The notes under the pieces are model-generated. The model was not told where the DNA came from. It did no database searches and saw nothing but the letters and a program-made list of their open reading frames with translations. Below, in pieces: positions 1 through 64,000 of a stretch of DNA of 64,000 nucleotides. The stretch lies in the sequence record NC_048016.1; one strand, written 5' to 3'. The stretch's first letter is position 1. Each line of letters starts with the position of its first letter. Both the position numbers and the translations under genes were made by a program.

Positions 1-249
1 ATGAACTTGTATTTGCTGAAACGACTTGATTCCGTTGACTACGATGAGTTTGATTCCATAGTCGTGGCTGCCTCTAACCGGGGTGCCGCGCGGGTAACTC
101 GTCCGGCGTTCGGACATTGGACTAGCTCTGGCTGTTATGAAGACGACTGTGACGGTAGCTGCGAAGAGGGCATTCGCCTGAGCGTTACTTGTATCGGTCG
201 GACTGACTTGCCAGCGGGCGTTATCCATGAGTCATTTTGTGCAGGCTAG
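1..249 (+). CDS. Small hypothetical phage protein (82 aa)
   Basis: ATG at 1, stop at 249, followed by a hairpin. The YDEFDSIVVAA...IG...GVI..SF.AG pattern resembles a common family of uncharacterised phage proteins. Confidence 0.7.
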   Translation: MNLYLLKRLDSVDYDEFDSIVVAASNRGAARVTRPAFGHWTSSGCYEDDCDGSCEEGIRLSVTCIGRTDLPAGVIHESFCAG

Positions 250-254
250 ATAAC

Positions 255-272
255 GGTGGGCTTCGGCCCACC
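255..272 (+). terminator. Hairpin, weak terminator or processing signal
   Basis: GGTGGGC-TTCG-GCCCACC with a weak U-tract. Confidence 0.55.
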
Positions 273-301
273 AATCTCTTGACTCTCTTTTCGAGACTCG
301 A

Positions 302-472
302 ATGAAATTGAAGACCAAGTTGTATATCGCGGCGGCATTGTTTTTCATGCTGCTCGGTCACTTTGTTGGCCGAATCATGACACTGTTCGGTATCGTCATC
401 GCTATCGGCTTTGTTGTCGTTCTGGCTTGGCCTGTCATCAAACGCTTCTTGCCTAACCGTAAGCGCGTCTGA
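302..472 (+). CDS. Small membrane protein (56 aa), absent from the ORF track
   Basis: Manual translation: MKLKTKLYIAAALFFMLLGHFVGRIMTLFGIVIAIGFVVVLAWPVIKRFLPNRKRV. Long hydrophobic core with basic ends. Confidence 0.65.
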   Translation: MKLKTKLYIAAALFFMLLGHFVGRIMTLFGIVIAIGFVVVLAWPVIKRFLPNRKRV

Positions 473-533
473 TACGTACTGGGGTCGTTCCCTCCGTACG
501 CACTCTCTCAATCATCTAAGGTATAAATCAATC

Positions 534-1364
534 ATGAGAAAGTTACTCATTGGGGTATTGGCATTTTTAAGCTTTTCGGTCATGGCGGGCGAGAACGTCA
601 TCATCACCACAGGCCAGCAGGGTCTGACGTATAACTCCGTGTACGGGGTGAACTTAGCCGGTGCGTTGGCCGAGTTCGGTAACAAGTCGCAGGTCGTCCC
701 GTCCAAAGGGTCGCTGGATAACCTCGACAAAGTCGCGGCGAATGAAGCACAGGTTGGCTTCACGCAGGCAGATGCATTCCAGTTCTGGCGCGCTAAGCAC
801 CCGAACGAAGCGCAGAACGTAGACATCGTTGGCCAGTTAGCCCGCGAATGTGTCTGGGTAGCTGTGAAGCAGGATGGCAAAATTGGTAAAGCCGAAGAGC
901 TGACTAACGGTGCGAAGATTGCGGTCGGTGAACCCGATAGTGGCTCGTACGCCAGTTGGCAGTATCTGCAGCAACTGGTAAAAGAATACGGTAAAGCTGA
1001 GACCTACGCCAAAGGCGGTATCCGTTCACTGGCCAAAGTGGCAACCGGTGAATACGATGCATTCCTGTGGGTGTCGGCTCCGGGCAAACCCAATAAGTTT
1101 CTGGATGCGGTCAACCAAGACGGCTCTGGCTTAAAACTGATTGATATGTCCACGTGGAACGTGAACGACAAACTGCCGAACGGCCAGTCTGTGTACACCA
1201 AAGAGTCTGCTAAGGTGAATAACAACATCTGGAATAGCTCGGTGGATGTTCCGTGCACCACGACGCTCGTTGTTGCCAACAACAACAGTAGCGAAGACCT
1301 GCTTGAAGCGGTGTCGACGATTCTGCTGAAGAATCAGTCCCGTGTCCTCGGCACTGCGAAATAG
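534..1364 (+). CDS. TAXI-family TRAP transporter solute-binding protein (276 aa, signal peptide)
   Basis: Signal peptide MRKLLIGVLAFLSFSVMA-G. Motifs ITTGQQGLTY, SKGSLDNL..V...AQVGFTQADA and KIAVGEPDSGSYA match TAXI SBPs. Confidence 0.85.
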   Translation: MRKLLIGVLAFLSFSVMAGENVIITTGQQGLTYNSVYGVNLAGALAEFGNKSQVVPSKGSLDNLDKVAANEAQVGFTQADAFQFWRAKHPNEAQNVDIVGQLARECVWVAVKQDGKIGKAEELTNGAKIAVGEPDSGSYASWQYLQQLVKEYGKAETYAKGGIRSLAKVATGEYDAFLWVSAPGKPNKFLDAVNQDGSGLKLIDMSTWNVNDKLPNGQSVYTKESAKVNNNIWNSSVDVPCTTTLVVANNNSSEDLLEAVSTILLKNQSRVLGTAK

Positions 1365-1379
1365 TTATCTGACAATACG

Positions 1380-1951
1380 GCCGATGTGGGCTGATATCCC
1401 CATCGCGACGGAACGCGAGATTGCTGTTATCGCGAAGCGTAGACCGCAAGCAGACCCGTAAGCCTTGCGCAGCCGGGACACACAAAGCACTATTGCTCCG
1501 GCGGTAGGTGTCCCGTCCGTTCACAACTTATTCGATGAGCGAAACATGATAAGAGCCTTTGTGCAACATGCTCTTGGCCTTCTTCGGAATGTCATCAGCA
1601 ACCTGCGCATCTGGAGGCTCGATACTTATTGGTTATCAGGCTGTGGGACTGTACGCCATAAACCTTTTTCAGGACGCAAGTCCTCAACTCCGGCGCACGT
1701 CGTGAAGGACGAAGGTCAAGCACCGGCCCATTAAGCCGACTCGCTGACAAAAGCAACCTTCACCCACAATTTGAAAATAACTGATGGGATTGAGTTCCCA
1801 GATGCGAAAGAGTAGCTGTGTGCTACTGAGCACCTCCCCGGGACTGCTAAGCAGCGGGGGAATAGGGCCAACAGGAAAGTAATCGGAGGGGATGGCTCGA
1901 GAGACATTAGCCCGCGGGCACTGTTACTCACGACCTGCATCCCCTCCTGTT
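1380..1951 (+). ncRNA. Candidate large structured ncRNA (or 2-3 adjacent RNAs)
   Basis: No credible CDS. Helices include 1606-1614/1798-1806, 1885-1894/1938-1947 and AGGAC-GCAA-GTCCT, plus a loop-to-downstream pseudoknot. Confidence 0.6.
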
Positions 1952-1975
1952 TAAAGATGAGTTAGTATATATGTT

Positions 1976-2051
1976 GCAGGCATAGCTCAGTTGGTAGAGC
2001 ATCTGATTTCCAATCAGAGGGTCGTCAGTTCGAACCTGACTGTCTGCTCCA
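1976..2051 (+). tRNA. tRNA-Gly(TCC)
   Basis: Acceptor GCAGGCA/TGTCTGC, anticodon arm TCTGA-TTTCCAA-TCAGA, T-loop TTCGAAC, U73, encoded CCA. Confidence 0.96.
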
Positions 2052-2150
2052 GAAATGTAATTACAGGTTTACACTGTATTATGTACAAGACATGTGCGCT
2101 TAGCTAAACTGTTGCAAAAATAACAGGTTATCTCAGTACATATGTGCAAT

Positions 2151-2233
2151 GGTTGTGTCACGTTGGCGTGAGTTGGGTTTACGGCAGGCAAACGGACGTA
2201 AGCTCTTCGTGGTTCAATTCCACAGCACAGCCC
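2151..2233 (+). ncRNA. tRNA-like RNA without a canonical anticodon arm
   Basis: Acceptor GGTTGTG/CACAGCC, D-like TCACG-TTGG-CGTGA, T-arm GTGG-TTCAATT-CCAC. A 9-bp stem with a 13-nt loop replaces the anticodon arm. No CCA. Confidence 0.6.
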
Positions 2234-2255
2234 TCTTGTTATGTAAAAGAATTCT

Positions 2256-2340
2256 GGCGGGTTACTCAAGCGGCAACGAGAGCAGACTGTAAATCTGTTG
2301 ACTTCGGTCTTCGGTGGTTCGAGTCCACCACACGCCACCA
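2256..2340 (+). tRNA. tRNA-Tyr(GTA)
   Basis: Anticodon arm GCAGA-CTGTAAA-TCTGT, long variable arm, TTCGAGT, CCA. G5-A68 mismatch in the acceptor. Confidence 0.94.
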
Positions 2341-2345
2341 GTTAT

Positions 2346-2420
2346 ACACCCATCGTCTAGCGGTTAGGACCGCTGCCTTTCGAGCAGTTAACCGGGGTTC
2401 AAATCCCCGTGGGTGTACCA
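2346..2420 (+). tRNA. tRNA-Glu(TTC) copy 1
   Basis: Acceptor ACACCCA/TGGGTGT, anticodon arm GCTGC-CTTTCGA-GCAGT, CCA. Confidence 0.93.
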
Positions 2421-2423
2421 AAC

Positions 2424-2499
2424 ATTCCCGTCATCTAGTTGGTAAGGATACGACACTTTCACTGTCGGTACACGAGTTCGAGTCTCGTCGGGAATACCA
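2424..2499 (+). tRNA. tRNA-Glu(TTC) copy 2
   Basis: Acceptor ATTCCCG/CGGGAAT, anticodon arm CGACA-CTTTCAC-TGTCG, CCA. Confidence 0.94.
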
Positions 2500-2509
2500 A
2501 ACACAAGAC

Positions 2510-2601
2510 CGTAACCCTGCGGTGTGGTTAGTCGCCACTACTAGCGGTTACGCGATGCCCACTGCTGCGGGGTGTGTGATAGTGAGGTGGTTGACCCCAC
2601 C
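2510..2601 (+). ncRNA. Structured inter-tRNA element with two T-arm-like hairpins
   Basis: CGTAACC/GGTTACG helix enclosing GTGG-TTAGTCG-CCAC, plus GGTGG-TTGACC-CCACC. Confidence 0.4.
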
Positions 2602-2622
2602 AAGCGAGCAGCGAGCAATTTT

Positions 2623-2698
2623 AGGGAAGTAGTTCAATTGGTAGAGCGTCGGTCTCCAAAACCGGTTGTTGGAGGTTCGAGTCCTCTCTTCCCTGCCA
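2623..2698 (+). tRNA. tRNA-Trp(CCA)
   Basis: Acceptor AGGGAAG/CTTCCCT, anticodon arm TCGGT-CTCCAAA-ACCGG, G73, CCA. Confidence 0.96.
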
Positions 2699-2704
2699 AA
2701 CAGT

Positions 2705-2781
2705 AGGACTGTAGCTCAGACGGTTAGAGTGCCGCCCTGTCACGGCGGAGGTCGCGGGTTCGAAACCCGTCAGTCCTGCCA
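2705..2781 (+). tRNA. tRNA-Asp(GTC)
   Basis: Acceptor AGGACTG/CAGTCCT, anticodon arm CCGCC-CTGTCAC-GGCGG, CCA. Confidence 0.96.
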
Positions 2782-2786
2782 TATCT

Positions 2787-2876
2787 GGAGAATTGGATGA
2801 GTGGCTTAAGTCGCTCCCCTGCTAAGGGAGTGTATCCGAAAGGGTACCGTTGGTTCGAATCCAACATTCTCCGCCA
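2787..2876 (+). tRNA. tRNA-Ser(GCT)
   Basis: Acceptor GGAGAAT/ATTCTCC, anticodon arm CTCCC-CTGCTAA-GGGAG, long variable arm, CCA. Confidence 0.96.
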
Positions 2877-2882
2877 TTACAA

Positions 2883-3038
2883 TGACACCCGCACCTCAAA
2901 ACCCTGGGTATTGCACCCAGAAAAAGAGTGCTGGCAGCCAATAAAGGCATCCGTTAGTAACCGTAGCCTTCGGGCGTAGATGGTGAAGACCGCCAAGTGC
3001 AGCCTTTAGAACTCCGTGGGATTCGGAGGGGTGTCACC
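2883..3038 (+). ncRNA. ~155-nt tRNA-framed structured RNA
   Basis: Terminal stem TGACACCC/GGGTGTCA stacked on CTCCG-TGGGATT-CGGAG. Internal helices CTGGGT/ACCCAG, TAAAGGC/GCCTTTA and GCC-TTCG-GGC. Confidence 0.65.
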
Positions 3039-3064
3039 TACACACGTTAAAAGGATCATCCTCC

Positions 3065-3160
3065 TTGGGCGAAACCAATGGGCGCGCGGGGTGTATAGTC
3101 TGGGGCAAAGCAATCCCAGATGAGTCGTCTGACGTTAACTCGTCAGGGGGCAAGCGGCCA
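3065..3160 (+). ncRNA. Second structured domain between tRNA-Ser and the pseudo-tRNA
   Basis: Hairpins TTGG-GCGAAA-CCAA, TCTGGG/CCCAGA and CTGACG-TTAACT-CGTCAG; ends in GGCCA. Confidence 0.4.
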
Positions 3161-3169
3161 CACAATTTC

Positions 3170-3245
3170 TCAACGGTAAGCAAAACTGTGATGCACTGTG
3201 CTCGCGAACAGATTAGGTGGGTTAGAATCCCATAACCGTTGACCC
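3170..3245 (+). pseudogene. Degenerate tRNA or tRNA-like element, identity unassignable
   Basis: TCAACGGT/ACCGTTGA acceptor, T-arm GTGGG-TTAGAAT-CCCAT, CTGT/ACAG stem with 8-nt loop GCTCGCGA. D-loop lacks GG; ends in CCC. Confidence 0.6.
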
Positions 3246-3251
3246 TTTTAT

Positions 3252-3327
3252 TGGTGATTAGTTCAGTCGGTAGAACAGTGGACTGTTAATCCATATGTCG
3301 CAGGTTCGATTCCTGCATCACCAGCCA
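3252..3327 (+). tRNA. tRNA-Asn(GTT)
   Basis: Acceptor TGGTGAT/ATCACCA, anticodon arm GTGGA-CTGTTAA-TCCAT, CCA. Confidence 0.96.
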
Positions 3328-3332
3328 CCTTT

Positions 3333-3757
3333 GCTCTGAGATAACTGTGAATGGCATTCCGGAAAAATTTCATTCAACCTAACACGTGCGGTCGTCTCAG
3401 CGCAAAACCCTTTCGGGATAGTGAACCCTGCAGACCGGTGTGCTTGCATATCGGGTGTCCGCTATCCCGGACCTAATACAGACAGAAGCCGAATAGGTTT
3501 TTCTACTGCACATACGCCCAGAGCCATTACGGGCTTTTGTCTGTACCAAATAGGGCATGGAGAGAGGTTGGTGATAATAGGCCGCCCTGTCTGTGTCCGT
3601 CCCCGTTTGTCGGGTAGGTAGTTCGCTTCCCCCCAAGGATGCTAGCTGTGTCAGCCTGCCCGGCAATCCAAATTAGCGCGCTTGCTAATGAGTGTCTGAA
3701 CCTGACCCGTCGGATACTGCCCAGGTAGTTAGAAAGACTTCGACCACACCAGGGTAC
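3333..3757 (+). ncRNA. Candidate ~430-450-nt multi-domain structured ncRNA
   Basis: No credible CDS. 14-bp helix 3477-3490/3532-3545, CGGGATAG/CTATCCCG, CTGAGA/TCTCAG, GTGTCCG/CGGATAC, GGGTAGG/CCTGCCC. Confidence 0.62.
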
Positions 3758-3798
3758 CCCCTCTCCGTTTTGGAGAGGGGAATACTCTATTTTATTTC
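3758..3798 (+). terminator. Terminator closing the RNA island
   Basis: CCCCTCTCC-GTTTT-GGAGAGGGG followed by an AT/U-rich tail. Confidence 0.7.
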
Positions 3799-3802
3799 GG
3801 AT

Positions 3803-3819
3803 AGATATTATCTCTGTGA
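3803..3819 (+). promoter_or_regulatory. Putative early promoter motif AGATATTAT-N5-TGA
   Basis: One of 8 copies of the motif in the window. Confidence 0.7.
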
Positions 3820-3866
3820 ACGAAGATGTATTCACTTTAATCGACTGATCACAGAGGCCAGTAAAA

Positions 3867-4922
3867 ATGAAAAATCGTCACTTCAGTAATACCCGCAACG
3901 GTGCACCTAAGATTGATGCACTGAGCAGCTTGCAAGGCTTAGGCTACACAGCACTCCAGGCAAAGAATATTCGCATGTGGCTTCCTCGCCAGTTCGGCAT
4001 GGGTGGTCTGGCATTACCTCGGGCTAACTACGAGTTCTGGAAAGCCTACGAGATTGTCAAGGACATGCAGCAGTACCGCAAGACCAATGCCCTCTCTTTA
4101 CAATTCGCGGGCTACGCAAAGGGCCGTACCGTATTCCAGTTCACGGATAACGAGTTCTTGGAGTACCGCAGTCCGACACTGCACTCAACGGTGTGGTCAT
4201 TGGAGTTTGTGCGTCACTTTGGTAACGGCCTGTGGCGTAGTAGCACGGATGCCTTTGAAGGTGGTCCACGCCAGCTTGAGTACATCGGGGATAACCTGCG
4301 TTTGAAGCGTGGCGAGTTGGCAACCCGTATCGTGGAGATGGAAGCCACACAGACGGTGTACGACCTTAACGCAGACGGCGGCTACTTACCCCGTAACCTC
4401 GAACGCTACACCGAGAACGCGCGTGAGTCCATCGCTACGCTGTTCACCATGGCAGCGGTGTGTCACAGTAACCTGACGCTGAAAAGCGGCTGGAACCTCA
4501 ACCCAGAGCGTCTGTGTTTCACCAAGTACCAGCACTGCGATTCACATCGCTTAGCGTTTGCCATCGGTAAACTCTGTGAGCTTTACCCACAGAAGGAGCA
4601 GTCGATTCGCAGTCACGTGATTCGGATTATGCAGACCCCGAACCACATTCAACTGATGAACGATGACTTTATCCCCGGGGTGTATCATGAAGGTGGAAAC
4701 GTACTCGCGGTGGAACAACCAAATTTCGTTCTCAGTCCCGCCGGGAGTTTTATTCCGAGTGCCTTACAAGGAAGTCTGCCTGCCTTCTTTGTGAACCTAC
4801 CTTTCGCGTACGGGCCAAGCACCACCATCAACAAGCCGATGTTGTTTGTACCGAAAGAGTTGCGGGACGCCCACACCGAAGAAGAGTGGATTCTCGGTGC
4901 TCGCTTGTTCTTTAAACTGTAA
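3867..4922 (+). CDS. Hypothetical protein (351 aa)
   Basis: Long ORF bounded by the promoter motif and a terminator; no family recognised. Confidence 0.9.
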   Translation: MKNRHFSNTRNGAPKIDALSSLQGLGYTALQAKNIRMWLPRQFGMGGLALPRANYEFWKAYEIVKDMQQYRKTNALSLQFAGYAKGRTVFQFTDNEFLEYRSPTLHSTVWSLEFVRHFGNGLWRSSTDAFEGGPRQLEYIGDNLRLKRGELATRIVEMEATQTVYDLNADGGYLPRNLERYTENARESIATLFTMAAVCHSNLTLKSGWNLNPERLCFTKYQHCDSHRLAFAIGKLCELYPQKEQSIRSHVIRIMQTPNHIQLMNDDFIPGVYHEGGNVLAVEQPNFVLSPAGSFIPSALQGSLPAFFVNLPFAYGPSTTINKPMLFVPKELRDAHTEEEWILGARLFFKL

Positions 4923-4928
4923 TACGAG

Positions 4929-4954
4929 AAAGAGCCTGCGGGCTCTTTTTTTTT
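4929..4954 (+). terminator. Intrinsic terminator
   Basis: AGAGCC-TGCG-GGCTCT plus a T run. Confidence 0.85.
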
Positions 4955-4960
4955 CTTTTT

Positions 4961-4988
4961 TTACTTCATGCATGATTTCTTATAGAAG
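4961..4988 (+). promoter_or_regulatory. Putative middle promoter motif TTAC-N16-TATAG
   Basis: Same arrangement at 5409, 11299 and 43541-43565 (minus strand). Confidence 0.5.
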
Positions 4989-5004
4989 GCGATAGGAGAC
5001 CTCA

Positions 5005-5403
5005 ATGCAAACCACATCTAGCTTTTTCGAATTACTTGAAAAGGGCATCAAGCCAAACGACTTTATCGAACGTTCACGTATCGACGAGATTCACTCTGAC
5101 GTCATGGAAGTCATGGGCAGTCTGCCTATGTTCCAGAGTTGGATTGCAAGCCTAAAGCTCAGCGATGAGATGGCAATGCGTGACGGGGCCGATGTGCCTG
5201 TTTATACCACACAGTACAATATTTCCACCGCCGAAGCCGGTGCAATGCGCAATAACCCGAAAGTGGGTTTACGTTTCTTTGCGTCCATGGCACAGGCGTT
5301 GGTCGATCGTGCGATTCCTTGTGATGAAGTTTTTGCTATCGTAACAGACTGCATCCATTCCTTGGCCTACGCTACGGGTAACCGTATCGAGAACGTCCAC
5401 TAA
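5005..5403 (+). CDS. Hypothetical protein (132 aa)
   Basis: RBS AGGAG, ATG start. Confidence 0.85.
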   Translation: MQTTSSFFELLEKGIKPNDFIERSRIDEIHSDVMEVMGSLPMFQSWIASLKLSDEMAMRDGADVPVYTTQYNISTAEAGAMRNNPKVGLRFFASMAQALVDRAIPCDEVFAIVTDCIHSLAYATGNRIENVH

Positions 5404-5408
5404 GTTTT

Positions 5409-5432
5409 TTACGGCACCCGGTCTCATTATAG
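5409..5432 (+). promoter_or_regulatory. Putative middle promoter motif TTAC-N15-TATAG
   Basis: Recurrent motif. Confidence 0.5.
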
Positions 5433-5471
5433 GGAAGTGTGTGCTGTAGCTTCTCTCAAGGAGACCTTATC

Positions 5472-5858
5472 ATGAGCATCAAAGTTCGACCGATGGACGT
5501 TATACGCGCCCATCCGGATTCTTTGGCTAATATTGAGCCAACGTCAGAACTGGACAAAGAACTCCTGAATTCTATTCAGTGGGGTTTTGCTTTGCACCCA
5601 GATGAAGCTGACAATACCCATCCAATGGAAATCCCGAAAGGGTCAACCATTGACTGGTCTGAAACAGACAATTGTGAAGACGTTACCCAATTCGTACGTC
5701 AAGCAACTGTGCCCCCGCGGTATCCTATCGCCGGTGCGGCAGAGCACGTTATCTCCCTGCGTCGCGTTATCAACGCGCAGGAGGCAATCGTGCGTGAGGG
5801 CGTGGCGTGGCAGCATGGCACCACTGCACACCTTAAAGATATCTTTCAGCCCGGTTAA
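5472..5858 (+). CDS. Hypothetical protein (128 aa)
   Basis: RBS AAGGAG before ATG 5472; terminator follows. Confidence 0.85.
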   Translation: MSIKVRPMDVIRAHPDSLANIEPTSELDKELLNSIQWGFALHPDEADNTHPMEIPKGSTIDWSETDNCEDVTQFVRQATVPPRYPIAGAAEHVISLRRVINAQEAIVREGVAWQHGTTAHLKDIFQPG

Positions 5859-5863
5859 GTGAT

Positions 5864-5890
5864 ACCCTGCTCACTGGGCAGGGTTTTCTT
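5864..5890 (+). terminator. Intrinsic terminator
   Basis: ACCCTGCTC/GGGCAGGGT plus TTTTCTT. Confidence 0.75.
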
Positions 5891-5914
5891 ATTTCTACTG
5901 ACCGAGGAGTGTTT

Positions 5915-6127
5915 GTGCGTATCTTCAAAGTGATGTTCGTTTGGGGTCTGTTTAGTTTCTTTCTGACCGCGATAATCACTGTTCCGATTGGCTTTCGGTT
6001 ATTGAATCCAGAGCGACCATTTGCCGCCACCTGTATTGGTGCACTGGTGAGTTTGTTGCTGGCCGATATCTTTCACCGCGTTTATAACTACTACACATTT
6101 GCAATGTTAAAATACACCCGCATGTAA
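5915..6127 (+). CDS. Small membrane protein (~70 aa, two hydrophobic segments)
   Basis: GAGGAG 5 nt before GTG 5915; hydrophobic translation. Confidence 0.7.
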   Translation: MRIFKVMFVWGLFSFFLTAIITVPIGFRLLNPERPFAATCIGALVSLLLADIFHRVYNYYTFAMLKYTRM

Positions 6128-6206
6128 GACCTGTCTTCGGACAGGTCAACGTGTTTTTATTTTTTGCATTAAAAAAGAAAAGACTGCCCACCTTTCGGCG
6201 GGCAGT
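6128..6206. terminator. Back-to-back terminators between convergent genes
   Basis: GACCTGTC-TTCG-GACAGGTC (+) and an A run plus ACTGCCC/GGGCAGT (-). Confidence 0.75.
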
Positions 6207-6208
6207 GC

Positions 6209-7021
6209 TTAGGCGGTGAAACGACCACCGGACATGTAGTTGAAACGGTCACCGATGTCATCGTTGTGAACCATACAGCGACGCACTTTCGGTATCAGGT
6301 CATCGAACATTTGACCGGCATCGGAATACGTCTGAATCACATCCGCAAAGGCACCGAACTGCATACCGTTCTGTAACTGCCCGGCATCCATATCGAAGAT
6401 GAGCTTGCTGTGGATATAACCCTTACAGGCATACTCCGCCAGTTCCTCAACAATCGGGAAGAAGGCCGGTTTGATTTCGTTCAGCTCTTCGGTCATGGCG
6501 AACTGCGCCATAATCTTCGTGGCGTAAACAAACATCCCCGGGTCTTTTATCACGATAGCGTTCGGGCCTGCGATGCGCACCTCAGCAGATGAGATGCGGG
6601 GCATTGCAGAGTTACTGTCAACGATTTTGTTAACCGAGGCCAGCACACCCGAAGACACCCCATCCAAATACGACCCTGCCGGGGGGAGCGTGTACGCCTG
6701 TCCAGCGACGGGGGTTACTGCAACGTGGGCGGCAACCAGTTCACGACCACCGGTGATTTGCTCATCGATGAAGTACACACGACTGTACTGGTCAATCGGA
6801 TCGGGTTCGTACGTTGCCGAGGTCAGGTCGATTTCCATGTACTGACCAATTCGGGCTACTTCGGGAATGACAAACTCACGCAACACGCGGTTCATTATCT
6901 CATTGTCGACACTACTCGCAATCCCCAGAAGTTTTAAATTGTCGGGGACAAAAGCCGCCCGCAAGATAGGTTCGGGTATCTTGCGACGGATACGACGTAG
7001 GCAAGCATCTAACACATTCAT
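6209..7021 (-). CDS. Conserved virion protein (phiKZ gp42-like by synteny), 270 aa
   Basis: GAGGAG RBS and TATG late-type motifs upstream. N-terminus ..RIRRKIPEPILRAAF resembles phiKZ-family virion proteins (from recall). Confidence 0.75.
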   Translation of the reverse strand: MNVLDACLRRIRRKIPEPILRAAFVPDNLKLLGIASSVDNEIMNRVLREFVIPEVARIGQYMEIDLTSATYEPDPIDQYSRVYFIDEQITGGRELVAAHVAVTPVAGQAYTLPPAGSYLDGVSSGVLASVNKIVDSNSAMPRISSAEVRIAGPNAIVIKDPGMFVYATKIMAQFAMTEELNEIKPAFFPIVEELAEYACKGYIHSKLIFDMDAGQLQNGMQFGAFADVIQTYSDAGQMFDDLIPKVRRCMVHNDDIGDRFNYMSGGRFTA

Positions 7022-7147
7022 TGTACGCTCCTCAGAAACGTTTTGCGGGCACCATAGCAAAAGGCGAAGGGTCAGTACCTACCCATACTAAAATTACATT
7101 ACAGTGCTATTCTGTGCGGCATGACGCAAGGTAAAAAAGATTTAGAT

Positions 7148-7164
7148 AGATATTATTACCATGA
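7148..7164 (+). promoter_or_regulatory. Putative early promoter motif
   Basis: AGATATTAT-TACCA-TGA. Confidence 0.7.
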
Positions 7165-7186
7165 TTAATCGTAAGGAGTATCTAAT

Positions 7187-7498
7187 GTGACCCATGTCGT
7201 GTTTGAGCTGTACCAACAACAGAATCTCTGCACGCCGCTGATGTTAATCAATGCGATGCAGGAGCTGCTTTATCCGGGAATGCATCCCGATATTCCAAGT
7301 TGTGTCCTTGACCATGCCGAGCGCTATTTCGGCAGTTCTGCATGGTTTATGTTGTACTCACTTGGCCGAAATCATTATCAGCCGTTTTACTTTAGCAATG
7401 GGGTTGTACTAACGTGGTCAAACTACACATCGAACCAATTGATGTCCATAATCAGATCTGGGAACCCATCAGCCTGTCACCGTACGGCCGATGTTTAA
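7187..7498 (+). CDS. Hypothetical protein (GTG start)
   Basis: TAAGGAG RBS; first gene of an overlapping operon. Confidence 0.7.
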   Translation: MTHVVFELYQQQNLCTPLMLINAMQELLYPGMHPDIPSCVLDHAERYFGSSAWFMLYSLGRNHYQPFYFSNGVVLTWSNYTSNQLMSIIRSGNPSACHRTADV

Positions 7499-8091
7499 AC
7501 CTGACTGAGAGTGAGCGCCAAAAGTTAACACTCCAATTCTTACACACAGCATTGGAGGATATCTTCCTCTCCATCCCACTGATGCAGCACACGAACTTTG
7601 AAGACCTCCTCGCCCCGTTTGTGAATCAGGAACAGCTTAATGCGTATCTGATGACCTACGGTATGGTCGGGGAACCTGACATTGTTACCACCAAGTCGAC
7701 ACTGACCCAAGAGAGTATTCTGGGTGTCACGCCGACGGGTCAGGTGGAAAAGCAACGGCATGTGTTGATGTCAACCGAGTGTTTAGTACAGCTTGCCTTT
7801 GATGATATGTTCTTGGCATTCCGCGACGGTGTTGAGCAGCTTATCCGCACAGCGTGCCGACGTCTGGAACTTCGATTCAATCCGTACTCAACGGTTACGC
7901 TCAATCCACTGATCAGTCGGAATGGGCGCTTATTAACTCTGGAGTTAATACTCGGTGAAGACATTCGACACATTTACTTCCGTCAGACGTTCCCCGGTGG
8001 ACGATACCGTGAGGGTCACCAGTCTGAAGTTCGTGACCTTTCGGGCTTACGAGAATCTGCTGAAGACGGACATCTTGACAACGGGTTATGA
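7414..8091 (+). CDS. Hypothetical core-block protein
   Basis: 225-aa ORF; start uncertain. Confidence 0.75.
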   Translation: MVKLHIEPIDVHNQIWEPISLSPYGRCLNLTESERQKLTLQFLHTALEDIFLSIPLMQHTNFEDLLAPFVNQEQLNAYLMTYGMVGEPDIVTTKSTLTQESILGVTPTGQVEKQRHVLMSTECLVQLAFDDMFLAFRDGVEQLIRTACRRLELRFNPYSTVTLNPLISRNGRLLTLELILGEDIRHIYFRQTFPGGRYREGHQSEVRDLSGLRESAEDGHLDNGL

Positions 8092-8398
8092 TTGCCAGTT
8101 CGCTATCAAACAAACCATCCTCGATGTCCTCGACTACTTGATTGATACCTTTAGCCCCCACGGGATGTGGGACGCGAAACACGTGCTGCTGTTGTGCCGG
8201 GTCTCGCGTCCTCAGACAACCATTGCCCAAGCCTTTCTCATTACCCGCACGGTGCGTGAGGTGTTATGTGAAGAGCTGGCGGTACCACCCAAAGGCTTTC
8301 GGTTATTACTCAAGCGTCAAGGGGAATTCATTTACTACATTCCTGTAGAGGAAAACGGTTATGATTACTATTCTCCTGCACACGCCGGAGCTGTATAA
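7955..8398 (+). CDS. Hypothetical core-block protein
   Basis: 147-aa ORF overlapping its neighbours; start uncertain. Confidence 0.7.
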   Translation: MKTFDTFTSVRRSPVDDTVRVTSLKFVTFRAYENLLKTDILTTGYDCQFAIKQTILDVLDYLIDTFSPHGMWDAKHVLLLCRVSRPQTTIAQAFLITRTVREVLCEELAVPPKGFRLLLKRQGEFIYYIPVEENGYDYYSPAHAGAV

Positions 8399-8792
8399 GG
8401 AAATCATGGCCGTCATTCGTCGGTTCACTCGCGTCGAGTATCAAGACGAAGCTGAGTTAATCGACTATTATGCCCAGCAGTTTATCCTGACGGAGATTCG
8501 TCGTCGCCAGTTTCCAATCAGCGACAACCAAGCCCGGACAATGGTTTACTGCCAGATATGGGAGCATCCGCTGGTCACGGATTATCTCATTAACCACTCG
8601 GTCATTCATCACATGGTGGACGAGCCGAAGGTGTGGCAAGCGGTCGAAGAAGAAGTCACCTTCTCTGTCGCCGGTGAACCGTGGATGTGGAGTCTCGGTG
8701 CCGGTGTCTGGAAAATATTAACCCTGGGGTACGTGCCATGTCAGAACAATACTTCCTTATCCACAACTACCAATTCAACGCTGGCCCACTGA
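8361..8792 (+). CDS. Hypothetical core-block protein
   Basis: 143-aa ORF; alternative start at 8406. Confidence 0.75.
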   Translation: MITILLHTPELYKEIMAVIRRFTRVEYQDEAELIDYYAQQFILTEIRRRQFPISDNQARTMVYCQIWEHPLVTDYLINHSVIHHMVDEPKVWQAVEEEVTFSVAGEPWMWSLGAGVWKILTLGYVPCQNNTSLSTTTNSTLAH

Positions 8793-9244
8793 CAGAATTC
8801 GATCCTAACTCGATTCTGCGGGAGATTAATACCGATGTGAACAACATCATTAATCAGGCCATCTCGTTTGTTCAAAACGGGACCGTCGGTCAGGTTGACT
8901 ACACCCTGCCGAACGCGATGCAGTTTGTTTCAACTGAACTCAACGCACAGGGCATCACCATTGAAGGTGAAACGCTGATAACGTATGGGCGCGCAATACA
9001 AGATATTGCCAAACTCTACGTCGTGTCCCTGTCGGAGTCGCCGTTCTGGATTACGCGCTTCCCGCAGTTCTGTGGTGCGCGCTACAGTAACCAAGTGCCG
9101 GATGCCGTTGAGATGATGTTGGACTTTAACCAAATCAAATTCCCGGAACTCGAGAACCAACAAACGCTGGATCAGATTGCCCCAATCATGATGAACGTTG
9201 TGATGGAGCTTATCGGGTCACTGGGCGGAGGGTTGAGACCATAA
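8738..9244 (+). CDS. Hypothetical core-block protein
   Basis: ATG 8738 (MSEQYFLIHN...); stop overlaps the next ATG. Confidence 0.8.
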   Translation: MSEQYFLIHNYQFNAGPLTEFDPNSILREINTDVNNIINQAISFVQNGTVGQVDYTLPNAMQFVSTELNAQGITIEGETLITYGRAIQDIAKLYVVSLSESPFWITRFPQFCGARYSNQVPDAVEMMLDFNQIKFPELENQQTLDQIAPIMMNVVMELIGSLGGGLRP

Positions 9245-9813
9245 TGCGCGGTCTTTACGATATGCTCGACATCGTCAAAGGCTACGGGGTAGATAAACTC
9301 TACGAACATGTTCGTGAGCACATCTATAAAATCGTGGAGCGGTCACAGCTTAACTTCGTGGAAACGGATGAAGCGGTTGTTAACCTGTATCAGAAGTACG
9401 CGTTTGCTTATGCGATTGCCACGAAAGCCCGTTGCGTTGACACGCTGGTCGATTTGTTGTTTGAGGACACCCACGACCCGATTGGGAACTGGCAAATCCA
9501 AGAAGACAAAGGCCTGAATGAAATTATCGATAACCTCTCCAAGCCCATGCTCTTCGTTACCCAAGATGAGTTTGCGCTGGAGACGGATTCTTTACAGACA
9601 TTCCCTAACAGTTATGGTTCCGATGAGCAGCATCTTCAAGCGATGCAAGAGGTTCTGGAATTGTTCACGACGGAGATGGAAAGTCAGACTGGGCTGTTCG
9701 CCTTGTTTGACAGTTTACTCCCCGGTGAAATGGAACGCTACTTCGGTGACGATTACTTTAATTTAGTGGTGGTGTGTAATGCGAATGTATCTCAGCTTGG
9801 CGGACATTTATAA
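9244..9813 (+). CDS. Hypothetical core-block protein
   Basis: 189-aa ORF, TAATG coupling. Confidence 0.8.
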   Translation: MRGLYDMLDIVKGYGVDKLYEHVREHIYKIVERSQLNFVETDEAVVNLYQKYAFAYAIATKARCVDTLVDLLFEDTHDPIGNWQIQEDKGLNEIIDNLSKPMLFVTQDEFALETDSLQTFPNSYGSDEQHLQAMQEVLELFTTEMESQTGLFALFDSLLPGEMERYFGDDYFNLVVVCNANVSQLGGHL

Positions 9814-10234
9814 CCCGGAGCCGATGCGGAACGCACTCGAACGAATGAGTCGCCTGTCGGTGGGCACCGCAGAACTCTTCTACATCTTTGTGAGTGAATA
9901 CGCTCGCGAGTGTTTAGAGTCTGTGGTGAGAAATAAATGCCACGGGATAGGTTTCCTAACCTACACCCGACCGGACATCTCTAAGGTGCTCCAGTTACTG
10001 CGACAGTCGGGTATCCCGACTGATACGTGGATTGAGTTGAAAGACAATATTGATGAGTGGTGGAAGTCAGAAGGGCTAAGCGAGGATAGTTTGATTCGTG
10101 CACAGCACCTGCTGCAACTCGCCGAAGCCGCTCGTGCCAATGCAGGCTTAACCTATGAAGCGTTTGCCGAGTCGGTAAAGGTCAAATTAGAAATGAACGA
10201 GATAAGGACGGCGTATATCCTTGTTGAAGTTTAA
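9779..10234 (+). CDS. Hypothetical core-block protein
   Basis: 151-aa ORF. Confidence 0.8.
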   Translation: MRMYLSLADIYNPEPMRNALERMSRLSVGTAELFYIFVSEYARECLESVVRNKCHGIGFLTYTRPDISKVLQLLRQSGIPTDTWIELKDNIDEWWKSEGLSEDSLIRAQHLLQLAEAARANAGLTYEAFAESVKVKLEMNEIRTAYILVEV

Positions 10235-10243
10235 GGAGTAAGC

Positions 10244-10858
10244 ATGGTGTACAGAGTGCTCGCCCCGCAGGCCTACTCGATAGATTTAGGCGTTGTGGGA
10301 TATATCGATCACGGTCAGGATTTCTTACAGGCTGTGAACGACGTGATTAAAGGTCTTGCACCTTTCTCGCTTGAAGTGAATCCAATTAACTTCACGCCAG
10401 AGGCTTTGTTCGACTCCGCTTACGACGGCTTGGTGCTGTCTGCCCAGTCCAAAACTCCTGTGCATTGGCCGACCAGTCGTCGGTCACAGCTCAAGGATTT
10501 TCTGGCGAAGGTGTTTCGTGAGCATCGCCAGTGGAAGTTCCGCTCCAAATACGATGAGGGTTCGGTCAACGACCAAGTCTTCTACGAATTGGAACCGGTA
10601 GCGGAAATCTGTCAGGAGATGAACAAAGGCAGCTTCGACGTGGTGGACGGTATCGTGTCATTCACTATCAGCCGCTTTGCGCACGACCTGTCCATGATTA
10701 TCTTCAACGAGTTCGGTGACACCTTGGAGATGTTTACCAAGGCCCACCGTGCACGCATTAAAGCGGTTCGTGTGAAGGTGGATGCGGGCAGGTTGGACAG
10801 CGCAATGCTGGACATGAAAATGCTCATTGAAGTTGAAGAGGGCGAAAATGACCGTTGA
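10244..10858 (+). CDS. Hypothetical core-block protein
   Basis: AAGGAG RBS; 204 aa. Confidence 0.85.
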   Translation: MVYRVLAPQAYSIDLGVVGYIDHGQDFLQAVNDVIKGLAPFSLEVNPINFTPEALFDSAYDGLVLSAQSKTPVHWPTSRRSQLKDFLAKVFREHRQWKFRSKYDEGSVNDQVFYELEPVAEICQEMNKGSFDVVDGIVSFTISRFAHDLSMIIFNEFGDTLEMFTKAHRARIKAVRVKVDAGRLDSAMLDMKMLIEVEEGENDR

Positions 10859-11258
10859 TGTTAAGCAGTTCGAACCGGGACAAATCGTTAACCTCATCTA
10901 CGACACGGAGGCTCTTGCACAGGAGTCCCGCGTGGTGGTGCAGGGGTACATCGGTTTTGCTCAGGCACAGAAAACAGAAGATGTTCGTGTTAAGCACAGC
11001 AACATCTACTCGACGCTGGTCAGTAAGCCTGAGAATAAAATCGAAAAGAGTTTGTTCCTGCTCTACACCGACAGCAATAACAAGTTGCACGTCGCCGCTG
11101 ATGTGTGGCTACGTGAGGTGAAGATTATCAAGAACCTCCAAGTGAACTTTACCGTGACCTTGGACAATCGCGATGAGCTTGACCTGATGACGAAAGCGCT
11201 GGCAGCCCGTGGGTTCAGTGATGTCAAATACGACATCGTTGATAACACGGCCGGGTGA
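10848..11258 (+). CDS. Conserved small beta-rich protein (phiKZ gp49-like by synteny, possible SH3-like fold)
   Basis: Sits directly upstream of the polymerase gene; beta-strand pattern. Confidence 0.75.
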   Translation: MTVDVKQFEPGQIVNLIYDTEALAQESRVVVQGYIGFAQAQKTEDVRVKHSNIYSTLVSKPENKIEKSLFLLYTDSNNKLHVAADVWLREVKIIKNLQVNFTVTLDNRDELDLMTKALAARGFSDVKYDIVDNTAG

Positions 11259-11264
11259 GAAAGG

Positions 11265-11299
11265 CCTACCGCTTCGGCGGTAGGTTCTTCTTTTTTTTT
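11265..11299 (+). terminator. Intrinsic terminator
   Basis: CCTACCGC-TTCG-GCGGTAGG plus a T run. Confidence 0.9.
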
Positions 11300-11322
11300 C
11301 ACAGCAGCGTTATCTATTATAG
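11299..11322 (+). promoter_or_regulatory. Putative middle promoter of the DNA polymerase gene
   Basis: TCAC-N15-TATAG. Confidence 0.5.
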
Positions 11323-11347
11323 ATGAAGACTTGGACAGGAGTTAGCC

Positions 11348-13636
11348 GTGAGCTACCAAGAACCCTTCCGGCTAACGGAAGATGAGTACGACCGCGATAT
11401 TGATGTTCAAGACGCGTACCTGCAACAAGTTACCCATTATATCTTTACCATGCTCTGCGGTGAGTACACCGAGGAGTACATCCGTGCACAGCTCGAAAGC
11501 ATGTTCGGACCCGAGGGTGAACTGCAACACAGTTACCCGACCTGTAAGATGTGGGTGCGTAATCCACAGACTGGCGATCGTGAAGAGAAACACACCACGG
11601 TCGATAAGCTATTTCGTAAGGTTATCGAAAAGGACATTATCTTTGCCCCGTCGTTAACCTTCTACATGCCGGAGTCTGCTAAGCGTTCCAAGCTTTCGGA
11701 GTTTACTGCCGATAACGTGCGTAAACGTGGCGTGATCAAAGGCGAGATGCAAGATGCATTCGCCGCCGGTAATCCGGTTCTGGGGACCAATAAAAAGAAC
11801 GAGCAGAACGCCGTTAAGACCCTGAACAACGGCATGTCCGGTGCGTTCTCATCGCCGTACACCATTCTCTTTAACCAGTCAGCACACTCCACGTTGACCT
11901 CGACGTGTCGTACGGCCACCTCGTTTGGTAATGCCGGTAACGAACGTCTGCTGGGTGGTCGTCGTCATTACGACAATGCATCGCGTGTTATCGATCACTT
12001 CCTCAGCATCTCGACACTCACCGACTTCGTTGAGTTCAAAGCGTGCATGGACAAATACGGTCTGCATGTACCGACCGTTGATGAAACCATGGAAGTCATC
12101 GAATACTCAGCGAATGACTACTGGCGTTCAACAGACAACATGGCGAAGGTACGCCACTACGTTGAACGGACGCATGACATGGCGCGTGCGGCCTTCGTCT
12201 ACATGGGTGACTTCTTCCATCTGGCGAAGTACAACGACGAATTCATGCGTGGCTTTATCGGTGCCTTGATTGCCAAGGACATGGCCTGTGAAGAAGAAAT
12301 CACAGACTGGAAAGCCGCTGAGAAATCGGTTGACGGGGACATGAAAATCATCATCTCCCAGTTCCGTACCGATATCGTGCCAAAAGGCAAGTCGTTCAAA
12401 GACGTGAAGTTGATTAACGATGAAACCAAGGTGCCGTTGCCGTGGGACGAGCAGGGCAAATACAAAGAGCTGATTCGCTCTGCGTTGTTCCTGCAAAAAA
12501 CCATCGGGCAATACAGCTGCCTTATCAAAAACATCCTGACCACCAAAAACCTGCCAATCAACATTGCGCGTCTGCCGGATGTGATTCGTAATGTGGGGGT
12601 GGTGTCAGATACTGACTCAACCATGATGACCGCACAGTGGTGGGCACAGTGGTACACAGGCAAGCATTACGGTGAAGAGGCTACCCGTGTATCGGATGCC
12701 ATGATCTACATCGCTACGCAGCACCTGCGTCACCTGATGGCGAGTATGTCAGTGAACTTGGGCGTGGCAAAGAAACGTCTGTTCCTGTACGCCATGAAGA
12801 ACGAGTATAAGTTTGACTCGTTTGCTTTGACCACGAAAGCCAAACACTACTTCTCCATTATCACGGGGCAGGAAGGTCAGCTGAAGAAAGAGCCGGAACT
12901 CGAAGTTAAGGGTGTATCCCTGCGTACCTCGAACATCCCGCCTGTCATCATGCGTGAGTTTAAGAAAACCATTAAGCAGTTGTGCATTCAGGTCGCTGCC
13001 GGTGAGAAGATTGAAATTGTGAAGCTGCTGGAGAAGGTCGCCAGTATCGAACACAACGTCATGGACTCCATCAAAGCCGGTAACGGTAACTTCTTGAAGA
13101 CCACGAACATCAAAGACCGTTCTGCGTATACGGGCGACGAGAAGCAATACCATTACCACCGCATGTACAACACTATCTTCGGGCCGAAATACGGCATGCT
13201 GCCAGAACCACCGTACGACTGCGTAAAACTTCCGGTTAACCTCCAGAACAAAACCGCAATCAACGACTGGCTGGAAAGCATCAAAGACCCGATTATCAAA
13301 AACGGCGCGAAGGCTTGGTTTGAAGAAACCAACTATCGCAAATATACCACCTTGGTTATCCCGGGCCACCTGATTGAGAACTTCGGCCTGCCAGAAGATC
13401 TCAGCATCGTTGCCGACGTTCGTCGTTCTGCGTTTGCAACCGTAGAACCTTATTACCACGCACTGGAGTGTTTGGGTGTGTTCATGATTGATAAGAACCG
13501 TACGCGTCTGTTGTCAGACTACTACGGTGCCTCTATCGAAGATGTCATGGCGCAACTGGAAGCTGCAGACGACGGTGAAGAGCTGTGGGAAGACGAGGAA
13601 GAAGAGGACGACGACGATGCTGTCGAAGAAGATTGA
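11348..13636 (+). CDS. Family B DNA polymerase, C-terminal (palm motifs B and C) subunit, phiKZ gp50-like
   Basis: Motif B EQNAVKTLNNGMSGAF, motif C VVSDTDST, KAKHY and EVKG; acidic tail; no motif A or exonuclease. Confidence 0.9.
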   Translation: MSYQEPFRLTEDEYDRDIDVQDAYLQQVTHYIFTMLCGEYTEEYIRAQLESMFGPEGELQHSYPTCKMWVRNPQTGDREEKHTTVDKLFRKVIEKDIIFAPSLTFYMPESAKRSKLSEFTADNVRKRGVIKGEMQDAFAAGNPVLGTNKKNEQNAVKTLNNGMSGAFSSPYTILFNQSAHSTLTSTCRTATSFGNAGNERLLGGRRHYDNASRVIDHFLSISTLTDFVEFKACMDKYGLHVPTVDETMEVIEYSANDYWRSTDNMAKVRHYVERTHDMARAAFVYMGDFFHLAKYNDEFMRGFIGALIAKDMACEEEITDWKAAEKSVDGDMKIIISQFRTDIVPKGKSFKDVKLINDETKVPLPWDEQGKYKELIRSALFLQKTIGQYSCLIKNILTTKNLPINIARLPDVIRNVGVVSDTDSTMMTAQWWAQWYTGKHYGEEATRVSDAMIYIATQHLRHLMASMSVNLGVAKKRLFLYAMKNEYKFDSFALTTKAKHYFSIITGQEGQLKKEPELEVKGVSLRTSNIPPVIMREFKKTIKQLCIQVAAGEKIEIVKLLEKVASIEHNVMDSIKAGNGNFLKTTNIKDRSAYTGDEKQYHYHRMYNTIFGPKYGMLPEPPYDCVKLPVNLQNKTAINDWLESIKDPIIKNGAKAWFEETNYRKYTTLVIPGHLIENFGLPEDLSIVADVRRSAFATVEPYYHALECLGVFMIDKNRTRLLSDYYGASIEDVMAQLEAADDGEELWEDEEEEDDDDAVEED

Positions 13637-13982
13637 AACGCACATTCGTAACTCGGTTGAGCAGTATCTGAATAAGCTGCGCAGTTGCCCGGGGATTACC
13701 CGGGTGGATTGTGAGTTCGACGGTAAAGACGGTCTGGTGATGCGGGCGGTGCACGAAGTCAATACGCAGGTGGTTAAACTTACTCCTGCGGAGATGGAGC
13801 ATCTGACCCGCACTGCGTACGAATACGTCGCAGCGAAAGGTTTCCCTCAGTTAGGCGCTGTCTACGAGGAGAAGGTGCGTGTCGCGGCGTTGGAGTACGC
13901 AAGCCAAGGTGTGCAAATCAAGGAAGTCGTCCTGCGGGGCGATGCCCATCCGTTTCGTGTCACGTATTTGGCGAAGCAATGA
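13617..13982 (+). CDS. Hypothetical protein (121 aa)
   Basis: ATG 13617 overlaps the end of the polymerase gene; ATGA coupling to the next gene. Confidence 0.75.
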   Translation: MLSKKIETHIRNSVEQYLNKLRSCPGITRVDCEFDGKDGLVMRAVHEVNTQVVKLTPAEMEHLTRTAYEYVAAKGFPQLGAVYEEKVRVAALEYASQGVQIKEVVLRGDAHPFRVTYLAKQ

Positions 13983-14176
13983 ACTACAACGATCAGAAGG
14001 CCATTGCCAAAGCCCAAGCGGCGGCGTCAGAGATGCGGCGTGAATTAGAGGAGCGTGGACTCGAACAGGTTATCTGTCACCACGTTTCCCCAACTAACAT
14101 TCGATTTACAGCGTACAACCCCAAGAAGAAAAGAACGATTGAATCTCATGGGGTTGTGCGGGAGGACACAGAATGA
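13979..14176 (+). CDS. Hypothetical protein (65 aa)
   Basis: ATGA-coupled on both sides. Confidence 0.75.
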   Translation: MNYNDQKAIAKAQAAASEMRRELEERGLEQVICHHVSPTNIRFTAYNPKKKRTIESHGVVREDTE

Positions 14177-14472
14177 AGATGTATGCCTTCAGATTTAAAG
14201 ACGGTGGTCAGCACCAACACTTTGCCTACGAGACCGAAGAGGAAGCATTCCTCGAGTTTCTCAAGGGGCATTTGAAACAAGGCGACATCCCGACGTTTGA
14301 ATACGACGAGGGGGTGCCGCACTTCCGCCACTCATCTGATATCCAGTTGCCGGATTTCTTCTACTGGGAAATCGAAGATGGGCACGCCAAAGATCAAGTC
14401 GGGTACACAGGCTACACCCTGCGCAAGTGGCTTGAAAAACGATTCATGAAGTTCACCGAAAACAAAACGTAA
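14173..14472 (+). CDS. Hypothetical protein (99 aa)
   Basis: GGAGG RBS, coupled start. Confidence 0.8.
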   Translation: MKMYAFRFKDGGQHQHFAYETEEEAFLEFLKGHLKQGDIPTFEYDEGVPHFRHSSDIQLPDFFYWEIEDGHAKDQVGYTGYTLRKWLEKRFMKFTENKT

Positions 14473-14481
14473 GGAGTTGCC

Positions 14482-14859
14482 ATGGGTTCTGTTCGTAAAT
14501 TGCATTACTGTGCCATCCCGGGAGATTCTACTGTGCCTGTTGGTACGCCGCTCTATCGTACCTCGTATGCCGCTGCCCGCGAGTTCCTAAGAGAGCATCC
14601 GGACTTCAGCGAAGACCAAGGTAGCTACTTTGGCAAGCAGGTCTTTATCGGTAACGACACTGACAAAAAGTACAGTGTGGTGATTGGAACGGTTACCGTT
14701 TCATCCGATGAAGCCGATCCGAAGGTATTGCTGGAGGAGCACTGCGTGAACCAGATGGTGTATTGCGATATGGCGTACGACGATTTCGTTTCCGGCTTAC
14801 CGGTGCTGACTGTCCGCAAGGATAATCACGAAAAGCTGATCACGAAAGCTGCAGGCTAA
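14482..14859 (+). CDS. Hypothetical protein (125 aa)
   Basis: AAGGAG RBS; terminator follows. Confidence 0.85.
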   Translation: MGSVRKLHYCAIPGDSTVPVGTPLYRTSYAAAREFLREHPDFSEDQGSYFGKQVFIGNDTDKKYSVVIGTVTVSSDEADPKVLLEEHCVNQMVYCDMAYDDFVSGLPVLTVRKDNHEKLITKAAG

Positions 14860-14895
14860 TAAAAAGAAAGCCCTGCACCGTGAGGTGCAGGTTTT
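14860..14895. terminator. Bidirectional terminator
   Basis: A run, CCTGCACC-GTGA-GGTGCAGG, T run, between convergent genes. Confidence 0.8.
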
Positions 14896-14950
14896 ATTAC
14901 CCTATTATATGAAGCATCCTAACGGGTGTTTCGTGCAGGGGAAAGAATTG

Positions 14951-16012
14951 CTAATTTTGTTCGAGGATACGATACAGCGGATACAGGAGACTGTGCTTGT
15001 AGTGGTTCTGTACGGGACGCTTGAGTTTATCAAGCACGCGCAGGTCCTCAAAGCGCTCAAGGTCAACCTTTAGGTTAGACTTGTCTTTTTGCATCGCTGG
15101 GTTGTCGTACTGATAACAGAACAGTGCCCATTCCCAATTCACAATCTCCCGTGGCCAGTTTGATTGCAGCGTAGACCCGCTTTCTCTAAAGAGGATACGG
15201 TCCAATGCGGTTGACGGTTCAAAGGTAGAGAAGAACTGGGGGACGTGTCGCAGTACCACACCGGGAAGTGGCGTGCCTTTCTTAAGGGCTTCGTCTATCT
15301 TGGTGGCGTGACGCACTGCAAGGTCGCGTAACGGAGGTACAGGCACAACACGGCTAGGAGCATCTTTCTCAACCTCCAGTCCTGTGGCAACCCGACGGTG
15401 GATATTCAGAAAGGCAATATCCATGTACGAGGGAAGCATACGGTACACGACGTGTTGCTGTGCGTAGACCGGAGACGTTATAGGTGTTTTGGTTCGCTGG
15501 TAGTATTCCACCCCTTTGGCGTATTGCCAGAGCAGGGCCACCAGGTTAATCTCAATGATACTTACACCCTGCGGTTTGTCCGTACCCAGTTGCCAGTTCA
15601 GATTGGTATACTCGTGGTAAAGGTAGACAGCCGGGGTGTAATCCTGAAAAGGCAGATTGGGATCAACCGGGCGTGCAACCAGCGAAATGATCTCATCTTG
15701 GCCGGTGATGAATTTGCCATTGTGTACTTGGCCGAATTCTCCCACCGAGGAAAGTTTTAGCGCGTTACCGATTCCGGCGAGTTTTCTCATGCAGGCCCAT
15801 TCGACATTGTCGTACGTTATCTCTCCTGCGTAGCCTACATTGGTGATTAACTCGAGAATCAAATGGTTCGATACCACTCGGGTACCTGAGCGTTCCAGAA
15901 AGTTGCGGATACGTTGTTGGTTATTTTTTACAGCAGCGGCAATCTGTATAGCGGACGGGTCCGCGTAGATGCCTTTGATTGCGGCCTGATTTAAATCGGC
16001 GTGACTGAACAT
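14951..16012 (-). CDS. Conserved protein divergent from chimallin (phiKZ gp52-like virion protein by synteny)
   Basis: AAGGAG RBS at MFSHADLNQ; 353 aa. Confidence 0.8.
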   Translation of the reverse strand: MFSHADLNQAAIKGIYADPSAIQIAAAVKNNQQRIRNFLERSGTRVVSNHLILELITNVGYAGEITYDNVEWACMRKLAGIGNALKLSSVGEFGQVHNGKFITGQDEIISLVARPVDPNLPFQDYTPAVYLYHEYTNLNWQLGTDKPQGVSIIEINLVALLWQYAKGVEYYQRTKTPITSPVYAQQHVVYRMLPSYMDIAFLNIHRRVATGLEVEKDAPSRVVPVPPLRDLAVRHATKIDEALKKGTPLPGVVLRHVPQFFSTFEPSTALDRILFRESGSTLQSNWPREIVNWEWALFCYQYDNPAMQKDKSNLKVDLERFEDLRVLDKLKRPVQNHYKHSLLYPLYRILEQN

Positions 16013-16065
16013 GACTGTCTCCTTTGGTTGCACATAGGAAATCCCCAATCTAAATAATTACAGAT

Positions 16066-16169
16066 TGATATTATCTATGTGACAGAACGGTGAAACTGTC
16101 TGTATATGTGTTCATAAGCGACGGCTTACCCACATTGTAAAATATCACAGGCAGATATTATTCCCGTGA
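16066..16169 (+). promoter_or_regulatory. Tandem early promoter motifs upstream of chimallin
   Basis: TGATATTAT-CTATG-TGA (16066) and AGATATTAT-TCCCG-TGA (16153). Confidence 0.7.
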
Positions 16170-16209
16170 TGCACTACATTACTCTATTAATCCTTAAGGA
16201 ATATATACC

Positions 16210-18021
16210 ATGGTCAAAGAAGTTACTCCTACTCAAACTGCACAGTCTACTACTACTCAGCAGACTACTCAGACTACCCAGTCAGCTCCACTGAACACCG
16301 GCGCAAGCTCGCTGGACTTCGGTTCTCTGGGTGCAGCAGTTACGATGGACCAGGCCTTCGGCTGGCAGTCCGTCTCTTCCATGGCGAATGATTTCGTCAC
16401 CCGTATTGCGAACCACGCCAAAGAAAATCCAAACGCTCGTCTGGACCGTTTCAAAGTTGGCATGGTCGAAGCTATCTCTCAGTCTGACTTTGCCTCCGGT
16501 GCCTACGTTGCGCTGCAGTACAAAGACCAGTGGCTGTACGGCATCATCCTGTTCGAGAAAGGCGACAGCATGCGTGTTGTGGTTAACAACAACGTTGAGT
16601 CGTACTACACCGTTGCCGGTCTGGTAAACAAAGACGTGCTGCGCAGCGTTGAAGCAGCAGCCGGTGAAAAGCATGGCATCGGTAACATGGCCTTCATCTC
16701 CCTGAACGCTGTGCCGGATCTCGGCAAGCAGATGGACGATGCATGGGCACTGCAGCTGATGGGTCAGATGCTGACCGGTATCGCTGGTCGTATCGCCGGT
16801 GCACTGGGCGACGCTAAGCTGTCTAAATCTGACCGCTTTGCCATCAACGTGGCTGGCGTTCCATCTGGTGTTGTGGTTGATACCAATGCGCACCCACAGC
16901 GTGCTGGTTTCGCACTGTCTGTGAACCATCAGCAGCAGACCCAGAACGAAGCAGGCCCAACCCTGCTGAGTAATGGTGGTGACCGTACGCTGCCTAAGAC
17001 CGTTGCAACTGGTTTCGTTAACCTGCGCTACACCGGTCTGAAGCCACAGGTTCAGGGCGTTACTGACCTGAAACAGCTGCAGGGCGAAGTGGTGGTCTCT
17101 CTGGTCGATTCTCAGATGGCCGGTTCTAAAGCACCGTACGAACGTCACCTGCTGGCACTGGCTGCCTTCGCTGACATCGCACAGATCGGTGGATGGCGCA
17201 GTGAGCTGAAGAACTCTCTGAACAACAGCGACCGTAAGTTCTCTGCGGTAGCATCGTACCTGAGCTGGGGCGGTGAGAAAGTTGATGTTAAGAAGTTGGA
17301 CGGCAACCGCGATGCAATCGACATGGCACTGGATACCTTCTGCCCGGCTCAGGCTGCGCTGGTTGTATCACATCGTGCAGGTAACGGTCTGGGTGGTCTG
17401 TCAACTCTGCTGGCAGAAATCGCAGTGGGCAACGTGAACTCTCTGGCACAGCTGCTGAACATCGCAGACGCCATGTTCCCGGGCGACACCAAGTTCCGTA
17501 ACATCCTGGCTACCAATCTCGGCGGCGTGACTGAAATCAAAACCAGCCACATCGTTGCAGCTGCAGTACCGACTATCGCTGGCCTGTACGTAGGTACCGG
17601 TGAGAAGCGTTCTGCTGCTGATATGGATCTGGTATCTGTGCTGACCCACCTCGGCGACAAACAGTCTGATGCGTACCGCTACATGCATGCGCAGTCATTC
17701 TCTAACCGTCAGATGGATCAGAAAGAACAGCGTATCTACCTGCTGAAACTGGCAGCGTCCATGTACGGCGGTCGTGAGTTCCGTCCTACTGGCGAATCAC
17801 TGGATATGGCTATCCATCCGGTGTTCGCTAAGACTGTACTGGATTGCGTACGCGGTTCTGTATCTGCATGGCAGCTGAACGGTGTCGAAGCGCACGACGC
17901 GATGACCAACAGCCTGTTCACCAACAACGGCAACGAAACCTTCGTTCTGTCTGGCGGCGGCAGCAATGGTTCATTCAACAACTTCGACCTGAGCCTGACT
18001 ACCAACTCCTTCACCCTGTAA
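16210..18021 (+). CDS. chmA: Chimallin (phage nuclear shell protein)
   Basis: 603 aa, immediately upstream of the nvRNAP beta' N-terminal subunit. Extended T/Q-rich N-terminal arm and C-terminal tail, strong codon bias, double promoter. Confidence 0.8.
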   Translation: MVKEVTPTQTAQSTTTQQTTQTTQSAPLNTGASSLDFGSLGAAVTMDQAFGWQSVSSMANDFVTRIANHAKENPNARLDRFKVGMVEAISQSDFASGAYVALQYKDQWLYGIILFEKGDSMRVVVNNNVESYYTVAGLVNKDVLRSVEAAAGEKHGIGNMAFISLNAVPDLGKQMDDAWALQLMGQMLTGIAGRIAGALGDAKLSKSDRFAINVAGVPSGVVVDTNAHPQRAGFALSVNHQQQTQNEAGPTLLSNGGDRTLPKTVATGFVNLRYTGLKPQVQGVTDLKQLQGEVVVSLVDSQMAGSKAPYERHLLALAAFADIAQIGGWRSELKNSLNNSDRKFSAVASYLSWGGEKVDVKKLDGNRDAIDMALDTFCPAQAALVVSHRAGNGLGGLSTLLAEIAVGNVNSLAQLLNIADAMFPGDTKFRNILATNLGGVTEIKTSHIVAAAVPTIAGLYVGTGEKRSAADMDLVSVLTHLGDKQSDAYRYMHAQSFSNRQMDQKEQRIYLLKLAASMYGGREFRPTGESLDMAIHPVFAKTVLDCVRGSVSAWQLNGVEAHDAMTNSLFTNNGNETFVLSGGGSNGSFNNFDLSLTTNSFTL

Positions 18022-18050
18022 GGTGCTGTGTAGTTAAACTGTAAGAAAAA

Positions 18051-18090
18051 AAAAGCAGGGGTTAACGCCCCTGCTTTTCCCTCTTTTTTT
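18051..18090 (+). terminator. Terminator after chimallin
   Basis: AAAAGCAGGGG-TTAACG-CCCCTGCTTTT plus a T run. Confidence 0.85.
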
Positions 18091-18105
18091 GTTAGTGAGG
18101 AATCT

Positions 18106-19695
18106 GTGCATAAAACCCCTAAGTTCTACGGCATCTCGGGCCGACTAGAATGCCAAGATAATTATCTGAAGGATTTGTTCATCGAGGCCGCTGCGAAGAA
18201 CATTAAACCTCCGACAGTTATCAATGATGTGGCACGTTCTGGTGACCCGATTAAAGTCGCTGAAGAAATTGACTTGTTGGTGCAAAACCGCATACGCGAT
18301 GAGCAGCTCAACAGTGCACCGATTTGCAGCATCACCTGTGAGCGTCCGATTGCCCATCGTTATAACTTGGGTGTTGTCTGTCCAACCTGCGGGTACGCTG
18401 TAACCGAACACCGCATTGAGTCCGAAGTCTGGATTCGTGCCCCAGAAGAGATGGAGTTCTTTGTCAGTCCCCGCTTCTGGGCAATGTTCAACGCCTTCTT
18501 CGGCGGTAAGATGAAGAAGTTTGACCGTAACAAAGTCACTGTGCAGCGTGGCTCGGATTTGATGATGTGGATGCTCGACCCGTATTACCGTCCAGAAGAT
18601 TCAGATTCGAAACGTATGCAGGTGGTGAAGCGGATCTTATTGGAACGCGGCTTTGAGCGTGGGATCAGAAACTTCGTTGACCGTCACCAGTCCGTATTTG
18701 CTGTTCTGACGGACCCAGAAGTCTGGAAGGAGATTTATCCGAGCAACCGTAATACGTCGGGTGCCAGTGAGATACTCCGCCAGCAATGGAAGACGTTCTT
18801 TGAATCCCAAGCACACGGCATGTTCACCCGCCATCTCCCGATTATCTCACCAAAGCTGATTGTGTCGGAAGAAGGGCGTCGTGGAATAATGATTGACCCG
18901 GTCTTTACCGGTGCAATTGATGCGGTGAAGAACATCAGCTTACTGTATACCCGCGGTAAGATGATTGAACCTCGCTTCTTAATCAGCCGTGCGATCAAAG
19001 CCAACCAACAGCTGGCGTATTTCCACATGGACTTCCGTCGTGAAGTGCTGGAACAGAAACCCGGTTATTATCGTGGTAAGGTCAGTGCAACACATATCCC
19101 GTTCTCGGGTCGTGCGACTATCTCACCTATCTCTGAACCGCATGATGCATGGAAGCTTAAAGCGCCGTGGCGTTGGATGGTTGGGTTGATGTCGGTTGAC
19201 ATCGAAAACAAACTGATGCGTCGTGGGTATTCACCACGGGAATGTGAACGCGTCATTGCAATGGCCTGCATGCAGTTTATGCCGGAAGTCAAAGAGATTC
19301 TCGATGAGTTGATTCGTGAGTCACCGGGTGGCATTGGTATTCCTGTTGTGCCTCTGCGTAACCCAACGCTTGTGCAGTTGTCAGTGCAGTTGCTGTACAT
19401 TGATGAAGTTGTAACTGATGTGAACCAGTGTTCTATCCGAATCTCCGACCGCGTTATCAAATGTGCGAACGGCGACTTCGATGGTGACCAGTTCATGGTG
19501 TACCGTCCAGTTGACAAACTCGAGATGGATCTTGCCGAAGCGTATCGTCCTGATAACGGCTTCATGTCTTCGACCAATGTGGATAAGGTAGAAGGTGGCA
19601 TGATTTTACATAACGAGCTCATCAGTATGCAGAACCAGTTCCTCATTGAAGCGGATGAGGATGACGAAGTCGGTGTGGCTTTAGAAGATCTTTAG
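18106..19695 (+). CDS. Non-virion RNA polymerase beta' N-terminal subunit (phiKZ gp55-like)
   Basis: Catalytic NGDFDGD motif, RNP.L motif, Zn-ribbon C..C...CPTC, FSGRATISP. Confidence 0.92.
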   Translation: MHKTPKFYGISGRLECQDNYLKDLFIEAAAKNIKPPTVINDVARSGDPIKVAEEIDLLVQNRIRDEQLNSAPICSITCERPIAHRYNLGVVCPTCGYAVTEHRIESEVWIRAPEEMEFFVSPRFWAMFNAFFGGKMKKFDRNKVTVQRGSDLMMWMLDPYYRPEDSDSKRMQVVKRILLERGFERGIRNFVDRHQSVFAVLTDPEVWKEIYPSNRNTSGASEILRQQWKTFFESQAHGMFTRHLPIISPKLIVSEEGRRGIMIDPVFTGAIDAVKNISLLYTRGKMIEPRFLISRAIKANQQLAYFHMDFRREVLEQKPGYYRGKVSATHIPFSGRATISPISEPHDAWKLKAPWRWMVGLMSVDIENKLMRRGYSPRECERVIAMACMQFMPEVKEILDELIRESPGGIGIPVVPLRNPTLVQLSVQLLYIDEVVTDVNQCSIRISDRVIKCANGDFDGDQFMVYRPVDKLEMDLAEAYRPDNGFMSSTNVDKVEGGMILHNELISMQNQFLIEADEDDEVGVALEDL

Positions 19696-19722
19696 TAACA
19701 ACTGTAAGGAGTAACCAACGAA

Positions 19723-20313
19723 ATGGGCATGTGGAATCAGGCACTGAGCCCGTGGCATCAGCAAACCGAGGGCGGAGGGTTCTTTGATATCATCAAGGAC
19801 ACTTTCGACTTAAGTAAGTTATCCCCGGGGCTGTTGGAACGAGTGACAGAGCACGATAACGAATTAGTCTCACTGGACACATTCCGTAAGACGAACGCTG
19901 CGGCGCGTAAAGTGCTGTACGATGGTCTGGACGATGTCATCCGGATTCTGGACAACTTGGGCGAGTTCCAGTTTGCACCAGAGTCTGTGCAGGGGTATCT
20001 GGTTGCAATGCCAGAGTACCGCAACCTGTATAACCAGAACATGGCGGCTGGCTTTGAGAATGGATTTGCGAAAGTAGACCCGTACCGTGGTAATGCGTAT
20101 ATGCACACGGATACCAACTACCGAGAAATCACCAGTGACCTCCAGACCGAATACGATGAAGACCGTATTTGGCACTGGGCAGGTGACGAAGCGCGCACCA
20201 AACGACCCACGATGGTTGAGAAGCATATCGTGGTCAACATGAACTGGGCGAAGATGCGTGACATGGATTGGGAAGATGATGACCCACTGTCACAACTTGG
20301 CGCGTCCTGCTAA
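19723..20313 (+). CDS. Conserved hypothetical protein
   Basis: AAGGAG RBS, 196 aa. Confidence 0.85.
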   Translation: MGMWNQALSPWHQQTEGGGFFDIIKDTFDLSKLSPGLLERVTEHDNELVSLDTFRKTNAAARKVLYDGLDDVIRILDNLGEFQFAPESVQGYLVAMPEYRNLYNQNMAAGFENGFAKVDPYRGNAYMHTDTNYREITSDLQTEYDEDRIWHWAGDEARTKRPTMVEKHIVVNMNWAKMRDMDWEDDDPLSQLGASC

Positions 20314-20317
20314 ATAA

Positions 20318-20346
20318 AGAGAGGGGTTGGTCGCCCCTCTTTTTTT
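20318..20346 (+). terminator. Intrinsic terminator
   Basis: AGAGGGG/CCCCTCT plus a T run. Confidence 0.8.
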
Positions 20347-20359
20347 GCTGGAGTTTGAA

Positions 20360-20734
20360 ATGGGAAAAGCAGTTGGCACCCTATCAGTCCGCGGCTGGGC
20401 GAAAACACCTGAAGACATGATTCGTGAGCTGATGAATCATTATACTGAAGCAGGTGCAAGTCAATCGGTTATCTACCGCGGCAAAATTAAGTCGCTGGCC
20501 TACACCAAAGCAATGCTGGCACAAAGCCCAGATGCGATGGCAGAACAGGTCAAGCAAGATTTGACGGATTTGTACGGCGTGTACTTCGACAGTGTCGAGT
20601 GTAACGTGGATGTCACGTACGAAACCGATTCCGATGTTCGGTTCAATCTCAACATTCAGTTAAGCGTGGTCTATAACGGTGTGCGTATGGATGCGGTGAA
20701 CTACGTTGAGACTGTTGATGGAGAAAGTGCATGA
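20360..20734 (+). CDS. Conserved small virion protein, possibly gp25-like baseplate wedge fold
   Basis: GGAG RBS at 20360. The TLSVRGW...SQS.IYRGKIKSL pattern is recalled from phiKZ-family virion proteins. Confidence 0.65.
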   Translation: MGKAVGTLSVRGWAKTPEDMIRELMNHYTEAGASQSVIYRGKIKSLAYTKAMLAQSPDAMAEQVKQDLTDLYGVYFDSVECNVDVTYETDSDVRFNLNIQLSVVYNGVRMDAVNYVETVDGESA

Positions 20735-21390
20735 GTCACGAATACGATGCAATAAAAGATAAGCTGACCGCCGAAGGTCGCTTTCACGTTGAACGCCTGT
20801 TAGAGATGGAGGAAGAAATGGCACCTGCAATCAGTGGGGCAAGCCGTTTCCCTGAATCCCACTTCCGTCGTCAGGGCTTACCCCTGCTGGCGATGATGTT
20901 GGACGACACCTTCGATCCGCAGTTGTGGGCGCAATACGTGGGCTCGATGTTTGTGCCGTTGGAAGTGGTATCTGACAACGACTACGACGACGTGCTGTTT
21001 ACGTTCCCCCCTGTGCTCTATACCGGGCCGTCACTGCGTCAGGTTGAAGGGCAGGCGTCACTCTCTGAAGAGTCGAACGAAATCTACAACCAAACCCTGA
21101 TCATGTCGAGCACCGGTCACAGCATGATGGCGAGTCTTATCAAAGACACGCTGGGCGGGATTGAAGATTTGTCGTTCCGTGAAAACACGGTACGGGCCTA
21201 CAACACCATCAAGACACTGAACTTCGTGTTCGAGCGCTACGGCTTAACTGGCCGTGTTCCGATGCCGGAAGGATTGGAAGAAACAGCACTGCGCATTGCC
21301 GGTAAAGCAACACCGACAAAAGCAGCAGCCGCAGGCACAAGCGCAGGATCAGAAGGTGGGTATCATGGTGGTGGCGGAGAAGATCTTTAG
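20731..21390 (+). CDS. Conserved hypothetical protein
   Basis: 219 aa, ATGA coupling. Confidence 0.85.
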   Translation: MSHEYDAIKDKLTAEGRFHVERLLEMEEEMAPAISGASRFPESHFRRQGLPLLAMMLDDTFDPQLWAQYVGSMFVPLEVVSDNDYDDVLFTFPPVLYTGPSLRQVEGQASLSEESNEIYNQTLIMSSTGHSMMASLIKDTLGGIEDLSFRENTVRAYNTIKTLNFVFERYGLTGRVPMPEGLEETALRIAGKATPTKAAAAGTSAGSEGGYHGGGGEDL

Positions 21391-22531
21391 TTTTCGGCCA
21401 ATTGCAAAGGCAGCCAGCCTGACGCGTATGTTGGTTTTCAGTGATGTGCATCTATTGCATCGCCGGGTACCGACGTGGCACATGGTGACTTACCTGCGCG
21501 ATATGATTGAAGCCTGTGGTAACACAGTTGACGCCATTTATATAGCAGGGGATCTATTTGACGATTCCCGCTATCTGCGCCAATCTGATTCGCAAGAGTC
21601 CGTTGGCTTTGTGACTTGGCTGTTGTGGTGGTGCAAGTCTACCAACACCGCCCTGCGTATCCTTGAAGGCACACCTTCTCATGACCACGGTCAATCGAAA
21701 ATTGTCGAAACTCTAAACCTCGCGATAGGGGCAGAGTGTCTTTATTTAGACAAAATCGGCATCTTTTACGATGAGGTGATTAACGCCACGGTTGGTTGGG
21801 TGCAAGACGAGTACAAGGCCAATGGTGCAGATAGTATAAATGCGGTTGCTACGGAACAAGAGATGGCCGAACTCATGGCCACCCGGTGTTTGGATAAGGT
21901 TGATTTCTTCTTCATGCACGGTTGTTTCAAGTTTCAACTTCCCATGATTGACTCACCAAGAAGTTTTGATGAGGCTTTCTGGCTGTCCCGTACCCGACAT
22001 GGTATCTATATCGGCCATGACCATCGGCGTAAGACGTTGGATAAAATCACCGTTACCGGTTCTACGGACCGATTAACTGTGGGGGAAGAAGAACCCAAAG
22101 GCATGACCATCGTGGACTTTAATGACACGTTGAGTCGCAACTGGTTCTACGAGAATCCGTACGCATGTCCGCAACGCAAGGTGCGGCATAACGATGACCA
22201 AGACGCGCACTACGAGGCGTGTATTGAAGCATTGCGGTTTATCGATGAACACCCAGCGTCACAAATCGGTTGGCTTGAGATTGAATATCAGGCCGGCTCT
22301 CCGATAGCGGGGCATATCGCCCGCTGGAAGAAGCAATACTCCTTTCACATCGAGGGGAGCAAGGTTGCAACTGCCGAAGAGAAAGAGTTGCTCACGCAGG
22401 CCTTTTCAAACGAGGCAAGTGTGGTCGAAGCGATTACGCCCGAGAATACCGAGCGTATCTTGTTGGAAGAGATGGCTGGGATGAAATACAACCCTACTAT
22501 CGTTTCTGAGATTATCAGGAAGGTCTTATGA
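21365..22531 (+). CDS. SbcD/Mre11-like metallophosphoesterase nuclease
   Basis: Motifs SDVH, GDLFD, GTPSHD, MHG and GHDH. Confidence 0.88.
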   Translation: MVVAEKIFSFRPIAKAASLTRMLVFSDVHLLHRRVPTWHMVTYLRDMIEACGNTVDAIYIAGDLFDDSRYLRQSDSQESVGFVTWLLWWCKSTNTALRILEGTPSHDHGQSKIVETLNLAIGAECLYLDKIGIFYDEVINATVGWVQDEYKANGADSINAVATEQEMAELMATRCLDKVDFFFMHGCFKFQLPMIDSPRSFDEAFWLSRTRHGIYIGHDHRRKTLDKITVTGSTDRLTVGEEEPKGMTIVDFNDTLSRNWFYENPYACPQRKVRHNDDQDAHYEACIEALRFIDEHPASQIGWLEIEYQAGSPIAGHIARWKKQYSFHIEGSKVATAEEKELLTQAFSNEASVVEAITPENTERILLEEMAGMKYNPTIVSEIIRKVL

Positions 22532-23346
22532 CACCCATTAGCACTGACCGTGTTTTTGGGCATTATCCTGTCTCTATCGCCAGTTCGCTGGCGATCGAAG
22601 GTTTAACACACACTGGTGAATTTGCCAGTTGGGGGCCGAAGCCTCCGATTCATGACTATCAGGTATTGTACCTGAACCTCCGGACTCTGTTCCGTAACGC
22701 TTTCTACGCGTTTGAAGATAATCGTGAAAGATTGACACCCGACGTTATACTGACATCGATTGAAGAAGATATTAAAAATATTCTGGCTGCGGCATCGTCC
22801 GCGGCCCCTTCGATGTTATGTGTCCCGTACCTGTGTCAGTACAATTCAGTGAACAAAACGTTCCCTGAAGCGGCGTTTCGCAATGCGAATACCCCGTCAC
22901 AGATTTTCTACAATTCGCTGGAGCAAGACGTTTACAAACAGGTCGTGGGGCAACAGTTGTGGGGTGTTGAATTGTTCGACTGTGCGCCGAAGGGCGAACA
23001 TGACACGGTACTGCTCACCCATATGCCGTCGGACTTATTAGCCCGATCGGAGTTCCCGAAACTCGCCCTGATTGAATCCCATACAGGCAAACTGAAAACC
23101 CATCTGGAATGGTACACCAAGGTAAACGGCAAGTCCGCTCAGATTCCGTTTAACAAGGCATTCCTGACGTTGTTCGGTGACGGGGTAATGTTCCATCCGC
23201 TTGACAGGAAGGTTCGTAGTGTGGTGACAAAGACAGCGGAGAAATACCACTGGACTCAAACCACGACCATGGACCGCATTAACAATTGCCTGAGACTGGT
23301 GAACGAGCCGCACGTGGTGGATTACCTGCGCAAACTCGCTCGCTAG
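22528..23346 (+). CDS. Conserved protein, possible PIN/5'-3' exonuclease-like fold
   Basis: 272 aa. YLNLRTLFRN, LLTH...D and TLFGD loosely resemble FEN/H3TH motifs; function is tentative. Confidence 0.6.
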   Translation: MTPISTDRVFGHYPVSIASSLAIEGLTHTGEFASWGPKPPIHDYQVLYLNLRTLFRNAFYAFEDNRERLTPDVILTSIEEDIKNILAAASSAAPSMLCVPYLCQYNSVNKTFPEAAFRNANTPSQIFYNSLEQDVYKQVVGQQLWGVELFDCAPKGEHDTVLLTHMPSDLLARSEFPKLALIESHTGKLKTHLEWYTKVNGKSAQIPFNKAFLTLFGDGVMFHPLDRKVRSVVTKTAEKYHWTQTTTMDRINNCLRLVNEPHVVDYLRKLAR

Positions 23347-23409
23347 TTTTTTACATTACCGGGTCTTAATTTGAAGGTAAGACCTAGAGTATTTACGAAG
23401 GATAAAATA

Positions 23410-24114
23410 ATGAACGCACAAATCTTTAACGAACGCACGCTCTTTCCCCTGTCAGAGCCGGATAATCAGGGCAAGCAACGCAAGTTTAACATTGAGCCGA
23501 ACGTCTTCAATGGTGACTGTGAAGGCTTGAAGTTTTCTTACAGCTGGGGCAAAGGCGAAGGCGTGTACTTCGATGCGCCGTATGGCACCTGCCGTCAGAT
23601 TATCGAAGCGTTCCATGACGCACTGAAAAAGCCTGAGAAGTCTACCCTCTCGTTTGAGAACGGTCGTGGTAACAAAGCCCCGAGCGTTGTGCACGTGGGT
23701 CGTGGTGAAGATCTGGTTCCGTTTATGGCACTGTCCGGTGAAGTCAACGGCCAGAAGCGCACCAAGAAGTTCTTCTTCTACCCAGCGAAAGGTTTCCGTA
23801 TCCTGCGTGACGGTCAGCCACTGAGCGATCTGGAAATCCGTGAGCGTTGTGCCCGTTCATTCATCACTGATTTTGAACTGTTCCTGCAACACCTGATTGA
23901 AGTCTATAAACCGCGTGATTTCAATAACGCCGGTGGCTTCGGTAAAGGTGGTGGCGGTGGTTATCAGCGTGGCGGTCAGTCACAGGGTAACGGCAATCAG
24001 GGCGGCGGCTACCAGAACAACCAAGGTGGTGGCCAGCAAGGCGGTTATCAGAACAACAATAACAACAATCGTCAGGCACCGCCTGACCAGTCGTTTGACG
24101 ACATTATGCTTTAA
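23410..24114 (+). CDS. chmC: ChmC-like nucleic-acid-binding protein (Whirly-type) with a G/N/Q-rich tail
   Basis: Directly upstream of the gp68-like subunit; low-complexity C-terminus with GGYQ x3 and acidic end SFDDIML. Confidence 0.65.
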   Translation: MNAQIFNERTLFPLSEPDNQGKQRKFNIEPNVFNGDCEGLKFSYSWGKGEGVYFDAPYGTCRQIIEAFHDALKKPEKSTLSFENGRGNKAPSVVHVGRGEDLVPFMALSGEVNGQKRTKKFFFYPAKGFRILRDGQPLSDLEIRERCARSFITDFELFLQHLIEVYKPRDFNNAGGFGKGGGGGYQRGGQSQGNGNQGGGYQNNQGGGQQGGYQNNNNNNRQAPPDQSFDDIML

Positions 24115-24123
24115 TAAAGCGAT

Positions 24124-24171
24124 GGGTGTGACCTACGGGTCACACCCCTTTAGCAGTTATGTGTACTGCTA
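24124..24171 (+). terminator. Tandem hairpins after chmC
   Basis: GGGTGTGACC-TACG-GGTCACACCC and TAGCAGT/ACTGCTA. Confidence 0.55.
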
Positions 24172-24202
24172 GCATTTAGACCCACTCGATAAGATCTGAA
24201 AT

Positions 24203-24219
24203 AGATATTATCATCGTGA
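24203..24219 (+). promoter_or_regulatory. Putative early promoter motif
   Basis: AGATATTAT-CATCG-TGA. Confidence 0.7.
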
Positions 24220-24246
24220 ACAATCAACTGGTATCGGAGTTTTCGC

Positions 24247-25860
24247 ATGAAAATCAAAAAGGTCAAAGACGAGATTACGATTTCGCGTAATGGTCAGACC
24301 CTCACGTTCGACGGCCTGCCCGCCATTAACCGCAAGCGTAATACGATCCAGACCGATTTGAGTCGCGATGATTTATTGTTCCTCGAACTCGAACGTTACT
24401 GGAGTACGCTGCCGGCAAAAAGTCTCGATGAGCTGTGGGAAGCTTACGAGATGGTTCAGGACTTAACTGCGGTCGATTCTTCTGTATTAGAAGAGCATCT
24501 GCCAAAGGTCATCCGTGTGATTGACCGCTTGCACCCGCCTGAGGTGTTCAAGCAGTTGTACCCCATGAATAAGGTGTGGATTCCTGAGAAGCTCCAAGAG
24601 AACTTTGACGGCCTCCCGCCAAACTACCCGGAGGCGATGACCTATATCCGTCCGGAGTATTACGAACTGCTGATTGAGACCTTGGCCATCAAACCGTTCC
24701 TGCCGGTGTTTAACCTGCTGGGTGCGTATATCGGCGGTAAAGGCCTCTCTCAGGACACCAAGCGTAAAGTGGTGCTGAGTATGGTTCGTTGCTTCAGCGT
24801 CATCTCTGACACCGCTGTGGCGCGCTCTCCGGCCATTGATAAGCTGCGGGTGTTCCTGAACTGTCTGGTTGAGAAGTTCCAGCGGGAATCGAACAAAGGG
24901 ATGGGCGGTACCAGCCTGTCGGTACTGGCGTCGGTTCGGGGTTACGGGTCGGATATGTTAGAAGAGTATCTTCTGGCGTACACCGTGGTCTACGTACTGG
25001 GGCTGCATCCAGTGGGGGCAGACTTCGCCACCGCGGATCTCAACGACAACAACACCATCTCGCAAATCTTCTACGCGATTCGCAGTGAAGTAGACGGTGG
25101 CTTTGCCTCTAAGATTTCTGGACAGTCGGTTATCTTAAAGCAGCACCCAAGCAACACGGTGTTTAATGGTGAGAAGGGTAAGACGAACGCCATTGACTTG
25201 GTGCAGGCACGTAGCCCCGCACCGGTGAAGGAGTTTGTCCGAACGGCGGTTGGGTTCAAAGATTACCGGCGCTTTATCAAGACATTGAACATCGACATCG
25301 CACCGGCTACGGTGAAGACGTTGATTGATTCGATTCTGGTGAACCACACCGGACCTATCTACGAACTGCACGAGTGGTTAGTGGCAGCAGCCCTGCATTC
25401 GAAAGCACATCGTCAGACGTACAAAGATATCGAAGTCGAATTCAAATACGGCATGGGTATCGCACAAGCCGTGTATCTACATTACGGCATGTACGAAGTG
25501 GCGGCCTTGCTTAGCTGTCAGATGTTACCGGGCAATGTCTCGGGTCATCCCATCTACGCAATCGAGCCTGACATCAAAATTAAGATGGATAGATATTATC
25601 CTCATGACTATCGCACAGTTAAAGGCGGTGGCAGCAATGAAAGTCCGGCACGTGAATCGTTGCGTCTTCTGTTAGACCAGCATATCGCGCCGTACTATTT
25701 CAACTTCAACTGTACCGAAGAGGCCAGGGTACATTTGAAAAGCGACTCCACGACGGTGGAACGCATGCGGCTGGGTGGACGCATCCAAACGCAACTGGCC
25801 GAATTCTTGACCATCCAAGCCCGACGTAAGCTGGATGAAGTCGCATTCTTTGTATCGTAA
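24247..25860 (+). CDS. nvRNAP promoter-specificity subunit (phiKZ gp68-like)
   Basis: 537 aa; syntenic position between ChmC-like and PicA-like genes. Confidence 0.7.
   Translation: MKIKKVKDEITISRNGQTLTFDGLPAINRKRNTIQTDLSRDDLLFLELERYWSTLPAKSLDELWEAYEMVQDLTAVDSSVLEEHLPKVIRVIDRLHPPEVFKQLYPMNKVWIPEKLQENFDGLPPNYPEAMTYIRPEYYELLIETLAIKPFLPVFNLLGAYIGGKGLSQDTKRKVVLSMVRCFSVISDTAVARSPAIDKLRVFLNCLVEKFQRESNKGMGGTSLSVLASVRGYGSDMLEEYLLAYTVVYVLGLHPVGADFATADLNDNNTISQIFYAIRSEVDGGFASKISGQSVILKQHPSNTVFNGEKGKTNAIDLVQARSPAPVKEFVRTAVGFKDYRRFIKTLNIDIAPATVKTLIDSILVNHTGPIYELHEWLVAAALHSKAHRQTYKDIEVEFKYGMGIAQAVYLHYGMYEVAALLSCQMLPGNVSGHPIYAIEPDIKIKMDRYYPHDYRTVKGGGSNESPARESLRLLLDQHIAPYYFNFNCTEEARVHLKSDSTTVERMRLGGRIQTQLAEFLTIQARRKLDEVAFFVS
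25591..25607 (+). promoter_or_regulatory. Internal copy of the early promoter motif
   Basis: AGATATTAT-CCTCA-TGA, ~270 nt before the PicA-like gene. Confidence 0.55.
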
Positions 25861-25874
25861 GGAGTAATTAATAA

Positions 25875-27548
25875 ATGAAATTAGTCAACATGTTGATGTA
25901 CCCGGTCTATGGTATCCCAGAGCAAATCCGTCGTCGTATGGCGTACAGCTCTTCTCTCTCAGCGATGGATGAACTGAAAGAGATTGTTTCGCGTGAAGGC
26001 CGTAACGCGATTGCAACCCCAATGTATCAGCAGGCGCTGTCTGATGTGGTTTCCTTTGACTCAACGCCAAACGGTATTGAGCGTCCACTGGTTAACGTGG
26101 GCGAAGGGAACATGGTCGACCGCTTTAACTACAACAGTGACAGCACCGATGTGTATAACTTCATCGCTGTTCTGGTGGCTGACCCGGTTAACGATACCCG
26201 CAGCCAAGAAACCCAATTCATCATCACCGGTTATACCAGTCGTGCGGAGCAATCATTAACGGGCTTACTGCCTGATGACATGGTGCTTTATATCAACGAC
26301 GTGTTCGGTCTGCAGCAGACCTACGGTGCACCGGATCTGTTCGGTCAGCGTCAGGTTATCCCGGGCAGTGAGCGCATGGTGGACAACTACGTGTTGTCGC
26401 AGGCACTGAGTGTTGACAACTATCAGGAATCGACCATCGATCTTATCTCGATTGCAAAATCGGCAGATATGGTGCGTAAGATTCAACTGGGTGCCAATGA
26501 GCAGTTCGTGCCAGATGCCAACACCATCTTCTCACCGGTGGCGTCAACGCAGGCGCAGCTGATGTCTTCTCGCCTGACCAACCCGGGTGAGTTCGTCAGT
26601 GCCATGTCAACGAGCTATCTGAAGTCGCGTGGTCAGGACGACACACTGACCGCAGTGGATTCCTTCTTTGACTCTGACGGCGCAAACGGCGTACAGCGTG
26701 AACTGAATGGCATGGGTGTGATGCGCAGCTTTGCGTCATTCCCGTTCATCCGTTCTCTGCGTGAATCGCTGCAGCGCAACACCGGGCTGGGCAGTGAAGC
26801 GTGGCGTAATGCCCAGAAGGCAAACTTCCGCCTGATGGATATCCGTGCGGCTATCTCAAACCCTGAGAAGCTGAACGTGGATATCAGCACCTCGCTGCAC
26901 GATGCGTTCATGAACCGTACCGGCATTATCGAGAAGACCGATAACTGGCTGTCCATGAATGATTACTCGACGCCGGGCTCACTGGTTGCGTTCGACATCG
27001 CTATGCAGCTGTCTCAGGTAATGGCCCGCAGTAAAGTGGGTGCCTGTGCTATCACGTTTGACAACATGATGGCTGACTTCGTGACTGAACCGACGCTCAT
27101 GGTGAACCCACGTTCTGTCGAAGGGATCATGAAGACGCAGTTACCTGCCGCGTTAGCACAACAGTTGCTGTCGGATCTGAAGCGTTTGTTCATCACCGTG
27201 AGCAAGCACAACAGTCTGCGCTTTGAAGTGTTTATCGTTGCACGTCTGGGCACGGTTAACCGTATTGAGATCAGAATGGATGGCGACCTCGTAAAAGAGT
27301 TCTTCACCTTCGCCTCCTTTATGTCTAACCGCCTGCACATGGGTAACACCACTGACTTGAAATACGTAGGCCAGCTGGCAAAAGACACCGAACGCCTGTT
27401 CTCCAGCATCGACGAAGCGTACGTGGATAACGAACGTGCTGTTGGTAAGAGCAATCTCCAATTTAACATTCCTGATGCACCGGGTACGGGCAACGCGGGA
27501 CTGGGCGGTCTGGGGTTATCTTCCGACTTCGATAACTTCAAACTCTAA
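25875..27548 (+). CDS. picA: PicA/Imp1-like nuclear import factor (phiKZ gp69 position)
   Basis: 557 aa; synteny only (between gp68-like and gp70-like genes). Confidence 0.6.
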   Translation: MKLVNMLMYPVYGIPEQIRRRMAYSSSLSAMDELKEIVSREGRNAIATPMYQQALSDVVSFDSTPNGIERPLVNVGEGNMVDRFNYNSDSTDVYNFIAVLVADPVNDTRSQETQFIITGYTSRAEQSLTGLLPDDMVLYINDVFGLQQTYGAPDLFGQRQVIPGSERMVDNYVLSQALSVDNYQESTIDLISIAKSADMVRKIQLGANEQFVPDANTIFSPVASTQAQLMSSRLTNPGEFVSAMSTSYLKSRGQDDTLTAVDSFFDSDGANGVQRELNGMGVMRSFASFPFIRSLRESLQRNTGLGSEAWRNAQKANFRLMDIRAAISNPEKLNVDISTSLHDAFMNRTGIIEKTDNWLSMNDYSTPGSLVAFDIAMQLSQVMARSKVGACAITFDNMMADFVTEPTLMVNPRSVEGIMKTQLPAALAQQLLSDLKRLFITVSKHNSLRFEVFIVARLGTVNRIEIRMDGDLVKEFFTFASFMSNRLHMGNTTDLKYVGQLAKDTERLFSSIDEAYVDNERAVGKSNLQFNIPDAPGTGNAGLGGLGLSSDFDNFKL

Positions 27549-27566
27549 GCAAGGATCAATTAACCG

Positions 27567-28904
27567 ATGAACATTTTAGACTTCTATACTGGCCAGATGG
27601 GTTCGTGGGGTTTTGACCGTGATGGCGATAAGTTCGTCTATCGGGATGACAAGACCCCAGCGTATTTCACGTACAATAAAGTGCGTCGTCGTCTGGTGCT
27701 GCCAACCACAGCCATGCTGAAAGCGGGCATGGAAGATGAAGACGGCACCGAGTGCCATGCGTATCACCCGCTGTGCGAATCTGTGATGTACGGCGAATCG
27801 GGTACCAACCGTTTCATGAAGAAAGCCATCATGAACCAACTGTGGCTGCGTTCGATTGAGCTTATCGAGTACGTACTCGATACAGCCGCCGAAGGTAAGA
27901 AGGTGCGTCTGGCAGGTTACACCAACTGGTTAGCCGGCATCTGCGAAGGGATTAAAGACCCGAAGCTTGATAAGGTGCTCCAGCAAAGCTTCACCACGCT
28001 CATGAACTACGTGCGCGATAACATGGATGAAAAGAAACGTCTGCAGCTGTTTATCGCAACGGATCTGGTTATCGATGGGGTGAAGTACGTGCGTGCAGCG
28101 AACTTCCGTCACTGCTTTGAAGAAGAAGGCGAAGACGGAACCGCAACGTACTTTGGTGCAACCCTGCGCCGTAAGCAGGATAAGGTGATTCTGCATCGCC
28201 TGCTGACTGCGGTCTTTGGCTGGTATCCACCGGTCACGGGTTCTAATGATGACCGTCCGTACTTCGGTTGTCTGGCACGTGGTTGGGCGAACTATGTCAT
28301 CAACTACAACCAGATTGTCCGGGGCTTAAAGGATCACACGCCACTGCGTCCTCTGGACGATGCGTGGATCTCAGAGCTGGACTCGCTGGAGAAGTATAAC
28401 GATAAAATCCAAACGCTGCCGTATAACGTCGGTCCGCGTGGGGAGAACGAGCAGGATACGTCTGCCCGTGAATATCGTCTTAAGCCATCACAGGGCCACA
28501 TCGAGAAAGCGGCACCCACTGCATCCAGCAGTGAGGAACCAGCGAAAGATGACCCGATGGCATTCTTCTCACGGCATGGCGTTGCCCGTCGCGGAAACAA
28601 CTCTATCCTCGCGGCACCGGACCCGTCTCGCATGACGCCGGTACAGCAGGCAGAGTACGAACGTACGGGCCGTGTCAATGCACAGGGCGAAACCATCAGC
28701 AGTATGTCACTGGCATCGGCTGTGGGTAACAACACCACGCTGAACACCAACAACGGTGGCAGCTTGCTGAGCAATAACAACAGCGGTGGTTTGTTGGGCG
28801 GTGGTTCATTACTGGGCGGTGGGTCGCTCTTGGGTGGCGATAGCAACAGCGGGTCATTGTTAGGCGGGTCATCTAACAACGGCATCTGGGGCTTGGGCAT
28901 CTAA
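27567..28904 (+). CDS. Conserved protein (phiKZ gp70 position) with GSLLG-repeat tail
   Basis: 445 aa; HPL.ES...GES motif; low-complexity C-terminus. Confidence 0.8.
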   Translation: MNILDFYTGQMGSWGFDRDGDKFVYRDDKTPAYFTYNKVRRRLVLPTTAMLKAGMEDEDGTECHAYHPLCESVMYGESGTNRFMKKAIMNQLWLRSIELIEYVLDTAAEGKKVRLAGYTNWLAGICEGIKDPKLDKVLQQSFTTLMNYVRDNMDEKKRLQLFIATDLVIDGVKYVRAANFRHCFEEEGEDGTATYFGATLRRKQDKVILHRLLTAVFGWYPPVTGSNDDRPYFGCLARGWANYVINYNQIVRGLKDHTPLRPLDDAWISELDSLEKYNDKIQTLPYNVGPRGENEQDTSAREYRLKPSQGHIEKAAPTASSSEEPAKDDPMAFFSRHGVARRGNNSILAAPDPSRMTPVQQAEYERTGRVNAQGETISSMSLASAVGNNTTLNTNNGGSLLSNNNSGGLLGGGSLLGGGSLLGGDSNSGSLLGGSSNNGIWGLGI

Positions 28905-28906
28905 GC

Positions 28907-28945
28907 AAAAAAAAATAAAGGGGTCGCAGTGGCCCCTTCTTTTTT
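28907..28945. terminator. Bidirectional terminator
   Basis: A run, AAGGGG/CCCCTT, T run, between convergent genes. Confidence 0.75.
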
Positions 28946-29265
28946 TATAGAATGGTGGAGATAATGGAGTTCACCAGTGGGGCACTGGGGACTTTCAGCA
29001 TCGTGTACTTTTCAGGCGTGAAAGCAAGCGGGTTGGTGATACCGTTCAATAACATCGTGGGATAGATTTGAATATCTTCTAAACCAATGGCCTTACAAAA
29101 GGTGTAGAAGGAGTGGACCTCCGGGTAGCTGTGAGCAGGGTCAACCAGCATATCCGCGGTATCTGCGTGATTACGCATAAAGGCGATGTGATCGCGCAGC
29201 ACACGATTCCTATCCGTCTCCGGTGGAGGGATAATATTTCCTAGGGTGATAAACGATTCTAACAC
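28945..29265 (-). CDS. Small conserved protein, possible LysM/tail-X-like fold
   Basis: AAGGAG RBS, GTG start; MLLNGITNP....L.VP pattern. Confidence 0.7.
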   Translation of the reverse strand: MLESFITLGNIIPPPETDRNRVLRDHIAFMRNHADTADMLVDPAHSYPEVHSFYTFCKAIGLEDIQIYPTMLLNGITNPLAFTPEKYTMLKVPSAPLVNSIISTIL

Positions 29266-29293
29266 GGGTGTCTCCTTAAAAGAAACTAGAGAT

Positions 29294-29310
29294 AGATATT
29301 ATCCTCATGA
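29294..29310 (+). promoter_or_regulatory. Putative early promoter motif
   Basis: AGATATTAT-CCTCA-TGA. Confidence 0.7.
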
Positions 29311-29336
29311 TGCTACACGAAAGGAGTAATTCATAA

Positions 29337-31556
29337 ATGCAGTCGAATGTCGAATTTAAGGGCGTATCCGCCGACCGTGAACCGTTAATCGATCACGTTT
29401 CTGGTTCGCGCGCAGCAATGGTTGGTGGTCATATGAAATCGGCGGTACCGATTGACCATCCAACACCCTCCCCCCATTTTACCGGAGCTGATTCCGAGTA
29501 CGCGAAGTACATGTTCAATGACATTATCGAAGACGATGGCGAAGTTGCCACCTTTGACGATAAAGGTCGCCAACGTCGTGCTGTGTTTGCCCGTCATGCC
29601 AAACGCGGTGATCCGAATGTGTTGCAGTATGCCATCTTCTTCCGCCGTAGCGAAAAGGGTGCCGGTACGCAGCACAAGACGATGATTGATTTGGCGATGA
29701 CCAGTAACTATACCCATCACGATCATATCTTCACCTCAGAGTTGCGTCCGACCGATAAACTGCGTGGCATTGCCCGTGGTGAAATCAAAGAGGTGTTGCG
29801 TGATGATGTGCTGACCGAATTCAATGCGGTTCAGGACGGTGAGCTGGTTGACGGTGTGGCACTGCCTACCGTTGCGATGTCACACCCGGACATTATCGAG
29901 GATTCCTACACGATTTCTGAGACCGCGGCACATCTGATGCACGGTTGGGGTTATCGTGAGATAATGTTATCGCTGCGTGAAGATGAGTATCTGCTCGATA
30001 CGTACGGCACCTTTATTAACGGTGTGCGGCGTCCGCAGTATTTCCCGGAATACGGACAGGCGATTCGTGATGACGGTTTGGTGATTGCTGCCCGTCGCCA
30101 TGACCCGCTCTACGCGGCAATTGATTCTCACTTGGGTGAGACCATGCACGCCAGTCCGTTCTTTGACCATTGTGAGTACGTGGATGCGGACCCGGAGCAT
30201 TACATGCGTCCGACCGAATTCAACGGCAGTCGCGTAATTGACATTCAGGTCTGGCGTGATGAGTCGTCGATTAACAACGGACAGAACAACATCCGTTGTA
30301 CCACAGAAAACAAAACGGTGCTGGATCTCTACGCCGGTGCACTGAAAGATTTCTATCGGGAACTGGTGCGGTTCTACTTTACCATGAGCAAAGACGACAA
30401 CATCGTCTGGTCGCCTAAAGCAGCCGAGCTTCTGGATAAAGCGTTCGCCTCGGAAACCTACGAAGTCTATTCGGAGTTCCAGCGTGAGATGCGTCGTGAG
30501 ATTGATGAAGCCGTTAAACGTGGCGAGTACAAACGTGACCAAGCGGACACGCGTATTCTGCAGCGCTTAAAGGAGCCGGTTCAGCGTTCACTGAAAGACC
30601 CTATCAACACGTATACCGTGAAGATTGTGGTACGCTATCCGATTCCGGTTACGGTCTCGTCCAAAATCACCGACCGTTCAGGCACCAAGGGTATCGTGGG
30701 TCGGGTGTTACCTGACGAGCAGATGCCAATTAACAAACTGGGCCAGCGTGTACACGTCATTCGCTCTCAGAACGCCGTGGTACGTCGCTCGACCTATTCC
30801 GGATTATTCCACATCTATTGGTCTGCGGCCAGTGAGCAGTTGAAGCTGCGGCTCAAACCGATGCTGGAACAGGATCAGGTGAATGAAGCGTTTGATATTC
30901 TTATCGACTATCTCGCGCGCTTCAACATCGATTGGGCGAACTACATGCAGGAGGAGCACACAACGGAAGTGCAGCGCGTAGAACTCTTCAAAGAGATCTT
31001 CGACTTCACCATCCGTATTTGGCTTCCGCATGAACTCGACACCACACCGATGGACATCGTACACAAGCTGGGTGAGTATGCACCACAGAAATCGGAGCTG
31101 CTTATTACCAACTACGACGGTGTGCAGGAGTGGACGAAGAACAAGTTCTACGTGGGTCACGTGGAAACCCTTCGTCTGGATAAGACCGGTCGTGAGTTCT
31201 CGTGTATCTCCTCGATGCACTTGAACTACCTCGGTACCATCGATGCGTCCCACGCAGGCCGTGGCGGTTACCCGATTAACTTCTCTGCGAAGAAGTGGAT
31301 GGGGGAATCCGAACGTCGTCTGTTATCCGGTTACGGTAATCTGGCGGATGAGGTGCACAACCGTGCGAACTCAAACGTGGTGCACCGTACGGTCGTGGAG
31401 GCGATGTACGAATCAGACACGCCAACTAACCCGGGGTATATCATCGACAGGAAGAAATTCCCACTCGGTGAATCTCAGGTGGATAAGATGATTCGTAACA
31501 TTCACCGTTGCGAAGGTTTTGAATTGATTAGACCAGTCCGGGAGGATGCAGAATGA
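29337..31556 (+). CDS. nvRNAP beta subunit (phiKZ gp71-73-like), uninterrupted
   Basis: SRAAMVGGHMKSAV (cf. NRALMGSNMQRQAV) and SKITDRSGTKGIV (cf. GDKMAGRHGNKGVV). Confidence 0.9.
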   Translation: MQSNVEFKGVSADREPLIDHVSGSRAAMVGGHMKSAVPIDHPTPSPHFTGADSEYAKYMFNDIIEDDGEVATFDDKGRQRRAVFARHAKRGDPNVLQYAIFFRRSEKGAGTQHKTMIDLAMTSNYTHHDHIFTSELRPTDKLRGIARGEIKEVLRDDVLTEFNAVQDGELVDGVALPTVAMSHPDIIEDSYTISETAAHLMHGWGYREIMLSLREDEYLLDTYGTFINGVRRPQYFPEYGQAIRDDGLVIAARRHDPLYAAIDSHLGETMHASPFFDHCEYVDADPEHYMRPTEFNGSRVIDIQVWRDESSINNGQNNIRCTTENKTVLDLYAGALKDFYRELVRFYFTMSKDDNIVWSPKAAELLDKAFASETYEVYSEFQREMRREIDEAVKRGEYKRDQADTRILQRLKEPVQRSLKDPINTYTVKIVVRYPIPVTVSSKITDRSGTKGIVGRVLPDEQMPINKLGQRVHVIRSQNAVVRRSTYSGLFHIYWSAASEQLKLRLKPMLEQDQVNEAFDILIDYLARFNIDWANYMQEEHTTEVQRVELFKEIFDFTIRIWLPHELDTTPMDIVHKLGEYAPQKSELLITNYDGVQEWTKNKFYVGHVETLRLDKTGREFSCISSMHLNYLGTIDASHAGRGGYPINFSAKKWMGESERRLLSGYGNLADEVHNRANSNVVHRTVVEAMYESDTPTNPGYIIDRKKFPLGESQVDKMIRNIHRCEGFELIRPVREDAE

Positions 31557-33652
31557 ATGGGTGTCCTGTACACATTCGCGATTTAAGGATGTTACCTGCG
31601 GAGAAAGTCTGGAAGATGCGCGGTCGTTACGACGTGACCTTCGATGATGGCGTGACCTTGCCGGTGTCTTCACGACACGTTAAGTTGAGTTGGCCGTACT
31701 GGGCTCTGTCGCGTTACTATCCGCAAGTCTCGACACCCTCGTCTTTGTGCTTTAAACCGGGTGATGTGTCAACGGATGACCGTCACATTGACTTCATGTC
31801 GATTGCGGCCGTGCTGGCACGTGAAGCCGGTGTTGATCTGGGGGATACGCGTTATATCCTCTCGCAGCATGTGTACGCAGATGCTTTTAACTTAACCGTT
31901 AAGCACCTGCTGCCGTATTGCACCACGATTGACATCGACACCATGCGTGACATCTACGACCACCCGGACTTCCAGATTATTCTGCAGTGGGCAGTTGAGT
32001 ACCCAACGGGTTACGACTCGGAAGGTAACGACAAAGTTGAAGATGCCTATCAGATCATCGAAAAGATACTGCTGCTTGATCCGAACCTCTCCATGAACCC
32101 GTTGGCGATGTCGGTGAAAGACGGTACTATGAAGATGAACCAGATACTGCAAGCGTATGTGCGTGGTAAGACGTCAGAGATTGACTCGCGTGTCTACACT
32201 AATCAGGTTTGGGAAGGTTTCTTCAACGGTCTGCACAAACTGGCTTCACGTCTCAAGGAAGCGGGTGCCACCTCGCGTTCGCATCTGTATAACACGGATA
32301 ACATCGCCGAAGCGGAGTACGGTTCACGTAAGCTGCAGCTGGTAGCCAACGTGCTCATGAACTTCAGCTACGACGACTGTGGTACCACAGAGGCACACGA
32401 GTTCACCTTCACCGAGCTCGAACATCACAAGCAAGCGTTCAAAGCCATGAAAGGCATGCGCTATCGCTTTGAGAACGAGGGCGGGCCATGGCGTCGGTTT
32501 GAACCTGAAGACTTTGAAAAGGTGAAAGACCGTCCGCTGTTGTTCCGCAGTGCGATGACGTGTAAGCATCTGGCCAAGCAAGGGCTCTGTGCGGGTTGTA
32601 TGGGTGATCTCATCTTCAACCTGTCCGAAGACACCTCGCCGGGCCACCTTGCTTCGACCTCTATCTCAGAGAAGGGATCGCAGGGTATTCTCTCGACCAA
32701 GCACTTAGACTTCCTGCGTGCGTTGCTGAAGTTAATTCTGACGCCACCGATGCAGCAGTATCTGGACAAGTTCGAGAAGGATTCCCAGAAAGGCTTGAAG
32801 CTCAAGGGCAAACCGTTGAACGGTGCGTGGAGCGAATACGAGCTGGTGATTTCTGATAAGCTGTATTCTGAGCTGAGTCAGATTGCGTACCACGAGAACA
32901 TGGACGATGTCGATGAAACGGCACTGCCGGAAATCAACGACCTCACGTTCCAGCGGTACGACAAAGAAGGCGAGCTGCAGTTTGAAGAGTCTGTGGATGC
33001 ACGTATGGGTGTGTGCGGTAACTTCTCGAAGGCGTTCTTACGTTTCTTCTTGAAGCATCGCGACAGCCTGCGTTTTGTGAAGAAGCTCGTTCACATTCCA
33101 CTGGCCCAGTGGCACACCGCTCAACCCTTGCTTATCTATACCAACCGTTCTGAATCCATGGCAGAGTTCGTAGCCGGTCTTGAGACCAAGCTGCGTTCTG
33201 TTGCTGCCGATAAGAACGACGAAGCCGATGATGTTATCAGCGTCGACAACTCGGTGAAGATGAACAAGAAAGGCAAGGTGAAAACCTTAACGCTGGTTGA
33301 AATGGGTGGCGCGACTGAACGCCAATGTACGTATGCGTTGTTTGATACCTTCCGTTACATCAGTCGTAAGCTTAACGGCGTCCCGATGTGTCACGTGGGT
33401 ATCATGTTAGCGGTCTCGCGTGTTGAATCCCCAACCGATTCTTTCCCGGCGGTGGGCTTTGACCGTGAAGAAGCTAACGAGGTGAGCGGCAAACGTTTCG
33501 TGGATCACAACACCCTCATCGGGATTCGTAGTGGTGCACCGATGTTGCTGTTCCAAGGTCAACAAGACTACCTCAATAACGTCGGCTTCTGGGTAAATGA
33601 GAAACGTCCTGCCAGTCTTTATGATGGGGCGTTTCCTACGCTACCTAAGTAA
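31553..33652 (+). CDS. nvRNAP beta' middle/C-terminal subunit (phiKZ gp74-like)
   Basis: RSAMTC...GLCAGC zinc site; SEKGSQGILSTKH (cf. GEPGTQLTMRTFH). Confidence 0.88.
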   Translation: MNGCPVHIRDLRMLPAEKVWKMRGRYDVTFDDGVTLPVSSRHVKLSWPYWALSRYYPQVSTPSSLCFKPGDVSTDDRHIDFMSIAAVLAREAGVDLGDTRYILSQHVYADAFNLTVKHLLPYCTTIDIDTMRDIYDHPDFQIILQWAVEYPTGYDSEGNDKVEDAYQIIEKILLLDPNLSMNPLAMSVKDGTMKMNQILQAYVRGKTSEIDSRVYTNQVWEGFFNGLHKLASRLKEAGATSRSHLYNTDNIAEAEYGSRKLQLVANVLMNFSYDDCGTTEAHEFTFTELEHHKQAFKAMKGMRYRFENEGGPWRRFEPEDFEKVKDRPLLFRSAMTCKHLAKQGLCAGCMGDLIFNLSEDTSPGHLASTSISEKGSQGILSTKHLDFLRALLKLILTPPMQQYLDKFEKDSQKGLKLKGKPLNGAWSEYELVISDKLYSELSQIAYHENMDDVDETALPEINDLTFQRYDKEGELQFEESVDARMGVCGNFSKAFLRFFLKHRDSLRFVKKLVHIPLAQWHTAQPLLIYTNRSESMAEFVAGLETKLRSVAADKNDEADDVISVDNSVKMNKKGKVKTLTLVEMGGATERQCTYALFDTFRYISRKLNGVPMCHVGIMLAVSRVESPTDSFPAVGFDREEANEVSGKRFVDHNTLIGIRSGAPMLLFQGQQDYLNNVGFWVNEKRPASLYDGAFPTLPK

Positions 33653-33656
33653 ATAG

Positions 33657-33684
33657 AGAGAGGGGCACCCGCCCCTCTTTTTTT
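33657..33684 (+). terminator. Intrinsic terminator
   Basis: AGAGGGGC-ACCC-GCCCCTCT plus a T run. Confidence 0.85.
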
Positions 33685-33698
33685 CTCAGAGGGGCCTT

Positions 33699-35396
33699 AT
33701 GCGCTATACGATTCACATTACCCACACGAGCATGGGTATACGTGTGGAGGTGCCTGTCCGCCAGATGGAAGTGGCGATACTGGACTGGGCACAGGCGAAT
33801 CTGCACGCCCCGAAGATGGGCAAAGACCATGGAAGGATAGTGACGGAGAAAGGGGATGGCTTTTATGTCCACATGCCAACCATCCACACCTTTATCTTTC
33901 ACAAAACATTCTTGAATCGCATTCAGTCCATCCTCAATCACGTGGGTGTAGAGTATAAGGTTGACTACGAAATCCGGGAACATCATTACCCCCGCGCAGA
34001 ACCGTATCGGTGTGAATTCGCCAACTACGGTTTTGAGATGGTGGTAACGGATGAGACCTCACGTTTCTTTTACCAGAACGAAGTGGTGGAGACAGCCTGT
34101 TCAGACGGGCAGGAACAAACCATCTTCGCGATACAGACCGGAAGGGGCAAGACCAAAACCTTCCAGAAAGTCATGGTGAGAAAAGGTGTCAGGACAGCGT
34201 TGATACACCGAGCCTCTTACGTTGATAAGTGGAAGTTTGACTGTAGCGAAGACCCCACCGGTCTGCAAGAGCCCGCAGAAGGCGTGCACGTTTGTAAAGG
34301 AGTTGAAGGGATATACGAAGCCTACCAGATGGGCCTCAACGGGGAACTGGATGCGAAGGGGATAAAGATAATCATCTTCTCAACCACCTCACTCATGATG
34401 TTCTTGAAAGAGTACATCAATACCGCCCACTCCAACGCCGTGTGCTTAGAGAAGTTCTACGACGTGATGGGTGTCGGGCTGGTTGGGTGTGATGAGGTGC
34501 ACGAACATTTCTATCTGGTGTATCTGGCCGGGATCATGCTGAACCCGCCGGCAACCGTCGAGATGTCCGCAACCTTAACCCCGGGTGCCAGCAAGCAGTT
34601 TATTGGTGAACGCTACTTAGAGCGCTTCCCGATGAATTGTCGTGTGTCGGTGCCGTTTATCCCGGTTGTTGATGTGCGTGCTTTGTACTACAGCATCGAG
34701 AACAAGAAGCTTGTGACATACGGATCGAAGATGACCCCGTATAACCACAAGATGCTTGAGAAGGCGTTTGTTAAGTATAATGCACACGAGTCGTTCGCCG
34801 AGATGGTGTGGGACTTGATGGTTAAAACCTACCTCAAGAACTATGAGGTGGGTCAGAAGGCACTGGTGTTCTTTGCCACTGTTGACATGTGTGCGTTCTT
34901 TACTGAATTCTTGCAACGTAAGCTCGCGGCAACCGAGTGGGACTACTTGCAGGTGTTCAAGTATAATGCGGGGGATTCGTATGATGACTTCATCGCAGCC
35001 GATATCGGAGTGTCGACGCCGGGTAAAGCCGGTACCGCTATCGATATCCCGGGATTAATGCACGCGTACGTGACTATCCCAATTGATGACCAGCAGCTCA
35101 ACGAGCAGATTGCCGGTCGTCCACGCGCAACAACACGCTGGCCGATTGACCCGCGTGTCTGGTTCCTGCACTGCAATGATATCCCTAAACACGGGACGTA
35201 CCTGAGCTCACGCAAGAAGTCGTTGGGTGAGAAAGTCAAGTCGTTCCAAATCGCATTTTCGCCCTACGTTATCAGGAGCAGCAATGCTAGTACCTCCTAC
35301 TCCTTCGCTTCCCAAACCCCCGTACGCCGGATTGAACTTAGCAAGTTTTCTCCAAAACGTTCTAAGGGCGTATCCCGGCGCAGAAGACGTCGCTAA
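33699..35396 (+). CDS. SF2 (DEAH-type) helicase
   Basis: Walker A QTGRGKT, DEVH, SAT, STPGKAGTAIDIP and QIAGRPR. Confidence 0.92.
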   Translation: MRYTIHITHTSMGIRVEVPVRQMEVAILDWAQANLHAPKMGKDHGRIVTEKGDGFYVHMPTIHTFIFHKTFLNRIQSILNHVGVEYKVDYEIREHHYPRAEPYRCEFANYGFEMVVTDETSRFFYQNEVVETACSDGQEQTIFAIQTGRGKTKTFQKVMVRKGVRTALIHRASYVDKWKFDCSEDPTGLQEPAEGVHVCKGVEGIYEAYQMGLNGELDAKGIKIIIFSTTSLMMFLKEYINTAHSNAVCLEKFYDVMGVGLVGCDEVHEHFYLVYLAGIMLNPPATVEMSATLTPGASKQFIGERYLERFPMNCRVSVPFIPVVDVRALYYSIENKKLVTYGSKMTPYNHKMLEKAFVKYNAHESFAEMVWDLMVKTYLKNYEVGQKALVFFATVDMCAFFTEFLQRKLAATEWDYLQVFKYNAGDSYDDFIAADIGVSTPGKAGTAIDIPGLMHAYVTIPIDDQQLNEQIAGRPRATTRWPIDPRVWFLHCNDIPKHGTYLSSRKKSLGEKVKSFQIAFSPYVIRSSNASTSYSFASQTPVRRIELSKFSPKRSKGVSRRRRRR

Positions 35397-35664
35397 AGCA
35401 TTATGCACCGATCCGGTGATTGGCCCGGCGTTTCATTACTACATGGTGATGGAACACAAAGCCGGGCTGATGATTCAGCAACGGGGCAAGACGTACTACG
35501 TAACGCGCCAGTCCTCCATTCGGGGGACGGCGTCTTACGAGCTGTATAGCTTTGTGATGTACCGTAACGATCCATCAGGTAATGTGGATCAGAACCCAAA
35601 GGTGGCCTATCGTTTGTACGACAACGAATGGAACACGTGGGTAACGGTACCGCACGATATTTAA
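35284..35664 (+). CDS. Hypothetical protein overlapping the helicase 3' end
   Basis: AGGAG RBS before ATG 35284; alternative start at 35443. Confidence 0.55.
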   Translation: MLVPPTPSLPKPPYAGLNLASFLQNVLRAYPGAEDVAKALCTDPVIGPAFHYYMVMEHKAGLMIQQRGKTYYVTRQSSIRGTASYELYSFVMYRNDPSGNVDQNPKVAYRLYDNEWNTWVTVPHDI

Positions 35665-35723
35665 TAAAAACGTTACGGGTATATGGTGTGTAAACCACAC
35701 AACCCCTCGGTAAGGAATTAACA

Positions 35724-36326
35724 ATGTCACAGCGCAAAAAGAAACCCGCTTATAATCCACGTAAACTTGCACGTGAGCGTTTAGAGAAGCTGATGGCGAG
35801 CATCTTCTACGTTCAGGATATGTTCACCGCCGAGTCGGGTAAAATCGCAAAACGTTTGGATATGGACTTAGCCGAAATCACCGGCACCACCGAACTGGAT
35901 GCGTATAAGCGTGAACAGACTGAGCGTTCGAAAGCCGCCTACATCGGCCTTATCAGTCAGGTCAGTAAAGACCTGTCAGCCGTCATCGTCGCTGCCGACA
36001 ATGCTGCGGGTCAGGTTGTTGCTGACTTGAAAGTGCGTCCGTGGAAAGAGATGAAGGATGCGGCGTTTATCGCTGAATTGGCATTGGAGCACCACTCCAC
36101 GGAAGCTGCAATCGCCGGTCAGAAATACACCGGTCTGATTCTGGAAATCATGCAGGACTACTTCCGCAACATCGAATTCGTCTGCCGTGAAGTCAAAGCG
36201 GGCCGTTCGGTTGAAGATGCGAAGAAGACCCTGACTGAAAATATCGCGAAAGAAGCAGAAGTTGCTGCGGCAGCCGCTGCTGAAGTTGCGTCTGCTGAAA
36301 AGGAAACTGTCGATGTCGCAGAATGA
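35724..36326 (+). CDS. Conserved hypothetical protein (200 aa)
   Basis: TAAGGA RBS; TATG late-type motif upstream. Confidence 0.85.
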   Translation: MSQRKKKPAYNPRKLARERLEKLMASIFYVQDMFTAESGKIAKRLDMDLAEITGTTELDAYKREQTERSKAAYIGLISQVSKDLSAVIVAADNAAGQVVADLKVRPWKEMKDAAFIAELALEHHSTEAAIAGQKYTGLILEIMQDYFRNIEFVCREVKAGRSVEDAKKTLTENIAKEAEVAAAAAAEVASAEKETVDVAE

Positions 36327-38331
36327 AGGGCGTCCGGGCTCCGGTCGCGTTGCGCCGTCAGAGAGCAATGATACTGCTCAACTGATGGCCATCATGGAAG
36401 CTAACCCGTCTCTGGGCATTGCTCAGGCCCGGGTGTTGCTTGACGAACAACGTGGGCTCGCTAAGCTGGAAGAGCAAGAGAACGCTCAGCCAGTAGTCGC
36501 CCCTCCTCAACCTACTGTGCGTGAAGATATCGCTCCGGCAAACATCACACACCAACACGTTCACGTGGAGCCGCCTGAACCACTGCAAGCTGCTCCGCTG
36601 GACGTGAAGCCGCAGGAACAAGCGGTGCAGCCGCTTCATCCCCCTATTCGCTCTACAGCGTTTATGGATGCGGCGGTGGCCGCCGCTGCGCCTGCTGCCC
36701 CTTCTTTTTTGCCTCCGGAAGAGCCACAGCCTGCCCCTGAGCCGTTGACTGCCCAACCGGTAGCCCAACCTGCTCAGACCGCAGAGCCACTCTTGCCAGA
36801 GCAGGAAGAAGAACGTGTGCCGGATTATCAAAAAGCGGGTAAGCCGACCATCCGTCTGGGCAAGTCACTGGCCACCAGTGAAATCAACGCTATCGATTCT
36901 GAAGACCAAGAACTCCTGCTACTCGGCATGGGTGATCTGGTGGGGCCGATGCAATCCCTGCCGGAAATGCAAAAGCACGTGAATCAGTTCTTCTCAAGTT
37001 TGGAACGTGACCCGCGCACCAATGCGCCACTGTTCCGTTCTGAGGAAGAAGAAAGCACGTTCTCACGCCTGCAAGCGGCACTGGCAAATACCCCGCCGAC
37101 TGCCCCGGGTACGCGTAGCGCCAGCTTCGACATGGCAATGGGTCGTGAAGACACGGTGTGGAACCAAGGCATTCAGCCTGACGGTCAACCGTACCGTGGT
37201 GTGGTCAGTGTGAACACCGGCGGTAAAGGTGCTATCGCTGCACTGCGCCGTAAACGTAAGTCAGGTTCGCCGTCTACGGTCTTCCTGCCTGCGTCCGGTT
37301 TCTGCATTAGCTTCCGTGCCCCACACGAACGTGACTTCTGTGACTTCGATATTCGCATGGCGCTGGAAACCGCGAAAGTGGGCATGAGTTCCTACGGGTT
37401 GCTGATGTCTGCCTCGTCCGGTATCTACGTGCGTAACATCGTTGAGTTCTGTCTGCTGTTTGTTGAAGGCTGTTCACTGGAACTCGGCGGGGATGACCTG
37501 AAGACCACCCTTATCGATCGTATCGATAAAGATGACTACTGGTTCATTATCGTCGGCATGTTGGCGGCGAAATTCCCATCGGGTATTCCGTGGGGCTTAA
37601 GCTGCCTGAACCCGGCGTGTGACCACGTGCAGGAAGGGCGTCTGAATCTGGCCCGTGCGATTCGCATGGGAACCAGCTTACTGGCTGATGAGCAGCGCCA
37701 GCTGTATTACCGTCAGCGCAGTGAAGATGCCTCTGAAAACACCATCACGTACGAAGAGCAAACGCAGTACCGCCAGCAGCACAAGTCGGTGGCCGCGTCT
37801 ATCTTTGAGAAAGACGGTGTGACGATTGAGTTCGGTCGTTCTTCGCTGGGTGACTTCTTTGATGTTACCGAAGAGTGGGCGGATGAAATCAACGAAACCA
37901 CTACGCGGGCGTTGACTGACTATGCCACCGAAAAAGACCGTGAGACCCATCTGCGTGTGAACGCGGAGTCTCGTCGTCTGACGCGTTACCTGCACATGGT
38001 GAAATCCATTTCGATTGATGAAGGCGAAGGTCGGGTGTCGAAAGCCACCAACCGGGCTGAAATCAAAACCATGCTGGCAGAGATGTCGTCTGACCGTCTG
38101 TACGTGACCGAGTTCGAAGCGGCGGTAACGAAGTTCACCGAGATGTCTCGCTTGGCGGTGTTTGGCTACATGGGCAAGAAGTGTCCACAGTGCCAGCATT
38201 CGCAGGGTGAGGCCGACGGTGACTTCCGCGGTATCGTGACCATCTCACCGGACAGGGTTTTTTTCGCGCTATCTCGTGCGGTGTCCGCAATGCAGAGGCT
38301 TTGGCTCAGTCAATACGCCGATATTGGCTAG
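36313..38331 (+). CDS. Putative tail/baseplate assembly chaperone (T4 gp26-like C-terminal domain; phiKZ gp77 position)
   Basis: Pro/Gln-rich N-terminus, then ISFRAP...D...I...LSCLNPAC...LNL and CPQC patterns. Confidence 0.6.
   Translation: MSQNEGRPGSGRVAPSESNDTAQLMAIMEANPSLGIAQARVLLDEQRGLAKLEEQENAQPVVAPPQPTVREDIAPANITHQHVHVEPPEPLQAAPLDVKPQEQAVQPLHPPIRSTAFMDAAVAAAAPAAPSFLPPEEPQPAPEPLTAQPVAQPAQTAEPLLPEQEEERVPDYQKAGKPTIRLGKSLATSEINAIDSEDQELLLLGMGDLVGPMQSLPEMQKHVNQFFSSLERDPRTNAPLFRSEEEESTFSRLQAALANTPPTAPGTRSASFDMAMGREDTVWNQGIQPDGQPYRGVVSVNTGGKGAIAALRRKRKSGSPSTVFLPASGFCISFRAPHERDFCDFDIRMALETAKVGMSSYGLLMSASSGIYVRNIVEFCLLFVEGCSLELGGDDLKTTLIDRIDKDDYWFIIVGMLAAKFPSGIPWGLSCLNPACDHVQEGRLNLARAIRMGTSLLADEQRQLYYRQRSEDASENTITYEEQTQYRQQHKSVAASIFEKDGVTIEFGRSSLGDFFDVTEEWADEINETTTRALTDYATEKDRETHLRVNAESRRLTRYLHMVKSISIDEGEGRVSKATNRAEIKTMLAEMSSDRLYVTEFEAAVTKFTEMSRLAVFGYMGKKCPQCQHSQGEADGDFRGIVTISPDRVFFALSRAVSAMQRLWLSQYADIG
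38259..38265 (+). other. Candidate -1 programmed frameshift site T TTT TTC
   Basis: In-frame slippery heptamer. The -1 frame is open into ORF 38301-38744, which lacks a good start. Confidence 0.6.
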
Positions 38332-38744
38332 ACAGCGAGCACGTTTCAACCGAGACCATCATCACGACCTTAAAGCTTGATGCCACGTCACTCTTTAAAA
38401 GTCGTAAAGGCAAACCCATCACGTATCAGGAAGCACACGACACGTTGTTGGGGGCGTTCGACGATGCCATTGAACATGACACCGGGCCAAACTCGGTGTT
38501 CTTCTCTGACTTCGACGACCCGCTGACCGGTTCTCTGTTGGACATCTGGTTGGACACGTACATCCGTGAGCGAATCGGTGAACGGTTCAACCTGTCGTTT
38601 GATGAATTCCTTGACCGTCCCCGTTATGAAATCATGCGCATGATAAGTGTCGTTGGGCGTTATAACGCGGTGGTCAATCGGGAAATCAACAAAGCAGGGA
38701 AAGATGTTGACTCGTTGGAACAACAGTTGCACGGGAAAACGTAG
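38301..38744 (+). CDS. Probable frameshift-extension domain (gpT-like) of the chaperone
   Basis: TTG start with an RBS only 2 nt away; no early Met; FNLSFDEFLDRPRYEI resembles gpT/GpE' motifs. Confidence 0.6.
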   Translation: MAQSIRRYWLDSEHVSTETIITTLKLDATSLFKSRKGKPITYQEAHDTLLGAFDDAIEHDTGPNSVFFSDFDDPLTGSLLDIWLDTYIRERIGERFNLSFDEFLDRPRYEIMRMISVVGRYNAVVNREINKAGKDVDSLEQQLHGKT

Positions 38745-38750
38745 CATCGT

Positions 38751-38777
38751 GGGGGCTTCGGCCCCCTTTCTTTTTTT
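38751..38777 (+). terminator. Intrinsic terminator
   Basis: GGGGGC-TTCG-GCCCCC plus a T run. Confidence 0.85.
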
Positions 38778-38816
38778 GTCAGGGCGATGTTATGAACCCT
38801 TTGAAGGACACACACC

Positions 38817-39662
38817 ATGAATATCTACGACGATGTCGCTGACCAGCTCATCGCCCATCGGCATGAGACCCGCGCCGCGGCAATGTTAGACCTGACCACT
38901 ATCTTGATTGACAACGGCTATGAGCCGGCGTTGACTGAGATTTACCATCAGCCGATTCCTGACCCTAACGAAGAAACCGTTCGTTACGAAGAGATTATCA
39001 TTCGCTGTGCTAAAAACTTTGGGTCGAAATGCGGCATCGCGTTTAACCCACAGGTAGCATGGCACAAACCCAAAGAGACGGGGTTGATTCTCCATGGTCT
39101 CTTGGAAGGCTTTGAGGCCAACGAAGATGTGGACACCCTGTACGGTATCGTGCTCTCGGGTGAGCCGCCTATCTTTGTACTGGAAAACCTGATTCGCTAC
39201 GTCTTCGGTGATGACAACCTGCATGTTGAGGATTTAATCATCAACGTCGAGAACCGGGTGATGACGGTACTTCAAAACTTCCTCTCTGCGGCGACCATTG
39301 AGAAGAACAATCTCAACACCAACGATCGCATGGCACACATCGCAGCCTACCTGCGCTACTACCCGCAGAACCCCAGTGCATGGGTCTTTATGAACCTGCC
39401 ACCGGAAGTCGAGGAGAAAGTCCTTATTCAGCAGCTTGACTTCGGGGAAGACAACGGGGTAAGTGCCCTGGAATTACTGGCCATCTACAGCGTGGGCTTG
39501 TGTGTTGCCCAGTGTGATGATTTTGACAGCGCTTACACGCAGCTGGAGAAGTCTTTTGAAGCATTGAATACAGATGGGTACCCTGCGACCCCAACGCTTC
39601 AGGAAGGCTTACAGGCGCTTAAAACCATATACGGGGTAACAGTGGAACATGAACAAGCTTGA
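38817..39662 (+). CDS. Conserved protein (phiKZ gp79 position, probably virion)
   Basis: 281 aa; TATG motif and AAGGA RBS upstream. Confidence 0.8.
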   Translation: MNIYDDVADQLIAHRHETRAAAMLDLTTILIDNGYEPALTEIYHQPIPDPNEETVRYEEIIIRCAKNFGSKCGIAFNPQVAWHKPKETGLILHGLLEGFEANEDVDTLYGIVLSGEPPIFVLENLIRYVFGDDNLHVEDLIINVENRVMTVLQNFLSAATIEKNNLNTNDRMAHIAAYLRYYPQNPSAWVFMNLPPEVEEKVLIQQLDFGEDNGVSALELLAIYSVGLCVAQCDDFDSAYTQLEKSFEALNTDGYPATPTLQEGLQALKTIYGVTVEHEQA

Positions 39663-40953
39663 TTACCTGATTGCCGCCTGTAAAAGTGGGGCGTGGCGCA
39701 GACTGGTCTGGCGGTTGAGTATCTTCAACGTCTGCCAGTTTCCGGCCAATGAAGTACCCGAGCAGTATGACCTGAATTACATCGACGGCTACCCGCATTA
39801 CTGGGAAGCGGCGGATGAAGACAGCCCGGGCGAGTGGATTAAAATCGAGGGAGCGGATAAGGACAAGGAGTTGTTCTACGCAGAAGACCGCTTCACCCTG
39901 ATACCTGACCACTATCCGGGTTTCGAAGGGAAAGTTGAGACGGGTGTGGGACGCTACGTCTTTAACTGGATTGTCATCTATTACGCCTTTGGGACACGCA
40001 TGCCGTATCTGGCTGATGCGCCGACGGCAATGGTTTACCAGTCAGAGATTTACAAACGCTGTCTGGACACCGAAGATGAAGACCCAGAGAACGAAGAGGC
40101 GATTCGTCCGAGCATGGTTGGGAAGTTTATTCAGGGCTTGAGCGAGATTGCCCCGATGACCATTGCCATTGCCCCGACCGGTACGCTGCGTTCGCTCTCG
40201 GTTCACCCTGACACGTACAAAATGCGTGATGCGCTCCTGCTCAAGCACAAAGACGAGCTGGATAACCCGGCGGTTATCGTTGAGATTGAGAAGGCGCTGG
40301 ATGCACTGGATACCGAGTGGTTATCCGGTGACCAATCCATTCAGTTCTACGCCTCCAAGAAATCGCGTATGCGTCGCCGTAAACTGTTCCTGATGTACGG
40401 CATCGAAACCGCCTTTAAAGAAGGTGCGGACTTTACCCTGATTCCAACTTCCCTGATGGAAGTGGATAAAACGGGTATGGAGTATCTGGTTGACAAGTAC
40501 AACTCGACGCGTGAAGGCTCGTTCATGCGCGGTGCAGAAACCGCCAAAGGTGGTGAACAGGTACGTATCATCCAGATGATTTTCCAGAACCACCGTATCG
40601 TCGAAGGTGACTGCGGGACGAAGTTAACCCACGCGGTTCAAATCACACCGGCCAACCAATTCATGTACGTCGGCATGAACTCCGTGGAGAACGGCAAGTA
40701 CGTGCTCCTGAGTAAAGACGCACTGAAAGGCATGATCGGTAAAACTGTTCGTATTCGTCGACCTATTTTATGCCAACGGGGGCACGTGGACTGCTGCGCG
40801 GCTTGTGCGTCTCCTGACAAAGCAAAAGAAGAACGCGCGATTGCCGCCGATATTGCAACCGGGATGTCCAACATCATGTTGAACGCCATGGGTGCGATGC
40901 ACGGCCGTGAAACCGTCGTTGAAGAATACGATCCCCTAATCCACATTACGTAA
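39649..40953 (+). CDS. Virion RNA polymerase beta' subunit (phiKZ gp80-like)
   Basis: REGSFMRGAETAKGG (bridge-helix-like), IVEGDCGT, RRPILC...CCAAC zinc site, MGAMH. Confidence 0.85.
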   Translation: MNKLDYLIAACKSGAWRRLVWRLSIFNVCQFPANEVPEQYDLNYIDGYPHYWEAADEDSPGEWIKIEGADKDKELFYAEDRFTLIPDHYPGFEGKVETGVGRYVFNWIVIYYAFGTRMPYLADAPTAMVYQSEIYKRCLDTEDEDPENEEAIRPSMVGKFIQGLSEIAPMTIAIAPTGTLRSLSVHPDTYKMRDALLLKHKDELDNPAVIVEIEKALDALDTEWLSGDQSIQFYASKKSRMRRRKLFLMYGIETAFKEGADFTLIPTSLMEVDKTGMEYLVDKYNSTREGSFMRGAETAKGGEQVRIIQMIFQNHRIVEGDCGTKLTHAVQITPANQFMYVGMNSVENGKYVLLSKDALKGMIGKTVRIRRPILCQRGHVDCCAACASPDKAKEERAIAADIATGMSNIMLNAMGAMHGRETVVEEYDPLIHIT

Positions 40954-40963
40954 GGACTGAATC

Positions 40964-41485
40964 ATGGGTTCTGCTACCAACGATACCAATACCAACGCTG
41001 TACGCGTTGATACACCAAAGCGCGACAACGATGTTGTCTCCACTGCGGGTTATACGCAGGATGAAAAGTACGCAGTGAAGTTAATCACTGAGCTGTTGGA
41101 TGAAGCCGGCAAAGCCACTGCGCCGGGCAAACCAACCGGTACGCAGGAAGAGAAGCAAGCTATCGCCAAAGTGCAACAGGCGTGGCGTAAGCTGTGGGAA
41201 CTGCGCGGTGATGCGTTTATGGACGCCTTCGGTGTGTTTGTGACCTCGGCCACGAAATACAGCAAAGGTCTGTTCAGCCTGACCACCATTAACCGCTTTA
41301 TGGAAAGCTTCCCGGACCAGTCTGAGCGTGAAGTGTACCTTATCTTCATTAACAACGTGGCCCGGTTTGCGAAGTCCCAGAACAAAGCGGATTACGGTCA
41401 GCGTAACAACATCGACCGCCTGATTCGCCGTCTGGTGGATAATGACCTGAAGCAGTTGGTTGCCCACGCCTTCAACGTCATTTAA
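40964..41485 (+). CDS. Conserved hypothetical protein (173 aa)
   Basis: AAGGA RBS; terminator follows. Confidence 0.85.
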   Translation: MGSATNDTNTNAVRVDTPKRDNDVVSTAGYTQDEKYAVKLITELLDEAGKATAPGKPTGTQEEKQAIAKVQQAWRKLWELRGDAFMDAFGVFVTSATKYSKGLFSLTTINRFMESFPDQSEREVYLIFINNVARFAKSQNKADYGQRNNIDRLIRRLVDNDLKQLVAHAFNVI

Positions 41486-41495
41486 AAAGTAAAGG

Positions 41496-41530
41496 CCCTA
41501 CTACTCGAAGGAGTAGTAGGGTTTCTTTTA
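41496..41530. terminator. Bidirectional terminator
   Basis: CCCTACTACTC-GAAG-GAGTAGTAGGG. Confidence 0.85.
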
Positions 41531-41538
41531 TTTGCGGC

Positions 41539-41724
41539 TTAGTCGTCCGATGAGGAACGCTGCGGTAAGTTGGACTTCTTGGCTCGGGCCCGTCTCCTCC
41601 TCTTCCTCGCAGACCTCTCTTCGCGTCTCTTCTCGCACATGCGTGCTAGGTCGTGATGGGGTACGCCGCGCCAATTGCGGATTAATTGTCTGAGCCAAGC
41701 CCAGCGTGGTTTCAAAGATAGCAA
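41539..41724 (-). CDS. Small Arg/Lys-rich basic protein (61 aa)
   Basis: GGAGGAG 6 nt before TTG; ARKRRRRARAKK. Confidence 0.5.
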   Translation of the reverse strand: MLSLKPRWAWLRQLIRNWRGVPHHDLARMCEKRREERSARKRRRRARAKKSNLPQRSSSDD

Positions 41725-41740
41725 ACATATCTCCTCCCGA

Positions 41741-43513
41741 TTAATGGGTTGTGTGTTCAGCGTTGTCGGCCATGCGCTTCATAAAGGTTTCGAGTACAGT
41801 GTCTTTGTCCGGCAGCAAGAAGAAGTCCGTGGCAATCTCCATGGCATTGATACGTCCCGCAGTCAGGTTCACCCCGACACGACGACGCACCTCTTCGGTT
41901 ACCCCGTCAACGTAGATAAGCTCAATCAACGTTGTCTCACGCGATTGGTTTAACATATTCGTTGCCGATGGGTAGGCCTGCGTTAAGTCGGCATCCGCGG
42001 TTTGACCACGGAAGGCAGAATGGAAATCGCTAATCTCTGCCAGTATGTTACGCAAACCGTTCTCTTGGTTCATGTGTGCGGGCAGGGTAACAATCCATCC
42101 GTCGGTGCCGATAACCTCCTCATCCTTCTCGTTACGCATCTCCTTACCGGTTGCTCCGATGACCAGCCCTTGGTCGTACAGGTAAAAGGTGTAGGCATTA
42201 CAGATACGTTTGGGTAGGGAAGGGAAGATATCGAACATCGACACACCGGCCAGCACCGAGAACGCCGAGGCCAAGTCTTTGGTCTTGTGGTCCAACAGGA
42301 TAATCAACAGGTTATCCATGATGTTGTAGACCGCATACTCCGCCGGGAAGTCTCGCTGGGCTTTATCGTGCCAGCTCAGTTTGTCTTCGTAGTCCAGACC
42401 CGGAATGCTTAACTTGCCGACACCGATTTCGGTTTCCAGAATCGAACTGAGTTTGTAGTTCGGACGGTTACCTTCGTGCGTACGGATTTTCTTAAACAAG
42501 CACATGGCATCAACACAATAGAACGACGCCATGCAGTACATCACATGCCACTGGTCAGCTGGGGATTTGGTCAGTGACTTAGACTCGGTCTTTTTGTTGG
42601 CTTGGTCTTCTTTAAACCAGCAACGGCGATACTTAACCGGGACATCAGGATGGCAGTAAACATCCTCAGCAGGAATACCCTCAGCCGCCAACTGATTAAC
42701 GATGCAGTTGTGGTCGAACTGGTGGTTCCATGCCACAACCAAGTCCGGCAGACGTTCGTGAATTTTCTGGAACATCGAGACGATACACGCCCCCGGTGTC
42801 GCACAGGTGTAAACAAAGAGTTGGTAATCGCCGAGCACATCTCTCTCGACCCACTTCTCTTCCCCGGTGGCTTTGTCCTTTTCCAAGAACGGCACCCGGG
42901 TTAAGAGCTCTTTGGCTTTCTTGGCAATAATCTGGTCGGCGTCTTTACCGATGCGATCCATATACGGCTTGTCACCAAAGAAGTGAATCTCATCATCCAG
43001 CACAAAGCTCATGATGTTCGGTTCACGGTCACGTCCTTCCCGCACGTTGGTTTCCACGTCGATAACGCAGATGCGGTTTTCAGAAACGAACTGTGACCAC
43101 TTCTTGAGGTACTGGTTCTTGATATACGTGGGCAGGGTTAAGTCCGCCCAATAAACAAACGGGCTGCTGCACACCTGACGCAGGCTTTTCTTTTTGTCAA
43201 CGAAACGATAACCCAGACCGAGTTGAATGGTCGCTGCCATGTTCACATCGGTGGTCATGAGTTCCTGACACTTGCCGCGCTCTTCGTACTCTTTCTTTTC
43301 TTGGTGATTCCGGTGTTGTGGCAGAGTAATGTAGATGGGGCGTTTAACGTTCTCTGCAATGCGGATAGCCGGTATCTGCCGACCATCATTAGTATGGATG
43401 ACCTCTTTCACGAGGACACAGTCATTCTCTTTTTCTTCGTCTGTGGCGTACGTAATGTTTTTACATTCGCGTCCCGCGATATCAGAGGGACTGTAATACT
43501 GATTCTGTTCCAT
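41741..43513 (-). CDS. Family B DNA polymerase N-terminal subunit: 3'-5' exonuclease plus motif A (phiKZ gp82-like)
   Basis: ExoI IDVET, ExoII AWNHQFD, ExoIII YNIMD, motif A DADLTQAYPS..N.SRET. Confidence 0.88.
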   Translation of the reverse strand: MEQNQYYSPSDIAGRECKNITYATDEEKENDCVLVKEVIHTNDGRQIPAIRIAENVKRPIYITLPQHRNHQEKKEYEERGKCQELMTTDVNMAATIQLGLGYRFVDKKKSLRQVCSSPFVYWADLTLPTYIKNQYLKKWSQFVSENRICVIDVETNVREGRDREPNIMSFVLDDEIHFFGDKPYMDRIGKDADQIIAKKAKELLTRVPFLEKDKATGEEKWVERDVLGDYQLFVYTCATPGACIVSMFQKIHERLPDLVVAWNHQFDHNCIVNQLAAEGIPAEDVYCHPDVPVKYRRCWFKEDQANKKTESKSLTKSPADQWHVMYCMASFYCVDAMCLFKKIRTHEGNRPNYKLSSILETEIGVGKLSIPGLDYEDKLSWHDKAQRDFPAEYAVYNIMDNLLIILLDHKTKDLASAFSVLAGVSMFDIFPSLPKRICNAYTFYLYDQGLVIGATGKEMRNEKDEEVIGTDGWIVTLPAHMNQENGLRNILAEISDFHSAFRGQTADADLTQAYPSATNMLNQSRETTLIELIYVDGVTEEVRRRVGVNLTAGRINAMEIATDFFLLPDKDTVLETFMKRMADNAEHTTH

Positions 43514-43540
43514 GGGTGTCTCTCAAGCTATATAGGGCTT

Positions 43541-43569
43541 CTATAGTTATCCAGCGGAGACGTAATTTT
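43541..43569 (-). promoter_or_regulatory. Putative middle promoter AAAATTAC-N16-TATAG
   Basis: Reverse complement reads AAAATTAC GTCTCCGCTGGATAAC TATAG AAG. Confidence 0.55.
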
Positions 43570-43585
43570 CTTAGAAGGAAAGATA

Positions 43586-44941
43586 ATGAAAGGTTACTGG
43601 GCTAAACGCGCCAAGACGGTGGCTGAGCATAAGCTCGTTGCCGCGGAGTCAATTCGATTCCAAGATAAAAAGAAGCTTGCGGCATTAGCGGAATTGGTTG
43701 AAGCCTTTCGGCGTGCCGGTGACTTCTCTCCTGCCGGGTATGAAAACTCCGGCATTGAAAAGTGGGTATTAGAAAACTGTGGTATCACCATCTTCTTTCG
43801 CAACGGCTCTGAAATCGGCTTAGCCGCTTATGCCTTTGCCGGTGTTGAGCCACCTAAGCTCGATGCCAACAACCCAATTGTCTCCAACCTCCATCGCCAG
43901 TATTACCGTGGCAACAATGACTTGGATGCCTACACCAAGTTCATTAAAGAGAACGAACTGGCAGGTTCGTTTGATGACAGCAACGCCAAAATCTCCGGTG
44001 ACCTGAGCAAGGTCTCAAGCCCGCTGTATGTGACGCCTGTCCTGATGGACGGTCTGAAGATGACGGACTACGAGATTGCCGCCATCATCCTGCATGAAGT
44101 GGGCCACGTTTATTACTACTTCCGCAGTCTGATGCGTGGGGTGGTGGTGAACCTGATTGCTGACGCCGCCGCGAACCGCATGATGGGCATGGAGTCGGAT
44201 GTGGAGAAGCTGCGCGTTATCAAAGACGTTGAGCGCATGCTGAACACCAAAATCGACCAACCGGAAACCATCTGCAAAGAGTTCAAGAAAGAGAACATCT
44301 ATATCCACTTGGTGACCGCGACCCTCTTAGAGCGTCCGAACATCACCGGGGGTGAAGGGTTTGGTAACCGTTCGTGGGAACGTGCGGCCGATGACTACGC
44401 TGCCCGCTTCGGCGCAGCCCCGCATCTGGCAACCGGTCTGTACAAACTGGAAACCGCGCCGATGTATCTGCTGCGCAGCAGCTCGTACATGAACATGGGT
44501 GTGCACCTGACGCTGGAGCTCGGCCGGGTTTCCCTGTTGGTGTTGTGGTCAACCACCCCAATGGGTCTGCTGCTGGCCACCGCGTCCATCGCCTTTGGCC
44601 TGCTGGCCAATGACCCGTCAGCCACTATCTACGATCCACCGCAAGAGCGCTTTGAAACCATGCGTCGTGCATTGGTTGAAGAACTCAAGACACTGGAAGG
44701 GGCGAACACCAAAGCGGCGAACGCACACCGCCAGCGTATCTTGGAAGGTATCTCGCAGATTGATGATTTGCTCAAAGTCGTGAAAGACAAAGACAATCTC
44801 TATGCGTTTATCTACAAGAACCTCATCCCGTCCGGTCGCCGTGAACGTGATGCGGTGGACTACCAGCGCGATGTGGAATCGTATCTGTCTAACGACCTGA
44901 CTGTTGCCATGAACAAACTGAAGGCGTCTTCCGCAAAGTAG
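43586..44941 (+). CDS. Head-cluster protein with a zincin (M48-like) motif
   Basis: AIILHEVGH and ERAADDYAARFG...LATGLYKL; hydrophobic segment near the C-terminus. Confidence 0.75.
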   Translation: MKGYWAKRAKTVAEHKLVAAESIRFQDKKKLAALAELVEAFRRAGDFSPAGYENSGIEKWVLENCGITIFFRNGSEIGLAAYAFAGVEPPKLDANNPIVSNLHRQYYRGNNDLDAYTKFIKENELAGSFDDSNAKISGDLSKVSSPLYVTPVLMDGLKMTDYEIAAIILHEVGHVYYYFRSLMRGVVVNLIADAAANRMMGMESDVEKLRVIKDVERMLNTKIDQPETICKEFKKENIYIHLVTATLLERPNITGGEGFGNRSWERAADDYAARFGAAPHLATGLYKLETAPMYLLRSSSYMNMGVHLTLELGRVSLLVLWSTTPMGLLLATASIAFGLLANDPSATIYDPPQERFETMRRALVEELKTLEGANTKAANAHRQRILEGISQIDDLLKVVKDKDNLYAFIYKNLIPSGRRERDAVDYQRDVESYLSNDLTVAMNKLKASSAK

Positions 44942-44952
44942 CAACCGAGTCT

Positions 44953-45420
44953 GTGGGCCGCGGGCAATCCCTCTGGATGGTATTACCCTTCCATTGGAGC
45001 CCGCTCTCACCCGTGCAGATAGACCATGACCTCAACGGTATGCGTTACGGCGTGGAGACTCCGCCGTTAATTGCGTACAGCAGTAAAGTTGAGGCCATCA
45101 AGGCCGGAATTGAATGGGCGTCATTTAAAAATCGGTCAGCTGATTCAGAAAATTCCGTGGGGTCTTCTTCTGCACCAATGAAGGTAGAACAGCGTGGAAA
45201 CACGTTATACTTGAAGGCACTGGGTTCGAGTAACACCCTCGTCAGTCAAGACACCATCTATCTTTATCGGCTTGACCCGAATGCCGCCTCTGAAGCGTGG
45301 CAACAGTCTTACGAAGGGTCCTTGCAATACTTCACGCACGGCGTAACCCCGTACGCGGAAGTCACGCACGACTCACTTCTTAATCTTATCAAAGACGCCG
45401 GTCTCACCGTCGCTTACTGA
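44953..45420 (+). CDS. Hypothetical protein, possible Arr-like ADP-ribosyltransferase fold
   Basis: PFHWS, IAYSS, IYLYRLDP, QYFT..V and GLTVAY align by eye with the Arr strand order; start 44953 or 44977. Confidence 0.55.
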   Translation: MGRGQSLWMVLPFHWSPLSPVQIDHDLNGMRYGVETPPLIAYSSKVEAIKAGIEWASFKNRSADSENSVGSSSAPMKVEQRGNTLYLKALGSSNTLVSQDTIYLYRLDPNAASEAWQQSYEGSLQYFTHGVTPYAEVTHDSLLNLIKDAGLTVAY

Positions 45421-45431
45421 AAGGTATTATC

Positions 45432-45875
45432 ATGACACACAAAGTTTCTTTAGGCGGACTCGTCTACGATTTCAAACGTGCGAACGAAGGTCAGGGTGTG
45501 CAGGCCACACGTGCCCTGACGGCACTGGTAGCATTCTCCATCGCGTTCTCCACACCGGTTCCGGACAACGGCATCAACGGCTCACTGGAAGCGGCTAACC
45601 AGTTGCTGCGCCCACTGATGAGTTCGGTTATCTCTGATGTCAACGAAATCATGCAGGTTGACTTAGGGTCGATTCAAGACCTGACGTCGGGTCTGTACCT
45701 GAACCGTTACGACTCCGCATGGGGGCGCTACAAAGCACTGGAAGCGTTCACCATCAAACAAATCTTTGATGACGCGGTCGGTAGCGATGTCTGGGCAACC
45801 GTGACCCTGTGGGCAGAGCGCTTCTTGGAAGCGGTTGGTTTCTACATGCAGGAACTGAAAGGACAGGCAGCATGA
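45432..45875 (+). CDS. Virion head protein (147 aa)
   Basis: Position in the head cluster; SLE motif. Confidence 0.75.
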   Translation: MTHKVSLGGLVYDFKRANEGQGVQATRALTALVAFSIAFSTPVPDNGINGSLEAANQLLRPLMSSVISDVNEIMQVDLGSIQDLTSGLYLNRYDSAWGRYKALEAFTIKQIFDDAVGSDVWATVTLWAERFLEAVGFYMQELKGQAA

Positions 45876-47569
45876 CTTCAATGACTGGGCCTTCGGGCAC
45901 CGTCAGTGTTCACCCGAAATGGCGTCTGGGTGAGATTGGCGCTTTGTTAAAAGACCGCATGGACGAGAAGGTTGATTCCGTTGACCAGCTTTCTTTGTAC
46001 ATGCAACGCAACGATGCTGACTTGGTGTACGGTGCGCGTCTGATGACGCAGATTGAAGCCGTTATCGAGCAGGTCAAACGTCAGGGGTTAAGCCGCGACC
46101 AAGCCGTGGCGGTGGAGTCGGTTCGCCCGGGGACTATCCCAAGCAACGTGCAAAAGTTGCTGACCTCCAACTACAGCCGTACGCACCAGAAAGAAACACT
46201 GGTGGCGCTGGAGTCGTGGGCCAAAGCCGGTCGCATGGGACTTATCGTATTGGCCATCACTGCCCTGTTGAAAGTGGTGTCGTGGATTATCGAGAACGGA
46301 AAACCGTTTGGGGGGAAAGGCGATGCGGATGCAAGCGGGTATGCTTCGAAAGTCAAAGAGAAAGTTGATGCGGTTGAAGTGGGCGGACGGAGTGTGCTCG
46401 GTTCTCTGACTGTCACCACGGTGAAAGATGCGTATCTGGCGTATGCCAAAGATGCGTCGTCAGTTGACCACTACAACCTCTCTGTGGCCCAGCTGGACAA
46501 AGTGCTGGCTGACCTCAAAGCTGAAGACTTCCTGAACAAGGTTGCTGCTGCCAATGGCGGTAAGTCCCCGTTCATGGCAATGTTTTCTGAATATGCCAAA
46601 GGTGGCAAGAAAGCTGAAAACGAAGTGCTGTTTGACGCCATCGATGCCCTGCTGGGTCTGTGCGTCACCTCGGCTGTGTTCGATGCCCGTACCTCTAAAG
46701 CGGCGTACGACCGTTTACCAAAAACGGTTCAGGCCACAGGCATGAAGTTTGCGTGTGACTTGGTGTACAAACGCTACGGCGGAACAGTGAAAGACCTTAT
46801 CGACTACTTCAACGTGATGATGCGTGGCTTTGCCGCCATGGATCGTAAAACCCTGTTGGACAACTACCGCGACCCACGCGGGGTGTTCACCAAAGGCCAA
46901 CGTTCAGTATTCCCGGCAGGTGATATCGCCGTAGGGTTGTTTGCAGAAGGTCTGGAGCAGCTGAACAACGCCTCAATGGGGATTGTTGACGACGCCACCC
47001 GTGGCTTCTCGTTTGACATGGGCCCTGCGGTGTTAATCGGTCCTGCGCAGTCCCGTGACTTGGTCGGTTACGACGAAGGGATTGACATGGTGAACGGCAT
47101 TCGCCTGCACACCACGCAAGAAGGCGCGTACTTTACCCGCAGCTCGTTCCAAACCCTGCGTGAGAAAATCAAACTCACCGCAACCGATGCGCGTGGTATC
47201 TTAGCGGCCCTCGTGTGTTTGAATCCAGAAGGCTACACCAAGGATGCGAACCGTGGGGCACTGAGTAACTACACGGCATTGCGTCAGCAGATTGACCAGT
47301 TCATGAAAGTGTTTGAAGCGTGGGCCGAGGGTGTGAATAAACTCGAGCCTGACTTCTTCAAATACCTCGCGGATGCAATCCAGCGTGACGTCGGGCAGGG
47401 TAAACGCGGGAGCGGTGACGGTCGTGAGTTGTCACTGGTGTACATGAAGTCCGATGACTTCGTGACAGGTCTGCGTGCGAACATGGATGTGGTGCGCCGC
47501 ATCTGTATTGCCGGTGCGTCGTTACAAGCGGTGGCGAACACCTCCACGCGTAACAAGATGGCAAAATAA
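45872..47569 (+). CDS. Virion head/ejection protein (565 aa)
   Basis: ATGA coupling; AVES and ALES candidate protease sites in the N-terminal part. Confidence 0.75.
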   Translation: MTSMTGPSGTVSVHPKWRLGEIGALLKDRMDEKVDSVDQLSLYMQRNDADLVYGARLMTQIEAVIEQVKRQGLSRDQAVAVESVRPGTIPSNVQKLLTSNYSRTHQKETLVALESWAKAGRMGLIVLAITALLKVVSWIIENGKPFGGKGDADASGYASKVKEKVDAVEVGGRSVLGSLTVTTVKDAYLAYAKDASSVDHYNLSVAQLDKVLADLKAEDFLNKVAAANGGKSPFMAMFSEYAKGGKKAENEVLFDAIDALLGLCVTSAVFDARTSKAAYDRLPKTVQATGMKFACDLVYKRYGGTVKDLIDYFNVMMRGFAAMDRKTLLDNYRDPRGVFTKGQRSVFPAGDIAVGLFAEGLEQLNNASMGIVDDATRGFSFDMGPAVLIGPAQSRDLVGYDEGIDMVNGIRLHTTQEGAYFTRSSFQTLREKIKLTATDARGILAALVCLNPEGYTKDANRGALSNYTALRQQIDQFMKVFEAWAEGVNKLEPDFFKYLADAIQRDVGQGKRGSGDGRELSLVYMKSDDFVTGLRANMDVVRRICIAGASLQAVANTSTRNKMAK

Positions 47570-47616
47570 AGAAAAGTCCCACCTCCCGTAAAGGAGGTGG
47601 GTACTTCATTTTATTT
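47570..47616. terminator. Bidirectional terminator
   Basis: CCCACCTCC-CGTAAA-GGAGGTGGG between convergent genes. Confidence 0.8.
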
Positions 47617-50565
47617 GGCGTCGGTGTCGTGGCGGTTAAAGGCCAAGACGATGTCGTCCTTGAGTTTCATGGTGCCGTCCACGTCGAGCGTCAGTACCTT
47701 ACCAATGGTGGCTTGTGAGGCATCGCCGACCACGGTGAAGATACGCCAGTCGCTGTCTGGTCCCATGCCACCCATCTCAACCGCAATCACGGATTCCAGC
47801 AACTCTGACTTCAGTGCCTCGCCCAGCTTGGTGGCTGAGACGGTTTTGTTGGCAATGAGGTAATCGTTGATGACCTTCGAGGTTTTGGTGCGGATGATTT
47901 TCAGCAGGTCGGTGTTCTGACGGTTTGCTGCGGTCAAGTAGTAACTCACCGTGAAACGGTTCTCTGCCTGAATCGGAGTAACGGTACCGTCCTCGGTACG
48001 GGCTTGGATGTAACCCATGGTGGTGACCGGCACAAAGTACGCTTCGGTCTGGTCTAACAGGCTACCCGCAATCGCAGGAATCTTAACCGTTACCACACCC
48101 ACAATGTAGTCAATCACCGAACGCAGGTACGCCTGCACTGTGGGGTCAGTGGCAAACATGTACCGGGCATCGTAGACTGACATCTCACTGCGGAAGATAA
48201 GGCTACGCGGTTTATCAATAATCGGTTGGTTATTGTTGTCGCGCATCAGGTCACCTTTGGTGTAGCGGATTTCCTGATTGCCGTTCTCATCCAACACCGG
48301 GTCACCTTTGCGGTGCAGGTAGACGAACTCGATGGTGTTGGTGTCTTTGTCGTACGTGTACTCGGGAATGGAGTCCGAGCCTTCCTTGTACTTGATGACA
48401 TCCGATTCGTAGAACGCCAGCACATCCTCTTGGTAGTATTTGTAGTTAATCCCATCCGTCTGAGGACGGGCCTTACGCCAATACGCCGAGAGGGCCTTAC
48501 CGAGTTGCAGGGTATAAATCTCCTGCGTAACACCGATAGCATCACGGGTCGGTGGGACAATAATCGCATCCATGGAGGCACGCTCGTAGTTGCCCGGGTA
48601 GTAACCAGTGACACCAAAGAACACGTTGAACTCCGATTCAAGGGCAACCGGTACTGGTGTGGCATTGGCCGAGGCTAAACGGGTGTTGGTCAGAATCAGC
48701 TCATCGTTACGGTCAACGTCGAGGTTCGTTTCCAGTGGGAACTCCCACACACGTTCATCATCACGGTAGCCAATTAAGGTGCCGTTGATATACGCGTACT
48801 GGTCGGTGTAGCCGCGAGGCACGTACGAGATTTGGGCAAAGCATTGCTCATCCGCGATAGCCTTGTAGGAGGCTTCTGACTTCGTTACAACGCGCAATGC
48901 AAACCCTTTCTCGGTGGCCACCAGTTCGTAGTTACCCGACACCACACTCAACGCGGTTGACACGTTGGTGGAGACAAAGCGTTTGCCGGTAACCTGCGGG
49001 CTGTCCAGCTGATAGATACGCACGTCAATGGCGGTGTTGTTGATGTCCACAACGTAATGGAACGGGGTGAACATGTACGGCACCGCATTGGCGAGGTTAA
49101 TCAGTTGGTCGGGTGCAAGGTTCTTGGCAAGCTCCGTCATCTGCGCATCCACGGTAATCGACCCGTTGGTGTAGCGGTAGATAGTCGAGGGCAGAATGGT
49201 CAGGCGGTTATCGTTAACGCGCACGGTCGACAGGTTCGCCAACTCATCCCAGCTAAACAGCAGCGGGGCCGTCAGGGCACCGATCGGGGAACTCACCCCT
49301 TTCACCGTCGAGGCAGGTAACGGCGAGGACAGGTGGAACGTGCGGCCGGTCACGTAGTCAATCGGTACCGACAGGTCCAAGCCGTAATCGTTCGCGGTTG
49401 ATTTCACCTGTGCCAAGGTCACCGGTAGCTGGCGTTGACCAACGGCGTTGTTCACCACCCGGTCACGCAGCTCTGCAAAGGTCAGTGGCAGTCGACCCCC
49501 GGTGGTTACTGAACCGGACTCCGCGGTGAGCTGACGAATGGAGAAGTCTTTAATCGGGTTCGAGTAAGTCTCATCCACTTCGCCATTGAAATCCCGCAGA
49601 CCAAAGGTAAACTGGTCACCGGTGTACGAGGAGATGTCCACACTCAGCGGGCCTAAGGTGGTGTAGATGTCAAGGCGAATCTCACCCGACACCAATCCCG
49701 TTTGCAGATAGATAGACGGAATCGTCATCCGTACGTTCTGCCCGTTCACCTGAATCAACGCCGTGGCCACCTGTGGGTCGTACACGTCACGGGAGTGGGT
49801 ATGTTTAATCTCAACCCACGTCCGGCTACCTGATGCTTTCATCCACACACGGGCGTAGAAGAAGTTGTTGGTAAACGGACGCTCCATGACGTACTGACTG
49901 TTACCGGCCACGGTGTCGTGGTTGTTATCCGAGGAGACCGAATACTGCAGCATTGGGATACGGATACCCAGCAGCATCGAGGTGGTGTTCGGCGCACTGG
50001 TCAGAATCCAATCCAGTGCATTGGTGGAGACCGGGGTAATCGGTGATTGGTTCTCGGTTAACCACACCACCTGAAACGCCGGTTGGTCCACGGTGCCGTA
50101 GGGCAGCACACGAATCTCAAGTGGGTACTGAATAGCAAACTCGTAACCGGCCACCTTAAACACCGTGTCACGCGGGAAGGTCACGCGGCGCACACCGTCT
50201 GAAATCAGCGGCATGGCTTTTGACATCACCGAGTCCACATCCAAGACCAACAGCATCTGCACACTGGATGGCTGGGCAAACACATCCACGTAATCCACAT
50301 CCGACATGTGACGGAACAGGTCATCGTAGTCGTTGGCCATCGATGGGTACACTTTGGGCAGCATCTCACGCTGGCCTTGGATACTGGCGTGGGCTAACAT
50401 CACCCCCATCTCTGCCACAAACACCACGGGGTCAGTGGGGTCCATCAAAACGACTTGGTTGTTCTCTTCTACCGCCGCCAGCTGGTTTAACATCAACGTC
50501 TGCATGGCAGCCGGATTGTGTGCCATTAGCAGCATGTTCTTTTTAAGCGTGTTGTAAGTATCCAT
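47611..50565 (-). CDS. Large baseplate (wedge/J-like) protein (phiKZ gp87 position)
   Basis: TGATG-coupled start at 50565; DPTDPVVFVAE and TTGGRLPLTFAELR resemble baseplate-J motifs. Confidence 0.75.
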   Translation of the reverse strand: MDTYNTLKKNMLLMAHNPAAMQTLMLNQLAAVEENNQVVLMDPTDPVVFVAEMGVMLAHASIQGQREMLPKVYPSMANDYDDLFRHMSDVDYVDVFAQPSSVQMLLVLDVDSVMSKAMPLISDGVRRVTFPRDTVFKVAGYEFAIQYPLEIRVLPYGTVDQPAFQVVWLTENQSPITPVSTNALDWILTSAPNTTSMLLGIRIPMLQYSVSSDNNHDTVAGNSQYVMERPFTNNFFYARVWMKASGSRTWVEIKHTHSRDVYDPQVATALIQVNGQNVRMTIPSIYLQTGLVSGEIRLDIYTTLGPLSVDISSYTGDQFTFGLRDFNGEVDETYSNPIKDFSIRQLTAESGSVTTGGRLPLTFAELRDRVVNNAVGQRQLPVTLAQVKSTANDYGLDLSVPIDYVTGRTFHLSSPLPASTVKGVSSPIGALTAPLLFSWDELANLSTVRVNDNRLTILPSTIYRYTNGSITVDAQMTELAKNLAPDQLINLANAVPYMFTPFHYVVDINNTAIDVRIYQLDSPQVTGKRFVSTNVSTALSVVSGNYELVATEKGFALRVVTKSEASYKAIADEQCFAQISYVPRGYTDQYAYINGTLIGYRDDERVWEFPLETNLDVDRNDELILTNTRLASANATPVPVALESEFNVFFGVTGYYPGNYERASMDAIIVPPTRDAIGVTQEIYTLQLGKALSAYWRKARPQTDGINYKYYQEDVLAFYESDVIKYKEGSDSIPEYTYDKDTNTIEFVYLHRKGDPVLDENGNQEIRYTKGDLMRDNNNQPIIDKPRSLIFRSEMSVYDARYMFATDPTVQAYLRSVIDYIVGVVTVKIPAIAGSLLDQTEAYFVPVTTMGYIQARTEDGTVTPIQAENRFTVSYYLTAANRQNTDLLKIIRTKTSKVINDYLIANKTVSATKLGEALKSELLESVIAVEMGGMGPDSDWRIFTVVGDASQATIGKVLTLDVDGTMKLKDDIVLAFNRHDTDAK

Positions 50566-51818
50566 CAGCGTAGTATTCCTGCTTTGGTCAGCACAGTACG
50601 GTAGTCGGCTTGGTAAACGTACCAAGTGATGCGACGGCGCACTGAGTCAAGATAAGGATAGCCGTAGTAGTTAAACAGCGGCAGCAGTTCAGCCGGGATA
50701 GGCACCAGTGAGTTGCCCCCCATCGGTGTGAACGTTTCCTGTCGAGGGTCAGGCGTCATGTCCGGGTTAAAGATGGCCACAGTGCGGTTAAACATTTCCA
50801 TGTACAGCGGGTCATTGTAACGCGCCCCAAACATCTGCCAGTTGATGGTCACCGTGGTGTCATCATCCAGTGAGGGTTTGGAGTTGTCGACCTGTGCCAT
50901 GGAACCGGCGTTGTTGTTCGTTGGGAAACCCACACACATCGTCCAGAAACGGGAGATGTTGCCAAGGGCGTCGTAGCGAATCCCGTAGATGCGACTGAAG
51001 TAGTCCATGCGCCGTTGAATGGAGTTGCGAATCTTGGGCTTGAACTTGCCCATCTTTACCCCAGCCATGTATTCCAGCCACACCGACATCATCCTCATGA
51101 TGGGGTCACCGTACGGGTTATTCAACGACGCAGACACCGTGTAGCCGTTGTTGACCTCGTTGGTGGAATCCACCATACCCCACTGTTCACGCATCAAGCC
51201 TTCCTGCGAAGTCCACACGTCCACCGACTCATCTGGCGGGGCGGAGAGGCTCATCAGCTGCGTGCTGAGTAATGGTATGAAAGCCTGTAGGTTATCGAAC
51301 GGAATGTCTGGGTGGAAAGGTGTCCCCAGACGGTTTTTTCGCTGACCATTAGCATTGCGTGGTGAATCCGAAAACCCGAGCTCAAAGTCCGGGTCCAGTG
51401 CCGCCAGAATCGAGTAATCGAGCGACCCCTTCGGTTGTGCCGCCATGTTCGAGAAACGCCGCGAGTTGGCTAAATTGTCGAACTCGAGGTTAAAGTCTGG
51501 ACGGGTAAAGAATGTCAGTCCCCCGTATTCCTTATTAATAGGAACCGGGCTGGAGGCCATTCTATGGTTGAAACCCATGAGGGGGTTTGTCATGCGTTGT
51601 GCAGCCAAACCTTGGCCGCTAAGCAAACGTAAGCGGGACGTCCATGCTGTTAACTCGTCACCGAAATTAAACGCAGTGTTCGGGTTAGCGGTAGACCGGC
51701 GTGCATCAATGTATCCCGCGACTGAGGGCACGGCGTCCGCGTTGTTCGGATTGCTATAGCCGGAGTCCTCCGGGGTATTGGGATCATATCCCGGATCGTT
51801 TTCAGTCTCGTTACTCAT
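50565..51818 (-). CDS. Baseplate/tail-tube-like protein (phiKZ gp88 position)
   Basis: 417 aa; FFTRPDFNL and tube-like beta pattern. Confidence 0.7.
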   Translation of the reverse strand: MSNETENDPGYDPNTPEDSGYSNPNNADAVPSVAGYIDARRSTANPNTAFNFGDELTAWTSRLRLLSGQGLAAQRMTNPLMGFNHRMASSPVPINKEYGGLTFFTRPDFNLEFDNLANSRRFSNMAAQPKGSLDYSILAALDPDFELGFSDSPRNANGQRKNRLGTPFHPDIPFDNLQAFIPLLSTQLMSLSAPPDESVDVWTSQEGLMREQWGMVDSTNEVNNGYTVSASLNNPYGDPIMRMMSVWLEYMAGVKMGKFKPKIRNSIQRRMDYFSRIYGIRYDALGNISRFWTMCVGFPTNNNAGSMAQVDNSKPSLDDDTTVTINWQMFGARYNDPLYMEMFNRTVAIFNPDMTPDPRQETFTPMGGNSLVPIPAELLPLFNYYGYPYLDSVRRRITWYVYQADYRTVLTKAGILR

Positions 51819-51843
51819 TATTAACTCCGGAGTTAGAAAAAAG

Positions 51844-53007
51844 ATGATACAGAGAACCGTAGAGTCAAGCGTAATTACGTTCTTAGCTGCCTTCCCCTCG
51901 CTGTTTCGTCAGCGGGCGGACTCGCTGGAGGAGTTCAACTCCGTTCTACAGAATGACTACACTACGCTGGTCGAAGATAGCTTGCTGGGTCTGGACTACC
52001 TGCCCGGCATTATGGAAAAGATGCAGTTACTGTTGGCAGGGCAAACCCTGACCGCCATTTCACTGCTGACCGGTGTTCCAGAAGTTGACGTTATCGGCAC
52101 GCTGGACAAAATCTCCACCAAACGTAGCGCATTGGATGCTGCGGTTCGTACCGGGAGTGCACTGGGTGCATTGGCAATCGGCGAGTCGTCACGTCCGGGT
52201 CGCTTTGCGCTGCCGTCATACGATAACCTCGCTTTGGCAGTTGGTGAATCTTCTCGTCGTAAAGTGGCGCGTGAATCGCGTGATGACAAGAGCAAAGAGC
52301 GCACCGGCGTGGCCCTGCAAAGTGATTTCGCTAAGCGTCTGAGCGAGCAGGAAAGCCTGTCCAGCGGTAAGCAGTTCAGCGTGACCTTTGAGCGTAATGG
52401 TAACAAGCTCGAAGTGCCAATGCGCGTGCGTCTGGAAGTCAGCTCCACCGATACCGGGTCTATCGAAAACATCATCCTGCTGGGCGAAGAGAACCGTAGC
52501 CTGTGGGAACGTTGGATTCGCCGCTCTACCGGTAAAAACGGTGGCTCGTCTGCCGTGGATAAAATCCGCGCGACGAAAGACATCGCCTTCTCCAACGACC
52601 TTATCGATGAGTACCGTAAGAATCGCTTCCGCGACAAATCGGGCTACTACTCGAAGATGATGGAGAAGAGAAACGGCAACTGGCTGTCAGGTATGCTGAC
52701 GCTGTCACCGTCCATCAACAACGCCTCCGCGCTGATGATTGTCTCGCAGGAAACCATCGACGGCTTAGAAGCGCGTCTGGGTGGTGACTTCGATGACTTC
52801 AACGTGCGCAAACGTGTGTTCGAAAACACACTGACCATGTACTACGTCGTGGTTGACCAGACGTGGGGCCGTGTCACTATTTACACTCGCGGTCAGAACG
52901 GTTCACAGCAGCTGGATAAGAACGATTTCAGCAAGGCTAAAGCTGGCTCTGCCGACGTGAACAAAATCATCGAAGCGTATCGCTCCGGTGCTCAACCGGT
53001 GCTTTAA
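51844..53007 (+). CDS. Virion head protein (phiKZ gp89 position)
   Basis: 387 aa; VARES candidate cleavage site. Confidence 0.75.
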   Translation: MIQRTVESSVITFLAAFPSLFRQRADSLEEFNSVLQNDYTTLVEDSLLGLDYLPGIMEKMQLLLAGQTLTAISLLTGVPEVDVIGTLDKISTKRSALDAAVRTGSALGALAIGESSRPGRFALPSYDNLALAVGESSRRKVARESRDDKSKERTGVALQSDFAKRLSEQESLSSGKQFSVTFERNGNKLEVPMRVRLEVSSTDTGSIENIILLGEENRSLWERWIRRSTGKNGGSSAVDKIRATKDIAFSNDLIDEYRKNRFRDKSGYYSKMMEKRNGNWLSGMLTLSPSINNASALMIVSQETIDGLEARLGGDFDDFNVRKRVFENTLTMYYVVVDQTWGRVTIYTRGQNGSQQLDKNDFSKAKAGSADVNKIIEAYRSGAQPVL

Positions 53008-53017
53008 GGGGTCTTTC

Positions 53018-53953
53018 ATGCCTATTCCGAACATGCTGGCAATGTTACTGCCAAGCTTTGAGTCCATTAACCTGAAGAACCAGCTCTCGTCCAACTGTGA
53101 CGCGATTGGGGAAGCCCTGCTGCCGCGTTTCCAAACGTTGCAGGAAGTGGTGGGTACCCAAGAGGGCAAACACTTCAAGAACAGCACCGTGCAAGAGATG
53201 AGCGAAGACATCGTCTCTAGCCTGCGTAGCAGTTCCCTGAACGTGAAAGGCCTGCGTGTTGCCTCGATGCTGGAGTATATCATTCCATCATTAGAGAACG
53301 TGCTGACCCTGCGCAGCTTCTTAGAGCAGCACATCACCAAAGACATCGGTAAGTCACTGGTGACCTCGGCGCTGACCTTTAACAAGCAGACCCTGCTGCA
53401 GATGCTGGACATCATTGACTTCGCCACCAAGTACAGCAGTGTTCTGCTGAACTACGTCACAGCCGTTGAGCTGAACGCGGTGGAAGGGTCAAACATTGAT
53501 GGCGGCGCTATCGCACCAAACGACCTGCAATACCTGAAGACGCAGAGCACGGTCTTCTGTATCGCCCTGCGGGTGCTGGGGACGCCTATCAATAAACTGA
53601 AAGCGGACTACGCTGAGATTCCAGAGGCTATCTTCGATGAAGACACCTACAACGATCTCGTCGCCTCTTTCGGTTCTGGCACCACCGACCCACTCGGCAT
53701 GCGTTCGGTTCCATTCCCACTGACGATTGTCTATCGCGTTCGTCTGAACTTCGCTGAATGGCAGATGGATCGCTACGACGAATGTGTGGCTGCCGGTAAA
53801 GCGGCAGAGCTACGTATTCTGCTGTGGAAAAAGCAGCAGGCAGAAGGCAGTGGTGATGCGGCTATTGAGCGTCTGATTAAAGACCAGGAAAAACGCTTGA
53901 TGGACCTCAAGTACAAGCGTGAAAAACTGGAGAAGAAGTATGGACTTCAATAA
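53018..53953 (+). CDS. Virion head protein (phiKZ gp90 position)
   Basis: 311 aa; coiled-coil C-terminus. Confidence 0.75.
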   Translation: MPIPNMLAMLLPSFESINLKNQLSSNCDAIGEALLPRFQTLQEVVGTQEGKHFKNSTVQEMSEDIVSSLRSSSLNVKGLRVASMLEYIIPSLENVLTLRSFLEQHITKDIGKSLVTSALTFNKQTLLQMLDIIDFATKYSSVLLNYVTAVELNAVEGSNIDGGAIAPNDLQYLKTQSTVFCIALRVLGTPINKLKADYAEIPEAIFDEDTYNDLVASFGSGTTDPLGMRSVPFPLTIVYRVRLNFAEWQMDRYDECVAAGKAAELRILLWKKQQAEGSGDAAIERLIKDQEKRLMDLKYKREKLEKKYGLQ

Positions 53954-54482
53954 CGCCGAACAGGCCATCAAAGAGTACATGGACTTGCTCAGCCAAAACG
54001 CTGTGCTGGTTCACGATGACAAAGTCATTCACGGTGTCCTGCCGGCCTGTGCGGTGGTTCTGGCGCGTTTTCGTCTGTGTGCCCTGTCAAGTGTGCAGGA
54101 AGTATTATATGACGAATACCCGCAAATCGGGTTTACTTTCAATACGTTTTATAATGAAACGGTTAAGTTCATTCTCGATGGAAAGCGTCGCGATATCTCA
54201 GTTGGGCAATACTCAGTTCTGATGCAACAGTATATGAACGATGTTCATGGTACTAAGTACGTGCGTCAGACCGGTAGCCTCGGTAGTCGAATGATGGCTG
54301 CTTCGTTCGGAGACTCCGGACAAGTGCGTAATCTGGGCGCTTCGCATCAAACGCAGCAACCGGACACCCGTCTGCTATCTTATGCAGACCACGAACTGCT
54401 GGCGCAGTGGCTTACGCGTGTCAATGGATTGTCAGACATGGTATCCTCGCTTGCAGTATTTTTAAAGATCGCACGTCCCTGA
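53940..54482 (+). CDS. Virion protein (180 aa)
   Basis: Overlapping start; position in the head cluster. Confidence 0.75.
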   Translation: MDFNNAEQAIKEYMDLLSQNAVLVHDDKVIHGVLPACAVVLARFRLCALSSVQEVLYDEYPQIGFTFNTFYNETVKFILDGKRRDISVGQYSVLMQQYMNDVHGTKYVRQTGSLGSRMMAASFGDSGQVRNLGASHQTQQPDTRLLSYADHELLAQWLTRVNGLSDMVSSLAVFLKIARP

Positions 54483-54540
54483 GGGGGCCCCTTAATCAGG
54501 GGCGTGTGGGTATTTGGTTATAACCAATAGGAACTGAAGC

Positions 54541-55809
54541 ATGAACTTTATCCAACAGCGCATCGCGCGTGAGTCAGTTGAATCTGATCCAAGCGCAATT
54601 GACGGCCTGAGCAACGTTGAGACTTCTGAAGATAACCTCGACGTGCAACTGACCGAAGTGGCTTCCATCGATGGTCAGCTGGACCGTCTGGACAATGACC
54701 AGGAAACGCTGGCCATTGACGCCGTTCGTACTGATGATGCAATCGACCAGGCCAGCGAAGCTGTCGAAAACGGCGAAGAGCTGCCTGAAGAAACCATCGC
54801 CAAAACTGAAGTGGCGCAGGAATCTATCCGTCGCCGCTGGGCTCTGGATACACCTAAGCTGGCGCGTGAAAGCTACCGTCGTGGCCGTGGCATGACCATC
54901 GCTGCGCAGGAAGGCTGGAAAGAAACCTTCAAAGACCTGATGAAGCGTTTCATCGACTTCTGCAACATGGTCATTGATAAGATCAAAGATGCCAAGCTGA
55001 AATACCTGAACGTGGGTAAAACCGCACAGGCGCGTGCCAAGAAATATCAGGCTGCGATTAAAACGCTGGGCAAAAAGAACAAAGAGCAGATCTCTGGCGG
55101 CTTCATCAGCAAGCTGGCTATTGAAGGTCAGTTCAATCTGGAACAGTCTATCGCCGCGGCGAAAGAAGTGGCCGGCGGCAAAGCGAAATCTGCCATCAGC
55201 CATCTGCAAGGCCAGGCCTCTGCAGCTGAAACCGTTGTGACCAAAGCGTCTAAGTCCGATGCTGCTGTAGCGACCTCTGGTTTCTACGACACCATCGAGC
55301 TGTTCGGTTCTGCTGCTAAGAAGATGAAGAACCTGCCGCAGTTTGACAACGAAGAAGCACAGCGTCTGTACGCACTGCCGGGCAATGCCTATATCCAGTG
55401 TGGTAAGAAAGCTGTTAACGGCGTTGACTTCACTGCTGTTGGCTTCCTGTCAACTGGCGATCGCAGCGACACCAAAGAAGTCCCAACTCCGGACATCGCG
55501 AAACTGAACTCTTCTGCTCAGGCGCTGGATGCTATCGGTAAAGGCTTCGAAGGCACGCTGAAAGATTTCCGCAGCTACGATGACGAAATCGGCAAACTGC
55601 GTTCAGCAGCACAGGCAGCGGTTCAGGCGATCGATAAAGCAGCGGATAACGCTGAGCACAAAACTCTGAGCGCAGCACGTTCTGCAGCTGACCAAGCGGT
55701 CCGTAACTACCAGACTCTGCATCGCGCAGTGTCTTACGTAGCGAACACCGTTATCAGCGGCCTGAATGGCTACATCGGTGCGGGCATCGGCGCTTACGCT
55801 AAAGGCTAA
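54541..55809 (+). CDS. Inner-body/ejection protein, phiKZ gp93-family paralog 1
   Basis: Acidic propeptide with ARE/AQE sites; strong codon bias. Confidence 0.8.
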   Translation: MNFIQQRIARESVESDPSAIDGLSNVETSEDNLDVQLTEVASIDGQLDRLDNDQETLAIDAVRTDDAIDQASEAVENGEELPEETIAKTEVAQESIRRRWALDTPKLARESYRRGRGMTIAAQEGWKETFKDLMKRFIDFCNMVIDKIKDAKLKYLNVGKTAQARAKKYQAAIKTLGKKNKEQISGGFISKLAIEGQFNLEQSIAAAKEVAGGKAKSAISHLQGQASAAETVVTKASKSDAAVATSGFYDTIELFGSAAKKMKNLPQFDNEEAQRLYALPGNAYIQCGKKAVNGVDFTAVGFLSTGDRSDTKEVPTPDIAKLNSSAQALDAIGKGFEGTLKDFRSYDDEIGKLRSAAQAAVQAIDKAADNAEHKTLSAARSAADQAVRNYQTLHRAVSYVANTVISGLNGYIGAGIGAYAKG

Positions 55810-55886
55810 TCCCCCTTAGCGTCGCAAGGCTTTCCAGTTTCTAAATTAAAGGGGGTGGCGTTGTCCACCCCAGAGGAAAAGAGAAC

Positions 55887-57158
55887 ATGAACTTTATTCA
55901 ACAGAAACTCGCGCGTGAGTCCATCGAAGGAACCGGCACCGTCGTTCCAGACGGTCTGGAACTGCCAGCTGAGTCGGTAGAGGGTATCCTCGCTGACCTG
56001 GCCCACGACGACCGCGTAATCGACAGTAACGACGCTGATGCTGCTGTACTGGCTGCTGATGCTGACGAAACTGATGCGCAGCTGGACGACGTTGACGCTG
56101 CTGTCGACGCTGCTGACCCGGATAGCGAAACGCCGGCTGACGAAAAGATGGAAGCCGAAGAAGACATGCCTGACTCCGCTGCGGAAGCACTGGACGTTGC
56201 GCAGGAGTCTATCCGTCGTCGTTGGGGTCTGGATGCTCGTCAGTCAGTCGCCCGCGAAAGCTATGGCTCGTCTAACCGCCGTCAGGTTGCTCGTGAATCC
56301 CTGTGGACCGATATCAAAGGTTTCCTGCAGCGTATCCTCGAGTGGCTGCAAGAGCAGGGTCGTAAGCTGAAAGACCGTTGGCTGAAATTCAGCAACGTCG
56401 GCAAGTCCATTCAGGGGCGTGCGGCTAAGTACGAAGCGCAGATCCGTGCACTGGGCAAGCAGAACAAAGACACCATCTCTGGTCCATTCGTTAAGCAACT
56501 GTCTATCAATGGCAAGTTCATCGGTAACGACAGCGCTAAACTGAACGAGCAGCTGGCGGTTTGTACTGGTCTGGTTGACCTGCTGGCGGAAGTGACTGGC
56601 GTGGGTGAAGAGATGGTATCGGCACTGGAAGGCGCAGGCAATCCAGAAACTGCAACCACCGCGAATGCCAAGAAGCTGATTACGATGATCCGTACCCGTG
56701 TGGACGGTGAAGAAGAAATGCTGGGCGGCAACAAAATGGTTATCAAAACCGAAGGCGAAGGCGACGACACCACGGCAACTCTGTCGTATGTTGCTTCCGA
56801 AGCTGAAGGCGAAGCCTCTGTCCCTACTCCTAATGCCGGTCAGCTGGCCTCTGCTAACACCTTCTACAAGAAAGTGGGCGTGGAGCTGGAGAAACAGGTT
56901 CAGAACTACCGCAAAGTCGACGCAGCCCGTAGCAAGTTCGAAAGCGAACTGCAGAAGCTGGTTAAGCGTGTTGACGGCGTTAAGATCGATGAGAAACCGG
57001 GTCTGGCTCGCGCCGTCCGTGTTATCCGTCGTGGCGTAACTGGCATCAATGCGACCGTGTCCTCTTCTGAGCGCGCGATTGCCATGATCCAGAAAAACCT
57101 GACCGCTGGCCTGAACGGCTACATCGCGTCTGGTATTGCTGCACACGCCAAAGGTTAA
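55887..57158 (+). CDS. Inner-body/ejection protein, phiKZ gp93-family paralog 2
   Basis: Shares the MNFIQQ..ARES start and GLNGYI..GI.A.AKG end with paralog 1. Confidence 0.8.
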   Translation: MNFIQQKLARESIEGTGTVVPDGLELPAESVEGILADLAHDDRVIDSNDADAAVLAADADETDAQLDDVDAAVDAADPDSETPADEKMEAEEDMPDSAAEALDVAQESIRRRWGLDARQSVARESYGSSNRRQVARESLWTDIKGFLQRILEWLQEQGRKLKDRWLKFSNVGKSIQGRAAKYEAQIRALGKQNKDTISGPFVKQLSINGKFIGNDSAKLNEQLAVCTGLVDLLAEVTGVGEEMVSALEGAGNPETATTANAKKLITMIRTRVDGEEEMLGGNKMVIKTEGEGDDTTATLSYVASEAEGEASVPTPNAGQLASANTFYKKVGVELEKQVQNYRKVDAARSKFESELQKLVKRVDGVKIDEKPGLARAVRVIRRGVTGINATVSSSERAIAMIQKNLTAGLNGYIASGIAAHAKG

Positions 57159-57178
57159 TTCCTTTACGTGTCGGGAAA

Positions 57179-57212
57179 CCCCACTCTTCGGAGTGGGGAT
57201 TCTTTCTTTTAT
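57179..57212 (+). terminator. Intrinsic terminator
   Basis: CCCCACTC-TTCG-GAGTGGGG plus a T-rich tail. Confidence 0.85.
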
Positions 57213-57229
57213 TCGACCGAATCTGAGAT

Positions 57230-57246
57230 AGATATCATTTAGGTGA
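57230..57246 (+). promoter_or_regulatory. Putative early promoter motif (variant)
   Basis: AGATATCAT-TTAGG-TGA. Confidence 0.6.
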
Positions 57247-57311
57247 GGTTACGCTATGACCTTTTTTACACGAGACCCATTCAATTATGTAATCGTAAGG
57301 AGAATTTACCC

Positions 57312-57932
57312 ATGAACTATAACCTGCTCTCTGTAATCGACGTAACGGGCAACACTGCAAACCTGAGTGATGCTAAAGTCTTTGAGTTGCATTTCGAACA
57401 TCAAGCACCATTACGTGTACCGCGTCCGGTTATGCTTGGCATCGCTTCCTTCGTACAAGCCTGCTACGCTCGCAACACGGAGCACGCTACCCTCCACTAC
57501 AACAGCCGTACCTTCACACTGGGCCAGAAGTGTGACTTCGATACATACAAGCGCCTACAGCCGCTTTACAAGTGGGCTATCGCCGCCGGTATGGAATACA
57601 TGCACAAAACCGCCAGCCGTGACTACAGTAAGTTTGAACACTTCTACCGTAAACACGTTGCCCGTGTGCCGGAAGTCATGGACGGTTATCTGACCGTCGT
57701 AACCGAAGTGTGCTTTGATAAAGCCGACATGCAAATGGTGTTGGATATCGAGCAGCGCATGATGAACGAACATCTGCTGGATGATGCCAACGGTGCCGTC
57801 GAGTCTGAGCAGATTACTCATGCGCGGGTTACGCATTTGTCCAGTGCGAAGGAACGACTGATTACGGCTCAACCGCTGACAATGCCACAGCTGGTGATTC
57901 ACCGTAAAAGCTCGGTTCAGTCGCAGTTCTAA
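57312..57932 (+). CDS. Hypothetical protein (206 aa)
   Basis: AAGGAG RBS before ATG 57312. Confidence 0.85.
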   Translation: MNYNLLSVIDVTGNTANLSDAKVFELHFEHQAPLRVPRPVMLGIASFVQACYARNTEHATLHYNSRTFTLGQKCDFDTYKRLQPLYKWAIAAGMEYMHKTASRDYSKFEHFYRKHVARVPEVMDGYLTVVTEVCFDKADMQMVLDIEQRMMNEHLLDDANGAVESEQITHARVTHLSSAKERLITAQPLTMPQLVIHRKSSVQSQF

Positions 57933-57940
57933 TTAACACG

Positions 57941-57967
57941 CCCCACTTCGGTGGGGTTAGTTTTTTT
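57941..57967 (+). terminator. Intrinsic terminator
   Basis: CCCCAC-TTCG-GTGGGG plus a T run. Confidence 0.75.
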
Positions 57968-57980
57968 GTAAGGAGTAATC

Positions 57981-58325
57981 ATGCCACACGTCATGTTAGA
58001 CTTTCCAGATGAAGCTTTGCATCAATCACACGGCTTACTGTTTAGACTCGGGGACATCACCTACGATTTACAAATCGAGTCTGTCAAAGAAGCGATTGAG
58101 CAGCTCGCCGACAAAGATTTCCAGGGTCAGATTACCGTGAAGTTGCACCGTAGTGTTCACGGCCTGGGTCGCCTCATCCACATTGAGGTCCATGCACTGA
58201 GCCTTGAGGTTGAGCCGCGTTATGTTCAACTCATTGATTTTAGCGATACCGTGCAGGTGCACAAATTCGAACGTCGTATTATCCTCGCCGCCTTGCGCGG
58301 TACTTTAGAGAAACTCCGCAAATGA
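57981..58325 (+). CDS. Hypothetical protein (114 aa)
   Basis: AAGGAG RBS; ATGA-coupled to DHFR. Confidence 0.8.
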   Translation: MPHVMLDFPDEALHQSHGLLFRLGDITYDLQIESVKEAIEQLADKDFQGQITVKLHRSVHGLGRLIHIEVHALSLEVEPRYVQLIDFSDTVQVHKFERRIILAALRGTLEKLRK

Positions 58326-58840
58326 AAATCACCGTCATCGCTGCTGTAGACAACCAATGGGGTCTGGGCAAAGACAATAAACTGGCATGGCGTTTACCGC
58401 GCGACTTCCAATGGTTTAAAGAACAGACCATGGGTAAGATGGTGGTCATGGGGCGTAAGACCTTTGAGTCTATCGGTTCCAAGCCATTGCCGAATCGCCG
58501 TAACTGGGTGATTACCCGCGACAGCCGTAACGTCGTTCCAGCCCAAGGCACTGAATACGGTGTGGGGATTATCACCAAGCCCGATGAGCTTCTGCTGATT
58601 GCCGATAGCTGGAAAGAGAAAGAGGTGGTTATCATCGGTGGTGCTGAGGTGTACGAGATGTTTCTCGAGCACGCTGACCGTATTCTGATTACCCACGTGG
58701 ATACGGAGATTGAAGGCGGGGCAGATGCGGTCTTCCCGCAGTTCGACCGTAACCTGTACAACCAGCGTAGCCTGCTGCACGTCCCAGCCGACGATAAACA
58801 CGCGCACGACTTCACCGTTGTGGAGTACACCAAGAAGTAG
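58322..58840 (+). CDS. folA: Dihydrofolate reductase
   Basis: IAAVDNQWGLGKDNKLAWRLPRDFQWFK, MGRKTFESI, LPNRRNWVIT, IIGGAEVY, ADAVFP. Confidence 0.97.
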   Translation: MKITVIAAVDNQWGLGKDNKLAWRLPRDFQWFKEQTMGKMVVMGRKTFESIGSKPLPNRRNWVITRDSRNVVPAQGTEYGVGIITKPDELLLIADSWKEKEVVIIGGAEVYEMFLEHADRILITHVDTEIEGGADAVFPQFDRNLYNQRSLLHVPADDKHAHDFTVVEYTKK

Positions 58841-58892
58841 ACAGTTACGTGCAAAGGGTTGATACTATGTCACTGGTCACGAGGACAAACAC

Positions 58893-59330
58893 ATGTATCG
58901 GCCCGAAGAAGGTTTAGGCACGTCGTTGAATCACCTGATAATCGAGGTGGGGTTGGGTACCGATTTGATTCGGCACTTTAACTCGCTGCCGCAGGTGCAT
59001 TTCTCTGAAGCGCAATACCTGAGCATCGCCCTCTGGTTTCGACTGGTGTACGAGGGCAAGACTGCGAAGCCACTTGCCATTCCCCGTAAAGGGCCAACCG
59101 TCACGGTCGGTGTCCCGATGAACCTCAACAAGTTTATCTGGCTGTACGACTTCGTGAAGGCAGGTACCGTGGTCTCGACCTCGGTAGACCGTCACGCGGA
59201 ATACGGACGGGGCGAGAACTGGCATCTTTTGGATGCACAGGGTGTGAAGTGGCGCAAGCAGAACCAGTTGGTACAGCTTTGGCACTATCCGAATCTGGAC
59301 CACGTGCTGCTGTTGGGTGTTGACAACTAA
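58893..59330 (+). CDS. Hypothetical protein (145 aa)
   Basis: GAGGA RBS; TATG motif upstream. Confidence 0.8.
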   Translation: MYRPEEGLGTSLNHLIIEVGLGTDLIRHFNSLPQVHFSEAQYLSIALWFRLVYEGKTAKPLAIPRKGPTVTVGVPMNLNKFIWLYDFVKAGTVVSTSVDRHAEYGRGENWHLLDAQGVKWRKQNQLVQLWHYPNLDHVLLLGVDN

Positions 59331-59334
59331 CACG

Positions 59335-59356
59335 GGGGACTTCGGTCCCCTTTTTT
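59335..59356 (+). terminator. Intrinsic terminator
   Basis: GGGGAC-TTCG-GTCCCC plus a T run. Confidence 0.85.
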
Positions 59357-59370
59357 ATTTGCAAGGATTA

Positions 59371-59997
59371 ATGATGAAGAAGATGTTAAAGCGTAAAGAC
59401 TTTATTGAACACCTCCGTAAGTTCGAGGGGATTGACCTTGACATTGTGGGCAACCCAGAAGACGAATTCAAAGAGTACGACGGCGGGTGTAACATTGGCA
59501 AGCTCAGCCTGAATGCCCGCGTGGTGAAGCTCCTAGAGCGTTTGCAGCTACACCAAGAGATTAGCCCGTCGACAGTCTACATCGAGATGCCCGGCGGTGC
59601 AACCCGCGGGGATGTGCTGATTACCTGCGAGAGCGATATTCGCATGGGGGCATTGCGTAAACTCCGAGCCGATGCTCAAGAAGTATCGCGCTACAACGTC
59701 AAAGGGCAGGAGATTTATATCTCCCAAGCCGTGCGGGATGAAATGAAAGACATCGCGGCACGCTTTAAATCGATGTTCCTGTTTCCCGATGCCCTCGTCA
59801 TCGTCATGCTAGACCGCCAGACCGACGCTGACGTGTTTGACCTGCAGCGTAATATGATTCCAGTGGTGAGCTCATTAACCTCGGTTAAAGGTGAGATTGT
59901 CTTCTTGGGTGAGGTCGCGGCCAAACTCACCGAGGAGTTGTTCACCATCAATGGGAGCGTCTACAAGCGGACCCGTAGCTTCTTCAAACAGGATTAA
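59371..59997 (+). CDS. Hypothetical protein (208 aa)
   Basis: AAGGA RBS before ATG 59371. Confidence 0.8.
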   Translation: MMKKMLKRKDFIEHLRKFEGIDLDIVGNPEDEFKEYDGGCNIGKLSLNARVVKLLERLQLHQEISPSTVYIEMPGGATRGDVLITCESDIRMGALRKLRADAQEVSRYNVKGQEIYISQAVRDEMKDIAARFKSMFLFPDALVIVMLDRQTDADVFDLQRNMIPVVSSLTSVKGEIVFLGEVAAKLTEELFTINGSVYKRTRSFFKQD

Positions 59998-60000
59998 TAA

Positions 60001-60030
60001 GAGAGGGCCTTCGGGCTCTCTGTTTTTTTT
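60001..60030 (+). terminator. Intrinsic terminator
   Basis: GAGAGGGCC-TTCG-GGCTCTC plus a T run. Confidence 0.8.
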
Positions 60031-60073
60031 TGCGTTACCAGCCAGTTTTATGAGCTAATGAGGAGACACCCCA

Positions 60074-61576
60074 ATGCAACAGTATTTTGAGATTCCTTCA
60101 TTAGACCAGACCATTCGAAAAGCCATCGTGGACGGTATTGTTCATCGAGCGTTAAATGAATCGGGAATCGCGAAAGCAGAAATCATCTATAACGATGAAC
60201 GCTTCAAGACAACCCATCAGGTCGGGTCTACCGAAGGCGAGGAAACCACCGCCGCCTATGCAGGCACCGACCGTGTCTACATCGGTGTGGTGGAAGAGCG
60301 TGACGAGTACGCACGTATCAATCGCCAAATCGGCATGAACGTCAATATCCCGTTCTTTGCAAACGACGATGATCAAGTACACGCGGTGGCCGGTACCTGC
60401 GGTTATGATGTAACCATCACCCTAACGCGCCACAATCAATCAGAAGACGAGTTACACCGTTGGGTGAACCGTCTCAACGCTTTGCAGGATATGGGCCGCT
60501 ACAGCCTGATGGCGGAGTCTGAGGCCTACTACATTATCCCTAAGCCTGCCCTGCAATTGCTGAACGCGTGCTACGTGGCTGCGAATACCCGGGTACCGAA
60601 GCATGAAAGCTTCCCGGAATACCTGCGGGCGTACTTTGGTAAAGAAGTCACCCGCGTCTCGAACGTGGCCGGTGGACAGGAGTCACTGGCGGTGCGCTTT
60701 GCACCAACCCGTGTGGAGCTTGTGTATTCAACTGAACCCCCAACGTGGGATAAGGATGAAAATCACTATGAAGCCGCTTTTAACATCAAGTTCTTTTACC
60801 AGCCGCCAGAAGAGGTGGTGGTCTCGTGCCCGTACATTATTAATCAAACGCCACTACCGGACGAATGGTGGCCGGACATTGACGGACCGTGGGTAAGCAA
60901 CGAGGAGTTCGTGCGTCGCTCCCAGCAGCAACAGAACCTCGATGGAACGTGGTGGGTCAATGAGAAACGCCCCCTGATTCAACTGCCGTACCTGCTGGCA
61001 CCCAAAGAGCAGTTCCTGCGTCTGCACTACCCAGCGAAGCACGCCCCGTTACCTATCTTCGGTACCGATGTCGCCTTTGAAGAAGACAACATGGTTGACC
61101 CGGTTGTCTTCAACGTTGCTGACCTGCCCTACCGGTGGAACGATGCGCTGCTGCCCTACATCGAGCACTGTCGCCGTATTGACCGCACCGGGATGACCGG
61201 GATGTTCCGCTTCCTTGCGTTTGAGGAAGGAGCACTTATCGAGCCGCGTCTCTACCATTGGGATAACGGTAACTTCCAGTTGCTGCGTCGTCAAAACGTC
61301 ACCAAGAACTATTTCGTGCTGGAGACGGTACTCTCTGATTGGCGGGATCTGGACTTGTGGCCGTTGCACCTGTACCCCAAAGCGGCAGAGGTGTTAATCA
61401 AGTGGTTGTTCCCGGATTGGGATACCCCGGATTGGTGGTGGGACTTACCGCGCTTACCGCCGTCAGTGATTGATAAAATCCCACGGGATAAATACAGAGA
61501 CCGGGACTATTACCTGACCATCTTTAACACGGGCATCCTGACTGTCGAAGGAGTAGAAGATGCTGAAGTCGAGTAA
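60074..61576 (+). CDS. Virion structural protein (phiKZ gp98 position)
   Basis: 500 aa; GAGGAG RBS; TATG motif upstream. Confidence 0.75.
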   Translation: MQQYFEIPSLDQTIRKAIVDGIVHRALNESGIAKAEIIYNDERFKTTHQVGSTEGEETTAAYAGTDRVYIGVVEERDEYARINRQIGMNVNIPFFANDDDQVHAVAGTCGYDVTITLTRHNQSEDELHRWVNRLNALQDMGRYSLMAESEAYYIIPKPALQLLNACYVAANTRVPKHESFPEYLRAYFGKEVTRVSNVAGGQESLAVRFAPTRVELVYSTEPPTWDKDENHYEAAFNIKFFYQPPEEVVVSCPYIINQTPLPDEWWPDIDGPWVSNEEFVRRSQQQQNLDGTWWVNEKRPLIQLPYLLAPKEQFLRLHYPAKHAPLPIFGTDVAFEEDNMVDPVVFNVADLPYRWNDALLPYIEHCRRIDRTGMTGMFRFLAFEEGALIEPRLYHWDNGNFQLLRRQNVTKNYFVLETVLSDWRDLDLWPLHLYPKAAEVLIKWLFPDWDTPDWWWDLPRLPPSVIDKIPRDKYRDRDYYLTIFNTGILTVEGVEDAEVE

Positions 61577-62885
61577 GTCGGGTGCCGAATGGCAACCTAT
61601 CAAACAGCCTACCCCGGAATTGGCACAAGCCCAAGACGGGATAAAGGAAGCCTCGAACATTGTGACCGAGCCATTACGCACCACGGTAATGGACTTGCAG
61701 CGTGTGTCGAAGCAGCACCTGTTACAGTACGTAACCGGTTCCTCGTGGTCGGTGACGTTCTACCACTTCCTGCGGGGCAAGAATGACCCGTTGAAAATTA
61801 TCGACCCCAAGGTTGATAACTCCACCCAACAGCTGGAGAAAATCCACAATCTCGAGCTGCGTGTCACCACCGCTTTGCAGCGTAGTCAGCAGTCCGACAA
61901 CCGCACCTTTGAAATCACCGGGGCTGCGACGGTAGTCAACTCGATTCCGCCGAACGTTACCGACTGCTTTGTGGCAGAGATGGATGGCGGTCGACTGGGC
62001 CTGTTTAACATCACGTCTTCAATCCGTGGGTCCGACAACAAAATCGCCACCTACGAGATTGAGTACGCGATGCTCTACGAGGTCACGCCGGATATTGCGA
62101 ACATCCTGAAAGCGTGTACGGTGCGTGAGTATTACTACGTCCGGGAACGTGCGTGGTGGGGCGAAGACACCCTCTTACAGCCGGACGAGTGGAATGAGTT
62201 TCTGCGGGTAGAACGTTTACTGCTGGATATCGAGCAGACGTATGTCAAACGCTTCTACGATCACGAAACCCAAACGCTGAAGTTCCCCGAGGATGAGTAC
62301 CGGGTGTACGATGTGTTCTTGGCACGGTTTGTTCGGGCAATTGGCTTGACCATGCCGGGGCACGATATCCGTATCTACCCGCACCCACCCAAACAGGTGA
62401 ACGATGTCGAAACCTTCTGGGACGCTATCATTAACCAAAGCGGAACCTTCCTTGAGGACTTCAACCGCCGTTGTGCGTGTTTCTCTGTGAAGACGTTCCG
62501 GGTATTGCAGATGATGAACACCATTGGCTGGTCAAAGTTCCATGCCACGTTGTTCTTCACTGCGGATAACAAGTACGCGACCTACCCGTACAACTTCCCG
62601 GGCTTTGCTGGTTTTGTACCAGAGAGCATTAACTACCGCGGCAACGTAGGGGAAACCTTACCGGCCTTCGGTGTTCCAACTCTCACGCCGTATATCCTGA
62701 GTGAAGAGTTTTACAAGGGCAGTTACACCAACGTGCTTGAGTGGGCGTTGCACCTCTTTATCAAACAGCAGCCGATTTCTCCCCAGCCGATCATTATCTT
62801 GGCTGAGATGTTACGTACGCTGCCGAAGACGGCGCAGTTCTACTACACCCCGCTGGTTTACGTGCTCCTCCGTTACGTGAGGTAG
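61560..62885 (+). CDS. Virion structural protein (phiKZ gp99 position, neck-like)
   Basis: 441 aa; PNVTDCFVAEMDGG..GLFNIT pattern. Confidence 0.75.
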   Translation: MLKSSKSGAEWQPIKQPTPELAQAQDGIKEASNIVTEPLRTTVMDLQRVSKQHLLQYVTGSSWSVTFYHFLRGKNDPLKIIDPKVDNSTQQLEKIHNLELRVTTALQRSQQSDNRTFEITGAATVVNSIPPNVTDCFVAEMDGGRLGLFNITSSIRGSDNKIATYEIEYAMLYEVTPDIANILKACTVREYYYVRERAWWGEDTLLQPDEWNEFLRVERLLLDIEQTYVKRFYDHETQTLKFPEDEYRVYDVFLARFVRAIGLTMPGHDIRIYPHPPKQVNDVETFWDAIINQSGTFLEDFNRRCACFSVKTFRVLQMMNTIGWSKFHATLFFTADNKYATYPYNFPGFAGFVPESINYRGNVGETLPAFGVPTLTPYILSEEFYKGSYTNVLEWALHLFIKQQPISPQPIIILAEMLRTLPKTAQFYYTPLVYVLLRYVR

Positions 62886-62887
62886 TA

Positions 62888-63433
62888 ATGAGCAAGAAGT
62901 TTACCCCCGCCTTCCATTTGTTTCACAGCTGGGTAAGCTGGCGTGTGCCGGCTTATGCAACGTTGACCGAGTACGCCTTGCAAGAGCACGGTGTCTTTTT
63001 GCCGGAAGACAAGAAGAAGGCCAACGCCATCCTGCACGACCGTAAGATGATAATGGCTCGTCCGTTTGAAATTGCGGAGTATCTGTCGCAGGGTATGCCA
63101 CTGGACATCAATGACCCCAACGATGCTATCAAGGTATACGGTTGGATAATGGAACACATGGCCAACTGGTTGAACTTTTCCAGTAACCCGTCCCTTATCA
63201 AACGGCATATCCCGATAGAAGGAATGCGTGAGTTTAATAACCTTGCGAACAAGCTCTTTCCGGTCGCCCACCGTTACGGGTATTTCCGTAAGGCGGAAAT
63301 CACGATGTCAGACTCGTTGCAGTCGTTCTTCGGTCAGGAGGTGAAAGCCACCAAAGACGAACACCGCTTTAACGACACCCTGATACGGCGACTGGAAGTG
63401 GCAGCGCGTTATCAATCCCGAGGAGCGAGATAA
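62888..63433 (+). CDS. Conserved protein (phiKZ gp100 position)
   Basis: 181 aa. Confidence 0.75.
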   Translation: MSKKFTPAFHLFHSWVSWRVPAYATLTEYALQEHGVFLPEDKKKANAILHDRKMIMARPFEIAEYLSQGMPLDINDPNDAIKVYGWIMEHMANWLNFSSNPSLIKRHIPIEGMREFNNLANKLFPVAHRYGYFRKAEITMSDSLQSFFGQEVKATKDEHRFNDTLIRRLEVAARYQSRGAR

Positions 63434-64000
63434 TGTTCGATAGGTTCCAGACAATTGTCAATAGCCACATCAGCCGGGCAATTGCGGCACCTGCCATCAA
63501 CTACAGCGCTATCGTCACCATCAAGGGCATCACGCTCAAAGTGTTGAAGGTGCGGGACGTTATCCACAGCAGTAACTTCGTGGGGGCGGTCTCAACGATA
63601 ACGCACATCACGATGGCAGTCCCGACCTCCCAGATGCGACTACTGACCACCCGTGCCAACGGAAACATGAATGTCAAACTCCTTACCTTGGCCGGTGAGA
63701 AGATTTTGAACACCGTGAACTACAATGGCGTGGTGGTCGGTACCCGTGACCCGGACATGGAATCCCCGACGATGTTCTTGGGGGAGTCTGATGATAAGTC
63801 GGTGGCCATGGTAACGCTTGAGCTGATGCCAGCCTCACTGTGGTACCAGCGTCTGAAGAACGTGGGCGGGACGTATCACGGGACGGATGGTCTCACGCTA
63901 CTGCGTAAACTGTTGGTTGATACCCTGCCCAATCAGCAGGCCGAAGCCGGCATTGTGCACTCGATTCAGTACGAGACGGAAGAGCAGCAACTTTATCGGG
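63433..64000 (+). CDS. Virion/baseplate protein (phiKZ gp101 position), truncated by the window end
   Basis: ATG 63433 overlaps the previous stop; the frame is open to 64000 (manually translated). Confidence 0.8.
   Translation, partial: MFDRFQTIVNSHISRAIAAPAINYSAIVTIKGITLKVLKVRDVIHSSNFVGAVSTITHITMAVPTSQMRLLTTRANGNMNVKLLTLAGEKILNTVNYNGVVVGTRDPDMESPTMFLGESDDKSVAMVTLELMPASLWYQRLKNVGGTYHGTDGLTLLRKLLVDTLPNQQAEAGIVHSIQYETEEQQLYR

Follow-up and report, generated by a model that had tools for sequence, protein, structure and literature searches.

Results

Organization of the island

The window analysed here is a 64,000-nt stretch of NC_048016.1, which derives from the Erwinia jumbo phage Wellington. 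This phage belongs to the Chimalliviridae, in keeping with the initial annotation, which had attributed the DNA to a nucleus-forming phage. The window contains an island (1380-3798) of 2419 nt, 631 of them in tRNAs and 1788 outside tRNAs. ARAGORN and Rfam agree on exactly eight tRNAs, all on the + strand and equal in number to those first noticed; as read from the sequence, all eight encode CCA. The spacers around them hold about ten conserved folded RNA modules. The island is syntenic across four genera, and its tRNA content turns over fast among relatives. Its features are as follows.

1381-1545, + strand: S1a, structured leader upstream of ORF-X (MAFFT and RNAalifold, covariation)
1546-1734, + strand: ORF-X, unannotated conserved 62-aa CDS (MIRAFVQHALGLL...GQAPAH) (frame conservation, PHROG 26199)
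1715-1947, + strand: S1b, structured RNA of ~230 nt beginning within the ORF-X stop region (covariation)
1961-1975, + strand: AT-rich box GTTAGTATATATGTT abutting tRNA-Gly (conserved)
1976-2051, + strand: tRNA-Gly(UCC) (ARAGORN, Rfam)
2052-2150, + strand: S2a, AT-rich spacer (no significant fold, z -0.4)
2151-2232, + strand: S2b, 82-nt tRNA-shaped RNA (MFE four-way junction, compensatory pairs)
2256-2340, + strand: tRNA-Tyr(GUA) (ARAGORN, Rfam)
2346-2420, + strand: tRNA-Glu(UUC) (ARAGORN, Rfam)
2424-2499, + strand: second tRNA-Glu(UUC) (ARAGORN, Rfam)
2500-2622, + strand: S3, three-hairpin module (compensatory pairs; fold alone z -0.9)
2623-2698, + strand: tRNA-Trp(CCA) (ARAGORN, Rfam)
2705-2781, + strand: tRNA-Asp(GUC) (ARAGORN, Rfam)
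2787-2876, + strand: tRNA-Ser(GCU) (ARAGORN, Rfam)
2884-3038, + strand: E-A, 155-nt expanded tRNA-like cloverleaf, a four-way junction (alignments A2 and A9, model R1)
3039-3165, + strand: E6, multi-hairpin module of ~125 nt (compensatory pairs)
3171-3245, + strand: E7, crippled tRNA-like RNA (sub-threshold Rfam tRNA score, compensatory changes)
3252-3327, + strand: tRNA-Asn(GUU) (ARAGORN, Rfam)
3328-3752, + strand: S5, Wellingtonvirus-specific 3' hairpin array (z -6.5, compensatory pairs), made up of E8 (3328-3410), E9 (3411-3475), E10 (3476-3548), a variable stretch (3549-3602) and E11 (3603-3752)
3757-3780, + strand: terminal GC hairpin CCCCUCUCC-GUUUU-GGAGAGGGG, followed by a U-rich tract (3786-3797)
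3801-3823, + strand: phage promoter-like box ATAGATATTATC-N3-GTGA for gp14, the downstream boundary of the island

The initial annotation had set about 1.5 kb aside as neither tRNA nor credible CDS. Some 1.6 kb does fit that description; the exception is a stretch of 189 nt (1546-1734) that is a credible conserved small CDS.

Spacers fold and covary

Scored as z against dinucleotide shuffles, the large spacers fold significantly (z -4.6 for 1365-1975, -2.6 for 2877-3251 and -6.5 for 3328-3866), with no shuffle as good in any of the three. Some short pieces taken alone are not significant in this comparison (z -0.9 for 2500-2622; z -0.4 for 2052-2160). Spacer structure nonetheless goes beyond chance, because related phages preserve the helices by compensatory substitutions, which we find in S1a, S1b, S2b, S3, E-A, E6, E7 and S5. 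The non-tRNA cassettes are conserved structured RNAs, selected for their folds. The dense helices and T-arm-like hairpins first described are real, and three modules prove to be tRNA-shaped. Homologous islands covary, and the spacers match no Rfam 15 family, including at E<=10, the only tRNA-type scores being below threshold in E7 and S2b. ARAGORN found no tmRNA over the window. In the AT-rich spacer S2a, the first 32 nt are conserved upstream of Machinavirus tRNA-Tyr, 2053-2084 being 90.6% identical to L088 and L090.

A leader, a small ORF and a 230-nt RNA

The 5' part of the island (1381-1947) consists of a leader, a small ORF and a 230-nt RNA, a unit conserved in four genera. S1a folds into three hairpins (about 1381-1405, 1444-1469 and 1474-1516) with conserved loops YUGAURU, ACCCGUAAG and ACAAAGCAC, and carries an SD-like GAUGAG ahead of the ORF-X ATG. 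By blastn it is 60-73% identical to other genera, and 20 of its 28 pairs change on both sides in a 12-genome MAFFT alignment folded with RNAalifold and spanning four genera.

ORF-X is a credible small gene overlooked by annotation. All 15 relatives examined keep its frame open, with lengths of 55-69 aa and in-frame indels, and substitutions fall 76/34/100 by codon position. W23, G32, R37, A59 and P60 are invariant despite 25-35% identity between genera, and the product matches PHROG 26199 (E 4.6e-6). An AF2 model (pLDDT 63) predicts an N-terminal helix (residues 2-30) and a disordered remainder.

S1b places a hairpin over the ORF-X stop codon. The module also contains a hairpin that resembles a T-loop and is invariant (UGGGA-UUGAGU-UCCCA, 1785-1800), one that covaries and is capped by a UGUGU loop, and one that is an exchangeable cassette. 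A long stem at its 3' end pairs 1885-1894 with 1938-1947. The unfitted MAFFT alignment A8, of 12 sequences from 4 genera, has 95.7% of its cells paired, and 14/40 pairs change on both sides; none of 500 shuffles reaches the observed values, and slid controls are 28-46% paired. Identity to phiEaH2 over 1610-1882 is 87.6%, and that of the flanking TAXI gene is 72%.

The initial annotation treated this unit as part of the tRNA island. That assignment does not hold: the unit goes with the small ORF, and in other genera a CDS stands between it and the tRNAs. It is a separate conserved module, probably a small-protein mRNA with heavily structured untranslated parts.

Three modules are tRNA-shaped

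Three modules, S2b (2151-2232), E-A (2884-3038) and E7 (3171-3245), are shaped like tRNAs yet fail tRNA tests. They share the tRNA 'top half', in which a terminal stem of 7 bp stacks on a T-loop arm; their decoding parts are swapped for other conserved domains. A scanner for this half finds the eight tRNAs together with E-A and E7 under strict settings (5-bp T stem, 7-nt T-loop); relaxing the T stem to 4 bp adds S2b. The acceptor and T-arm stems covary, and N-CC follows the terminal stem in two of the three (E-A and E7). A normal anticodon arm (5-bp stem, 7-nt loop, U33, purine 37) plus an encoded or addable CCA end was sought in all three modules and found in none.

E-A is the best-supported module of the island. 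Present as one copy in the window, between tRNA-Ser and tRNA-Asn, it is closed by an acceptor-like P1 (GACACCC, 2884-2890, with GGGUGUC, 3029-3035), with A-CC after it. The arms P2 and P3 are long and expanded, with GGCAGC/GCAGCC closing P3, and P4 is a T-loop arm (CUCCG-UGNNAUU-CGGAG, 3012-3028). The decoding side is a long arm that carries no anticodon loop. Because positions 3-4 of its T-loop vary, E-A does without the D-loop/T-loop tertiary pair. Fourteen distinct sequences from five genera (Wellingtonvirus, Erskinevirus, Seoulvirus, Machinavirus and Moabitevirus) were compared. Across A2, A9 and R1, 92.3% of cells pair and 16/28 pairs change on both sides, with A9 built against the model and so biased toward its structure; 0/500 shuffles reach these values, and slid controls give 36-51%. 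P1 in Machinavirus is fully compensatory (GGUACCU/GGGUACC), and the CC after the terminal stem is invariant, within an A-CC-U/C end. Against Rfam tRNA models E-A has no match at E<=10, and ARAGORN makes no call.

E7 has an acceptor stem (CAACGGU/ACCGUUG) followed by A-CCC, a T arm (GUGGG-UUAGAAU-CCCAU) and an 'anticodon' stem of 4 bp with a conserved 8-nt loop, GCUCGCGA. The Rfam tRNA model scores it at 20.1 bits, below the threshold of 29, and ARAGORN makes no call. Compensatory changes occur in both the acceptor and anticodon-like stems in pEa_SNUABM_29. E7 occurs only in Erwinia phages, which span three or four genera, with identities of 93-99%.

In S2b, an acceptor-like stem (GGUUGUG/CACAGCC), a D-like arm (CACG-UUGG-CGUG) and a T arm (GUGG-UUCAAUU-CCAC) accompany a 9-bp arm with a conserved 13-nt loop, GCAGGCAAACGGA; there is neither CCA nor a CC end. 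Four compensatory pairs are seen among only 3 sequences, the loop staying constant as the stem varies. Of the Rfam models only tRNA-Sec matches it, scoring 17.2 bits where the threshold is 47, and ARAGORN again makes no call.

Per-module identities are mosaic across related phages, indicating that modules are exchanged between phages like cassettes. In the identity comparison, most shared tRNAs stand at 73-92% and the flanking TAXI gene at 72%, against 93.9% for E-A with phiEaH2 and 95-99% for E7 with Erwinia phages of other genera. E-A is retained in pEa_SNUABM_29, where most tRNAs are lost, and its neighbours vary: it follows tRNA-Ser in Wellington and lies between tRNA-Glu and tRNA-Asp in other genera. 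E-A and E7 are thus under selection rather than in decay.

Hairpin modules

S3, E6 and S5 have compensatory support from 2-4 distinct sequences only. In S3 (92.6% identical to pEa_SNUABM_11), 7/28 pairs are compensatory among 4 Wellingtonvirus sequences, and the third hairpin is T-arm-like (GGUGG-UUGACCC-CCACC). In E6 the count is 6/33 among 4 sequences; relatives carry this module directly upstream of tRNA-Asn, and in pEa_SNUABM_11 it lies between tRNA-Met and tRNA-Asn. The four blocks of S5 show 4, 4, 2 and 8 compensatory pairs (2-4 sequences each). E9 is a whole-hairpin indel, missing in L012 and pEa_SNUABM_11. The 65-nt indel, together with replacement of the variable stretch, rules out local ORFs in S5.

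Boundaries of the proposed transcription unit

The box GTTAGTATATATGTT that abuts tRNA-Gly is identical in L011 and L012 regardless of the sequence upstream, and pEa_SNUABM_11 and Huxley have related TATATATGCGAAA boxes. Within it lies the single occurrence of TATATATG in the window. This box could serve the tRNA array as a promoter or as a processing signal.

At the other end, the initial annotation had the island close with one terminator. The hairpin at 3757-3780 shows 4 compensatory pairs; a scan for consensus terminators made no call there, because the T run begins 6 nt past the stem. We consider 3757-3797 the likely end of the transcription unit. The promoter-like box ATAGATATTATC that follows is also found upstream of gp19, gp34, gp42, gp43 and gp46 (+ strand, 7146, 16064, 24201, 25589 and 29292), with a near-copy at 57228, and has no copy inside 1365-3797. 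Its absence within the island and its presence right after the terminal hairpin fit one transcription unit and are not proof of it; other promoter classes could split the unit.

Discussion

We propose that the island is an array of exchangeable cassettes, namely true tRNAs, tRNA-shaped RNAs and hairpin-array RNAs. About 1970-3797 would be transcribed as one precursor. The acceptor/T-arm minihelix is the minimal substrate of RNase P, and, judging from shape, host RNase P could cut the 5' side of each tRNA and tRNA-like module. RNase E and 3' exonucleases may finish the 3' sides, and the CCA-adding enzyme could complete ACC ends, as their form suggests. Cutting at tRNA-type units would free every cassette as a stable small RNA, including hairpin modules trapped between two such units; T4 species 1 and 2 RNAs would be a precedent for this release. 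The tRNA-like handle would then confer maturation and stability, and the working parts would be the conserved non-tRNA loops and arms, binding some partner. The tRNA-like modules are most plausibly mimics, occupying some factor of the host or the phage that recognises the acceptor end or elbow, a guess among several. Taken as a whole, this interpretation (exchangeable cassettes, processed to stable small RNAs, with mimicry by the tRNA-like ones) has our moderate confidence. A literature search on Wellington and SPN3US-like phages found no expression, end-mapping or processing data.

Alternatively, the modules could act only in cis, as spacers that keep the processing of neighbouring tRNAs ordered or insulated and shield the precursor from RNases, with no role after cleavage. 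The hairpin modules suit this explanation, since S3, E6 and S5 lack tRNA-like ends, are genus-restricted and differ by gains or losses of whole hairpins; that some modules alone fold no better than shuffles points the same way. It does not account well for loops that are conserved while stems change, or for E-A and E7, which are conserved across genera at least as well as the tRNAs. E-A, moreover, survives the loss of neighbouring tRNAs and switches neighbours. We regard a purely cis role as rather unlikely.

The precedents first invoked for this island, T4 species 1/2 RNAs and GOLLD/ROOL, are fair ones. The T4 tRNA cluster includes, on the tRNA strand and directly downstream of tRNA-Arg, two genes annotated as small stable RNAs: species 2 RNA (rnaD) and, one gene further on, species 1 RNA (rnaC). 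Like species 1 RNA, E-A is an RNA of ~120-160 nt within a phage tRNA cluster and on the tRNA strand. The MFE structure of rnaC (139 nt), like E-A (155 nt), is a four-way junction with an acceptor-like terminal stem abutting a T arm; CCA is encoded in neither. The two differ in the T-loop, canonical UUCGAAU in rnaC and UGNNAUU in E-A, and T4 belongs to the Straboviridae rather than the Chimalliviridae; the Wellington island also has many more modules. Run on the T4 region with filters off, model R1 gave 5.3 bits (E 0.49) at rnaC, which is no significant homology. Species 1 RNA is still listed without a known function, and the resemblance in architecture offers a comparative handle on this old problem: the E-A family has conserved loops and exchangeable arms, and its natural variants are many.

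With tRNA itself (RF00005; clan CL00001), the tRNA-shaped modules share the cloverleaf arm order, the 7-bp terminal stem and a 5-bp arm with a 7-nt T-loop (U1, A5), and in E-A and E7 the stem is likewise followed by N-CC. They depart from it in scoring sub-threshold or not at all, drawing no ARAGORN call, and having no normal anticodon loop, no G18G19 and no encoded CCA; the arms of E-A are expanded, to 155 nt in all. The bacterial Y RNA-like YrlA, tmRNA and viral tRNA-like structures are RNAs that borrow a tRNA-like domain for handling by tRNA enzymes; the ends of YrlA form a Ro-binding stem, not an acceptor, and tmRNA has a tag ORF and G3:U70. The Wellington modules drew no Rfam or ARAGORN match and lack these features.

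A more specific version of our proposal is that E-A, E7 and S2b are trans-acting tRNA mimics, brought to maturity by RNase P and the CCA-adding enzyme, that titrate or redirect a tRNA-recognising factor and are traded among jumbo phages sharing a host, with T4 species 1 RNA as the first known member of a widespread functional class. The target could be a factor such as a host defence nuclease, an acceptor-end toxin or a handler of phage RNAs leaving the phage nucleus. In this full form the idea is speculative, and we think it improbable.

As a special case of our main proposal, and as the initial annotation had suggested, the tRNA-like modules could be anti-defence decoys for host enzymes that attack tRNAs (anticodon nucleases, acceptor-end toxins), traded by phages that share a host. 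Such trading would fit the mosaic of module identities and the restriction of E7, 93-99% identical across three or four genera, to phages of Erwinia; the acceptor/T-arm half is also retained. General recombination between co-infecting relatives explains the exchange equally well, however; the anticodon-loop mimicry required against anticodon nucleases is absent, and nothing links the modules to any defence system. We find this doubtful.

GOLLD and ROOL are ornate phage-encoded RNAs of unknown function, often found beside tRNA islands (10.1101/2024.12.08.627333). The 1381-1947 unit or the 3' array might similarly be a large self-assembling RNA, given this precedent, a position adjoining the tRNA island and about 570 nt of dense conserved structure. 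The Rfam models of GOLLD and ROOL have no match in the island, at gathering threshold or at E<=10, and 1381-1947 includes a translated-looking ORF with an SD-like site. Compared with GOLLD and ROOL, the Wellington modules are small (75-230 nt) and separable. We judge this reading very unlikely.

Decaying tRNA pseudogenes amid neutral junk would explain the 20 bits of E7 on the tRNA model, the 17 bits of S2b on tRNA-Sec and the rapid tRNA turnover among relatives. This explanation is already contradicted by helices kept through compensatory substitutions, module identity above that of flanking genes and conservation of E-A in five genera, and we give it hardly any weight. The initial annotation would have counted it as a refutation if every element matched a known Rfam family or a decayed tRNA: three are tRNA derivatives, but ones under selection, not decaying.

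Phage tRNA clusters are usually seen as spares for codon usage or against defence, and the DNA between tRNAs is overlooked or mis-annotated as small ORFs. In Wellington, this DNA contains several RNA families that covary clearly and are absent from Rfam. In phages refractory to DNA-level genetics, these modules give antisense or Cas13 knock-down something concrete to aim at.

That the spacers encode small proteins rather than RNAs is the least credible explanation, one conserved small ORF (1546-1734) and the GenBank genes gp4 and gp5 notwithstanding, since neither gp4 nor gp5 is conserved as an ORF outside Wellington and Kwan, other ORFs are disrupted by the 65-nt indel, cassette swaps or tRNAs, and a Pfam search gave no match. 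The annotation is corrected accordingly: one real small gene had been missed and two doubtful ones called.

Structured RNAs among the tRNAs of a nucleus-forming phage

The initial annotation had placed eight tRNAs amid structured non-tRNA RNA in a nucleus-forming phage, and both parts of this description hold. The 2.4-kb region matches positions 1380-3798 of Erwinia phage Wellington (MH426724) exactly and shares 97.9% identity with phage Kwan; NCBI assigns Wellingtonvirus to the Chimalliviridae, the family of nucleus-forming jumbo phages. Both ARAGORN and Rfam call eight plus-strand tRNAs (Gly, Tyr, Glu, Glu, Trp, Asp, Ser, Asn), which occupy 631 of the 2419 nt of the island, and the CCA is encoded in the sequence of all eight. 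Structure in the spacers exceeds chance: 1365-1975, 2877-3251 and 3328-3866 fold with z-scores of -4.6, -2.6 and -6.5 against dinucleotide shuffles, and in no case was a shuffle as stable.

At gathering thresholds, Rfam 15 returns nothing besides the eight tRNAs. Relaxing the comparison with known families to E<=10 adds sub-threshold tRNA-like matches only, one to tRNA at 3172-3241 (20.1 bits) and one to tRNA-Sec at 2151-2232 (17.2 bits), the latter when a shorter query was used. No intron, ribozyme, riboswitch, ROOL, GOLLD, tmRNA or Y RNA was found in Rfam at the gathering threshold or at E<=10, and by blastn the modules have no paralogues in the island or in the rest of the window. We hold with high confidence that the non-tRNA modules are real, selected structured RNAs. 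The island is a real feature and mostly un-annotated; in GenBank, the eight tRNAs are accompanied by the following genes.

534-1364, gp3, TAXI-type solute-binding protein
1342-1461, plus strand, gp4, tiny hypothetical CDS
1731-1940, minus strand, gp5, tiny hypothetical CDS
3867 (start), gp14

The order TAXI gene, tRNA island, gp14-like gene also occurs in Erskinevirus and Machinavirus. Seoulvirus phages keep the island and the downstream gene without an annotated TAXI gene.

tRNA-shaped modules

A scan for T arms (5-bp stem, 7-nt U...A loop, then directly a 7-nt strand pairing upstream) recovers the eight tRNAs and two extra units, E-A (2884-3038) and E7 (3171-3245); relaxed settings add a third, S2b (2151-2232). 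All three fail the tests for tRNA membership, and they are therefore tRNA derivatives unable to decode.

E-A is the best documented. RNAalifold on nine sequences and the covariance model R1, which recruits 14 distinct E-A sequences, give a four-way junction in tRNA order with these helices.

P1, GACACCC/GGGUGUC, then invariant N-CC
P2 and P3, long arms; conserved GGCAGC/GCAGCC closes P3
P4, CUCCG-UGNNAUU-CGGAG

In this fold 92.3% of cells pair and 16 of 28 pairs are changed on both sides; none of 500 shuffles is as good, and slid controls reach only 36-51% pairing. In Machinavirus, P1 is swapped completely, to GGUACCU/GGGUACC. Members of the family occur in Wellingtonvirus, Erskinevirus, Seoulvirus and Machinavirus and in Serratia phage Moabite, and E-A is retained in pEa_SNUABM_29, a phage that has lost most of its tRNAs. 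Moabite (L091), which belongs to a distant genus, has two copies, 4001-4131 and 4604-4735, downstream of tRNA-Tyr and tRNA-Ser, both under annotated hypothetical CDSs. The E-A core was not found in 185,579 species-representative bacterial and archaeal genomes, nor E-A, E6 (a hairpin module, 3039-3165) or E7 in E. coli genomes, so nothing points to an origin in a host or to a prophage reservoir. Scans of metagenomes and IMG/VR returned the same phage group only, plus one chance coding match (L085).

E7 combines a perfect acceptor stem, followed by A-CCC, with a T arm and a 4-bp stem bearing a conserved 8-nt loop. Compensatory changes appear in the pEa_SNUABM_29 copy, and identity is 95-99% in Erwinia phages of other genera, Erwinia phages being the sole carriers found. 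The S2b fold is a cloverleaf in which a 9-bp arm bears a 13-nt loop that stays conserved as the stem changes.

Most tRNA-like non-tRNA modules, unlike the true tRNAs, have the short motif (C)ACAAU immediately on their 5' side (window positions 1765, 2146, 2879 and 3161; also in L015, L066, L088, L089, L090 and L008). Its enrichment is modest, at 4 ACAAT where 1.5 would be expected; the motif may serve as a signal for processing or as a linker.

A conserved upstream unit and an overlooked gene

Four genera keep the upstream unit (1381-1947) together as one block, also where the neighbouring genes differ; in some genera a CDS lies between this block and the tRNAs. The unit begins with S1a, a leader (1381-1545) of three hairpins in which 20 of 28 pairs are compensatory, and ends with S1b (1715-1947), a structured RNA whose start overlies the stop codon of a small CDS, ORF-X (1546-1734). 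On a plain MAFFT alignment of 12 sequences, 95.7% of cells pair in S1b, 14 of its pairs differ on both sides, and none of 500 shuffles does as well.

The S1b hairpin at 1820-1870 exists in two or three unrelated versions (compare the equivalents in L012, L016, L017, L088 and L090) that cut across genera, as if recombination had swapped them. The 3' domain of S1b is divergent in Wellington and Kwan; the 99%-related contig L011 has the consensus, with an extra small ORF. A long-range helix, 1606-1612/1800-1806, that would make S1b tRNA-like is missing in closer relatives and at chance level, and was dropped. Its 7-nt complement, formed by a strand of ORF-X that directly precedes the invariant Trp codon and a strand that follows the T-loop-like hairpin of S1b, recurs at the corresponding position in Machinavirus, where one change is compensatory.

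Conservation argues that ORF-X, of 62 aa and absent from the GenBank annotation, is a genuine gene missed by annotation. Its frame is open in all relatives examined (55-69 aa, indels in-frame), and W23, G32, R37, A59 and P60 are invariant even where identity is 25-35%. Substitutions at codon positions 1, 2 and 3 number 76, 34 and 100, and the ATG is preceded by an SD-like GGUGA or GAUGAG. ORF-X matches the profile of PHROG 26199, a family of unknown function; AlphaFold is uninformative, modelling a single N-terminal helix at low confidence, and Pfam has no match for ORF-X, gp14, gp15 or gp16. Leader and trailer are both structured, and the final codons overlap a conserved RNA hairpin.

By contrast with ORF-X, gp4 (1342-1461, plus strand) and gp5 (1731-1940, minus strand) are not kept as ORFs beyond Wellington and Kwan, and both coincide with covarying RNA helices; these two annotations are probably spurious. 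The remaining spacer ORFs were rejected as genes, since a 65-nt indel, a replaced cassette or a tRNA disrupts them in relatives. Because ORF-X is the sole credible gene and gp4, gp5 and the other spacer ORFs are not conserved, about 1.6 kb is neither tRNA nor coding. The initial annotation gave about 1.5 kb; part of the DNA it took as non-coding is the gene at 1546-1734.

Hairpin modules and island ends

The hairpin modules S3 (2500-2622) and E6 show 7 and 6 compensatory pairs, respectively, each in four sequences only. The 3' array (3328-3752) is confined to Wellingtonvirus and consists of separable hairpins with compensatory pairs in every block; one, 3411-3475, is present or absent as a whole unit. 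At its end the array has a GC hairpin that covaries (3757-3780), with a U-rich tract behind it. The initial annotation placed a terminator at the island end; a consensus terminator scan makes no call there.

Directly after this tract, at 3801, lies the box ATAGATATTATC-N3-GTGA. The ATAGATATTATC box is found upstream of five other window genes, with no copy inside the island, and is likely to represent a phage RNA-polymerase promoter class in its form ATAGATATTATC-N3-(G/A)TGA. Sites of this form stand upstream of genes at 3801, 7146, 16064, 24201, 25589, 29292 and 57228. A second, different conserved box, GTTAGTATATATGTT, adjoins tRNA-Gly. No sigma-70 promoter was found within the island.

Cassette exchange

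Module-by-module identities across 1976-3327 against relatives L012, L008, L014, L016 and L017 are patchy. The tRNA-Tyr is 81% identical to that of L012 versus 99-100% to pEa_SNUABM_11 and L014, and tRNA-Asp is 76% identical to L012 versus 100% to pEa_SNUABM_11. E-A is 94% identical to phiEaH2 versus 73% to L017; in phiEaH2 the flanking TAXI gene has 72% identity and E-A 93.9%. The island behaves as a string of exchangeable cassettes, in which individual tRNAs and ncRNAs appear to have been exchanged independently of one another.

Maturation and possible roles

Conserved folds, tRNA top-half geometry, N-CC ends, cassette exchange and unit boundaries are established by the analysis. An acceptor/T-arm minihelix is a sufficient substrate for RNase P, and tRNA 3' ends are completed by exonucleases and the CCA-adding enzyme. 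On these grounds, a single precursor could be cut at the 5' end of each tRNA and tRNA-like module, which would set all cassettes free as small stable RNAs. The tRNA-like part would serve as a handle for maturation and stability, and the conserved non-tRNA loops would be the working parts, most plausibly mimics for a tRNA-binding factor. We lean slightly towards tRNA-type maturation of the modules; the mimic role is a tentative proposal and rather doubtful.

The T4 rnaC and rnaD RNAs (species 1 and 2) are annotated small stable RNAs within the T4 tRNA cluster. The minimum free energy fold of rnaC is a four-way junction with an acceptor-like stem beside a canonical T arm (z -4.4). E-A is built to this design too, but R1 gives no match to rnaC. 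GOLLD and ROOL have the tRNA-island address in common with the Wellington modules (10.1101/2024.12.08.627333) and no other testable feature. We found no description of these elements in the literature on the phiKZ and 201phi2-1 transcriptomes, SPN3US or T4, or in jumbo-phage reviews. The island extends the stable non-tRNA RNAs of phage tRNA clusters, known and unexplained, to nucleus-forming jumbo phages, and adds several new families.

Further tRNA or tRNA-like features occur in other phages. Asesino (L005, 4378-4498) and L017 (9359-9479) have a 121-nt annotated tRNA-Ile(aat) that resembles a tRNA with a large internal insertion and receives no ARAGORN call; the 94-nt version in Huxley (L015, 5308-5401) is called. 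More uncalled units, beginning CACAAUGG, occur in L089 (~4935-5010) and L066 (~4050-4125). The pEa_SNUABM_29 copy of this type, which is not present in Wellington, has the loop AGUCAAA with a possible UCA anticodon. In L053, a 307-kb IMG/VR phage contig that also carries a TAXI gene, ARAGORN predicts a tRNA with anticodon UUA (5031-5115), a possible ochre suppressor.

Follow-up and report, generated by a model that had tools for sequence, protein, structure and literature searches.

The window analysed here is a stretch of DNA of 64,000 nucleotides, corresponding to bases 1-64000 of the Erwinia jumbo phage Wellington (100% identity to NC_048016/MH426724). Near its beginning a TAXI/TRAP-type solute-receptor gene and a tRNA-Gly gene, the first of eight tRNA genes identified by ARAGORN, flank a region in which the public record lists two hypothetical ORFs, gp4 and gp5 (Table 1). 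An earlier note on this DNA had proposed an ORF-free structured RNA of about 570 nt upstream of tRNA-Gly. Its coordinates and helices proved largely right, as a conserved unit spans 1382-1947, and from this conservation we infer the ends of the transcript. Neither gp4 nor gp5 is probably a gene; gp5 is confined to Wellington and its relative Kwan, and gp4 overlaps helices P1-P3 of a covarying RNA domain at the 5' end of the unit. On the other hand, a small ORF at 1546-1734 has been left unannotated in Wellington, Kwan and most relatives.

The unit has been found in four genera: Wellingtonvirus (Wellington, Kwan and pEa_SNUABM_11), Erskinevirus (Stratton/phiEaH2 and Asesino), Machinavirus (Huxley, Machina, pSal-SNUABM-04, pEa_4, pEa_9, ChrisDB and Caitlin) and Seoulvirus (SPN3US, JN03, SPAsTU and pEa_29), as well as on several uncultured contigs. 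The homologues are ~480-560 nt long, with identities down to about 60%, and occupy the same position at the head of the tRNA cluster, irrespective of the gene upstream: most phages have TAXI there, Seoulvirus has a small gene, and ChrisDB lacks TAXI altogether. Because the upstream neighbour varies, the unit travels with the tRNA cluster and not with TAXI. The resulting alignment comprises about ten lineages of one phage clade.

Known RNA families were searched for with cmscan, using the 4227 families of Rfam 15 at the gathering score over the 64-kb window and at E<=10 over positions 1200-4000, and ten related loci were searched as well, with E<=5 over seven relatives. These searches of the window and the related loci returned only tRNAs and noise, the latter comprising plastid and mascRNA chance matches on tRNAs and sub-threshold YrlA and hammerhead matches elsewhere; in particular, neither the ROOL nor the GOLLD model matches the unit in Wellington or its relatives. 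As no Rfam family matches it, the unit is not a ROOL, GOLLD, intron, tmRNA or RNase P RNA. The earlier view of a large structured RNA that could not be matched to a known family is thus upheld by cmscan and by the covariation described below, whereas the likeness to ROOL and GOLLD that had been remarked on extends to size and proximity to tRNA genes and not to a score with either model. A group I or group II intron is further disfavoured by the location of the unit, which lies between genes and interrupts none. A tmRNA was suggested by the 5' GGGCUGAU and a T-arm-like hairpin, but both ARAGORN and Rfam were negative, the ORF has a conserved ATG, and the ends do not form an acceptor-stem pairing. 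A replication origin or RNA primer was also rejected, as GC skew does not switch near 1-4 kb. Sigma-70 promoters and intrinsic terminators were not detected at the region beyond shuffled expectation, and a literature search found no description of the RNA at 1382-1947. Folded as single sequences against dinucleotide shuffles, a control that the earlier note had put forward, region 1365-1975 is more stable than the shuffles (z = -4.6 for the plus strand and -3.4 for the minus strand), and the frequent G-U pairs identify the plus strand as the folded one. We class the unit as a structured phage RNA of a new family, in which a small gene is embedded.

Table 1. Features in and around the structured unit upstream of tRNA-Gly in the Wellington window.
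Feature	Position	Strand	Remarks
TAXI/TRAP-type gene	534-1364		one flank
gp4, hypothetical ORF	1342-1461	+	public record
Conserved unit	1382-1947	+	
5' domain	1382-1534	+	
P1 hairpin	1382-1405 (stem 1382-1390/1398-1405)	+	CGATGTGGG/CCCCATCG; one bulged U
P1 loop, CUGAUAU	1391-1397	+	PK1 5' strand
Pseudoknot PK1	1391-1396 (P1 loop) with 1529-1534	+	3/6 pairs compensatory; 88% of cells paired
P2, 6 bp	1407-1412 with 1516-1521	+	closes the multi-helix core of the 5' domain
P3, variable hairpin	1414-1434	+	insertion region in alignments; absent from several lineages
P4a, GC with GC	1437-1438 with 1472-1473	+	2/2 pairs covary
P4	1445-1451 with 1463-1469	+	6/7 pairs compensatory; 98% of cells paired
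P4 loop, AGACCCGUAAG	1452-1462	+	conserved
P5	1475-1481 with 1508-1514	+	GGGACAC/GTGTCCC
Internal loop, ACAAAGCA	1482-1489	+	invariant; between P5 and P5b
P5b	1490-1493 with 1504-1507	+	
Shine-Dalgarno-like tract, GAUGAGCG	1534-1541	+	purine-rich; immediately 3' of the PK1 3' strand
Small ORF, 62 codons	1546-1734	+	MIRAFVQHALGLL...GQAPAH; open in 20/20 homologues
Long-range helix, 5' strand	1606-1647	+	inside the ORF, codons about 21-34, both Trp codons
GNRA-capped hairpin	1671-1684	+	AGGAC-GCAA-GUCCU, inside the ORF; covaries in-group
Stop-codon hairpin	1719-1745	+	TAA (1732-1734) in loop; 100% of cells paired
gp5, hypothetical ORF	1731-1940	-	public record
Long-range helix, 3' strand	1763-1806	+	contains invariant AUGGGAUUGAGUUCCCAG (AUGGGAUURAGUUCCCAG)
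Alternative local hairpin of the 3' strand	1785-1800	+	-7.2 kcal/mol; invariant, hence without covariation support
Hairpin with conserved CUGUGUG loop	1810-1831	+	4/6 pairs compensatory
Variable hairpin module	1833-1866	+	alignment A3 columns 488-545; type varies among lineages regardless of phylogeny
3' terminal long hairpin	1885-1947	+	outer helix: 7/16 pairs compensatory, 97% of cells paired
TATATATG motif	1966-1973		conserved; ends 3 nt before tRNA-Gly
tRNA-Gly	1976-2051		other flank; head of the tRNA cluster

The first 160 bases of the unit are a previously undescribed, pseudoknotted four-helix RNA domain common to several giant-phage groups. A covariance model built from 21 sequences, whose E-values are rough, detects a single copy in the 64-kb window (1377-1553, 122 bits) and also recovers copies outside its training set, in the lineage L085 (124 bits), in Ea35-70 (95 bits) and in AH06 (87 bits). 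In a model-guided alignment of 23 sequences the proposed partners pair in 93.0% of cells, as compared with 73.5% in shuffles and at most 44% when the partners are slid by 1-3 columns, a control that is phylogeny-aware. Compensatory changes occur at 31 of the 39 pairs, the pseudoknot included, and the covariation score is 0.62 versus 0.23 for shuffles that are not phylogeny-aware, with none of 500 shuffles matching the observed value. Two helices of this domain that the earlier note had listed, P1 and the GGGACAC/GTGTCCC helix P5, both covary: in the 23 sequences seven of the nine P1 pairs are compensatory, and P5 together with P5b shows compensation at 8/10 pairs, with 99-100% of cells paired. 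P2 forms in 19/19 sequences, given a one-column alignment shift, and its variants include GACGGA/UCCGUU, GCCGGU/ACCGGU and UACGGU/ACCGUA, as well as CGUAAU/AUUACG and GUAAU/AUUAC in copies of the domain that stand alone.

The pseudoknot PK1 joins the loop of P1 to a strand close to the ORF start. Its co-variants are CUGAUA/UAUUCG, UUGAUG/CAUUAG, CUGGUA/UACUCG, CUGAUU/GAUCAG and CCGAUC/GAUUCG, and in contig L062 the loop and its partner have both changed wholly (UUAGCA/UGCUAG). The 3' strand of PK1 abuts the ribosome-binding site of the ORF, overlaps it in some lineages, and always lies within about 10-25 nt of the ORF start. By inspection only, the Shine-Dalgarno-like tract can be drawn in a weak local hairpin with the 3' strand of PK1 (CUUA...UGAG, CUCA...UGAG or AUUA...UGAU), and this hairpin could be an alternative state.

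There are four other settings in which the 5' domain is accompanied by neither the ORF nor the 3' domain. One is that of SA002 and pEa_SNUABM_48 (288-294 kb), where it follows tRNA-Tyr directly and precedes a gp1-like gene by about 190 nt, and another is that of the Agricanvirus phages (Ea35-70, Deimos-Minion, RAY, AH06 and others). On a metagenomic contig of 287 kb the domain is succeeded, like that of Ea35-70, first by a short hairpin and next by an intrinsic-terminator-like hairpin with a U-tract, and neither of these two has a conserved ORF after it. In L062 it stands directly before a Shine-Dalgarno sequence and a different ORF of 55 codons, a homologue of which is located after the 3' hairpin in pEa_SNUABM_11 and in one uncultured contig. 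The genes downstream of the domain across these contexts have no recognisable common function, and where the domain stands alone with no conserved ORF after it, a trans-acting small RNA would suit it as well as a leader. When metagenome and genome collections were scanned for its pattern, most matches were due to chance, e.g. those in a conserved protein gene of Nitrosomonas and relatives; apart from near-duplicates, the true additional members were L062 and the 287-kb contig. The unit is therefore modular: its 5' domain occurs independently, while a long-range helix links its ORF to the 3' domain.

The earlier description of the region as free of ORFs did not survive comparison, since a conserved frame, 1546-1734, is open in every homologue. 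It comprises the 3' 189 nt of a longer frame, 1465-1734, which is confined to the Wellington group. In 19 aligned homologues and L085 it has 55-64 codons and runs through the invariant TGG, while the five other frames contain about 2-3 stops each in the same homologues; by shuffling, the probability of such openness is about 0.04-0.10 per lineage. Every sequence has an in-frame ATG 17-24 codons before the Trp codon and a purine-rich tract upstream, although the Shine-Dalgarno-like tract of Wellington is weak. Gap runs are a multiple of three in 3/4 cases in the ORF, versus 3/19 and 5/24 in the flanks. L085, which was located via the 3' module alone and hence provides an independent test of the 5' domain, the ORF and the duplex described below, has an open frame of 63 codons with a very different N-terminal sequence. 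The dN/dS ratio is 0.23-0.61 for close pairs and near 0.8-0.9 for distant pairs, values to be read with the fact that RNA pairing also constrains synonymous sites, and the ORF is less conserved than its non-coding flanks.

The product of the ORF matches phrog_26199, a family built from Machinavirus annotations, with E from 1e-49 to 0.025, and no Pfam family. Among 5.8 billion proteins its relatives form just two clusters, and a search of 1.84 billion representatives gave about four small-protein clusters, all from this clade, besides three matches to long proteins that align over short stretches only. AlphaFold2 models one helix at residues 2-30 (pLDDT 70-85) and a disordered tail for the remainder, and the peptide is thus predicted to consist of an N-terminal amphipathic α-helix and a disordered basic tail. 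Its strongly conserved residues are all encoded by nucleotides that are constrained at the RNA level, the Trp codons in the long-range helix and GQAPAH in the stop-codon hairpin, and because of this coincidence selection on the protein itself is only weakly shown.

The coding region is itself structured. The hairpin AGGAC-GCAA-GTCCT noticed earlier covaries within the Wellington/Erskine group, with in-group variants GAGAC/GUCUC and AGGGC/GCCCU. Other lineages have GNRA-capped counterparts nearby, as CCC-GYRA-GGG or CUC-GUGA-GAG hairpins, and the hairpins of this kind that lie in the ORF have covarying stems. The AAGAGC/GCTCTT helix and the TTCG hairpin, in the 5' third of the ORF, hold in the Wellington group and are not conserved outside it. 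The hairpin that carries the stop codon shows one compensatory pair, from GC to AU. The homologues have thus kept both the reading frame and the pairings, a mixed outcome for the contrast that the earlier note had drawn between the two.

A further structure of the ORF is a long-range one. Some 40 nt of the ORF pair almost continuously, in all lineages, with a segment located 3' to it, and the previously described 9-bp helix 1606-1614/1798-1806, which covaries, turns out to be the outer end of this longer duplex between 1606-1647 and 1763-1806. RNAduplex assigns it -50.6 kcal/mol in Wellington (z = -7.1), from -32 to -51 kcal/mol across 11 tested lineages (z from -3.4 to -8.6 versus shuffled partners) and -46.9 kcal/mol in L085 (z = -4.6), and RNAalifold recovers it separately in each of two subgroups. 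With the register fixed, 86% of cells are paired, with two compensatory pairs (alignment A3 columns 264/467 and 276/453) and nine wobble-compatible one-sided changes; taken together, the 3' part and the long-range helix have 92% of their cells paired and compensation at 18/55 pairs. The 3' strand of the duplex is invariant while its partner in the ORF drifts, which points to a second constraint on the 3' strand.

Two helices of the 3' domain reported in the earlier note, AGTAGC/GCTACT of the CUGUGUG hairpin and the 10-bp helix 1885-1894/1938-1947 of the terminal hairpin, covary in homologues. In most relatives the terminal module is ~66 nt long and hardly varies, and its internal loops are rich in purines (GGUGCUUGGAG...CUCAGAAGAAGAAGUCCAUC); Wellington and Kwan possess a diverged copy of it. 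The core of phiKZ late promoters is TATG, with G as the start site (PMC4666361). Because a motif of this type precedes tRNA-Gly, a separate promoter may serve the tRNA array, and the unit would then end ahead of it.

With moderate confidence, and on comparative sequence evidence, we read 1382-1947 as one transcript that would serve both as a folded RNA and as an mRNA, i.e. as a structured, translation-gated small-protein gene of the dual-function type. The 5' domain would be a modular cis-acting leader (a sensor, a protein-binding site or a stabilising element), and since the Shine-Dalgarno-like tract adjoins the 3' strand of PK1 or is overlapped by it, the domain would govern the access of ribosomes to the ORF and possibly termination where a terminator follows, in Agricanvirus phages. 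Translation of the ORF would have to melt the long-range helix, which would free the invariant 3' segment to form its alternative hairpin, so that translation and RNA conformation would be coupled, and the putative amphipathic peptide with its basic tail would be made. The phages that carry the unit are relatives of the nucleus-forming jumbo phages, in which transcription and translation are kept apart. A different type of coupling, attenuation by a leader peptide that senses the phage tRNA set, was considered and rejected: by inspection, the ORF is not enrichment-biased towards residues decoded by phage tRNAs, coupling of transcription with translation is unlikely in this phage group, and classical attenuation is inapplicable because the relatives separate the two processes.

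It is possible, but less probable, that the unit is mainly a stable, ornate non-coding RNA like the large ROOL, GOLLD or OLE-type RNAs, either a folded particle or a scaffold for protein or RNA, with an ORF that is secondary or kept open by ribosome transit or by constraints on the RNA. Covarying helices and GNRA-capped hairpins traverse the ORF, which its flanks outdo in conservation, the conserved residues of the peptide fall on RNA-constrained positions, and the folding z of the full length is consistent with such a molecule. It would also suit the adjoining tRNA genes, which often neighbour ROOL and GOLLD RNAs (PMC5737381; bioRxiv 10.1101/2024.12.08.627333), and the unit resembles these RNAs in being a large (~570 nt), conserved, multi-helix RNA of phage DNA with GNRA loops and long-range helices. 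However, apart from matching neither model, it differs from them in bearing a conserved, translated-looking ORF, in being limited to one clade of enterobacterial jumbo phages, and in its modularity, with a 5' domain that also occurs alone. A non-coding RNA leaves unexplained a frame that is open in all 20 homologues while every other frame has stops, the retention of ATG and purine tract, and the in-frame gap runs found in the ORF alone; besides, the variable N-terminal third stays open and helix-like despite RNA hairpins that are not conserved there.

We regard as unlikely the view that the unit comprises separate elements that are co-located but functionally independent: a small RNA at the 5' end, an ordinary small gene and, on the 3' side, either a terminator structure or at least one further small RNA. 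In its favour are the lone 5' domains of Agricanvirus, SA002-like phages and L062, the terminator-like hairpins of Ea35-70 and the 287-kb contig, and the TATATATG motif, which overlaps the ORF start in the pEa4/ChrisDB/Caitlin lineage and contains the phiKZ late core TATG (PMC4666361). Such independence is difficult to reconcile with the conserved ~40-bp duplex that ties the ORF to the 3' domain, with the consistently short distance from the PK1 3' strand to the ORF start, and with the three parts never being apart in roughly nine ORF-bearing lineages.

A type I toxin-antitoxin-like locus of the hok/sok type, in which a toxic peptide is made from a stable, inert, folded mRNA activated by processing, is very improbable. 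The unit shares with hok-family mRNAs a small ORF that is buried, in a folded mRNA, by long-range pairings which covary and would restrict translation, and its size of about 400-570 nt is near that of hok mRNA. Nevertheless, its predicted Arg-rich amphipathic helix and basic disordered tail contain no transmembrane segment and are not of the membrane-toxin type, Pfam lends no support, and neither a mok-like overlapping frame nor pairing of the 5' and 3' ends in a fold-back was seen; on the minus strand there is no conserved antisense gene, promoter or ORF that could provide the partner. Finally, an ordinary small gene with only apparently structured surroundings, or a decayed gene remnant, for which the annotation of gp4 and gp5 in the record could be quoted, is hardly credible in the face of massive compensatory covariation beyond the ORF, a coding part less conserved than its flanks, and the narrow distribution of gp5 and overlap of gp4 with P1-P3 noted above.

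Among known systems, the unit, read as a translation-gated gene in a folded RNA, resembles dual-function RNAs such as Staphylococcus RNAIII/hld, SgrS/SgrT and SR1/SR1P, which likewise combine a conserved fold of a few hundred nucleotides with a small peptide gene. The ORF of the unit is, however, longer (55-64 codons) and itself lies within the conserved fold, the RNA is encoded by phages, and it has no identified trans target or base-pairing seed. The 5' domain, on the other hand, recalls riboswitches and other leaders in being compact (150-175 nt), with invariant unpaired nucleotides and a PK1 3' strand that abuts the ribosome-binding site, and in preceding a terminator hairpin in other phages; it differs from them in that the genes that follow it have no conserved function, that no Rfam riboswitch matches it, and that the 64-kb window contains only one copy. 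The tRNA gene cluster of phage T4 includes the stable RNAs C and D, structured non-tRNA molecules of about 140 nt without an ORF, which are similar to the unit in genomic setting and presumably unrelated to it in sequence.

A bolder form of the translation-gated reading, which we advance tentatively and consider rather doubtful as a whole, would see in the 5' domain a sensing RNA of a new class, be it a riboswitch or a leader that responds to tRNA or protein, specific to the enterobacterial jumbo phages allied to SPN3US and Ea35-70. In Wellington-type loci the domain would gate translation of the small ORF and in Agricanvirus-type loci termination, while the ORF and the 3' domain would act as a translation-driven switch whose refolded 3' part would function near the tRNA cluster.

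Large conserved structured RNAs of phages are rare and mostly unexplained, and several of them lie beside tRNA genes. The unit described here occurs in many Erwinia phages and in SPN3US, a model jumbo phage amenable to genetics, and its covariation support is unusually strong. It unites features seldom seen together, as a pseudoknotted domain of modular character is joined to a conserved small ORF which a long-range helix buries, and the public annotation should probably be corrected to a small gene at 1546-1734 in place of gp4 and gp5. Whether translation is coupled to RNA conformation can be tested on this unit, in a group of phages whose relatives keep transcription and translation apart.

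A short motif and a hairpin lie on either side of the structured RNA of Wellington (table). The TATATATG motif is retained in all relatives, 40-100 nt 3' of the element, and in Wellington its TATATG occurs nowhere else in the first 9 kb of the window. It is similar to TATG, the core of the phiKZ late promoter (PMC4666361), and on the basis of this similarity we regard it as the probable promoter of the tRNA array. On the other side, Seoulvirus phages possess a hairpin identical to that of Wellington 3' of a gp1-like gene, just upstream of the element; the hairpin may serve as a conserved signal for transcript ending or processing.

Features flanking or overlapping the structured RNA
Feature	Window position	Strand	Remark
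GGTGGGC-TTCG-GCCCACC hairpin	255-272		directly 3' of gp1
gp4, annotated hypothetical gene	1342-1461	+	overlaps covarying RNA helices
gp5, annotated hypothetical gene	1731-1940	-	overlaps covarying RNA helices
TATATATG motif	1966-1973		3' end 3 nt upstream of tRNA-Gly

Because gp4 and gp5 both overlap covarying helices, and gp5 is present in Wellington and Kwan only, the two annotations are probably wrong. In the records of Wellington and Kwan, by contrast, no gene is annotated for the conserved ORF (1546-1734).

Two other ORF-free gaps, both next to tRNA genes, are predicted to fold. The one between tRNA-Asn and gp14 (3328-3866; -198.7 kcal/mol, z = -6.5), far more stable than its shuffles, may be a further structured RNA. 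The one between tRNA-Ser and tRNA-Asn (2877-3251, z = -2.6) includes a weak, sub-threshold Rfam match of 20 bits to a tRNA-like sequence (3172-3241), which may represent a degenerate tRNA.

Near the stand-alone copies of the 5' domain, YrlA (Y RNA-like) matches of 32-45 bits, below the gathering score of 69, were detected in Ea35-70 (L087:1817-1880), AH06 (L088:1431-1495) and the 287-kb contig (L034:198-262), ~550-650 nt upstream of the domain, and in Salmonella phage SA002 (L028:572-689), ~1.8 kb upstream; they may be tRNA-like or Y-like RNAs of these jumbo phages. SA002 also contains a sub-threshold match to the type III hammerhead ribozyme (L028:3880-3932, 30.5 bits, E = 0.008). A CUGAUGAG...CGAAAC core, for which Rfam gave no report, can likewise be recognised on inspection in Ea35-70, where a long region without ORFs lies 3' of the 5' domain (L087, ~3000-3100). 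Matches of the degenerate 5'-domain pattern in a conserved protein-coding stretch of Nitrosomonas, Gallionella and Burkholderiales genomes (L063, L070, L071, L074, L082 and others) were rejected as chance occurrences unrelated to the element.

The 3' domain varies among relatives. Its terminal hairpin (1885-1947) has a diverged form in Wellington and Kwan alone, and a small ORF (MAGTALMVV...; L002:1980-2126), located 3' of this hairpin in pEa_SNUABM_11 and UViG_3300042923, is absent from both. Together these differences suggest that the DNA between the element and tRNA-Gly has recently been rearranged. The variable hairpin (1833-1866; columns 488-545 of the homologue alignment A3) exists in at least three unrelated versions, one common to Asesino, pSal-SNUABM-04 and JN03, another to Stratton and Wellington; their distribution without regard to phylogeny suggests that hairpin modules have been exchanged by recombination.

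Follow-up and report, generated by a model that had tools for sequence, protein, structure and literature searches.

A conserved tRNA-shaped RNA gene without an anticodon loop in the tRNA clusters of jumbo phages

Species 1 RNA of phage T4 (rnaC) is a stable RNA of 139 nt that is encoded last but one in the T4 tRNA cluster. It carries a canonical T-arm (CCGGG-UUCGAAU-CCCGG) and an acceptor-like stem with two U.U mismatches, and its gene does not encode a full CCA. The function of the T4 species 1 and species 2 RNAs is still described as unknown (PMC3014915; PMC9697503). Mimicry of tRNA is also found in mascRNA and in the t-elements of plant mitochondria, which recruit RNase P and 3' processing in this way, and the stack of acceptor stem and T-stem-loop together with the elbow, rather than the anticodon, is what RNase P, RNase Z and the CCA-adding enzyme gauge (PMC4810234). 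Some jumbo phages encode Ro/TROVE proteins with a tRNA-like partner (PMC7824862).

The window analysed here is a stretch of 64 kb corresponding to bases 1-64000 of Erwinia phage Wellington (MH426724, 244,950 bp), a jumbo phage that encodes its own RNA-polymerase subunits. On the plus strand of the window, positions 1976-3327 hold eight tRNA genes (eight tRNAs by ARAGORN) with ORF-free spacers between them. A tRNA-shaped element of about 155 nt lies among them at 2884-3038 on the plus strand, 7 nt downstream of the CCA of tRNA-Ser(GCU) and 213 nt upstream of tRNA-Asn. The 7-nt spacer (2877-2883) includes the conserved leader ACAAT, which places a U at position -1; CAAT or CAAC stands directly 5' of G+1 in nearly all homologs, and TTAT is found in AH06. 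No GenBank annotation covers the element in Wellington or Kwan, and its gene goes unannotated in all GenBank records examined. ARAGORN made no call on the element, and Rfam, including the tRNA model RF00005, gave no match to it even at E ≤ 10. Of the eight genuine tRNAs in the cluster, at least six have an encoded CCA; the element, by contrast, encodes CC followed by T.

Other tRNA-like or conserved sequences were seen in this cluster and in related ones. A degenerate tRNA-like sequence at 3172-3245, with the ends CAACGGT...ACCGTTG, the T-arm GTGGG-TTAGAAT-CCCAT and then ACC-C, scores 20 bits with the Rfam tRNA model, which is below threshold, and received no ARAGORN call; pEa_SNUABM_29 shows 93% conservation over a 71-nt stretch that contains it. 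The ORF-free spacers at 3040-3170, 2500-2622 and 2052-2255 show 79-97% identity to an IMG/VR contig (L017) and to pEa_SNUABM_11, in which an RNA of the 3040 type lies between tRNA-Met and tRNA-Asn. These conserved spacers are likely to be further structured RNAs. In addition, genes of 97-120 nt are annotated as "tRNA-Ile(aat)" in Stratton (L004:2051-2170), Asesino (L005:1388-1508) and Huxley (L010:2119-2215). The Stratton gene has canonical D- and T-arms, carries an insertion of 45-60 nt in its anticodon region and ends in U-CC-C rather than CCA, and the Asesino gene is 97% identical to it. This is a second kind of oversized tRNA-like gene, and the first 6 kb of the Wellington window yielded no homolog of it.

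The element is closed by a 7-bp acceptor stem, in which GACACCC (2884-2890) pairs with GGGUGUC (3029-3035), all parts being given on the plus strand. The T-arm (3012-3028), with the stem CUCCG/CGGAG (3012-3016/3024-3028) and the 7-nt loop UGGGAUU (3017-3023), adjoins the 3' strand of the acceptor stem without a gap. The acceptor stem is followed by the discriminator A3036 and by C3037 and C3038; the final A of CCA is not encoded, and the next base is T. All homologs end in N-CC followed by C or T, with C in most relatives. The P2 arm (2891-2931) follows the acceptor stem without a linker in the position of a D-arm, and consists of a base helix (2891-2894/2928-2931), an extension (2896-2897/2926-2927) and a distal hairpin (2904-2909/2915-2920). 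A single U at 2932, invariant as T49 in alignment A2, links P2 to P3. In P3, box 1 (GGCAGCC, 2933-2939) pairs with box 2 (GCAGCC, 2999-3004) around a central mismatch. A variable long arm (2940-2998) extends from P3, with the short helix P4 formed between GGC (2946-2948) and GCC (2992-2994) and with short terminal loops. The 7-nt segment UUUAGAA (3005-3011) corresponds to the variable loop, and its final residues, A127 and A128, are invariant in alignment A2.

The minimum free energy (MFE) fold of the 155-mer has an energy of -60.3 kcal/mol (z = -3.55) and is matched by none of 200 shuffles. A preliminary description of the locus had identified the GACACCC/GGGTGTC stem, the flush CTCCG-TGGGATT-CGGAG hairpin and the A-CC end; we find all three in place, and the MFE fold keeps both helices. 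The same description had a multi-branch insert of about 120 nt replacing the D and anticodon arms. An interior of this size is present, but to call it a replacement is imprecise, since P2 and P3 occupy both positions; it is better seen as two enlarged, non-canonical arms than as an insert lacking structure.

By itself, the frame of acceptor stem and T-arm carries little weight. In dinucleotide shuffles, a 7-bp stem that abuts a T-type hairpin of 5 bp and 7 nt occurs about 3.6 times per 128 kb, and the same frame with CC at positions 74-75 occurs 0.1 times per window in such shuffles. In the real window, every frame with this CC is either the element or one of seven tRNAs out of the eight. It is the conservation of the element, with covariation, in 17 homologs that raises it above chance.

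By BLAST and by pattern scans, the element was detected in Kwan (identical), pEa_SNUABM_11, phiEaH2/Stratton, Asesino, Moabite/Yaphecito, pEa_SNUABM_43/42, pSal-SNUABM-04, SNUABM_6/10, Huxley/Machina/Parshik, SNUABM_29, SPAsTU and AH06, as well as in IMG/VR and metagenome contigs. The homologs span at least six genera of jumbo phages (Wellington-, Erskine-, Machina-, Seoul-, Agrican- and Moabitevirus), and BLAST detected a diverged copy in all listed Agricanvirus records, that is, in 16 besides AH06, including Ea35-70 and RAY. A covariance model built from the element family (R1) found exactly one copy in the whole Wellington genome, at 151 bits. With this model, Asesino, SNUABM_43, SNUABM_29, AH06 and SPAsTU gave one copy each, Moabite and 2050HW gave two each, and OBP, Survivor, KpLz-2_45 and vB_Ec-M-J gave none. 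When bacterial genomes were scanned with the T-arm string, the hits were cobalamin riboswitches and unrelated sequences, and none belonged to the family. A looser T-arm pattern run on IMG/VR gave chance-level matches alone beyond the known group, among the matches listed. A full-text literature search found no prior description of this RNA family.

The second copies in Moabite (L006:1609-1733) and 2050HW (L228:1210-1333) are paralogs located about 500 nt downstream of the first. They share the ACAAT leader, the P2 base GCAC/GUGC and the A-CC-C tail with the first copy and differ from it in the acceptor stem, the T-stem (CCAGG/CCUGG) and the arm. This second copy is found, conserved, in nine records of Serratia phages and in one of a Pectobacterium phage. 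Both Moabite copies are overlain by CDSs annotated as hypothetical proteins, CPT_Moabite_078 (L006:988-1110) and CPT_Moabite_080 (L006:1562-1765), and these CDS calls are probably spurious.

For the covariation test, 17 sequences were aligned to the covariance model, and the alignment is thus biased toward the structure; counts based on MAFFT agree with those reported here. Standard pairs occupy 95.8% of the cells, compared with 84.4% in shuffles and 39-51% when the partners are slid by 1-3 columns. Both sides have changed at 13 of the 21 pairs, a number that none of 500 shuffles reached, and the covariation score is 0.363 versus 0.158. RNAalifold, run independently on 14 distinct sequences, recovered the 7-bp acceptor stem, the 4-bp P2 helix, P3 and the 5-bp T-stem.

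In the acceptor stem, pairing is kept in the homologs and five of the seven pairs show changes on both sides, the variants being GACACCC/GGGUGUC, GACACUG/CGGUGUC, GGUACCU/GGGUACC (Machinavirus) and GACGCCC/GGGCGUC (RAY). All four pairs of the P2 base covary (GCAC/GUGC, UCCC/GGGA, GUCC/GGAC, GUUA/UAAC and GUCA/UGAC). The T-stem is paired in 100% of the cases and shows changes on both sides at three of its five pairs, with CUCCG/CGGAG, CUACG/CGUAG (AH06), CCACG/CGUGG (RAY) and CCAGG/CCUGG (second Moabite copy). The 3-bp P4 helix covaries between GGC/GCC and AGC/GCU. P3 was predicted in nearly all isolated-arm folds (dot-brackets read by eye), and its variation is mostly compatible with wobble pairing. 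Its centre is never a Watson-Crick pair, with A.A in Wellington and C.A, C.C or AA.A (SPAsTU) in relatives. Since P3 is nearly invariant, it is supported mainly by folding energy and wobble changes and is less well proven than the other helices. Because the G.U pairs of the stems would be A.C on the opposite strand, the plus strand is the RNA strand, as it is for the tRNAs.

These data bear out two expectations of the preliminary description, namely that the terminal stem is conserved and that a tRNA-framed, non-decoding RNA gene lies in the phage tRNA cluster. The well-supported topology is a cloverleaf, in which P2 takes the D-arm position and the P3 arm takes the anticodon-arm position around a four-way junction. 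The arm in the anticodon-arm position ranges from 41 to 142 nt across homologs, and its folds contain no conserved 7-nt loop of the anticodon type; the terminal loops are mostly 3-5 nt (read by eye).

A decaying pseudo-tRNA without function could be suspected in a cluster that holds degenerate tRNA-like sequences, for example at window positions 3172-3241. However, compensatory substitutions maintain four helices across genera with little likeness in stem sequence, and the element is single-copy and conserved in position in dozens of genomes, which makes such decay very improbable. A protein-coding origin was rejected, since length differences between homologs are not multiples of three and the substitutions in the stems are compensatory.

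In almost every genome, the element starts 3-7 nt (typically about 6 nt) downstream of a tRNA, after the leader ACAAT or ACAAC. It lies between tRNA-Glu and tRNA-His in phiEaH2/Stratton and between tRNA-Glu and tRNA-Asp in SPAsTU, and in RAY it follows the sole annotated tRNA of that locus. AH06 keeps the element between two small protein genes, in a 2.4-kb locus without any tRNA. This AH06 arrangement would suit a punctuation element, that is, a signal like the t-elements or mascRNA for cleavage by RNase P and at the 3' side, with the excised RNA as a by-product, and the conserved features are indeed those read by processing enzymes. In most genomes, phiEaH2/Stratton and SPAsTU among them, genuine tRNAs within 3-7 nt already supply cleavage sites, however, and a bare signal needs neither a conserved P3 sequence, nor a conserved variable loop, nor arms of 60-140 nt. 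We consider the punctuation model improbable.

Comparison of the arms among homologs reveals a mosaic. Wellington and phiEaH2 are 94% identical in the central arm and 49% in the 5' module (the distal part of P2), whereas Wellington and Moabite are 84% identical in the 5' module and 14% in the centre. An IMG/VR contig (L023) combines the 5' module of phiEaH2 (98%) with the centre of Asesino (100%). Such mixed identities indicate that exchange of the P2 tip is independent of that of the long arm, and that the conserved boxes are the junctions. The variable long arm exists in at least five unrelated versions of 28-140 nt across the family, while the core, consisting of P3, the variable loop, the T-arm and N-CC, is nearly constant across genera. 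The discriminator base is A, with U in Moabite and G in one further sequence (L019).

Contigs from relatives in four RNA-library runs cover the element patchily and at low depth, do not establish its transcription, and break around 2937-2970; strain variation at a cassette boundary is a more likely cause of these breaks than RNA ends. Contigs from plant and seed metagenome or metatranscriptome runs break at 2937-2970, near the junction of box 1 and the centre, and breaks inside the element are consistent with cassette variants that co-exist in natural populations.

The P2 distal hairpin has the form GCCGC...GCAGC or GCAGC...GCAGC in phiEaH2 (L003:1470-1613), Asesino (L005:676-818), SNUABM_29 (L009:1127-1243) and SPAsTU (L218:1424-1542). 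These tips are GC-rich helices like P3, with a central C.A or A.A mismatch, so that the motif occurs twice per RNA. The repeated mismatch motif may be a protein-binding site.

The exchange of arms brings in the main rival explanation, in which the tRNA frame serves for RNase P excision and stability and the P2 tip, the long arm or both are the cargo, acting as a base-pairing sRNA, an aptamer or a decoy of a variable host factor. Between genera the arms are traded as cassettes, and even close relatives differ in them, a pattern typical of specificity determinants in an arms race, and the type A and type B centres are each conserved inside their own group. On the other hand, no arm sequence is found family-wide while P3, the variable loop and the T-arm hardly vary across six genera; the arms can shrink to hairpins of 28-30 nt, the shortest of the family (Moabite, SNUABM_29), and the complement of the conserved boxes is absent from the RNA island. 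Taken together, we regard the cargo model as possible but not probable. An intermolecular target of the boxes was rejected, as GGCUGCC is absent from the plus strand of the RNA island and occurs in the window about as often as expected by chance.

The T-loop deserves separate consideration. In the 17 aligned sequences it reads U-G-N-R-A-U-U, in which U, G, A, U and U are invariant and positions 3 and 4 are free; RAY, which lies outside this alignment, has UGAAAGU. Compared with the tRNA pattern U54-U55-C56-R57-A58, the position of U55 is held by an invariant G, and that of C56 by G, A or C. No covarying partner for loop positions 3 and 4 was found among the 17 sequences, so that the alignment offers no support for a tRNA-like D/T elbow of the G19-C56 type. 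We also rejected an interdigitated double T-loop with the purine-rich P2 strand, since the Wellington-type fold places G43 and A44 in Watson-Crick pairs and no covarying partner of the T-loop was found.

The same 17-nt hairpin, CUCCG-UGRRAUU-CGGAG, is found letter for letter in the cobalamin riboswitch aptamer, whose consensus combines a 5-bp stem with the loop UGNNANU, compared with UGNRAUU in the element. In crystal structures, the loop of this riboswitch hairpin is probably a T-loop. The exact T hairpin, AACUCCGUGRRAUUCGGAG, is seen again in aptamers of cobalamin riboswitches at L217:3266-3457 and at about 40 other bacterial or metagenome loci (L147-L217), many from Desulfobacterota, and one locus was verified with Rfam. 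The motif alone is common to the two RNAs; the rest of the riboswitch is absent from the element, and the Rfam Cobalamin model does not match it. Since the hairpin recurs in riboswitches, it is a generic structural module and not a degenerate tRNA loop.

Several known identities were tried and rejected. As in a tRNA, the 7-bp acceptor stem is coaxial with a 5-bp T-stem and is followed by a discriminator and CC, but the element lacks an anticodon loop, has a non-canonical T-loop and is missed by ARAGORN and RF00005. A Y RNA bound by Ro is not supported, as there is no TROVE gene and no YrlA match on any family member; the search of the phage genome for the TROVE family gave no match while its positive controls were detected. 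Searches of the phage for the CCA-adding enzyme, RtcB and SmpB families were all negative, so that with these four families no recognisable phage-encoded partner of the RNA came to light. The segment GCAGCCAA..GGCA, which we take to resemble part of 4.5S RNA, raised the question of an SRP RNA; there is no GNAR hairpin, no partner strand and no Rfam match. Likewise, GCAGCCUUUAGAA presumably resembles a type I-F repeat, and a CRISPR I-F repeat mimic was rejected because the required repeat hairpin is missing.

The element is a real, mostly single-copy RNA gene, whose strand, fold, family and mosaic evolution are established by these comparisons. On balance, we favour the explanation that it is a stable, tRNA-shaped RNA of about 155 nt without an anticodon, which would be released by RNase P and would serve as a mimic, decoy or adaptor built on the tRNA core; we infer its processing, stability and mimic role. 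It would be co-transcribed with the phage tRNAs. No sigma-70-like promoter or terminator was found inside the RNA island, although this counts for little in a phage with polymerases of its own.

Host RNase P would then cut at G+1. The determinants of this enzyme are all present, namely U at -1, G at +1, the 12-bp stack of acceptor and T-stems, the T-loop and R73-C74-C75, and the element is predicted to be cleaved at G+1. In RNase P substrates, R73-C74-C75 pairs with the P15 loop of RNase P RNA. The 3' end would subsequently be trimmed to CC, and the host CCA-adding enzyme would probably complete CCA.

Once processed, the RNA would offer its core, as a mimic, decoy or adaptor, to a factor that recognises the acceptor, T-arm and elbow half of tRNA. 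Since the core is kept and modular exchange affects the P2 tip and the long arm, the action appears to run through the core. A substrate mimic for tRNA-processing, charging or CCA-attacking enzymes would fit the pattern of conservation; a scaffold for processing or stability also fits a conserved frame with a variable interior. Aminoacylation seems unlikely because the acceptor sequence and the discriminator are not conserved and G3:U70 is absent. The element cannot decode, and a decoy for anticodon nucleases is unlikely because there is no loop of the anticodon type.

An anticodon-less tRNA-like frame would also suit a miniature tmRNA, in which the tRNA-like domain would be joined to a tag frame (GCA GCC AAU AAA GGC AUC CGU UAG UAA) for ribosome rescue or reprogramming. 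Copies of the Wellington and phiEaH2 types do have a short frame that starts with Ala and runs to a conserved UAA. The frame, however, is not conserved: Moabite has four codons of it, Asesino and L019 have 24-25, and that of SNUABM_29 reads on into the T-arm. At pair 3:70, 13 sequences have C-G and four have U-A, and G3:U70 is absent. Moreover, ARAGORN calls no tmRNA, Rfam gives no tmRNA match at E ≤ 10, and the phage has no SmpB gene. We find the tmRNA reading scarcely credible.

Returning to the core mimic that we favour, a broader version of it would place the element in a widespread and so far unrecognised decoy class of jumbo phages, analogous to T4 rnaC, whose core soaks up or redirects a host factor at the tRNA acceptor end or elbow and whose arms tune specificity. 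This version seems rather unlikely to us as it stands. One candidate target of such a decoy would be, for example, a defence toxin acting on tRNA 3' ends by modification or cleavage.

The element thus founds a new and well-supported family within a known kind of RNA that is still unexplained, the stable RNAs of phage tRNA clusters that are built on a tRNA frame. It is a second, independent family with the logic of T4 species 1 and 2, which have lacked a function for about fifty years, and it offers a cloverleaf fold, processing determinants, dozens of natural variants and mosaic arms. Because the hosts Erwinia, Salmonella and Serratia are tractable, the role of a non-decoding phage tRNA becomes directly testable. 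The annotation can also be corrected, as the gene is unannotated in GenBank and the Moabite copies are hidden under CDS calls.

The element and T4 species 1 RNA share a place in a phage tRNA cluster, an acceptor-like stem that stacks on a T-arm, and two internal hairpins. It differs from rnaC in its UGNRAUU loop, its perfect and covarying acceptor stem and its conserved P3 boxes. R1 run with filters off gave at most 2.4 bits on rnaC and rnaD, the rnaC signal coming from the T-arm alone, and BLAST of the element found no match in T4-like phages. The parallel with the T4 species 1 and 2 RNAs that had been drawn in the preliminary description accordingly holds for the build of species 1 and not for homology, and it does not extend to species 2 (rnaD), in which no T-arm frame is seen in the sequence or in the MFE fold. 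The T4 rnaC is an analogue of the element rather than a homolog, the likeness being one of architecture only.

Other tRNA mimics share single features with the element. The tRNA-like domain of tmRNA also combines an acceptor stem and a T-arm without an anticodon arm and is read by tRNA-processing enzymes, while the element lacks G3:U70, a conserved tag frame and evident pseudoknots. YrlA is likewise a non-coding RNA with a tRNA-mimicking module. It ends in a Ro-binding stem and not in an acceptor stem, whereas the element ends in an acceptor stem and Wellington has no TROVE gene. Finally, mascRNA and the t-elements are cis signals of a larger transcript, whereas the element is mostly flanked by real tRNAs and carries large, conserved extra arms.
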